Assembly: GCA_964430885.1 (NCBI GenBank)
Contig: CAYSHM010000029.1
Span: 1-34,093 of the forward strand
Source: an uncultured archaeon
Lineage (GTDB): Archaea > Thermoplasmatota > Penumbrarchaeia > JASLWR01
Length of the DNA stretch: 34,093 bases
Direction: 5' to 3'
Shown in pieces: positions 1 through 34,093 of this stretch. The position numbers were made by a program, and so were the translations under genes. Position 1 is the stretch's first letter. Every line of letters begins with the position of its first letter. The notes below the pieces were generated by a model that saw only the letters and a program-made list of their open reading frames with translations, did no database searches and was not told where the DNA came from.

Positions 1-50
1 GGCGGGGAGGGATGAGCAGGGGTTTGATATTGGATTACTCAGGCGGGCTC
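1..50. mobile_element. Putative insertion sequence terminus (IS5-like), cut by the window edge
   Basis: 38-54 (ctcaggcgggctctata) matches the reverse complement of 34038-34054 at 15/17 positions. Read into the element, the end starts GAGCCCGCC and is flanked by TATA. No transposase is visible in the window. Confidence 0.5.
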
Positions 51-218
51 TATACGTATATATATATTTTCCCCAACATCATTTGAAAGGATTTCTGGAA
101 CAATCAGGATTTTTTTATCCAAATTCAGAAGCAGAGTAAAAAACCGGTAAAAATGAACTCGAATTCAATTCAAAAGCTGTTCCAATTCTTTTATATATGC
201 TCAAGATTATTTCGAATA

Positions 219-287
219 CAGTGAAGGCGGAACTCCCCTATTTTATCAGATGAAACCCACCAATCTATTTCTTTTCCGCCTTTACTG
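219..287 (+). ncRNA. Candidate small structured RNA (14-bp stem)
   Basis: cagtgaaggcggaa (219-232) pairs with ttccgcctttactg (274-287) with one G-U. TTTATATA lies at about 190-197 upstream and a T-tract follows. No family recognised. Confidence 0.25.
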
Positions 288-450
288 ATTTTTATTGGGA
301 ATGGATCTTTGATTGTGTAGTGATATCAAAAAGATGTATTATAGCTGAAGATATTTCAATAAAATCACTATTTTGCATAATCAATGATTGTGTTTCAAAG
401 AAATATTGCCATGGGATAAGTCTAAGTCGCGATAATAACATGATGTTTTA

Positions 451-504
451 GCTCTCGCCGGGATCTGAAAATTTCGTCAGAAATTTGCAGGGCAAGGCGA
501 GGGC
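451..504 (+). ncRNA. Candidate structured RNA, long hairpin with internal loop
   Basis: Outer stem gctctcgcc/ggcgagggc and inner stem ctg-a-aaatttc [gtca] gaaattt-g-cag, followed directly by T-tracts. Confidence 0.3.
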
Positions 505-505
505 C

Positions 506-531
506 TTTTATTTTTGCTCACAAAAATAAAA
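506..531. terminator. Bidirectional T-tract terminator / perfect 11-bp inverted repeat
   Basis: ttttatttttg-ctca-caaaaataaaa gives T-runs on both strands, immediately 3' of tRNA-Glu. Confidence 0.55.
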
Positions 532-606
532 TGCTCCCGCCGGGATTTGAACCCGAGTAACTGGCTCGAGAGGCCAGAATGATTGGCCGGACTACACCAC
601 GGGAGC
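532..606 (-). tRNA. tRNA-Glu (anticodon CTC)
   Basis: Reverse complement GCTCCCGTGGTGTAGTCCGGCCAATCATTCTGGCCTCTCGAGCCAGTTACTCGGGTTCAAATCCCGGCGGGAGCA folds as a cloverleaf; anticodon loop CT-CTC-GA; no encoded CCA. Confidence 0.96.
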
Positions 607-642
607 ATCGTATGAATTCGGAATATGGGAATTGTCCAGGTC

Positions 643-657
643 ATTTATATTATTTTT
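643..657 (-). promoter_or_regulatory. Putative BRE/TATA promoter of tRNA-Glu
   Basis: AAAAATAATATAAAT about 40 nt upstream of the tRNA; a similar element lies upstream of tRNA-Gln. Confidence 0.45.
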
Positions 658-696
658 GGGTATTTAACCCCATGTGGCTAATTTGATACTACAGCG

Positions 697-2388
697 CTAT
701 TTCTTCCTGTTCTTCATCTGCTTCTGGATCTTCTTCCATGTATCTCGAAGGCCTACTGTCCTGTTGATCACCAATTTATCCTCGGTGGTGTCAGGATCGA
801 TGCAGAAATATCCCGTTCTCTCGAACTGGAATCCGAACAATGATTCCTTAAATTGTAAAGCAGGGTCAACCTTGCAGCCCTTCAGAACATTCAATGAATC
901 CAGAGAAAGATAATCGAAGAACTCCCCTTTATCCTGGGATAAGGGATCCTCAACAGTGAACAATCGGTCGTAAAGCCTTATCTCTGCGTCAACACCGTAT
1001 TTTGCCGATACCCAGTGAAGTGTTCCACGGACCCTCCTTCCGTCGGGGGCATTTCCGCCTTTGGTCTCAGGGTCCACTGTGCAACGGAGCTCGACAACCT
1101 TATCACCTTCCTTGATAACATCCGTACAGGTTATCAGATAGGCGTTCCGTAGCCTTACCTCTCGGCCCTTGGTCAAACGGAAGAACTTCTTTGGAGGATC
1201 CTCCATGAAATCGCTCTGCTCAATATATATCTCCTTGGTGAACTTGACCGTTCTAGTACCCAGTTCAGGTTCCTCGGGATTGATTATGACATCCATATCC
1301 TCTTCCTTGTCCTCGGGGTAATTCTCCATAACTACCTTCAGAGGGTCAAGAACGCCCATGAATCTGGGGGCAGTTCGGTTCAGATGGTCTCTGACACAGG
1401 ATTCAAGAAGCTCTATTGCTATTGTGCTGTTCACCTTAGCGATGCCCACCCTGGCGCACAGGTCCCGAATGGACTCTGGGGAATAACCCCTGCGTCTTAA
1501 TCCGCTCAAGGTCGGCAGACGCGGGTCGTCCCAACCGTTAACATATCCCCTTTCCACAAGGTCCAGGAGTTTCCTCTTGCTCATAACAGTATATGTCAGG
1601 TTTAGCCTAGCAAACTCGGTCTGCTGAGGTCTATAAACCCCCAGCTCGATCAGGAACCAGTCATAAAGCGGCCGATGATTCTCGAATTCAAGGGTACATA
1701 GTGAATGGGTGATTCGTTCAATGGAATCCTCCAGACCGTGGGCCCAATCGTATGAAGGATAAATGCACCATTTATCCCCCGTATGGTGATGGGTTTTATG
1801 AAGTATCCTGTACATGATAGGGTCGCGCATGTTGAGATTGGGGTGGGACATATCTATTTTGGCTCTTAGAACCTTATCCCCGTCCTGAAACTCGCCTTCG
1901 CCCATCCTTCTGAAAAGGTCCAGGTTTTCTTCCACACTTCTATTGTGATAAGGACTGTTTACACCCGGCTGGATGAATGACCCCCTTTGTTTGCTTATCT
2001 CTTCGGCACTTTGATCGTCAACATAAGCTTTGCCTTTTTTGATTAGGTCCTCGGCATAATCATACATTTCCTGAAAATAATCTGAAGCGAAATATATTCT
2101 ATCCTCCCAGTCAAAACCCAGCCATTTTATATCCTCCTTTATTGATTCAACATACTCCTCATCCTCCTTGGAGGGATTGGTATCGTCAAAACGAAGGTTG
2201 CAAAGACCATCATACTCCTGGGCTATTCCGAAATTGAGGCATATTGATTTTGCATGCCCAATATGGAGATAACCATTTGGCTCAGGAGGAAAACGTGTAT
2301 GGACCCTGCCGTTATGTTTCCCTATTTCATTATCATGATCGATCATTTCTCTTATGAAATCCTTACCCTTTACCGCTTCGTCAGTCAT
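697..2388 (-). CDS. glnS: Glutamine--tRNA ligase (bacterial-type GlnRS)
   Basis: 563 aa with TRFPPEPNGYLHIGHAKS (HIGH), LRFDDTNP, THSLCTLEF, MSKR, GTLHWVS and FQFERTGYF; beta-barrel type anticodon-binding region; GGTGA RBS upstream. Confidence 0.95.
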   Translation of the reverse strand: MTDEAVKGKDFIREMIDHDNEIGKHNGRVHTRFPPEPNGYLHIGHAKSICLNFGIAQEYDGLCNLRFDDTNPSKEDEEYVESIKEDIKWLGFDWEDRIYFASDYFQEMYDYAEDLIKKGKAYVDDQSAEEISKQRGSFIQPGVNSPYHNRSVEENLDLFRRMGEGEFQDGDKVLRAKIDMSHPNLNMRDPIMYRILHKTHHHTGDKWCIYPSYDWAHGLEDSIERITHSLCTLEFENHRPLYDWFLIELGVYRPQQTEFARLNLTYTVMSKRKLLDLVERGYVNGWDDPRLPTLSGLRRRGYSPESIRDLCARVGIAKVNSTIAIELLESCVRDHLNRTAPRFMGVLDPLKVVMENYPEDKEEDMDVIINPEEPELGTRTVKFTKEIYIEQSDFMEDPPKKFFRLTKGREVRLRNAYLITCTDVIKEGDKVVELRCTVDPETKGGNAPDGRRVRGTLHWVSAKYGVDAEIRLYDRLFTVEDPLSQDKGEFFDYLSLDSLNVLKGCKVDPALQFKESLFGFQFERTGYFCIDPDTTEDKLVINRTVGLRDTWKKIQKQMKNRKK

Positions 2389-2631
2389 AATGCTTTCACC
2401 CTAAAATTGTGGTAATGAACTAATGATTATATATATTCAAGGATTGATTTTTTTTCAAATCCATATTGAAATCGGTATTAGAAATATTATATTCTCGTTC
2501 TGTGATTTGAATTTTAATATTCAAAAGGAACAAATAAAATACTTCCTGATGATATTGATTATCGTTCATAAGGGTGCAAATATTCAGGCAATTTTTATAT
2601 TCCTGAAAACCTGTAGGAAAATCCCGGAAGC

Positions 2632-3156
2632 GTGATCCAATTGAGAAAAAACTACAGATACAGAATTTGGAAGAGATCAGGCAATCGGCCAATGGTTATG
2701 ATCTATTTCATTATACTTCTAATGACCCTTCTGTCTTTTTTTTTCTTGGGCCATCCAATGCTGAAGATAGCCGTTCCTTTAATGGGATTGATCCTAATAA
2801 TAATTCCCTTTGCTCCATATATCTATACCGATATCAAGGATAAATGGAATTGGCAGTATTTGGATGTTGGATCAAGTCCTGAAAATATCAAGCGGGATAT
2901 GGAGATATTCCTCAATGAGATGAAACTGAAATTTAAGAAGCAATCCTATTACAGAAGTCATTCCCCGTTCCATAGGTTAAAAGGTTTGGACTACGATATC
3001 ACGAAATTCGATATCAATCTGAGGATCTTGGAAAATGAAACCAATATCTATATCGGCCCAGTGGACCGACTTAATCTCTTGTATGCAAGGGATCTGAAAA
3101 AAGAGATAACCCGTTTCATGGAGGAAATTTGGCTATTGGATAATGAAGAGGAGTAA
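2632..3156 (+). CDS. Hypothetical membrane protein (2 N-terminal TM helices)
   Basis: 174-aa ORF with two hydrophobic segments followed by a soluble domain; start may instead be ATG 2692. Confidence 0.65.
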   Translation: MIQLRKNYRYRIWKRSGNRPMVMIYFIILLMTLLSFFFLGHPMLKIAVPLMGLILIIIPFAPYIYTDIKDKWNWQYLDVGSSPENIKRDMEIFLNEMKLKFKKQSYYRSHSPFHRLKGLDYDITKFDINLRILENETNIYIGPVDRLNLLYARDLKKEITRFMEEIWLLDNEEE

Positions 3157-3203
3157 ACCTGGAGATATTTAAAGAAGAAATGTTCAAGTATAGAGAGAAG
3201 AAG

Positions 3204-3275
3204 TAGCCCCGACCAGATTCGAACTGGTGGCGAGAGATCCAGAGTCTCTCATGTTAACCTCTACACCACGGGGCT
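3204..3275 (-). tRNA. tRNA-Gln (anticodon CTG)
   Basis: Reverse complement AGCCCCGTGGTGTAGAGGTTAACATGAGAGACTCTGGATCTCTCGCCACCAGTTCGAATCTGGTCGGGGCTA folds as a cloverleaf; loop CT-CTG-GA; A1-U72 pair typical of archaeal tRNA-Gln. Confidence 0.95.
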
Positions 3276-3310
3276 CTAAGAAATACAATTGGGCATCAAA
3301 TATCCTCAAA

Positions 3311-3326
3311 TATATTTAATATTTTT
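3311..3326 (-). promoter_or_regulatory. Putative BRE/TATA promoter of tRNA-Gln
   Basis: AAAAATATTAAATATA about 40 nt upstream of the tRNA. Confidence 0.45.
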
Positions 3327-3544
3327 GTGCTGGTTCATTACAAAGCTTCAATAAAAGAATCCAGTTCAGCATCATTTCAAGCGAATATTTCAACTAAGCA
3401 GGATTGAAATTCTTCAATATCTCCTCAACTCACCAAAAAAAGTATATCTATACAGCATTATTTACATATCGATTTGTTCAGATATAACCTATCATTATCT
3501 GGATCATAAATATTGTAAGTTACGAAATATATGGAGCTGGAAAA

Positions 3545-4180
3545 ATGGTGGAAAGAGTACTGGTCATAGCCCCTCATCCTGACGACGGAGAACTCGGCTG
3601 CGGAGCAACTCTGGTTAAGTTCATTGAGCAGGGAAAGGAGGTTTTCTATATAGCACTTTCCAGGTGTGAGAATGCCATACCCGATGGATTTCCCAAGGAT
3701 ACACTCGTCAAGGAATGTTATGAAGCAACTAGTATTTTGGGTATTCCTAAAGAGAATGTGGAGATCTGCAACTACCCCAATAAGCTTTTCCCCAGCCAAA
3801 GACATGAGATATTCGAGAGAATGGAAAGGGCTGGAAGAGAGGTCGAACCGGACATTGTTTTCGTACCTTCCAGGCAGGACAATCACCAGGACCATAATCT
3901 AGTGGCTACTGAAGCGGTCAGGGCTTTTAGGAGAAAAAACACACTAGTGGCATATGAGGAGCCTTGGAATATCATCAATATCACCACGACTGGTTTTTCA
4001 CCCATTGAGAAGAGACATCTTGACCTGAAGATCAAGGCCTTGGACTGTTATGCCACCCAGTCCTTCCAAAAACGGGGTTATTTCGATGAAGGATATATAG
4101 AATCCCTGGCTAAAACAAGAGGTGTGCAGATAAACAGCAAGTACGCCGAGGCTTTCGAGATAGTAAGATGGATACTATGA
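3545..4180 (+). CDS. PIG-L/LmbE family N-acetyl deacetylase
   Basis: APHPDDGELG motif, HQDH metal-binding motif, C-terminal YAEAF. Confidence 0.92.
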   Translation: MVERVLVIAPHPDDGELGCGATLVKFIEQGKEVFYIALSRCENAIPDGFPKDTLVKECYEATSILGIPKENVEICNYPNKLFPSQRHEIFERMERAGREVEPDIVFVPSRQDNHQDHNLVATEAVRAFRRKNTLVAYEEPWNIINITTTGFSPIEKRHLDLKIKALDCYATQSFQKRGYFDEGYIESLAKTRGVQINSKYAEAFEIVRWIL

Positions 4181-4205
4181 GATATAAATAGAAAATTTCT
4201 CGCGG

Positions 4206-5111
4206 TTATTTGTTATTCTTTTTTTCTTCAGCACCGCCCTTATGGGCTTTAACGGTTATGGCCAAATGATGCAGATGGGGGATCTTCTTCTTTGCCAATC
4301 GTTCCATTCTTATTTTCAATCTATCAACCTGGCCTATGGTCATTTTTTCTGGAACCTCGATATGAAGTTCACCTTGATAATAAGGACCGGACTGCCTGAG
4401 CTTCACCATGTTTGAAGATTTAATCTGGGGAAAATGGCGCATTATTTTCCTAAGAACCAGACCATGATCTACACAGCTTTTATTGCATGCATCCACAAGC
4501 ATAAGTGACGATTCTTTAATAGCCGCAAAAGCAATGCTCAGGACTACTAGTGCGATGATGAAGCCTGCTATAGCATCGGCAAGCTCATATCCGAATTTGG
4601 TTAGTGCAAGAGCAATAACAGCGGTAACAGAAGCTGCTCCATCCTTTATGGTATTAAATGCCTCCAATTTTGCTGATCCAAGACTGGTCTTTCGAGCAAC
4701 AATGAATTTAATAATTCCAATTATGATCGCACCCAATGCTGCCACTGATGCCAAGATCATACCCAGAATTGGGGACTCCACAGGGTGCGGATCTATCAGC
4801 TGCTGATAAGACCTCCATGAAATATAGGAAGCAAGCATAACCATCATAACTGCTGCCACTATGGATGCTAGGTTCTCTAATTTGAAATAACCGAAATGAA
4901 ATTTGTGATCAGCTGGCCTTTGAAACAGCTTCAGGCCGATAAATACAATACCAGACACCATACCATCACCGATACAGTCAATGCCATTTGCTGTGAGGGC
5001 AACGCTTTTGGAGATCATCTCACTTACAACAACCTGAACGGCTCCAATAATAATCAAGAAAACGGCGGTGAATCCCGCCATAGCTGCTGTACTTCTAAAA
5101 AAAGGGGTCAT
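4206..5111 (-). CDS. Cation diffusion facilitator (CDF) family transporter
   Basis: Six TM helices, SVALTANGID, PADHKFHFGYFKLE motif, C-terminal dimerisation domain. Confidence 0.9.
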   Translation of the reverse strand: MTPFFRSTAAMAGFTAVFLIIIGAVQVVVSEMISKSVALTANGIDCIGDGMVSGIVFIGLKLFQRPADHKFHFGYFKLENLASIVAAVMMVMLASYISWRSYQQLIDPHPVESPILGMILASVAALGAIIIGIIKFIVARKTSLGSAKLEAFNTIKDGAASVTAVIALALTKFGYELADAIAGFIIALVVLSIAFAAIKESSLMLVDACNKSCVDHGLVLRKIMRHFPQIKSSNMVKLRQSGPYYQGELHIEVPEKMTIGQVDRLKIRMERLAKKKIPHLHHLAITVKAHKGGAEEKKNNK

Positions 5112-5265
5112 ATCAATATCCCTAGAAAGAGGGATTTCAATTATAACAATTATTCTTATTTTTGGATCAATAAGATTTATTGAAGTTTTCGAAATAGAGT
5201 ATCCAATAAGTTCAAGTTGCTTAGGAAATTACTTCAGTATTATTAAAAAAAAGAAAAATCAGGAT

Positions 5266-5976
5266 TCAACATACTGGTATCAAACCCTTGTAGAATATTG
5301 CACCTTCATCAAAACCCATCAGGACCGGATACACCTCTACACCAGAATCAACGGCCTTTCTGAAAACCTTGGCGAAATCGGGGTCAGTGTCCTCCTTAGG
5401 TGCGAAGCAGATCGCATCATCCCGGAATACAAGTATTATCAGAGCCGCTCTGTGGCCTTCCCCTTTTGCCTTTATAAGCTCCTCCACATGCCGCTTGCCC
5501 CTGGTTGTAGGTGCATCAGGGAATAGAGCTCTTCGGTCAATAGCCAATGTACAACCCTTGACCTCCACCCATATATTCTTGCCCCCTTTTATTACCAAAA
5601 AATCGAGCCTGCTTTTACCATAGGTCTGTTCGGGACTACATTTTTCAATTTCCCCGAAAGGACTGATGGTGGCATCGTTCAGGATGGTTTGAGCTATATC
5701 CCGGTGGAATCCGGAATTGACAAGCACCCATTTATCCTCCACCTTTCCAGCAATAAGATCCCATCGGGTCTTTCGATTAGAGTTCTTAGCCTTTCTAATA
5801 AGCACCTGATTCCCTGGACATAGTATCTCCTTAAGACGACCTGGATCCCTGACATGCACCTTTTCTACCTTGTTTGTACCCTCGTCTTCAATATTCACCA
5901 ATCCGAGGAACCTGTTAGGTCGTTCTACAAATACCGCCCGAGCGTCATAATGTATCTCTAACAATTTCCTCTTCAT
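5266..5976 (-). CDS. sfsA: DNA/RNA nuclease SfsA
   Basis: RPNRF, DPGRLKE, SRLDF, VEVKGCTL and FPDAPTTRGKRH motifs. Confidence 0.95.
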   Translation of the reverse strand: MKRKLLEIHYDARAVFVERPNRFLGLVNIEDEGTNKVEKVHVRDPGRLKEILCPGNQVLIRKAKNSNRKTRWDLIAGKVEDKWVLVNSGFHRDIAQTILNDATISPFGEIEKCSPEQTYGKSRLDFLVIKGGKNIWVEVKGCTLAIDRRALFPDAPTTRGKRHVEELIKAKGEGHRAALIILVFRDDAICFAPKEDTDPDFAKVFRKAVDSGVEVYPVLMGFDEGAIFYKGLIPVC

Positions 5977-6016
5977 GCTATTACCCTATTGGTTTGATAT
6001 AAGTTATGTAGATAAC

Positions 6017-6637
6017 TCACCTTCTTCTGGATCGTCGTTCCATTACATAATTGATCACAAGAACTGCTACGAATATCCCAATGAGACCGAATAGTATCCA
6101 TGAGTTGGATTCAAGAGGACATGTCGGTGCGGAAGAAACGGGTGTGTCAGTTGTCATTGCGGTCATGAAATCTCCTGGACCCACATACCCCTTTATCCTG
6201 TTGTATTCCTCCCCGGAGGTATTGATGAAAACAACTGTTGGATATCCTTCCACATCGAACTTTTTAACCAGAGAAGGACTGTCATCACCGTCTATCTTCA
6301 CCGAAAAGAAGTCAACAGCTGTGCTTATTATATCTGGGTTCTTGAAGGTTTCTGCTTCAAGATCTGCACAGAATCCACACCAATCAGCATGAAAATAGAG
6401 TATAATTGGCATATATGGTAGATCAACACCGCCAGGTATATCCTCATATGAATTCCAGATTATATTTTCCGGTGCGGTCTGGTTGAATGAATCCCCAGTA
6501 TTGTTAGTGGTGTTACCATCACTGGCGGCTTCCGACATCTGGGAAATTGGCCCCATACCAAGAAGCATTATGGAAATTAAGACCAAAAATATTGGAAAAA
6601 ATGTTTTCAATGATCTTCCTCTATCAGCATATACCAT
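6017..6637 (-). CDS. Exported, membrane-anchored thioredoxin-family protein
   Basis: Signal peptide-like N-terminus, N/T-rich linker, FHADWCGFC, GYPT cis-Pro loop, C-terminal TM helix and basic tail. Start placed at ATG 6637, just after the upstream stop. Confidence 0.85.
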   Translation of the reverse strand: MVYADRGRSLKTFFPIFLVLISIMLLGMGPISQMSEAASDGNTTNNTGDSFNQTAPENIIWNSYEDIPGGVDLPYMPIILYFHADWCGFCADLEAETFKNPDIISTAVDFFSVKIDGDDSPSLVKKFDVEGYPTVVFINTSGEEYNRIKGYVGPGDFMTAMTTDTPVSSAPTCPLESNSWILFGLIGIFVAVLVINYVMERRSRRR

Positions 6638-6638
6638 A

Positions 6639-6887
6639 TCAGCATTCCCCCTGGTCTCTTGATAGATTATTTTCCTCATCATTCCCTATCTTCTCGACCC
6701 CGCAGGATGAAGCACATCTGCTTCCACGGTCGGTATAACGGGACAGAATGAAGGGTACAACATAAGCACTCACAATGAGAAGTAAACCCAAATAATAAAT
6801 GTATTTTATATAGAGTCCCACGATTATAAGCACTATACCTGAAATGAAAAAGATCATTCCCCATCTTGTACATAACGGACATCCCAT
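6639..6887 (-). CDS. Small Cys-rich membrane protein (2 TM)
   Basis: Strong RBS GAGGTGA; 82 aa; N-terminal CPLC, two TM helices, then CASSC and a terminal Cys. Confidence 0.7.
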   Translation of the reverse strand: MGCPLCTRWGMIFFISGIVLIIVGLYIKYIYYLGLLLIVSAYVVPFILSRYTDRGSRCASSCGVEKIGNDEENNLSRDQGEC

Positions 6888-7007
6888 GTTATCACCTCAT
6901 TTATCTCATTCCCATAGCAAGTCAAAATTCCCGGCGTTCATTCTATGCTTTTAATAATTCAAAATAAAACAAGAATATTATGGGCCTCAATTTAATAATT
7001 ATTTGGA

Positions 7008-7037
7008 TGGACCGGAAAGCCCTATCACTCCGGTCCA
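7008..7037 (-). terminator. GC-rich hairpin 3' of thioredoxin
   Basis: TGGACCGGA-N12-TCCGGTCCA, a 9-bp perfect stem 11 nt after the trxA stop. Confidence 0.4.
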
Positions 7038-7048
7038 CTCTGATTAAA

Positions 7049-7369
7049 TTAAATATACTTCTCGATCTTGCCCGCCAACTGATCCTTGGACTGAAAACCC
7101 ACGATCCTGTCAACCTGATTACCGCCCTTAATAATTAGGAGGGTCGGAATACTTCGGACGCCGAACTTCATGGATGTGGCCGGATTGTCATCTACATTCA
7201 ACTTTCCTACAACAAGTTTTCCTTTATAATCCTTGGCCAATTCTTCAAGGACCGGACCTATCATCCTGCACGGACCGCACCAAGGGGCCCAGAAATCCAG
7301 CAGTACCAGTTCATTGTCGTTCACTATGCTGTCAAAAGTGGAATCCGTTACTTTAGTAGTTCCTACCAT
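7049..7369 (-). CDS. trxA: Thioredoxin
   Basis: DFWAPWCGPC and GVRSIPTL; AGGTGA RBS before ATG 7369. Confidence 0.96.
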   Translation of the reverse strand: MVGTTKVTDSTFDSIVNDNELVLLDFWAPWCGPCRMIGPVLEELAKDYKGKLVVGKLNVDDNPATSMKFGVRSIPTLLIIKGGNQVDRIVGFQSKDQLAGKIEKYI

Positions 7370-7374
7370 TGTGA

Positions 7375-7701
7375 TCACCTATTATCTATCTCCTTCAAGA
7401 ACTCTGTGTCTTTTCGAAGCTGTTCAATTATCACCTGATGCATAATATCCATTGCATCAAGTATCTTTTTGTTCCCGATGCTGTAGAACACATTAGTGCC
7501 GTCCTTTCTAGATCTGACTATCTTTCTATCCCTTAGGAACCCAAGATGCTGGGACATGCTGGGCTGGCTCAACTCAAGCTCTTCGCACAGTTCACCCACT
7601 GACAATTCCCCATTCTTCAAGAGACTAAGTATTCTGAGCCTTATGGGGTTTGTGAACACCTTACAGATATCAGCATGCATCTTCAGTATTGCATCGGACA
7701 T
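7375..7701 (-). CDS. ArsR/SmtB family transcriptional repressor
   Basis: Winged-HTH signature NPIRLRILSLL...SVGEL...SQPSMSQHL...VFYS. Confidence 0.93.
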   Translation of the reverse strand: MSDAILKMHADICKVFTNPIRLRILSLLKNGELSVGELCEELELSQPSMSQHLGFLRDRKIVRSRKDGTNVFYSIGNKKILDAMDIMHQVIIEQLRKDTEFLKEIDNR

Positions 7702-7768
7702 ATTATATCCCCGTTAAGCAGAGTTCAGACATCAGAGTCACTGCCTGACCTCCTGCCTACTATATTCA

Positions 7769-7806
7769 CATATAAGAATATTATTATATTTATATATTAT
7801 TATATG
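7769..7806. promoter_or_regulatory. Putative ArsR operator overlapping a TATA-rich promoter
   Basis: Imperfect palindrome ATATAAGAATATTATTATAT (7770-7789) with an overlapping degenerate copy (7786-7805), in the divergent arsR/trxR intergenic region. Confidence 0.5.
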
Positions 7807-8019
7807 ATTTAATTTGGAAGAGGATTGGTGACAATTCATTGATGAAATGAAAAGCATCTTCAAATGAAAAATCAGTTCTTCAATAAATCGGGAAAAGGTA
7901 ATATTTCAATATTGCATTCAAGGTATTTGTATTAAGGTTGTTGCTTGCAGATTTATTTGACAATCCTGATATTTGGGTATGTTTAATACAGTTTACACCG
8001 AACGGATGGAGGAATTCCC

Positions 8020-9681
8020 GTGAATCCGGATATAGAAGAAGAAAATAGAAAGGAAGGTTACGACGATTGGTTGTTACCCGAGGAAACCCGTGAAATGCTG
8101 GTTGAGATGTTCCAAGAACTCAAAGACGATGTCAATCTGGAAGTCTTTTTGAACGATGACAACGAGGATCCTTTCAATCAACTGACCTATCAATTCACAA
8201 GGGACCTGGCTAGGATATCTGAAAAGATAAAGGTCAATGTAAATGACCTGAAAGGCGGAAGTGCAGAGAAATTCCATGTCGAGAGGGGCCCTTCCGTTCT
8301 GATATCTCCTGAAAAATACAGCATAAGGTTCACCGGAGCACCTGCCGGCGAGGAGGGGAAATCATTTCTGAAGGGATTGATACTTGCCTCCACTGGCGAT
8401 AGTGAACTAGAGGTGGCCCAGAGGAAACTGCTGGCCGAACTCAATGAAAAGCGCCAGGCAATGATATTCGTTACTCCGGGATGTCCATACTGTCCGGGTC
8501 AAGTGGTGAATGCCTTCAGAGCTGCAGTAGAAAGACCTGACCTTGTAAAGGCAGAGTGTATTGAGGCCAGCGGGAACATTGACCTGGCAAGGAAATATAA
8601 TGTGGGTGCGGTACCCCATACCGTGATCAATGGAATCACCACCAGCAGAGGACTTGAACCGGAAGATAGATTCATAGAGGAACTTATAACACTTGAGCTC
8701 GAGGAAGACATGAAAAAAGCTAAAGCAAAGCCTTCCCTCAAGGTTCCGGAATCAGGGACCGAAGATGTAGAACTGGTCATCATAGGAGCCGGACCTGCAG
8801 GAATCACTGCGGGAATATATGCAGTGAGGAGCGGAATGAAAGCGGTCATTATTGAAAAGGACAATGTGGGCGGACAGGTGGCCCTGACCCCCGTTGTAGA
8901 AAATTATCCCGGCTTCAAGAACATACCTGGGAAAAACCTCATGGACATATTGAAAGCCCAAGCCCTAGACTATGTTCCCATTCTTGAGAATGAGGGTATT
9001 GAGGAGATCAAAGTGGGTAAAAGGATAGAGGTAATCTCATCCAAGAGACGGTTCCTTTGCGATTCCGTGATCGTGGCCACTGGAGCAGAGCATAGAAAAC
9101 TGGGAGTAAAGGGTGAAGAGCGTTTATCGGGACGCGGGGTCTCCTACTGCGCTACCTGCGATGGTTATCTTTACAGGGGCAAAAAGGTCCTTGTAGTAGG
9201 CGGCGGTGATTCCGCCCTGACTGACTCGCTATACCTGAACAGCCTTGGGGCCAAGGTGCGTATTGTCCATAGACGCGACGAGCTGAGGGGCCAATCCTAT
9301 CTAAGAGAATCAATAGAGAGGGAGAACATACCTGTTATTTGGAATAGTGTGGTGAAACGCATAGGAGGTAAGGATAAGGTTAAGGGAATTGAACTTGAGG
9401 ACACTTCCAGCGGTGCAATCAAGAAGATGTCCGTAGATGCAGTATTCATCTCAGTTGGGTACAATCCCAATAGCCAACTGCTCCAAGATATCGGAGTAAA
9501 GGTCAATGAATACGGTTTTGTCCAAGTTGGTAGAAGATGTCGGACCAATATACCCCGCATCTATGCTGCCGGTGACATCACCGGAGGTGTCAGACAGATC
9601 GTGACAGCGGTCAGCGAAGGGGCTACCGCTGCACTTTCCGCATATGAGAACCTGCATAATCCTTACTGGAAATCCCGCTGA
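8020..9681 (+). CDS. Thioredoxin reductase fused to an N-terminal protein-disulfide oxidoreductase (AhpF-like architecture)
   Basis: N-terminal tandem Trx folds (GAPAGEE, CPYC, GAVP); C-terminal TrxR with GAGPAG, CATCDG, GGGDSA, HRR and AAGD; GGAGG RBS. Confidence 0.92.
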   Translation: MNPDIEEENRKEGYDDWLLPEETREMLVEMFQELKDDVNLEVFLNDDNEDPFNQLTYQFTRDLARISEKIKVNVNDLKGGSAEKFHVERGPSVLISPEKYSIRFTGAPAGEEGKSFLKGLILASTGDSELEVAQRKLLAELNEKRQAMIFVTPGCPYCPGQVVNAFRAAVERPDLVKAECIEASGNIDLARKYNVGAVPHTVINGITTSRGLEPEDRFIEELITLELEEDMKKAKAKPSLKVPESGTEDVELVIIGAGPAGITAGIYAVRSGMKAVIIEKDNVGGQVALTPVVENYPGFKNIPGKNLMDILKAQALDYVPILENEGIEEIKVGKRIEVISSKRRFLCDSVIVATGAEHRKLGVKGEERLSGRGVSYCATCDGYLYRGKKVLVVGGGDSALTDSLYLNSLGAKVRIVHRRDELRGQSYLRESIERENIPVIWNSVVKRIGGKDKVKGIELEDTSSGAIKKMSVDAVFISVGYNPNSQLLQDIGVKVNEYGFVQVGRRCRTNIPRIYAAGDITGGVRQIVTAVSEGATAALSAYENLHNPYWKSR

Positions 9682-9684
9682 TGT

Positions 9685-10512
9685 TTACTTCTTTTCCACA
9701 ATATGAAGGTCCATCTGGGGATAGGGTATCTTGATGTCTGTTCGGTCATAGGATTCCTTCAGACTCTTCTTCATCTCAAAGAACACATCCCAGTAATCAG
9801 CGGTCTTGACCCAGGGTCTTACAACCAGCTTAACAGCCGATTCACCCATCTCCTTTACAGCGACCTGAGGCTCGGGTTTTTTCAGCACCTTTTTATGGGT
9901 GTTAAGAAGGTGCATTGTAACGGTCATGACCTTGTTCAGGTCCGCCTTATAGGACACTCCTACTTCCATATCCACTCTTCTCATGTTGTTCCGGGTATAA
10001 TTGATGATATTTGCACTCCATACCAGTTTATTGGGTATTATGATATGCTTATTGTCCGGCGTATCCATCTCGGTTGTATTGATTCCCACAATCTTTATTG
10101 ATCCTTCCACACCGTTCACGCTTACATAATCATCCTTCTTGAAAGGCTTGGTTACGGAGATCATGAACCCTGCGGCGATGTTGGACAGAGTTCCCTCCAG
10201 AGCAAATCCCAATACAAAACCTAAAACCACTGATATGCTCACCAATGCAGCACCAAGATTCACACCCAAGAAGGCCAAAGCTATACCAAAAACGAATATA
10301 TAGAGCAGTACTCTCAGCACCTTTGTGGTAAACTTGATAAGTATCTCATCCACACCGCTCTTCTTCATTGTCTTGGTCAACGATAAAGAGATCAGTTTAA
10401 CAATAAGTATACCTATGATCAGCACAATACAGAACATAAATATGTTCCATATGCTGACACCTACAACGGGTAGTTCTTCCGTCAATTCATAACCTAATAT
10501 TTCGGCAGCCAT
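9685..10512 (-). CDS. mscS: Small-conductance mechanosensitive channel
   Basis: Three TM helices, LSNIAAG, IIIPN, INYT, RRVD and IPYPQ. Start placed at ATG 10512 (GTGA RBS). Confidence 0.93.
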   Translation of the reverse strand: MAAEILGYELTEELPVVGVSIWNIFMFCIVLIIGILIVKLISLSLTKTMKKSGVDEILIKFTTKVLRVLLYIFVFGIALAFLGVNLGAALVSISVVLGFVLGFALEGTLSNIAAGFMISVTKPFKKDDYVSVNGVEGSIKIVGINTTEMDTPDNKHIIIPNKLVWSANIINYTRNNMRRVDMEVGVSYKADLNKVMTVTMHLLNTHKKVLKKPEPQVAVKEMGESAVKLVVRPWVKTADYWDVFFEMKKSLKESYDRTDIKIPYPQMDLHIVEKK

Positions 10513-10655
10513 TTTATCACAATACAACCTATAAAATCAATATTATTTAAGAATTCCCATAAGGCAACCCGAATAGAATAGAGTAAAATAAAATGGGGAA
10601 TTAAATCAATAAACAAACTGTAAATCGGGGGTGTATTAAGGGCGCCTAGGTAAAC

Positions 10656-11324
10656 CTAACAAACAAATATCTTCACCGCATCCAAAGTAACATCTACCTC
10701 TGCTTCTTCAAGTTCCTCGCCATTCTTGTAGATATAACCCTGAGAATCCAGAAGATATACGCTCCCTTCATGAACGGATATTGAGCGGGCGCCCATTGAG
10801 GTTTCGATCTCACCATCTTCGTACTCTGCACCGTTCTTGTAGACATACCCTTCTGAATCGAGAATATATATGTCGTCTCCTTCGACTGAAAGGTCCACCG
10901 CTTCGATAGCGGTTTCGGGCACCCTCGATTCATCTGAAACACCATTAACGTACAAATAGCCCTCGCTATCCAGTATATAGATCTGATCGCCAATGACATC
11001 AAGGGCTGCAGCATCAATTGTGATTTCAGGACATCGGGATTCATCTGAAATTCCGTTAATATAAAGATATCCCTGACTATCCAAAATATAGACAACTCCG
11101 TCAACAACTTTCATTGCTACAGCTTCCAAAGATATATCGGATTCGCCTTCCTCAAATTCTTCTCCATTCTTGTATACATAACCCTCGGAATCCAGAATGT
11201 ATAGGTCATCACCCTCTACACATATGTCTTTGGCTGAGATAGATACTTCGGGTACTCGATCATCTTCTTCGCCATTTCGGTAAACATAACCTTCGGTTTC
11301 CAATAAATAAACTGTTTCATCCAT
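10656..11324 (-). CDS. Highly acidic six-repeat protein, predicted beta-propeller
   Basis: Six ~37-aa repeats with core YILDS(E/Q)GY(V/L)YxNG; GGTGA RBS overlapping the upstream stop. Confidence 0.85.
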   Translation of the reverse strand: MDETVYLLETEGYVYRNGEEDDRVPEVSISAKDICVEGDDLYILDSEGYVYKNGEEFEEGESDISLEAVAMKVVDGVVYILDSQGYLYINGISDESRCPEITIDAAALDVIGDQIYILDSEGYLYVNGVSDESRVPETAIEAVDLSVEGDDIYILDSEGYVYKNGAEYEDGEIETSMGARSISVHEGSVYLLDSQGYIYKNGEELEEAEVDVTLDAVKIFVC

Positions 11325-11329
11325 GATTA

Positions 11330-11803
11330 TCACCATTTTCGCTTTATTTCTTTTTCCAATTTCCTAATGAAAAGCTCCACCGACTGCTCTAATATTCTCA
11401 CCATATCGCAGTATTTTGCATGAGGATAACCATATGGGTCCTCAACCTCCTGGCCCTTTGTTCCATATGCCCAGTCCATATAGAGATGAGTATTGCTGTG
11501 AACTGAAACATCCAGAAGGCCCTCCATCTCATAAACCCCCATGGGAAGTATCAGGTCCTGTTCACTGATGAGCGCAGGGGTAACTATCTTGGACCTATGC
11601 TCCATAACATCATCGATCCCCATATCTTCGGAAAGTATGGTGCGAACATGCCTTGACGCAGGATTCCCGGGATTGATCAGACCCGCCGAATCAACCAAAA
11701 CCTTACCATCCAAAGGGTGACCTTTTAGACCTTCTTTTAACAAATATTCAGCTGCGGGAGACCGGCAGATATTGCCGAGACAAGTGATCAGAATTTTGAA
11801 CAA
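11330..11803 (-). CDS. Low molecular weight protein-tyrosine phosphatase
   Basis: P-loop CLGNICRS, DSAG and DPY general-acid motif; TTG start after AGGTG. Confidence 0.92.
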   Translation of the reverse strand: MFKILITCLGNICRSPAAEYLLKEGLKGHPLDGKVLVDSAGLINPGNPASRHVRTILSEDMGIDDVMEHRSKIVTPALISEQDLILPMGVYEMEGLLDVSVHSNTHLYMDWAYGTKGQEVEDPYGYPHAKYCDMVRILEQSVELFIRKLEKEIKRKW

Positions 11804-11850
11804 TATAACACCTTGGTCTTTTAAGTAAAAATATCGGTAATTGCATTAGT

Positions 11851-12213
11851 CTATTTCCCTGCATTATCCTAAATCCTGAATTTCACAATCCACTCAATAA
11901 GCTCAAGGGGAAGAGATTCATTAAGGGGAAACTTCATGCTCCCTTTAGAGTAAGTATAATCCGACAATTGATCTTCAAATTTCTCTATACCTATAGAAGT
12001 CAGACAGGAACCCAAATGGTTCTTAGAGGCTGGGGAATAGACCAACGGTACGTTGAGCTTGAAGGCCGGAATACAATAACTGAAAAGCTCATTGGTGAAC
12101 ATATCTTTAACCATTTGACGAAATCCATTTATTATAATTCTCGTGAAGTCATTTTAATGTACAAAATCTAATAGGACTTCCGTAATTTCAAACGCCTTTT
12201 TCTTAGAATCCAT
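11851..12213 (-). pseudogene. Decayed DUF1801/YdhG-like (iron chaperone family) gene
   Basis: GGTGA RBS and ATG 12213 are in frame with SYCIPAFKL...KNHLG...SKGSMKFPLNESLPLELIEWIVKFR. There is an in-frame TAA at codon 20 and a premature TAG at 11869, plus many degenerate residues. Confidence 0.75.
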
Positions 12214-12290
12214 TTTTTAATTCACCTGTTTTATTAATAATGAACCCCATTTATTACGCTGTAATAATTATTATCGACGGTAGGAAAATC

Positions 12291-14504
12291 ATGGAACAAT
12301 ATATGAAAAAAATCAACATAGGCATCTCGGGCATGACCTGCGCCAAATGCGCATTGAATGTGGAAAAAGGCCTGAATTCCCTCAGGGGTGTGGAAAAAGT
12401 TAGTGTTAATCTTGCCGATGAATCGGCAGCTATTGTTTATGATAACTCTATTACCAACAAGACAAATATCAATGATGCAGTCCGAAAGGCGGGATACCGA
12501 CCCTTTGAACCCGAAGAGGAAGCAAGTGAGGAAGAAAACCGTAAAAGAGAACTTAAGAATAAGGTCATAAGGTTCTCCTTAGGATTCGCTTTGGCCGGAC
12601 CAATTATGCTCATAATGTACTTGATGAAGCTTGACCTTGTGATGATATCCAGAGTTAACATATTTCACTATATACTGTTTGGACTGGCCACACCCGTCTT
12701 CATATATATAAGCGCACCTATATTCAGTTCGGGCTTCAGATCTCTCCGGAACCGATCACTCAACATGGAAGTAATGTATTCAATGGGCATAGGTATCGCC
12801 TATGTCTCCAGTGTATTGGGCACCTTTGATCTATTCCTCAATGAGAATTTCATTTTTTACGATACATCCCTAATGTTGGCGTCATTCCTAATCCTGGGAA
12901 AATTCCTGGAAGCAAGAGCAAAGGGTAGAACCTCAAGGTCCATAAAGAAGTTAATGGGGCTTAGACCCGATTCTGCAAATATAATTGTGGATGGAAAGGT
13001 GAAAACAGTTCCTCTGGATATTGTAAATCCGGGTGACATTCTCGAAATCAGACCAGGTGATCGTGTTCCGGTTGACGGGAAGATAACAAAGGGAGAAGGA
13101 CTTGTTGATGAATCCATGATAACCGGCGAACCCATATCAGTCAGGAGAACCATTGGTGATAGTCTGATTGGAGGAACCATTAACAAGAACAGTATTCTTA
13201 GATTCAAAGCCACCAAAGTTGGCAATGATACAGTACTTTCAAGAATAATCGCTTTGGTGAAGGAAGCCCAGGGCAGCAAACCTCCGGTCCAGCGCCTGGC
13301 AGATAGGGTGGTTGCTTATTTCATACCTGTGATACTGGCAATAGCTATACTATCCTCAATTGCCTGGTACACTTACGATGGCTCACTGATCTTCTCCACC
13401 ACGGTTCTGATAAGCGTACTGGTTGTTGCCTGCCCTTGTGCTTTGGGATTGGCTACTCCCACAGCTGTGACCGTGGGAATTGGAAGAGCCGCCCAACTCG
13501 GAATCCTGATAAAAAGAGGTGAAATACTGGAAGTCGCCCCAAATTTGGATACAGTTGTATTTGATAAGACCGGAACATTGACCCAGGGTCATCCAAAAGT
13601 GATCAAGGTAATACCTTACGGCACACGAAAAAAGGACCTGCTTCTTTATGCCGGAAGTCTTGAAAAGAATTCCAACCATCCTCTTGCTGAAGCGGTTGTG
13701 AAAGCTGCTGAAAAATCCGGTCATAAATTACTTGATGTACACAATTTTAATTCGATCGAAGGAAAAGGAGTCGAAGGACAGATAGGAAATAAAAATGTCA
13801 TTGTGGGGAAACTGGGATTTCTCAATGAGAAGGGATTAACAGCGGAAAAAGAATATTTGGACGGATTAGGAAATGAATCTTCACAAAGCACTATAGTTTT
13901 TGTTGGTATGAACAACAGATTCATAGGCGCACTGGCCATTAGAGATAAGGAGAAAGAAAACTCGCACCAGGCAGTTAAAACCCTGAAGGACATGGGTTTA
14001 GAAGTGATAATGATAACCGGCGATTCTCAACAAACGGCAGAGAATATTGCAGAGATCCTCGGCATAGAAAAGGTGATCGCTGGTGTACTGCCTGAGGAAA
14101 AAGCGAAGGAAGTAAAGAAACTGCAGGCAGAGGGAAAAAAGGTAGCCTTTGTGGGAGACGGTATTAACGACGCTCCGGCCCTGGCACAAGCGGATGTCGG
14201 TATAGCTATTGGTGGAGGAACTGACGTAGCAGTGGAAAGCGGGGGCATCGTGCTCATGAAAGATGATCCTATAGATGTAGCCAGATCCCTCCTGATCAGC
14301 AAAAAGGTCATGGGCAGAATAAAGCAGAACCTCTTCTGGGCATTTGCCTATAATAGTGCTTTGGTACCCCTGGCTGCAGGTGGGTTGACCATATTCACGG
14401 ACCTCACATTCCCGCCTGAACTTGCAGGAGGGGCAATGGCCCTTTCATCTGTCACGGTGATCTCGCTATCATTGATGCTGAAAAAGTATGAACCGAAGTT
14501 GTGA
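12291..14504 (+). CDS. copA: Copper-translocating P1B-type ATPase
   Basis: GMTCAKC metal-binding domain, TGE, CPC, DKTGT, HP, GDGINDAP, YN and MALSS (P1B-1 signatures). Start uncertain (12291 or 12303). Confidence 0.95.
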   Translation: MEQYMKKINIGISGMTCAKCALNVEKGLNSLRGVEKVSVNLADESAAIVYDNSITNKTNINDAVRKAGYRPFEPEEEASEEENRKRELKNKVIRFSLGFALAGPIMLIMYLMKLDLVMISRVNIFHYILFGLATPVFIYISAPIFSSGFRSLRNRSLNMEVMYSMGIGIAYVSSVLGTFDLFLNENFIFYDTSLMLASFLILGKFLEARAKGRTSRSIKKLMGLRPDSANIIVDGKVKTVPLDIVNPGDILEIRPGDRVPVDGKITKGEGLVDESMITGEPISVRRTIGDSLIGGTINKNSILRFKATKVGNDTVLSRIIALVKEAQGSKPPVQRLADRVVAYFIPVILAIAILSSIAWYTYDGSLIFSTTVLISVLVVACPCALGLATPTAVTVGIGRAAQLGILIKRGEILEVAPNLDTVVFDKTGTLTQGHPKVIKVIPYGTRKKDLLLYAGSLEKNSNHPLAEAVVKAAEKSGHKLLDVHNFNSIEGKGVEGQIGNKNVIVGKLGFLNEKGLTAEKEYLDGLGNESSQSTIVFVGMNNRFIGALAIRDKEKENSHQAVKTLKDMGLEVIMITGDSQQTAENIAEILGIEKVIAGVLPEEKAKEVKKLQAEGKKVAFVGDGINDAPALAQADVGIAIGGGTDVAVESGGIVLMKDDPIDVARSLLISKKVMGRIKQNLFWAFAYNSALVPLAAGGLTIFTDLTFPPELAGGAMALSSVTVISLSLMLKKYEPKL

Positions 14505-14658
14505 ATTATCAATAAACCACAATAGTATTGCTCGAGCGTTTAGGTTATTTCCTTATCCATTAACTTCAATAGATAATAGCAAAATTGTGAAATAACATTA
14601 ATCATTCCATTGATTTTATCCAAATAACTTAAGACAAGCACTTTAATGAGGATTTTTC

Positions 14659-15246
14659 ATGATCGATAGTCAATATTCCAACGCCAACGATGTTTTCAAA
14701 GGAGACCTATTCAGAGTACAGGAAAAAGTGCTCACTATTGGAAAGAAATATTTCATATACCGGGGACAGGAGCAGGTTGGATTCTGCAAACAGAAGATGT
14801 TCAAACTCAAAGAGGATATCAGGATATACACTGACGAGAACATGGACCGGGAACTCATGAAGATCAAGCAGGAGCAGGTTCTGGATTTCTCGGGTTCTTT
14901 TCAGGTCATTGATTCAGCTACAAATGAACTCCTTGGAATCCTGAAACGGAAGGGTTTAAAATCCATCATAGTTGATGAATGGCACATATTCAACAGCAAC
15001 AGGGAGCAGATTGGAAAAATAAAGGAAGATAGCGTAATAATGGGAATAATAAGGCGGAAGTTACCCTTCATACCCAACGAACTGTATATCAGACATCATG
15101 GTTCCAAGATAGCGGTGATCAAGGAGCATTTCAAGATTTGGGGTAATAAATACGACCTTTTCATCAACAACGACCAGAAAATGACTCTGGATCGAAGGCT
15201 CGCAGTTGCCGTCCTTCTTATGATGGCACTGTTCGAATCCAAGTGA
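14659..15246 (+). CDS. LURP-one/scramblase (tubby C-terminal-like) family protein
   Basis: KQKMFKLKEDIRIYTD, LDFSGSFQVID and DRRLAVA patterns. Confidence 0.75.
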   Translation: MIDSQYSNANDVFKGDLFRVQEKVLTIGKKYFIYRGQEQVGFCKQKMFKLKEDIRIYTDENMDRELMKIKQEQVLDFSGSFQVIDSATNELLGILKRKGLKSIIVDEWHIFNSNREQIGKIKEDSVIMGIIRRKLPFIPNELYIRHHGSKIAVIKEHFKIWGNKYDLFINNDQKMTLDRRLAVAVLLMMALFESK

Positions 15247-15350
15247 ACAGGTGATTGTTCGAAATTAAACATATTCGTGTCTGTTTTCTAACATTTATTT
15301 TTCAACTATAGTTTAATATAATATTTTCCAACTTACCATTTCTCGATATC

Positions 15351-15848
15351 ATGACAAAAGCATTGATCCTTTTCGCTACAAAATACGGCAACACCCAGGA
15401 GATCGCTGAGAAGTTGGCAATGGAGCTGGGTGTGCAGTATATGAATATCCTCAATATTAAAGACAAGTCAGAACTTGAACCCTACGACACATTGATCATC
15501 GGGACTCCCATCTATAATGATGATATCTATGATGACATGAGGTATTTCATTAATACATTCAAAGAGGAAATTACCGGGAAAAGCCTGATCCTCTATACTG
15601 TCCACGGTGCGGTAAAGGGATTTCTGGACACCAACTATACCAATAAATTCGCGAAATATTTCATCAATGAACCAATTTTACTATTCGGCCTGTGGGGACG
15701 GGCAACAATTTCCATGTTATCGGAGAAGGATCTTAAAATGCTGAAGAACTTCTATAGATTCAGACTCGGTGCAGAGTTTGAGGATTTCGACCATACATAT
15801 CTGAACAACCTGGAAAAGGTAGCACGAACAATTAAACAAGTCCTATAA
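15351..15848 (+). CDS. Flavodoxin-domain protein (HemG-like flavodoxin family)
   Basis: ATKYGNTQEIAE phosphate-binding loop and YDTLIIGTPIY. Confidence 0.85.
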   Translation: MTKALILFATKYGNTQEIAEKLAMELGVQYMNILNIKDKSELEPYDTLIIGTPIYNDDIYDDMRYFINTFKEEITGKSLILYTVHGAVKGFLDTNYTNKFAKYFINEPILLFGLWGRATISMLSEKDLKMLKNFYRFRLGAEFEDFDHTYLNNLEKVARTIKQVL

Positions 15849-15849
15849 G

Positions 15850-15899
15850 CGGTGTGTTCAAACTCCTTCACGCCGATGAAATACACTGAGGGTGTATTT
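15850..15899. terminator. Tandem hairpins between convergent genes
   Basis: cggtgtg...cacgccg and AAATACAC-tgagg-GTGTATTT lie between the flavodoxin and PLD stops. Confidence 0.35.
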
Positions 15900-15904
15900 T
15901 ATTC

Positions 15905-18718
15905 TCAGTTCTTCCCCCTTATTATTATTATTAATACTAGTATTATCAACAGAACAAGCGCTACTATAATCAGCCAAACCATCAATGAGAATGAAGACTT
16001 CTTTTCTTCAGTTTTTTTAGCGGACTGATTCTCCTCAATAGGTTCATTCTTAATATGGATCTCAATGCTGTGTTCGCCGATGTTATTTTCACCCTTAAAC
16101 AATCCGGCGATCAGACTATAGCTGCCGTTATGATATTGGGAAGTGTTCAATTGGCAGGTCCATGAGCTGCTGGGTGGGCCTAGATCGATCCATCCATATC
16201 CTTCAAGTCTAATACGGATAGACCAGTTCTCCTGATCAGTCGGGTATACCGCATTCCCGCTTATCTCAGCAATACCTTCCAGTGTAGAATTGGACACCGG
16301 ATACTTGATCAGTATGGAATTCTGGGGGGGACGCTTGATAACAGTGATGTTCACTTGTGCCGAAGCAGAGAGATTCCCGTCACTCACATGCAAAACTATT
16401 CCGTGCCGTCCCGGGGGCAGCACTGATTCGAAGAGCGGATCACCTGATAGGAATCCAGTGAGGTTGGAGGTCCAGTTGAACTGTATCGGCAAGCCTTCAG
16501 GGTCCAAACTTCCTGTTGCATTGAATAAGATAGTGTCATCATTATAGAACATTTCATCGTTATCCGGTGAGGAAATATCAATATATGGAGAAAGATCAAC
16601 ATGAGGTTCTTCGGGCGACCTTACCGTAACATTCACCCAATCCTTATCCACGCCACCTCTCCCATCGTTTACGGTGATCTCTAATCGGTAATAACCCGGT
16701 TGGCTAAAATTCATAATGAACCTGTCTTCATACCGGAGGGAACCATTGGGGAACTTCCAGATATATACAAGGGGATCTGAATCTGGATCATATGATGAAC
16801 TGCAGTCAAAAGTAACATTCTCCCCGATCAGAACATCTGCATCATCGGATACAACCGCTACTGGGACATGGTTCTCCCAATCCGACATGAACACTTTTTT
16901 AAAGAATCCGGCAACCTCTACATTATCAATTATCAGGGCAACCTCTCTGTTGTTAGTGATGGAATTGTGGTTCCAGTTTATGCTGGATACCAAGGAATAT
17001 CTGCCGTCAACTATCATACCTTTGTTGTGCGATTTGTTCAGGTTGGTCATTTCTGAATCAAATAGCTTTACTGTTAAATTCAGGTTCTCGGCCTCAGCGA
17101 TCTCCTGAAGATACTCAACGTCCGGCTCGTTGTCAGGTACTGTATTCTGGTCATAATCCGATGAATCCAGAAGTATCTTAACCTCACATCCCCTTCTGGC
17201 AGCATCAAGTAAGGATTCAATATAAGGGTTTGGACCTTTCTTTGCGTTCTCGTTCCACTCCCTGTCAAAATAGAATATCTCCGCCAAAACTTCCTCCTGG
17301 GCCGATTCCAGTAGATGGGTTACTCCCTGATCCTCAATAAGAGATGTATCCGGACTGATCACCGGAACGATATGAGTACTCTGTCCCGATGTATTGGAGT
17401 CGAAATGGAAATGCGGTCTGTAGTCGCCGTTGGGTGTGGACATATTTACTATAAAACCCTCTACTGGCCCGCCGAACTTGTAATGACCTGGAGTGAAGGG
17501 GAAAATATCAGGATAACTGCTGTTCCGGTCATTTTCAAATATACTGTTCAGGTATTCCGCCAAATCATGATCCTCCACCAGAACACCCCAACCCCTGTTT
17601 CCGGCTATGGAGTCGGTTGGTACTCCGGACTGTTTCCAGTTCTCCGTCATTACTACTGATCTATGATCATCGAATATAGCAAATTTGGAATGGAGAAAAT
17701 AATATCTATTGTGGATATGCTTATTCTCATCGTTTATCATAAATCTGACATCAGCACCTCTCTCATAGAGTTCCTGACAGATAAATTTCTCCTGGTTAAC
17801 ATCGGGATTCTGGTCCCCTGTATTTTCCATATGCCAGGCAACCGGGCCGCCTTCCAGTAGAAGATTTACTTCAACACCTCGGTCAAGAGCTTCGAAAAGG
17901 TGTTGGGCAATATGAATGTTAATGAACTGGTAAAGAGATATATTGATGATCGAATCTGCTGAATCGATCTCCCTTGAAATTATATCAAAAGACCCGTCCG
18001 GCGACACGAAAGGAATTATCGCTCCATTCACAGTGAAATTTGAAGGCCGGATCTCCTTCTGGCCCATCCAATGGTTTCGGTAATGGGCCCAATCCTGTCT
18101 CGTATCAGTATCAACATAGGGACCTGATATTCCATCTTTGTTCCGGGTCAGTACCTCTCCCTGGCTTGGATCGGGTATTGAATCCCCGCTCCATCCGGTC
18201 AGGGAGGGTGGGTCCTCACCCCAAGCAAGGGCATCGATGATATTATTGCCATTATCCAGAAGCTGAAGTTCGTCCTTTTCATTGGCCATTTTGAAAGTAT
18301 TATGCATCCCCGTGTCCGGAACGTCAATGGTTGTGTTAGCCCATTCAAGATCGGCACGGAATCCCATATCTTCATAAAAAGCTGTGGCGTTGCCCGTGAC
18401 ATAGAATGTCTGACCTGGTTCGATAAATGTGGACCCAGGAAAAATGATCCATCCCTCTCCGTCGTCTATCTTCCAGACCGACATGTCAACCGTAGTATTA
18501 CCCTGATTGTAGAGGGACACAAATTCATCAGGCTCGTACACATCTGATTCGGGTCTGACGGTGTTGGGGTATACTTCCACCATGAGAATATCCCCATTCC
18601 CTCGGGAGATTGTAGGGGGAACGGTGTTTCCACTTAGGGACATTGTTGAAAAGGTAGATATTAAAAATAACAACACTAGCAAGACTGCTGATAAAGTGCG
18701 GGTGTTCTTCGATTTCAT
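15905..18718 (-). CDS. Exported phospholipase D-family protein with lamin-tail and PKD domains, C-terminal membrane anchor
   Basis: Signal peptide; lamin-tail domain (EVYPN...EFVSLYN); two HKD motifs (HSKFAIFD, HNKGMIVD); PKD repeats (SYDPD, SLDPEG); C-terminal TM helix. Confidence 0.9.
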   Translation of the reverse strand: MKSKNTRTLSAVLLVLLFLISTFSTMSLSGNTVPPTISRGNGDILMVEVYPNTVRPESDVYEPDEFVSLYNQGNTTVDMSVWKIDDGEGWIIFPGSTFIEPGQTFYVTGNATAFYEDMGFRADLEWANTTIDVPDTGMHNTFKMANEKDELQLLDNGNNIIDALAWGEDPPSLTGWSGDSIPDPSQGEVLTRNKDGISGPYVDTDTRQDWAHYRNHWMGQKEIRPSNFTVNGAIIPFVSPDGSFDIISREIDSADSIINISLYQFINIHIAQHLFEALDRGVEVNLLLEGGPVAWHMENTGDQNPDVNQEKFICQELYERGADVRFMINDENKHIHNRYYFLHSKFAIFDDHRSVVMTENWKQSGVPTDSIAGNRGWGVLVEDHDLAEYLNSIFENDRNSSYPDIFPFTPGHYKFGGPVEGFIVNMSTPNGDYRPHFHFDSNTSGQSTHIVPVISPDTSLIEDQGVTHLLESAQEEVLAEIFYFDREWNENAKKGPNPYIESLLDAARRGCEVKILLDSSDYDQNTVPDNEPDVEYLQEIAEAENLNLTVKLFDSEMTNLNKSHNKGMIVDGRYSLVSSINWNHNSITNNREVALIIDNVEVAGFFKKVFMSDWENHVPVAVVSDDADVLIGENVTFDCSSSYDPDSDPLVYIWKFPNGSLRYEDRFIMNFSQPGYYRLEITVNDGRGGVDKDWVNVTVRSPEEPHVDLSPYIDISSPDNDEMFYNDDTILFNATGSLDPEGLPIQFNWTSNLTGFLSGDPLFESVLPPGRHGIVLHVSDGNLSASAQVNITVIKRPPQNSILIKYPVSNSTLEGIAEISGNAVYPTDQENWSIRIRLEGYGWIDLGPPSSSWTCQLNTSQYHNGSYSLIAGLFKGENNIGEHSIEIHIKNEPIEENQSAKKTEEKKSSFSLMVWLIIVALVLLIILVLIIIIRGKN

Positions 18719-18791
18719 AAATTAATATTAAGATTATTGATTTATATTGCTTGTTAATAAAAGTCGAAATGCGGATAATAAAAAGATCAGA

Positions 18792-19949
18792 TCACCGGAG
18801 ACATTTCCTGTATACTTCCACGGTCTTCTCACAAATCCCTCCCCAATCGAACTCGGCATTAATGCGTTTTTTGCCGACCTTACCCATCTTTTGTCCCATT
18901 TGCTTATCCCCGAGCATCTTCTCAAGGTATACCGCAAAATCCCTGTGGTCTATCTCCGAGCGGTAGCCGTCCAAGCCGTGATCGATATAACCCACTGCTT
19001 TGGTGGCCATTACAGGTTTCTCTACACTCCAGGCTTCCAAGGCGGTAATGCCAAAGGGCTCGTTCCTGCTGGGCATGGCATAAATATCGCATATATTGTA
19101 GACTTCGGTCTTCTCTTCATCAGAAACATATCCTAAAAATCGGCAGTCATCTGCGATACCAAGCTCTCTTGCGAGTATCTTGCAGCTCTCCAGCATGTCA
19201 CCCCAGCCAGCAAATACATAATCTGCCCTTTTACCATTCCTTTTAGCCAGCTCAGCAGCTCTCAAGAGGATATCCGGGCCCTTTTGCCAGGCGATCCGTC
19301 CTAGAAATAGCACCATATCCCTACCCTTGTGAAGGTTGTATCTGAACTTGCTTTTTATGGAATCCAGATCGTTCAAAACCTCCACCTCTGTAACACCATT
19401 TGGAATTGCAGTGACCTTTTCCATGGGGATCTCGTAGACCTTCTTCAGTTCATGTCTCATGTGCTCGGAGACCGTTATCAGCCCAGAGGATTCAAATCCG
19501 GCCATCCACTCGATATGGGCGATCTCCTTCCCCACAATGGAGGATGCCGTCTGGTTGCCTCCCCTGCCGTACTCAGTGCTGTGGAATGTCATGACAAAGG
19601 GTGTGCCTCTGTGGGTCTTCACATTGAGAAGAGCCCTTACGGGATGCCAGTCGTGAACGTGCAGAACATCGAATTTGCCGAATAAACGCTCGACTGCATA
19701 GAACCTATCGGCCATGGCGTTGCACATTGCATTCATCTCTCGGATGATGTCACCGGCGTAATCGAATGAAACCCTCTGATAATGTACTCCGTCGATCTTA
19801 TCGTAACTGCGCATCCAGCCGGACCGGGTGAAAACATGGACCTCATGGCCCATCTTTGCCAGTCCCTCTGCCAGTGAACTAACGTGAGGCGACACTCCTC
19901 CGACCGTTACTGAATGCATACTTTCCCAGGAAAAAAGACCTATTCTCAT
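18792..19949 (-). CDS. Glycosyltransferase family 4
   Basis: GGVSPHV, HVHDW, FHSTEYGR, KGPD and EPFGITALEA motifs. Confidence 0.93.
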   Translation of the reverse strand: MRIGLFSWESMHSVTVGGVSPHVSSLAEGLAKMGHEVHVFTRSGWMRSYDKIDGVHYQRVSFDYAGDIIREMNAMCNAMADRFYAVERLFGKFDVLHVHDWHPVRALLNVKTHRGTPFVMTFHSTEYGRGGNQTASSIVGKEIAHIEWMAGFESSGLITVSEHMRHELKKVYEIPMEKVTAIPNGVTEVEVLNDLDSIKSKFRYNLHKGRDMVLFLGRIAWQKGPDILLRAAELAKRNGKRADYVFAGWGDMLESCKILARELGIADDCRFLGYVSDEEKTEVYNICDIYAMPSRNEPFGITALEAWSVEKPVMATKAVGYIDHGLDGYRSEIDHRDFAVYLEKMLGDKQMGQKMGKVGKKRINAEFDWGGICEKTVEVYRKCLR

Positions 19950-20042
19950 GTGGAGGGTGAAGGTTCCGCATGTTATTATTTATTTACGCCTTAGGTTGAT
20001 TATTATGGTGTTTACCTCAAAAAATATTAGTTTATATCTCAG

Positions 20043-21272
20043 TTACTTAACAAAGATCACAATCCGATTTGTGTTTGTCCCTCTCTTCATATTGTCCACG
20101 CCCCAGATATTGGAGGTCTTTGTGAATTCCTGGGCGTTTATGACAATACAGGACGCTATGAAACCCGCATCAATACCAATGGGTACAATGTGTTCCTCTA
20201 GCTTCACCCTGCCCCCTTTTACCTCTCCAACCTCGAATGCCACACAACCTCCAGGTTTGGTAATTCTATACAGCTCGTTGAAGGTGTCCTGCATGAATCC
20301 GCACCATTCTTCCATATCCCTAATAACAGTTATTCTCCTCTGGATGATAGCGAGATCAATATTGTTGAACCAGCATCGGAGCCAGTTATCAGTGGGATAA
20401 TCCACAACATTGAGAAATGGGGGGGAAGTGACGGTAAGTGAGACTGAATTATCGGATATATCAGGAGTGTCGGTGGAATCGCAGGAAAGGAATCTAGCAC
20501 TACGCCCAGCCTTTGAAAGGGAGTCCACTATTTTTGGTGTAATATCCCTTGTCAAGCTTCGGGTTTTCTTGATTAATATTTTATGGATGTCGCGGTAATC
20601 AGGTTTCTGCTCTCTTTTTTGATTTAATCTTATTTGTCTCTCTGGCGTGACCGCTTGATTGGGGGGAAGGGTGTAAACGGAAAAGAATCCCGAAGAATGA
20701 CCCGTCAGCCTAGTTGTAGCCACCATCCTTATCCATCGATCAACATCATCCTCTTTTCCTGCCTCCCTTCGGCTGATCAGATAATCCCTCAATGCCATTA
20801 ACTCCTCAAGGGTCTTAGGATGATAGAACATAGATAGATCGATACCGGGTGAATTACGGGATGTTCTTCCTATGTCATCCAGCCTACCCTGAAGCTCCAT
20901 CAATGATGGAATGAAGAACCTTGCACGTGAAAGTATCTCCATTAGAGGATTGGAATCGTTCAGTATCACTTTTCTGCTTAAAAGGCCCGCCTCAACTCCA
21001 GTTGTACCCCTACCGGAAAAGGGATCATATACCGTATCGTCAGGTTTTGTGAATTTATTTATAAAGAAAGCTGGCAGCTGGGCTTTGAAACAGGCACGGT
21101 AAGGGACCTCATGTATCGAGTTGGCCTGACGCTGCCTTGATGTCCAGAACTCTCCTCGGAATATGGGTATGACATCACCCATTATCTTCTGAGCAGTTCT
21201 TTTGGGCCTTCCTGCTCCATTTATCAATTCAGTTTTCGCAATGGCTTCCAATATACTATCCTGCCTTTTCAT
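20043..21272 (-). CDS. Amino (N4-C/N6-A) DNA methyltransferase, apparently orphan
   Basis: SAM-binding DPFSGRGTT followed by catalytic TSPPF. Start uncertain (21272-21335). Confidence 0.85.
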   Translation of the reverse strand: MKRQDSILEAIAKTELINGAGRPKRTAQKIMGDVIPIFRGEFWTSRQRQANSIHEVPYRACFKAQLPAFFINKFTKPDDTVYDPFSGRGTTGVEAGLLSRKVILNDSNPLMEILSRARFFIPSLMELQGRLDDIGRTSRNSPGIDLSMFYHPKTLEELMALRDYLISRREAGKEDDVDRWIRMVATTRLTGHSSGFFSVYTLPPNQAVTPERQIRLNQKREQKPDYRDIHKILIKKTRSLTRDITPKIVDSLSKAGRSARFLSCDSTDTPDISDNSVSLTVTSPPFLNVVDYPTDNWLRCWFNNIDLAIIQRRITVIRDMEEWCGFMQDTFNELYRITKPGGCVAFEVGEVKGGRVKLEEHIVPIGIDAGFIASCIVINAQEFTKTSNIWGVDNMKRGTNTNRIVIFVK

Positions 21273-21390
21273 ACAAACCTTGACATGGTCCATTGAATCG
21301 AATCCATTTAAAATTAATGTACCAATTATGTACACCGAAGATGGCAGACCCCAAAATGTTCAAATAGATGTCATTTAATATTGCATCTTC

Positions 21391-22497
21391 ATGGATATCC
21401 CCAACTTCGAACTTTTAGACTGGCTTCTGGAAGGCAAAAAGCATATGAAATACAACCTTGCCAGCAGCGAGATCAAGGGAGTAGCTCTGGATGAACTAAA
21501 TGATTTTTCAGGACTTGAGATTCCCCGGGACTTCGATCTTGGAAAGAATGACCATTTTGGTCACGGCGAGCTGAAAAATGTACTTTCCAGCATCTACGGA
21601 TGCACACCTGAAAACATTGTCACCTCTACTGGCGGAAGCGAGGCGAATTTCCTGGTCTATCTATCACACGTGAAGAGCGGAGATCATGTGATAGTGGAAA
21701 GCCCGGGTTACGAACCCATGTGGAGGGTTCCAGAGATGCTGGGTTGCGAGAAAAGAACATGGAATCGAACTTTCCAAAGCGGATTCAAACTGAACCTCGA
21801 ATCCCTGGAAAAGTTGATGGATGAAAAAACATCTCTCGTTGTGATCACAAACTTGCATAATCCCAGCGGAGTATATGCATCACCTGAGGACATTGCAAAG
21901 GCTGCAGATATGGCAGGCTATTTCGGAGCAAAACTGCTCATTGATGAGATATTTCTGGAAGGATGCTTATCTCAGGCAACATCGTCTGCGGATATGAAAA
22001 ATGTGATTATTACATCCAGCATGACAAAGGTGTTCGGTCTGGGGGGTTTAAGGACCGGGTGGATCATCGCCTCCGAAGAAGTTTCACGAAAATGCCAGAA
22101 AGCCAAGGCAATGGTTAGCGGAACATCACCCTTTATTTCCGAATATGTCAACGCTACAGCTCTCCTCAAGGCTCGGGATTGGCTCATTCAGCGTTTCAAA
22201 GGTATTGCCAAGAGGAATATGGGTATCATCTCAAAATGGGTGGAGGAATGTAAACATCTGGAATGGGTTGAGCCAGCGGGTGGCATTTTTTGTTTCCCAA
22301 GATTGCTGAAGCCTTTGGACTCCCTTACATTATGTAAAAAGGCGCTTATTGACGGAGGGGTGCTGATATCACCAGGATCAATGTTCGGACTGGAAGGGCA
22401 TTTCCGCCTAACCTGCGTATTTGACGACCCTCCGGTATTAGAAAAGGGCCTTGAAGCTCTTGGAAATGTTCTGGATTCCTTTACACCTGACATTTGA
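21391..22497 (+). CDS. PLP-dependent aminotransferase class I/II
   Basis: NLHNPSG, DEIF and SSMTKVFGLGGLRTGW with the catalytic Lys. Confidence 0.93.
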   Translation: MDIPNFELLDWLLEGKKHMKYNLASSEIKGVALDELNDFSGLEIPRDFDLGKNDHFGHGELKNVLSSIYGCTPENIVTSTGGSEANFLVYLSHVKSGDHVIVESPGYEPMWRVPEMLGCEKRTWNRTFQSGFKLNLESLEKLMDEKTSLVVITNLHNPSGVYASPEDIAKAADMAGYFGAKLLIDEIFLEGCLSQATSSADMKNVIITSSMTKVFGLGGLRTGWIIASEEVSRKCQKAKAMVSGTSPFISEYVNATALLKARDWLIQRFKGIAKRNMGIISKWVEECKHLEWVEPAGGIFCFPRLLKPLDSLTLCKKALIDGGVLISPGSMFGLEGHFRLTCVFDDPPVLEKGLEALGNVLDSFTPDI

Positions 22498-22536
22498 TTT
22501 GATCATTTATGCCGCAATCGAGTGAGGGTGGGAAAA

Positions 22537-23349
22537 ATGAAAAATAACCATCGAAAAAATGATGAAAACTTCTCTATTAGGTGTTTATTGATTTTCGTAT
22601 TATTTATTATGGCTTTATCATTTACAATTCCAGGTGTTATTGCCCACGGCCCGTCCAAAATCGCACTGGAGATTGATGACGAACTTAATCAACTCAAAGT
22701 TACCCTAGACCATAAGGTGGCAGATCCCTCTAAGCACTATATATATCAAATAGTTATTAGGAAAAACGGCAATGACTATCTTGACTTCAATTACACCATC
22801 CAACCTGACGATACTTCTTTTTACCACACATATGAGGTGAATGTAACTGAAGATGATGTCGTTAAAGTCACGGCCTACTGCAATGTCGGCGGAGAACTAT
22901 CCGCTTCTTTAGACCTATCTAAGGAAACTGCGGCACAAACAGAAAATCCCAAACTATGGCCCTATCATGCTGGTCTAATGGGTGCTGGGTTATTGTGCAT
23001 GCTCAGCGCGGTAATTATAGCAAAATTCCTGAAGGGCAAGAAAAAATGGTGGCTCAAGATCCATAAACCTCTCGGAACCTTTGGCGGTTTACTAAGCTTC
23101 GGTGGTCTTGTCATGGCTTACATCATGGTAGAAAAGGCAGGCGGCGACCACTTCTCAGTACCACACACCTACCTGGGTTCTCTTACCATGCTGGCAATTA
23201 TTCTAACGGCCATATTGGGAAATCTTCAATTTAAGGTCAAGAACAAGAAGTATATGGCGACACTGCACAGATGGATAGGCAGAATATGCTTGGCTCTTAT
23301 GCTGTTCACCATTTTAGGCGGACTGTTCGCTGCCGGTGTGATCAGATAG
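22537..23349 (+). CDS. Exported desulfoferrodoxin/SOR-like domain fused to a cytochrome b561 domain
   Basis: Signal peptide ending VIA|HGP; DHKVADPSKHYI and YCNVGG motifs; then four TM helices each carrying a His (PYHAG, KIHKP, VPHTY, TLHRW). Confidence 0.75.
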   Translation: MKNNHRKNDENFSIRCLLIFVLFIMALSFTIPGVIAHGPSKIALEIDDELNQLKVTLDHKVADPSKHYIYQIVIRKNGNDYLDFNYTIQPDDTSFYHTYEVNVTEDDVVKVTAYCNVGGELSASLDLSKETAAQTENPKLWPYHAGLMGAGLLCMLSAVIIAKFLKGKKKWWLKIHKPLGTFGGLLSFGGLVMAYIMVEKAGGDHFSVPHTYLGSLTMLAIILTAILGNLQFKVKNKKYMATLHRWIGRICLALMLFTILGGLFAAGVIR

Positions 23350-23445
23350 TTCTGATATGAATGCACATTTATTTCCCAGTAATTAATCCCATAGTTAGTT
23401 TAAAGGCATATGCCCTGCATCTGAAAAAAATCAGGAGACCGAAAT

Positions 23446-23661
23446 ATGGAAATACATAAATGGGAATCTTCAACCGGTATAATTATTGGGATAGATTATG
23501 ATAAATGTAAGGGGCATGAGGAATGCGTGGAGGTATGTCCTGTGGAAGTTTTCCAGATGAAGGAGGGGAAATCGATTGCCAATAATATTAACAAGTGCAT
23601 AGAATGCTGTGCATGCGTTATGGCCTGTCCTGCGGGAGCCATTGAGCACAGCTCTTGCTAG
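23446..23661 (+). CDS. Dicluster-type 4Fe-4S ferredoxin
   Basis: CKGHEECVEVCP and CIECCACVMACP; AGGAG RBS. Confidence 0.92.
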   Translation: MEIHKWESSTGIIIGIDYDKCKGHEECVEVCPVEVFQMKEGKSIANNINKCIECCACVMACPAGAIEHSSC

Positions 23662-23690
23662 GTCTCAATAGTAGATAGCGGGTAGGGGTC

Positions 23691-24049
23691 ATGATTAGAG
23701 GGGACGGGATCAAATTAATTTTCGTGTACAAAACGCTGACTCTGGAATTATAAATGCACTGAAGGACTATGGACACAAGATTGTATCACCCTCTACCTAT
23801 GAATGCAATCTCTGCTCTGTCACCTACGGAAACTTGGGTATGAAAAAGAAATGGACGGACTACATTACTGCACTGCCGTACAATTCGGTGTTTCTCCATA
23901 GGGATGAGTTTTCTGACAAATACAATATAGAAAAACCGAAACTACCTGCAGCTTATGTCCTCAAAGATGATAAAGTTAAGATATTTCTGTCCAAGAAAGT
24001 TGTTGATGGTGCAGCTGATCTAGATGAATTGATATCAAATATCTCCTAG
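23691..24049 (+). pseudogene. Frameshifted conserved hypothetical gene (LIFVYNADSG...CxLC family)
   Basis: ATG 23691 reads KLIFVY and then runs into a stop. Removing 2 nt from the AAAA run at 23730-23733 restores YNADSGIINALKDYGHKIVSPSTYECNLCSVTYG, continuous with the 23834-24049 ORF. Confidence 0.75.
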
Positions 24050-24173
24050 GAAATTGCTCTCATTAGGGTGAATATTAAATTTTCAATGTGCAATACCCGT
24101 TTTTTTACGAGAGCCTAAGCTGATTAAATGAAATAAATCTATATAATTAAAAGTGAAAAAACTAATGGAATTT

Positions 24174-24437
24174 CTACCATCGGTCTCTTCTCTCGGCCCG
24201 GGGTCTTGCCTGGTTTACCCTCAAGGGGCGTCCCATGAGCTCCCAGCCGTCCAGTTCCTCTATGGCCTGATTTGCCTCAGCATCGGCACCCATCTCCACA
24301 AAACCAAATCCCTTTGACCTTCCTGATACACGGTCAATTATGATCTTAACACTATCTACCTGTCCAAATTTCTCAAAAGCTTCCTTCAGGTCCTCTTCTT
24401 TTACACCATAAGGTATGTTTCCTACATATATGTTCAT
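24174..24437 (-). CDS. Single-RRM RNA-binding protein
   Basis: RNP2 IYVGNI and RNP1 KGFGFVEM; GGAGG RBS. Confidence 0.95.
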   Translation of the reverse strand: MNIYVGNIPYGVKEEDLKEAFEKFGQVDSVKIIIDRVSGRSKGFGFVEMGADAEANQAIEELDGWELMGRPLRVNQARPRAERRDRW

Positions 24438-24708
24438 TAACCATCCCTCCTACGTAAGATAGCATGAATAGTGAACCACCTTACCCAGAATTGCGCTGAC
24501 AATGTTACCCCACCTATAAAATATTATTTGATAAAAACCTTAAAAAACCATATATGTGGCATCAATGGCAAACAGTGCTCTTCAGCTATAGATGAACTGA
24601 CTTTTAAAAGACAAAAATCTACCTCATTATCTCCCAATGGAAAAACTTGTAATGTGTTGATTTTTAAACCATGATTGAATTAATCCTTTTTGTTCAAAGG
24701 AGAGTCAA

Positions 24709-25182
24709 ATGATGAAGAAGCTTATTCATAATGTCACTGTGAGGGTCTTCGAAAATGAGAAGGAGAAAATTGAGATTTACAAAGATATCTTTCATGAGAT
24801 GCTGCCTGTTGATTTCAAAAAGGAGAGGGTCAGCTTGATTCAGCGGACCGAAAGAGGATTCGACGACCTTCCCCTGCATCTTCTCTCCATGAAAACCCGG
24901 AGGAACAAGAATAACATACTGCTTCTTGAAAACATTTTATCCCGATTACCCCCAAAAGATAAGGAAATACTTTTCAGGGAACACGAGAGAAGGCTGGACG
25001 AGCAGGGTGATTTCTTCATAAGACTGGACCTGAATGGGCTGCTTTCCACTCCCAGGATATATACTCTGACAAGAGGTGGAGATTGTTTTCATATCAAGGT
25101 CAAGATAGCTGCTTTTCCAAAGAAGAGAGAGCGGCTATTACAGAATCTAAGAGAATTTCTAGCCTATTGCGATATTAAATAA
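24709..25182 (+). CDS. Archaeal RNA-binding protein (DUF54 family)
   Basis: IHNVTVRVF, RRLDEQGDFFIRLD and HIKVKIAAFP patterns of this archaeal family. Confidence 0.8.
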   Translation: MMKKLIHNVTVRVFENEKEKIEIYKDIFHEMLPVDFKKERVSLIQRTERGFDDLPLHLLSMKTRRNKNNILLLENILSRLPPKDKEILFREHERRLDEQGDFFIRLDLNGLLSTPRIYTLTRGGDCFHIKVKIAAFPKKRERLLQNLREFLAYCDIK

Positions 25183-25247
25183 TCCTTGAGCCTACCCTTA
25201 CACTTTATCCTATGAGAATTCACATTTCCATCATTCAATTTCCAAGA

Positions 25248-25274
25248 TAATAATAATAATAATAATAATAATAA
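25248..25274. repeat. (TAA)9 microsatellite
   Basis: Nine perfect TAA units about 75 nt upstream of the HEAT-repeat gene start. Confidence 0.95.
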
Positions 25275-25348
25275 GCTCTCATATCAATACGGCATAGATA
25301 ATTGGCATTGTTTCCAGATATTCGAACCGGAGGGGGAAAAATTACCGC

Positions 25349-27262
25349 ATGACCAATATCGCACTAAAGATATTAATGAAGGACCTGGAAAGGTCCACAC
25401 CCAAACATAGGGATCATATAATCAATAAAATGAATTCCATAACCACACCTGAGGAATTCAAATCCATAGCCCCTCTTGTATATCACGTTCTGAAATATCC
25501 CGTCTACAATCCTTACAAACTTAACAAGAACAACCTGCCTCTCTATTCCTCAGCCATCAGATCTGTTAAGATGGTAGGATACAAACGTCCGGATATGGTA
25601 CGACGATTGGTTCCGAACATATTCCAGATCTACAAGGACACACATCATTTCGAACCCATGAGAAAGCGGGCTGGCAAAAGCAGGGGGACATTGAGAGAGC
25701 AGACTATAGACGCACTGAAAACTGTTGGTATAGCCGCACCGGACCTTGTTGTTCCTGAGATCATTGATGGACTATTTGATACAAAAATCGAGATTAAGAG
25801 AGGAGTTGAAGGTATAATAAAGACCATATCCGTCAACTACATTCCATATGTAGCCTCCCTGGTCATATCCTTGAGTTCTGAAAATCCTGAAAAACGCCGA
25901 ATCGCATCGGAGCTGTTAATTAAACAGGCTCATAAAGATCCACAAGCGGTCATGCCCCTTATATTGAAAAGGATTGATCATAAGAAAAAAAACGTCAGGG
26001 TCATGGCCATCAACATTATTGGACCCCTTATTCCTAGAAATCCTGACTTCATTCCAAATCTGGTTAATTCACTCTTTCTTAGACTGAACTGGGAAAGGTC
26101 CAATGATGTTAAACATGCTATAGCCAATGCTCTAACAATTGTGAACTTCTTCAATCTGAACATATTCAAAGATCATATGCCTCATCTAATAAGAGCCATG
26201 AACGATAACTATTACTTCGTCAGGTGGAGATGTATACAGATCATTAAGAATCTGGGCATTTTTAAAAAGGAATATGTTGTTGATGCTCTATCGGTTCTGA
26301 TAAAAAGGCTGGATGACTCCCATCCCGTGGTGGCCAAAAAGGCCAAAGAAACCCTTGCGGCCTTGAAAGTGGATAAGCTGGAATACCTGCAGGCCATGAG
26401 GTGTATAAGTACCGCAGTAGAGGCCTTCGAAGTTGCCAGAAAACAGCGGATAGAGAGTATAAATGCAAAAAAGACACTAGTTGATGCAATAAGAGCAGTC
26501 AAGAGATATGAATTTCGGGAATCGGTTTTTCTTACAGCAACCGCTCTGGGAATGCTTGAGGAGGAAGGAGCCAAATTATCAAGTTCAGTATACCCCCAGG
26601 CTCTCAGAAACCTTGCATGCTCCTCTGCTTTTTATGAAGAGGAATTAGATAAGGATTTCATCAATGAGATCATCCAGGAATCACGCTTTCCAAAACAGGA
26701 ATCTGCGCCCATATTGGATGGGGATTATGAAAAAGAGATACATGAAAAGAACAGCGTCATCATACCCCCTCCGCCGCCTATGGAGGAATTAGATATCAAG
26801 GACGGCAATCCAACTCCCGGCAGGGAGAATGATTCTAGACATGCTTCAAAATGGGGTATAGATGAGATATTTTTAATGACAAATTACGGAATTCTGATAG
26901 AACACTTTGTCACTTCAAAGAAATCCTATGTTGATGAGGATATTCTGGCAAGTATGCTTATTGCCGTCAACAGCTTTATTCAGGACACATTCCACCTACC
27001 TAAAGAAGATGAGAAGGGAGGCCTGAACCTCAACTCCCTGGATTTCGGAGATTTTTCAGTTATAATATCCAATAGAGATTATCTAGTAATGGTGACCATA
27101 ACCAATTCCGGAAAGAAGGAGGAAATATATCGGATTTCGAATCGCTGGCTCAAAGATCTTGAGAACCGATATTCCAATGTTCTCAAGGATTGGAATGGTG
27201 ATAAGAAGGAACTCCTGGACCTGCCGGAGTATCTAATTAAGCTCATCACGGAAGATGTATAG
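25349..27262 (+). CDS. HEAT-repeat protein with Pro-rich linker and C-terminal longin-like domain
   Basis: HEAT-like units (LKRIDHKKKNVRVMA, RAMNDNYYFVRWRC, KRLDDSHPVVAKKA), PPPPP linker, C-terminal IDEIFLMTNYGILI...DEDILASMLIAVNSFIQDTF...DWNGD. Confidence 0.8.
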   Translation: MTNIALKILMKDLERSTPKHRDHIINKMNSITTPEEFKSIAPLVYHVLKYPVYNPYKLNKNNLPLYSSAIRSVKMVGYKRPDMVRRLVPNIFQIYKDTHHFEPMRKRAGKSRGTLREQTIDALKTVGIAAPDLVVPEIIDGLFDTKIEIKRGVEGIIKTISVNYIPYVASLVISLSSENPEKRRIASELLIKQAHKDPQAVMPLILKRIDHKKKNVRVMAINIIGPLIPRNPDFIPNLVNSLFLRLNWERSNDVKHAIANALTIVNFFNLNIFKDHMPHLIRAMNDNYYFVRWRCIQIIKNLGIFKKEYVVDALSVLIKRLDDSHPVVAKKAKETLAALKVDKLEYLQAMRCISTAVEAFEVARKQRIESINAKKTLVDAIRAVKRYEFRESVFLTATALGMLEEEGAKLSSSVYPQALRNLACSSAFYEEELDKDFINEIIQESRFPKQESAPILDGDYEKEIHEKNSVIIPPPPPMEELDIKDGNPTPGRENDSRHASKWGIDEIFLMTNYGILIEHFVTSKKSYVDEDILASMLIAVNSFIQDTFHLPKEDEKGGLNLNSLDFGDFSVIISNRDYLVMVTITNSGKKEEIYRISNRWLKDLENRYSNVLKDWNGDKKELLDLPEYLIKLITEDV

Positions 27263-27365
27263 GAAAAAACCAGCTCAGGGTGAAAGGAATCTTTTAAATA
27301 TTAACGTGTCCAATTATCTGCATGTTTGGGCCCCAGATATTAACCATAAAAAGCCTGGAGGCGAT

Positions 27366-27974
27366 ATGATAGAAAACCTTACAATTGGAATATTCTCTCT
27401 GCAAGGCAACGTTTCCGAGCACGTTGCAGCAATGCAGAGGGCAATGACATACTACAAAAGGCGGGGAGAGGTAATAACCATCAAGGATGCAGACTCCCTC
27501 ATGAGGTCGGACGGTGTTGTCATACCTGGAGGTGAGAGCACCACAATTTCCCGGCTTCTTGTCAATTTTGGACTTCAGGAACCGCTCAAAGATAGAATTA
27601 TGGGAGACAAACTACCGGTTTTCGGCACATGTGCCGGCATGGTCCTGCTTGCTGATGAGGGGGATGAACAGGTGGAAAGAAGCGACACGCATTTGTTGGA
27701 ACTCATGAAGGCTCGAGTAATACGGAATGCCTTCGGAAGCCAGAAAAATTCCTTTGAAGCATTGGTAAATCTCTCAGGTCATGAGGTGCTGTTTCCCGGA
27801 GTTTTCATCCGGGCGCCGGCCTATATAAGCGTTGGACCAGAGGTGGAGGTTCTGGGGCAAATAGAGGAAAAAATAATACTGGCAAAATATGAAAATATAC
27901 TAGCTTCATCATTCCATCCAGAACTTACCCCGGACCCGAGGGTACACGGGATATTTTTGGACATGTTAGATTGA
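27366..27974 (+). CDS. pdxT: Pyridoxal 5'-phosphate synthase glutaminase subunit
   Basis: LQGNVSEH, PGGESTT, GTCAG, RNAFG, FIRAP and FHPEL; GGAGG RBS before ATG 27366. Confidence 0.96.
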   Translation: MIENLTIGIFSLQGNVSEHVAAMQRAMTYYKRRGEVITIKDADSLMRSDGVVIPGGESTTISRLLVNFGLQEPLKDRIMGDKLPVFGTCAGMVLLADEGDEQVERSDTHLLELMKARVIRNAFGSQKNSFEALVNLSGHEVLFPGVFIRAPAYISVGPEVEVLGQIEEKIILAKYENILASSFHPELTPDPRVHGIFLDMLD

Positions 27975-28111
27975 TTTTCATTATCTCAATTAACCCAAGC
28001 AAGAGCTAAATCTATTATATCAGCTGATTATTATTACCAAAGAAAAACAATATTCCAGGTTTAATTTGATGAAAAAATCTGATTCCCAAATTATCAAGGA
28101 GTGCTGAACTA

Positions 28112-29041
28112 TTGGAAACCTTCTATTCCATATTGAACGTCTCCGAGAAAGCTACTGCTAAGGAGATAAAGAAAGCCTATCACAGGATGGCCTTCAAGTA
28201 TCATCCTGACAAGGTTAACGGTCTTGGTGATAAGATCAAAAGGATCGCTGAGACAGAGTTCAAAAGGATAAATGAAGCAAAGGAGGTGCTGCTTGATCCC
28301 TTCCGAAGGGCTGAATACGATCGTCTATTGGCCTATGAATTCCAGGGTAGGGTCTACAATACCAGGTTATATCCAAACCATCCAGGTCAGCAGAGAATGG
28401 AACAGAGCGGAAAACCGAACGGCGAAAGCCTATTCCTTCAGACAATGATCGTAAATCTCAGACATGAACTGACCCAGGTTGAGAAGAAACTTGAAGAGGA
28501 GATGAACTATAGGAGATTTCTTGAAAAATGTCTTAATGAGAGAGGTAAAAAGGATCAGTTCAGTCCCAAAGGCAGAGGACATGAAGAACCTAAGAAAAAT
28601 GAAGATATCAGGCATATTAATCCTTGGGACATCGATAATAAAAAAGAAGATGACTATACCGAGTTAGTTGAGCTGAAACCCACATATGACGCTCAGTGGG
28701 ATAGCGATGAGGATGACTCAAAAGAGGAATTCTTTATCAACAATGCCGTCAGGGATTATTATCGGAATAAACCTCCTCATGAAAGAAGAAAGAACATCAA
28801 CTTCAAGACCATCGATGATGAGATGAAGAGCCTAGAGGAACTGGGATATAGCCATTATGTAAGAACTAGAGTAAACAATAATCCAGCCAAAAAATTCAGT
28901 ACTCCATCCAGAATCCATGATCCTGGAAGCGACATTACAATGACAAAACCCAGGGGTTCGGTATTGAAAGCATGTCCTTTATGCGGACGGGAAGTAGGCA
29001 ATAGGCAGACCTACTGCTACTTTTGTGGGACTATTTTTTGA
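28112..29041 (+). CDS. J-domain protein with coiled coil and C-terminal zinc ribbon
   Basis: N-terminal J-domain with HPD; terminal CPLC-x10-CYFC; TTG start after AGGAG. Confidence 0.85.
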
Positions 29042-29140
29042 TATAAATATTACTAAATGAGATGATTAATAACTACGGTATTCAATTTTTCTAATATTGA
29101 GTTTATATATACTATTTAGGAAAATGAAAATGGTGAGCAT

Positions 29141-29986
29141 TTGAAATGTATTTTCGTATCAGACCTACATGGGAATGTGAATAAATATAATTCGCTATTC
29201 AAGGAAATCACCATTTCCAAACCTGAAGCGGTATTTCTAGGAGGTGATCTACTTCCCGGCCCCCGGCATAACTTGGATACTAGAGAATTCATACAGCAAT
29301 TTCTCTTTATGAAAATGAAGGAATCAAGACAGAATCACAATACTGAGTTCTATCTTATTATGGGTAATGACGATCGGAGGATATATGAAGAAGATATAAT
29401 TAAGGAATGCGGAAATGGGATATTCTATATGCATAAAAGATGCATAAGGCTCAATGTCATCTTCGTTGTCGGATATTCCCATATCCCCCCAACACCTTTC
29501 AGACTCAAGGATTGGGAACGCTACGATGTTTCCAGATATATTGGACCGGGTGATCTGTCACCTGAAGCTGGAGCAAGGACTGTGGATGTGGAACCAAACA
29601 AGATAAAATATTCAACGATATCCCGGGATTTGGATGAATTAGCATCTCTTTCACCTCCTGAAAAAACAATTTTTCTTTTTCACTCACCACCTTATCATAC
29701 TTCTTTGGACCGAGCTGATCTGGATGGTAAAACCATTGATCATGTACCTCTAGATGTCCACATAGGAAGTATAGCCATCAAACGATTCATAGAAAAACAA
29801 AAACCAATGCTCACCCTGCACGGACATGTGCATGAGTCAGTTAGGATTACAGGTGATTGGAAAGAACAAATAGGATCCACCTATTCCTTCGGAGCTGCTC
29901 ATGATGGAGGGGAATTGGCTATAGTTTATTTTGATACCGCTCGATTGGATAAGGCAGAAAGGAAAATAATCCCAATAGATTTGTAA
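29141..29986 (+). CDS. Calcineurin-like metallophosphoesterase (Icc-related)
   Basis: SDLHG, GGD, GNDD, HSPP and HGHVHE motifs; GGTGA RBS. Confidence 0.9.
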   Translation: MKCIFVSDLHGNVNKYNSLFKEITISKPEAVFLGGDLLPGPRHNLDTREFIQQFLFMKMKESRQNHNTEFYLIMGNDDRRIYEEDIIKECGNGIFYMHKRCIRLNVIFVVGYSHIPPTPFRLKDWERYDVSRYIGPGDLSPEAGARTVDVEPNKIKYSTISRDLDELASLSPPEKTIFLFHSPPYHTSLDRADLDGKTIDHVPLDVHIGSIAIKRFIEKQKPMLTLHGHVHESVRITGDWKEQIGSTYSFGAAHDGGELAIVYFDTARLDKAERKIIPIDL

Positions 29987-30032
29987 CAGCCGGTTAAGTA
30001 ATCTTAACAAAAGTAATTTTTGAATCCCGAAT

Positions 30033-33000
30033 TCATTTCTGGAGGGGTATTTCTTTAGCTGAGGAATAAACAGAATTAATATGAATTGCCCATGATGTTT
30101 TATTGATAATATCCTCATCAGTTATTATATGAACATCCAGAATTGAATCCATGGATTTCCCCGTTCTTTCCTGGTTCTCTTTGACCAATCTTCTGTCCCA
30201 TTCATCAAGAAGAGCAGTGAGATCATCAAGACGATCATCATCCCCCTCGAAATGAATTAAAAGATCAATATCAGAAGTTGGGCCTGCCAATCCGCTTTTA
30301 GTACTTCCTATAATATATAGAGCTTTCACACCGTATCGATCAGCACCCAAATTAGTTGCCATATCTTCAACCCTTTTCATTCTCCATTTCCAATGATCAG
30401 GTAGTTCAAGATATCCAAGGGCAAAATTGGAATCCCCATCCATTGCTAGTGTTAAGGACGCGCCAGGGCTCAAATCTTCAACCTTGATCAATCGAACAAC
30501 ATCCTTATAATCACACCACGTTGGCAAAAAATCCTCCAATCTATTAGGAACCCCCATAAACAAGTTCTCTTTGAATATGGCACCTTGATCGTCAGGATAA
30601 AGGGGAAGATAATTGATCCCCGCTTCTACTAGGTCCTGGAAGAAATGAGTGCCAAACGATAGTTCTGGTAGATATCGGCCTTTTTTGCGAGCGATTTCTA
30701 TAAGCGCGGTTGTGTTATTAATATCCCCGTACTGAACGGGGACTCCCAATTTTATATCACCTCTGCTGCCCCATCGACCAGGCCCAATGAGTATAAATTT
30801 TCTTTTCGGCAGTTTATAGTTTAATTCACCAATTATTTTCCCAATACTCAGCATATCCTCCCTGCGGTTGAGATTCCCATATGCATCCTCGCTCACATAT
30901 ACGATATATTCAATATTCCTAGCAATCCCAGTAGTAACGTAGCGTGATGCGGTGAACAGTTTTCTACGAAGAGGAATATCTTTTGGTATATTAACCTCCT
31001 GAGCAAACCTAGACTGACTCTGGGGCCTGCATTGAAGAATATATAGATAATCACCGTCTGAAGCAAACTCTACATCCACTGGAGTTCCAAGAGTTTCCTC
31101 TAACAGTACCATTATTTTACTGATCTGGTTAACGAAATCCCCCCCTTCAATCACGCCCTGGAAAGTTACTACCATATCGCTATTAGACGGATCAAGAATC
31201 AATCCTGCTGGTTTGGATAGATTACCTTCCCGGTAAATTGAAACATATCTGTTGAGAGCGGGAATCTCCTCACCGTATCTCTTTAGAAAATCATCTACCC
31301 TTACTGTCTCCAACACATCCTTTTCCAGATTTATTACATCAATATAATGCTGGGAATACTGCAATATTTCATCAGCCATAGTGTTAACCCTAATATCCGG
31401 TCTTTTCGGAGAGAAAAGCAAAGGATAATCATCAGCTACCCGGTCTACCGCTCTTGTTCCAAGGCCCATTACCATACGTACAATTCCATCTTCTCTCCTT
31501 ATTCGAGGAGACCACCGAAACTCGTTATTTGAAAACACGACCCCTGCAAAAAATGGAATGTAATATGGACCTACTCTCTTACCTACAACTTCCTGAATCA
31601 ATATACTCATCTCTTCATTGAAATCGAGAAGGCCTCTTTCTTTTCTATACTCTATGGGATCAGGGCCGAGAGTTGAAGCATATACCTCACCTATGGCATC
31701 GGTTAGAGCATTTAACTTTTCATCTAGCGGACCCTGATTAGTTAAGAAGAGAGATTTGTATTTACCTGAAAAAGCGGCTCCAAAACTGTCCTCTAATAAA
31801 CTGGAAGACCTGACAATTATAGGTTTATCACCTATCTCATCCAGTATCCGCCTTAAACCCACAATAATCTCCTTGGGAAACATTGCATTTTTGAATACCT
31901 GTTCAATGAATGGCGTCTCTTTCCTAATTACTGCTGGATCCTTATATTTGATATGTCCAAGTTCCTCCAATGTATTGTAGTGTATGACATCCAACATTGT
32001 ATCGGAGGTCAAGTACCAGCTCTTTGCAAATTTTATTTTACTCAAATGGGGGTCGAGATCCTTTTCCCTGCTAATTATTCTATCAGCCAAATATACACCG
32101 GATGACTTACCGCCCAATTTTCCAGAGCCCTGAGCTGGTCCGACTATCCTTTCAGTCAATGAGATCAAATCATCAAGCACGATATAATTCTTTGCGATAT
32201 TGATATATTCGAGTCTGCTTGTAAAGAATCTAATCAATAGATTGGTTCTTATGGAGATATCATCTTCAGAAGCCAACTGCAATTCCTCAATAGACATCTC
32301 CTTGAATCGATTCAGTATTGAACTGATTTCGACCAAAGGAATTCCACGTTTTTGAGAGGCTAGAAGAAGCGGACGCGCTTTGTCCTGTTTCATCCATAAT
32401 GTCAATAGCTGAGAAAACTCTTCAGGTTTTATGATCCTTTTTGCTATTTCAAATACCTGCTTCTGAACGTTCATTATCTGATGAAGGTTCTTTCGGGGAT
32501 TCGGCATATTGATTCCGCACCACTCTGATGTTCCGCTGCCTTCCCCTATAGGACAGCTAAGTTCAAGCATTAGATTGTCGATGCTCTCATTTTGAATGCG
32601 GGATAAATGATAAAGCATTTTGCGGGTAATTCTGAAAAGTAAGTTCGGATCGGTTTTCGAGATCATATCAACAATAATCTTCCATTCAGGTTTTCCAATT
32701 GCAGTCTGTAATCCGTTCTCGGTGATCTTCTGCTGCAGATAAGAACCTAATCTTTCCGAAATAGCTTCTAATAATTTGATCTCTTCTGATAGAAATGGGC
32801 CCTTATTCTCAAATGCTCTTTTATCTAGGTAATGCACCCAAATTGACCCAACCTTCTCATTATTGACCGATATGTCTTTTCTGATAAACCATTTTGTTTT
32901 TTGATAATTATCAGTTCGGTACTCATCCCCGAAGATTCCAATTCTCGCACAAGTAATCTCAGGATATTGCCAAGCAGGAGGAATTATTTCCAATATTTTC

Positions 33001-33158
33001 TCCACAACATCATCGGTAGATTTATTCAGATCCTTAAGTATTGAAAATAATTTATACAAGCATTCTAGCTCCTTCAATCTCTCCTGAAGGAGGTGGGAAT
33101 CATTACTATTATGCTTGGTATTTTCAAGGAAACTCGAATTTTCTTTACTTTCTCTCAT
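30033..33158 (-). CDS. PEP/pyruvate-binding (PPDK N-terminal ATP-grasp) domain protein with N-terminal sensor-like region and C-terminal nucleotidyltransferase domain
   Basis: ERLKELECLY...AWQYPEITCARI; LGGKSSG, VRSSSLLED, FSGKY and DVEFA...LQCRPQ; GPGRWGS and FGTHFFQDL; C-terminal IIGSTK...SDIDLLIH. Confidence 0.88.
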   Translation of the reverse strand: MRESKENSSFLENTKHNSNDSHLLQERLKELECLYKLFSILKDLNKSTDDVVEKILEIIPPAWQYPEITCARIGIFGDEYRTDNYQKTKWFIRKDISVNNEKVGSIWVHYLDKRAFENKGPFLSEEIKLLEAISERLGSYLQQKITENGLQTAIGKPEWKIIVDMISKTDPNLLFRITRKMLYHLSRIQNESIDNLMLELSCPIGEGSGTSEWCGINMPNPRKNLHQIMNVQKQVFEIAKRIIKPEEFSQLLTLWMKQDKARPLLLASQKRGIPLVEISSILNRFKEMSIEELQLASEDDISIRTNLLIRFFTSRLEYINIAKNYIVLDDLISLTERIVGPAQGSGKLGGKSSGVYLADRIISREKDLDPHLSKIKFAKSWYLTSDTMLDVIHYNTLEELGHIKYKDPAVIRKETPFIEQVFKNAMFPKEIIVGLRRILDEIGDKPIIVRSSSLLEDSFGAAFSGKYKSLFLTNQGPLDEKLNALTDAIGEVYASTLGPDPIEYRKERGLLDFNEEMSILIQEVVGKRVGPYYIPFFAGVVFSNNEFRWSPRIRREDGIVRMVMGLGTRAVDRVADDYPLLFSPKRPDIRVNTMADEILQYSQHYIDVINLEKDVLETVRVDDFLKRYGEEIPALNRYVSIYREGNLSKPAGLILDPSNSDMVVTFQGVIEGGDFVNQISKIMVLLEETLGTPVDVEFASDGDYLYILQCRPQSQSRFAQEVNIPKDIPLRRKLFTASRYVTTGIARNIEYIVYVSEDAYGNLNRREDMLSIGKIIGELNYKLPKRKFILIGPGRWGSRGDIKLGVPVQYGDINNTTALIEIARKKGRYLPELSFGTHFFQDLVEAGINYLPLYPDDQGAIFKENLFMGVPNRLEDFLPTWCDYKDVVRLIKVEDLSPGASLTLAMDGDSNFALGYLELPDHWKWRMKRVEDMATNLGADRYGVKALYIIGSTKSGLAGPTSDIDLLIHFEGDDDRLDDLTALLDEWDRRLVKENQERTGKSMDSILDVHIITDEDIINKTSWAIHINSVYSSAKEIPLQK

Positions 33159-33197
33159 ATCATATCAACCTGTATGCAACCGAAAATTCCAATCAAA

Positions 33198-34041
33198 TCA
33201 TTTTTTTATTTCTTTCAGGACCACACATTTTCCTGTTCGGCCATCGATTCTAATTTCAATAGATTCATTCAGCCTTTTATGCATTACGTAATCTCCTTCG
33301 AAAATTGTTTTTCTTTCCATGAGCCAATTCCAATCAATAGCTTCAGCTTCGTTGGGGGACATTGTAACATAACCGACTCTAAGTGAAGTTAGGTTCTGAA
33401 AGAAATGAGAACCTTCGCTGGGATCTATTGGCCTAGCCTTTACCGGAGTTTCCACAATACATTGAGCGCTATTAATATCCCCCCAGTAAACAGGAATACC
33501 CAACCATGGATCTGATGAGCCCCATCTTCCTGGACCTATCAGTATCATGCTATCACCCTGTTTTCTTAAACTCTGATTCACCTTGGATATCTCTGTACGG
33601 GCATCTTGCGATTTGGATAGGTCGAATCTATCTTCCCTAATAAATACAACATCGGTGATTCCCTGAATAATTCCATGCCCAAGAGCAGTCTCAGAATGGA
33701 AAAGGATTGAATCGGAGGAAAATCCTGACAATTTTATTTCTGTTCCGAAGTTGAAATCCACCGCACTTCGAACTTGTACCAAGTTGAAAACCGCCTTCTC
33801 TTGTAATTTTCCAATGATTGACGATTTTTTAGCCGAATTCAGATTTACGGCAAATTCAATCTCAACCTCTGACCCTAAAACCGATTTGCACAATTTGAGC
33901 AGCATCTCCAGTACTTTGGGAAGAGGGATGGAGCCGTATTCTAATACTTTTTTAAAGTCCAAAACCCTGGCGCCCTTTTTCCAGGTTCCAGGATATAATC
34001 GACCCGAAACTGGATCGAAAGTAGAAACCACATTTTCTAAA
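33198..34041 (-). pseudogene. 3' part of a second PEP/pyruvate-binding domain gene, 5'-truncated at a putative IS end
   Basis: VEIEFAVNL, LVQVR, GPGRWGSSDPWLGIPV and GSHFFQNL. The frame runs into the IS-like end at 34042 and an in-frame TGA at 34080-34082, so it does not extend to the window edge. Confidence 0.75.
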
Positions 34042-34093
34042 GAGCCCGCCCGAGAATTAACCTCCAGTAACCAAAATATTCATTATAACAATA
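34042..34093 (-). mobile_element. Putative insertion sequence terminus (IS5-like), cut by the window edge
   Basis: GAGCCCGCCCGAG is an inverted match to the left window end, and its position coincides with the truncation of the adjacent gene. Confidence 0.5.

Follow-up and report, generated by a model that had tools for sequence, protein, structure and literature searches.

Glutaminyl-tRNA synthetase (GlnRS) is described as lacking in all known archaea by reviews up to 2022, and these sources (PMC9499178, PMC8762117, PMC2330236) ascribe its lack to a peculiar archaeal tRNA-Gln that neither the E. coli nor the yeast GlnRS charges. Archaea instead reach Gln-tRNA(Gln) through a GluRS of the non-discriminating kind (ND-GluRS; M. 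thermautotrophicus, PDB 3aii) and the amidotransferase GatDE, whose complex with tRNA-Gln is described in PMC2330236. A GlnRS in an archaeon is described for Heimdallarchaeia (bioRxiv 10.1101/2024.07.04.601786), which belong to a different phylum from the host studied here and in which the preprint places the gene beside cox genes. A full-text literature search, with subscription journals and bioRxiv supplements outside its scope, returned no paper on GlnRS in Thermoplasmatota, nor any on glutaminyl-tRNA synthetase in Marine Group II. A ‘GlnRS’ entry in PMC13140500 was discounted since it carries an amidotransferase EC number.

We analyzed a stretch of 34,093 nt (the window), which makes up all of contig C29 in an assembly of 44 contigs and 3.13 Mb; this genome is 91.6% complete. 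Our main reading, to which we assign a probability of about 0.8, is that the window encodes a functional GlnRS of bacterial type and bacterial origin that is most likely the sole route to Gln-tRNA(Gln) in its host, GatDE having been lost in the host's family. The initial annotation had placed the gene in an archaeal context, and the host is an archaeon: its genome holds an archaeal SSU rRNA (1503.7 bits) and, at C28:17644-19350, an archaeal GluRS (584 bits), and the one relative with a name is labelled Thermoplasmatota. Only one GluRS and one GlnRS were found in the genome.

The glnS gene occupies positions 697..2388 on the minus strand, as defined by its ORF, Pfam, NCBIfam and comparison with solved chains. 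The ORF starts with ATG, and its translation contains HIGH and MSKR, in line with the intact 563-aa GlnRS of the initial annotation. The product scored 718.1 bits against the NCBIfam glnS family TIGR00440 (cut-off 425.8) and 375.5 bits against archaeal gltX (TIGR00463), below the cut-off of 401.75. Pfam returned tRNA-synt_1c (372 bits), tRNA-synt_1c_C (98.7) and tRNA-synt_1c_C2 (64.9), so that both beta-barrel anticodon-binding domains (PF03950 and PF20974) were above their own cut-offs. The top NCBIfam score, 844.6 bits, was that of the Deinococcus-type GlnRS with a YqeY tail (NF011291; PDB 2hz7) over profile positions 10-566 of 769; the YqeY domain is absent from the window protein because the match ends at 566 and the protein has 563 aa, and there is no N-terminal appendage either. 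Solved bacterial GlnRS chains matched residues 5-554 with 673-703 bits, the best being 5bnz, compared to 433-468 bits for chains that we take to be eukaryotic GlnRS and 211 bits for the archaeal ND-GluRS 3aii. Judged by its sequence, the window protein is a bacterial-type GlnRS.

The window protein resembles E. coli GlnS (PDB 1gtr and 1qtq) in length class and domain order, as well as in HIGH, MSK, the G36 loop with Arg402, and the arginines for U35 and position 34. In E. coli numbering it keeps R30, E34, D66, Y211, C229, Q255, R341, R402, R410, R412, Q517 and R520. Arg30, Tyr211, Cys229 and Gln255, which we take to be the glutamine-pocket residues, are identical in the window protein and all 53 archaeal GlnRS compared. 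The KMSKS region has S269 and K270 in 53/53 archaeal sequences and M268 in 51/53; Arg402 is likewise invariant (53/53), and position 401 carries an aromatic residue, Tyr or Phe, in 51 and His in two, with aromatic residues also in most bacterial rows. The roles of residues 136, 341, 399-402, 410, 412, 517 and 520 follow PMC2978374, according to which the G36-recognition loop with Arg402 is missing from ND-GluRS, and Leu136 of the E. coli unpairing loop (132-141) opens the 1:72 pair. The unpairing loop of the window protein is present and atypical (SKQRGSFI), with Phe at position 136 unlike the Leu of E. coli and of 47/53 archaeal sequences; this atypical loop counts against our main reading. 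Asn occupies position 235 in 50 of the 53 archaeal sequences, and Asp does so in E. coli. The discriminator base of the tRNA showed no association with either the unpairing loop or residue 235.

The proposal of the initial annotation that the gene was acquired horizontally agrees with the trees. All 53 archaeal GlnRS rows formed one clade in FastTree (SH-like 99), as did all 34 in IQ-TREE under LG+G4 (SH-aLRT 99), in both cases nested among bacterial rows, which were the 80 closest named matches, an unbalanced set from which eukaryotic and Asgard GlnRS were left out. The archaeal GlnRS sampled are thus a single clade inside bacterial GlnRS; the direction and time of the glnS transfer we infer. 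The window protein grouped with rows of family f7 or genome G008, and not with its own family, f1. Transfer within the phylum was dropped as a reading of this tree, given that a topology holding the three f1 rows together was not rejected (p-AU 0.462).

A bacterial gene in an archaeal bin could also stem from contamination or a chimeric join, and the multi-contig assembly, the bacterial identity of the nearest non-archaeal proteins (52-66% identity) and several Logan contigs that branch at tRNA-Glu would fit such an origin. We nevertheless consider it very improbable. The composition of the contig fits that of the genome (GC 0.422 vs 0.435), and its tetranucleotide correlation (r 0.978) lies within the main body of contigs (0.955-0.998, with five contigs below). 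A 24,697-nt Logan contig, independent of the assembly and found in two runs that may both be from the source sample, matches window positions 578-6000 with 0 differences and thereby spans glnS, tRNA-Gln and beyond, while two further samples from the same study yielded short contigs that run across tRNA-Glu. The two flanking tRNAs are of archaeal type, tRNA-Gln having the acceptor stem AGCCCCG with A1:U72. In addition, the arrangement of glnS with tRNA genes is found again at as many as 44 further archaeal loci, which include some on contigs 233-785 kb long, and in two genomes (G180 and G174) glnS and the archaeal GluRS gene lie together on a contig, of 785 kb and 67 kb, respectively.

Two tRNA genes, the only ones that ARAGORN reports in the whole window, flank glnS in the same orientation. 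The tRNA-Gln(CUG) gene lies upstream at 3203..3275 on the minus strand (ARAGORN; Rfam 59.5 bits; parsed features), 814 nt from the glnS start, and tRNA-Glu(CUC) lies downstream at 531..607 on the minus strand (ARAGORN; Rfam RF00005, 54.2 bits; sequence), 89 nt from the glnS stop; the earlier estimates were about 0.8 kb and 90 nt. The tRNA-Glu has G1:C72, A73 and a long D-loop. Rfam detected no RNA elements beyond these two in window positions 1-4000. The gap between tRNA-Gln and glnS is filled on the opposite strand by a 174-aa ORF (2632..3156, plus strand) that matches 0 Pfam families and is probably outside the GlnRS system; in three relatives from the family, no more than 87-131 nt separate tRNA-Gln from the glnS frame as measured from stop to stop.

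Synteny in relatives, which the initial annotation had proposed to examine, bears out the clustering. A tRNA-Gln gene flanks 44/53 archaeal glnS loci, unlike the bacterial ones, of which 78 of 79 have none and a single locus does. Ten further glnS loci from this class have a co-oriented tRNA-Glu(CUC) downstream, at 64-258 nt. The clustering had been taken to indicate a functional locus; the clustering itself holds, and no purpose-built operon is required. It is best read as the presence of glnS inside an older tRNA-Gln/tRNA-Glu tandem, one that survives in a GlnRS-free relative of the class at a spacing of 4 nt.

The suggestion that GlnRS supplements or replaces GatDE was examined in the host genome, where the best gatD match reached 36.7 bits (cut-off 324), and gatE, gatB and gatA had no match. 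A tblastn search that used the neighbouring gatD and gatE ORFs from two relatives in the class returned nothing from the host genome at E 1e-3, yet the ORFs that flank these genes in the same relatives did match. The absence of gatDE is strongly indicated and short of proven because the genome is 91.6% complete. The host AsnRS scored 454 bits (cut-off 342.6). In its assembly, the host is an archaeon with GlnRS and AsnRS and without gatD, gatE, gatA or gatB. It shares with the archaeal indirect route the product Gln-tRNA(Gln), the A1:U72 tRNA body and an archaeal-type GluRS, and differs in having neither gatD nor gatE; glutamine would go on directly.

The same incompleteness, together with the spread over 44 contigs, leaves some room for a GlnRS that merely supplements a GatDE present in the organism and missing from the assembly. 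Coexistence is real elsewhere in the phylum, GlnRS and gatE occurring together in about 36 of the 58 genomes that have GlnRS, most of family f7 among them. For the host we regard this explanation as unlikely. GlnRS was found in 4/4 genomes of family f1 (88-93% complete) and gatE in 0/4, and tblastn revealed no gatD or gatE fragment. Two relatives have gatD-gatE followed by queH; the queH homologue of the host sits in the middle of a contig and has a TrmB-like gene, and no gatDE, upstream, its orthology being unsure because identity is only 33%. In the host and family f1, GlnRS looks like a replacement of GatDE, and most members of the sister family f7 have both.

Nor is glnS confined to the host genome. 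Among 301 sampled genomes of the phylum, 58 had GlnRS and 272 had gatE over the cut-off. No gatE was found in 22/58 GlnRS-positive genomes, compared to 6/243 of the others; put differently, 22 of the 28 genomes without any gatE match are GlnRS-positive, with eight of the 28 deduced from their absence among the gatE matches listed.

Changes in tRNA-Gln follow a similar pattern. In GlnRS-free genomes tRNA-Gln keeps A73 and a 9-nt D-loop, and A1:U72 is present in 37/37 tRNA-Gln from 25 such genomes, and most of these tRNAs share the acceptor stem of the window tRNA-Gln. In GlnRS-bearing genomes G73 with a shortened D-loop is frequent; the D-loop, which GatDE contacts according to PMC2330236, is shortened in most of them. 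In 12 genomes with both GlnRS and gatE, most have the glnS-linked CUG copy only; the second copies are one beside gatE (G204), one native-type UUG (G159) and an odd one (G040). Phylogenetically independent contrasts on the GluRS tree, limited to 6 independent pairs, ran in one direction throughout and none was significant: the short D-loop accompanied GlnRS in 4.9 pairs and went counter to it in 0 (median p 0.0625), G73 in 3.5 and 0.1 (median p 0.125), and gatE loss in 2.2/7 and 0 (median p 0.5).

The window tRNA-Gln(CUG) has A1:U72, G2:C71, C3:G70, U13:A22, an 8-nt D-loop and the anticodon loop CUCUGGA, and CCA is not encoded. It also has A73; E. coli GlnRS uses G73, an observation that speaks against our main reading, as does the failure of E. 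coli and yeast GlnRS to charge archaeal tRNA-Gln (PMC2330236). The putative substrate differs from that of bacterial GlnRS: in the archaeal host it has A1:U72, C3:G70 and either A73 or G73 as discriminator. Bacterial tRNA-Gln has G3:C70. Its first pair is U1:A72 according to PMC2978374. The two tRNA-Gln of the host differ from each other, the CUG gene of the window having A73 and the UUG gene at C4:133982-134056 having G73, with D-loops of 8 and 9 nt. This difference and the unusual loop SKQRGSFI could be explained if GlnRS were kept for one isoacceptor, or were a relaxed or moonlighting paralogue, with Gln-tRNA made by another, unrecognised route. We find this improbable, since every position checked for catalysis, the glutamine pocket or anticodon reading is conserved, neither type of amidotransferase was found in the host, and a single GluRS accompanies a single GlnRS.

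Under our main reading, an ancestor within the phylum (probably Thermoplasmatota) would have taken glnS from bacteria. The enzyme is predicted to act on the host tRNAs, binding the CUG/UUG anticodon through Arg341, Gln517 and Arg520 at U35, reading G36 via the Arg402 loop and position 34 via Arg410 and Arg412. The unpairing loop would open the weak A1:U72 pair for direct attachment of glutamine, and tRNA-Glu would be rejected through G1:C72 and C36. With GlnRS in place, GatDE would have become dispensable and been lost in the host's family; AsnRS would cover asparagine, and therefore no tRNA-dependent amidotransferase would be needed. Presumably mischarging of tRNA-Gln by the host GluRS has ceased, or the retuned tRNA evades that enzyme. 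We aligned 68 GluRS and compared the columns conserved in 23 GlnRS-free genomes with 25 genomes having GlnRS and gatE and 20 having GlnRS without gatE; no single column differed in over 52% of either group. This comparison gave no sequence signature of a discriminating GluRS, a further observation against our main reading. In family f21, GluRS profile scores were 443-520 bits in GlnRS-bearing genomes and 505-535 bits in the others, which is suggestive only.

A broader and more tentative proposal, which we hold to be somewhat less probable than even odds, is that glnS and a retuned tRNA-Gln form a small cassette that has spread among strongly divergent classes of the phylum, and perhaps to other archaeal phyla, with GatDE repeatedly lost where it arrives. 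The tRNAs would keep the archaeal acceptor stem and gain G73 and a shortened D-loop, and the host would stand late in this process, having no GatDE left and a single GlnRS for its A73 and G73 isoacceptors. If true, it would overturn the view that the identity set of archaeal tRNA-Gln bars GlnRS from Archaea and would mean that the archaeal pathway to Gln-tRNA is still being replaced in nature. Irrespective of the cassette, one archaeal phylum spans all stages, namely no GlnRS, GlnRS with GatDE and GlnRS alone, along which the discriminator and D-loop changes of tRNA-Gln can be read; the barrier hypothesis is therefore directly testable with recombinant enzymes and tRNA transcripts. The series offers a natural case of one aminoacylation pathway displacing another, and GlnRS/tRNA pairs with a hybrid identity set may interest genetic-code engineers.

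The region upstream of each gene also contains candidate expression signals. A GGTGA motif at 2396..2400 on the minus strand, 7 nt before the glnS ATG and already described as an archaeal-style ribosome-binding site, is complementary to UCACC in the 3’ end of the host's own 16S rRNA (...GGATCACCTCCT), and we infer that it is a working Shine-Dalgarno motif. An AT-rich, TATA-like stretch at 2427..2437 on the minus strand, some 40-50 nt upstream of where glnS begins, is a possible promoter of glnS itself. Similarly, the TATA-like box TTAAATATAT at 3310..3319 on the minus strand, about 35-44 nt upstream of the 5’ end of tRNA-Gln and, like the former, recognised from sequence only, may serve tRNA-Gln.

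The window gene is a real, intact, bacterial-type GlnRS inside an archaeal chromosome. The glnS open reading frame (697-2388, minus strand; ATG start, 563 aa), established by ORF reading and profile matches, matched the Pfam models for the catalytic domain of class I Glu/Gln synthetases and for the two anticodon-binding barrels. Its product passed TIGR00440, the NCBI glnS equivalog, with 718.1 bits (cut-off 425.8) and failed the archaeal gltX model with 375.5 bits (cut-off 401.75). A GGTGA motif lies 7 nt ahead of the ATG and is complementary to the 3' end of the genome's own 16S rRNA (...GGATCACCTCCT). The initial annotation had proposed an intact GlnRS with an archaeal-style ribosome-binding site, and both proposals held. 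Its description of the protein as bacterial in type was borne out against solved structures, where we obtained 703 bits with 5bnz and 673-675 bits with E. coli GlnRS entries, versus only 211 bits with 3aii, an archaeal non-discriminating GluRS. The 851-aa chain of 2hz7 gave 522 bits, and chains titled glutamine--tRNA ligase, 776-817 residues long and presumably eukaryotic, gave 433-468 bits. The window GlnRS has neither an N-terminal nor a YqeY appendage.

An alignment was made of the window GlnRS, 52 of its archaeal and 79 of its bacterial relatives, and E. coli GlnS. The window protein keeps HIGH, MSK, Arg30, Glu34, Asp66, Tyr211, Cys229 and Gln255, the last four of which presumably bind glutamine. 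The anticodon readers Arg341, Gln517, Arg520, the Arg402 loop, Arg410 and Arg412 are also kept, and at each of the catalytic, glutamine-pocket and anticodon-reader positions between 48 and 53 of the 53 archaeal proteins share the residue. In the part of PMC2978374 that treats these contacts, U35 is read by Arg341, Gln517 and Arg520, G36 by the Arg402 loop and position 34 by Arg410 and Arg412. Two sites on the acceptor side differ from E. coli GlnRS: position 235 is Asn in 50/53 archaeal proteins and Asp in E. coli, and the unpairing loop of the window protein is SKQRGSFI, which places Phe at position 136, a Leu in 47/53 archaeal proteins.

The window takes up the entire contig C29 of the host genome (G000; 3.13 Mb in 44 contigs, 91.6% complete, 1.4% contaminated), which carries an archaeal SSU rRNA (1503.7 bits) and an archaeal-type GluRS (584 bits). 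The GC content of C29 is 0.422 against 0.435 for the genome, and its tetranucleotide profile correlates with the other contigs at r = 0.978 (main body 0.955-0.998, five contigs lower); the archaeal assignment of the contig was upheld. An independently assembled Logan contig of 24,697 nt, present in two public runs that possibly represent the source sample, showed no differences over window positions 578-6000, and short contigs from two further samples in that study span the tRNA-Glu (289-674) and its junction with the end of glnS (578-705). Several contigs fork at the tRNA-Glu, as expected where sequence is shared among organisms. Only one of the 80 named loci matched by the window protein was archaeal (L016); its protein is 70% identical, its tRNA-flanked layout is alike, and because it is labelled Thermoplasmatota we use that name for the phylum. 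Two other contigs of the genome, C18 (61 kb, GC 0.506) and C34 (24 kb, GC 0.496), had tetranucleotide correlations of 0.735 and 0.815 compared with 0.92-0.998 in the remaining contigs, and may be mobile elements or mis-binned.

We searched the host genome for the amidotransferase route. The best gatD match reached 36.7 bits against a cut-off of 324, and gatE, gatB and gatA gave no profile match in this 91.6%-complete assembly; AsnRS was present (454 bits, cut-off 342.6). When the gatD and gatE ORFs of two class relatives (G015, G004) were used in tblastn, none matched the host genome at E 1e-3, while neighboring ORFs did. In these relatives gatD and gatE stand next to each other, followed in the same orientation by queH, for epoxyqueuosine reductase (L273 on G015:C102, L274 on G004:C38). 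The queH homologue of the host genome is found 6.4 kb into contig C10, where a TrmB-like gene takes the place of gatDE upstream, but at only 33% identity its orthology is uncertain. ARAGORN counts 38 tRNA genes in the genome, including two for tRNA-Gln (CUG on C29, UUG on C4) and two for tRNA-Glu. Four of four genomes of the window's family (f1) carry GlnRS and none of the four carries gatE. GlnRS, which we had suspected might supplement or replace GatDE, has very probably replaced it in this family.

The window GlnRS is part of a phylum-wide clade. GlnRS exceeded the cut-off in 25 of 41 close and more distant relatives and in 58 of 301 genomes sampled evenly across the phylum, and matched at E 1e-100 or better in 39 of the 214 genomes with completeness of 90% or more and contamination of 5% or less. 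In the even sample, gatE exceeded its cut-off in 272 of 301 genomes. It was missing from 22 of the 58 GlnRS-bearing genomes versus 6 of the 243 others, counts that describe rather than test an association since kin are not independent. Eight of these 28 gatE-less genomes were identified by the absence of their handles from the match table, and three of the six lacking both genes are only 76-79% complete. The large sister family (f7) has gatE in 22/24 genomes and GlnRS in 14/24. In G012, a genome of the same class in a single 3.6-Mb contig and rated 78% complete, no GlnRS exceeded the cut-off, gatE was missing, and BLAST with the tRNA-Gln of the window gave no match. In another family, f21, GluRS scored 443-520 bits against the archaeal gltX profile in GlnRS-bearing genomes and 505-535 bits in GlnRS-free ones, and gatE E-values were weaker in several GlnRS-bearing genomes.

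Archaeal GlnRS proteins are 65-73% identical to that of the window, and the best named bacterial ones 52-66%. In a FastTree phylogeny of 53 archaeal rows, 79 bacterial rows and E. coli, with the host's own GluRS as outgroup, all 53 archaeal proteins formed a single clade (SH-like 99) nested among bacteria. An IQ-TREE analysis (LG+G4, short search; 34 archaeal rows, 39 bacterial rows, three archaeal GluRS outgroups) recovered the same clade (SH-aLRT 99). L016 was left out of both trees as its protein duplicates another row; eukaryotic and Asgard sequences were also left out. The nearest bacterial row in IQ-TREE, a Planctomycetaceae MAG (SH-aLRT 91), names no donor because bacterial sampling comprised the closest 80 hits and was unbalanced; Deltaproteobacteria, Omnitrophota, Dehalococcoidia and others lie nearby. 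Among 946 pairs from 44 genomes, median GlnRS identity was 0.688 at a GluRS identity of 0.25-0.35 (439 pairs) and 0.724 at 0.55-0.65 (216 pairs), rising only among close kin, so the archaeal clade is shallow relative to its hosts. Mapped onto a 68-genome GluRS tree, the presence of GlnRS requires at least 11 changes, at least seven of them on well-supported branches. The shallow clade and these changes suggest that GlnRS entered after the classes diverged and later moved inside the phylum. A slower GlnRS clock combined with many losses is a possible alternative account of the same data. For f1 itself, vertical descent was not rejected (p-AU 0.462).

Only two tRNA genes were found around the window glnS by ARAGORN and Rfam, both in its orientation: tRNA-Gln(CUG) at 3203-3275 (minus), 814 nt upstream of the start, and tRNA-Glu(CUC) at 531-607 (minus), 89 nt downstream of the stop, in agreement with the roughly 0.8 kb and 90 nt initially noted. 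We compared 53 archaeal glnS loci, fetched with flanks of up to 2.5 kb, with 79 bacterial loci with up to 4 kb. The arrangement recurs in relatives: tRNA-Gln flanks glnS in 44/53 archaeal loci versus 1/79 bacterial, so this linkage is of archaeal origin. Usually tRNA-Gln(CUG) lies directly upstream in the same orientation; tRNA-Gln(UUG) also lies downstream in 16 loci (35-242 nt, mostly 35-127 nt), and tRNA-Glu(CUC) lies co-oriented 64-258 nt downstream in 11, all of the window's class. The linked tRNA-Gln genes keep an archaeal acceptor stem (A1:U72, G2:C71, C3:G70), and are therefore not of bacterial origin. In GlnRS-free G004, tRNA-Gln(CUG) and tRNA-Glu(CUC) are 4 nt apart, and in GlnRS-free f21 genomes tRNA-Glu(UUC) comes after tRNA-Gln(UUG). 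The simplest reading is that the window glnS sits within an older tRNA-Gln/tRNA-Glu tandem. In f7 loci (e.g. L099, L100, L102-L104, L141, L143, L145), tRNA-Gln(CUG) and often tRNA-Glu(CUC) have an encoded 3' CCA, which the window tRNAs lack.

We parsed 101 distinct tRNA-Gln genes. The 37 genes of 25 GlnRS-free genomes had A73 in 36 and G73 in one, a 9-nt D-loop and A1:U72 in all, and a D-loop ending in CAA in 35. With both GlnRS and gatE (38 genes, 28 genomes), there were 16 A73 and 22 G73, and D-loops of 7, 8 and 9 nt in 9, 13 and 16 genes; with GlnRS and no gatE (26 genes, 18 genomes), 5 A73 and 21 G73, and D-loops of 7, 8 and 9 nt in 4, 20 and 2. C25, giving G10:C25, occurred in 10/64 genes of GlnRS-bearing versus 0/37 of GlnRS-free genomes. 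Within f21, A73 was found in 9/9 genes of five GlnRS-free genomes and G73 in every parsed gene of 19 GlnRS-bearing ones. According to the literature, G73 is the bacterial and A73 the archaeal discriminator (PMC9499178), E. coli glutamine identity resides in the anticodon, the 10-25 pair and the acceptor stem with its discriminator (PMC9976931), and GatDE recognises A1:U72 and the D-loop (PMC2330236). Our counts fit a change in tRNA-Gln that favours GlnRS and disfavours GatDE. Of the only six phylogenetically independent contrasts, 4.9 associated a short D-loop with GlnRS and 0 ran the other way (median p 0.0625); for G73 the figures were 3.5 and 0.1 (median p 0.125). In the host genome, tRNA-Gln(CUG) has A73, an 8-nt D-loop and U13:A22, and tRNA-Gln(UUG) has G73 and a 9-nt D-loop. 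Since A73 is also retained in the window's family relatives and in f7, GlnRS takeover does not need G73.

Individual copies varied. G105 (f42), which is gatE-bearing and GlnRS-free, already has G73 in its tRNA-Gln(CUG) copies (L157, L167), the sole case among the 25 GlnRS-free genomes. At L109 (G040:C5), the tRNA-Gln upstream of glnS carries G73, encodes its CCA and has a D-loop of 7 nt, and a second tRNA-Gln-like gene downstream has the native features A73 and a 9-nt D-loop ending in CAA, but the odd anticodon loop TCCTGCA. G204, with GlnRS and gatE, has a tRNA-Gln(CUG) copy with G73 and the loop TTCTGGA about 50 nt from gatE (L266 on G204:C55; G204:C55:35134-37008), and another 1.5 kb upstream of glnS on a separate contig.

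By analogy with bacteria, the window GlnRS would glutaminylate tRNA-Gln directly. Its conserved arginines are predicted to read the anticodon, and its unpairing loop may open the weak A1:U72 pair, the putative archaeal counterpart of bacterial U1:A72 (PMC2978374). tRNA-Glu would be shut out by G1:C72 and C36, and A73 is probably accepted. Glu-tRNA(Gln) may be prevented by the host GluRS or by the altered tRNA; no shared discrimination mark appeared across the 68 GluRS scanned. Reviews of 2008, 2016 and 2022 knew of no archaeal GlnRS and sought the reason in the tRNA-Gln identity set (PMC2330236, PMC5388404, PMC9499178, PMC8762117), and a 2024 preprint places GlnRS beside cox genes in Heimdallarchaeia (bioRxiv 10.1101/2024.07.04.601786). 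Our full-text search, outside subscription journals and preprint supplements, found no account of one in Thermoplasmatota. The enzyme itself is a GlnRS of known kind; the system contradicts a textbook statement on archaea, and its graded natural series could be used to test the reason why archaea were said to be without GlnRS.

Other genes of the window encode multidomain proteins. A 553-aa fusion of a thioredoxin domain and a pyridine-nucleotide-disulphide-oxidoreductase (8020-9681, plus) has a thioredoxin and an ArsR-type regulator as neighbors (7049-7701, minus), forming a redox cluster. A 1041-aa ORF (30033-33158, minus) combines PPDK_N (pyruvate phosphate dikinase ATP-binding) with a C-terminal nucleotidyltransferase domain. 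The 937-aa product of 15905-18718 (minus), with a lamin-tail, two PLD-like and a PKD domain, is probably a secreted or surface phospholipase-D-like protein.
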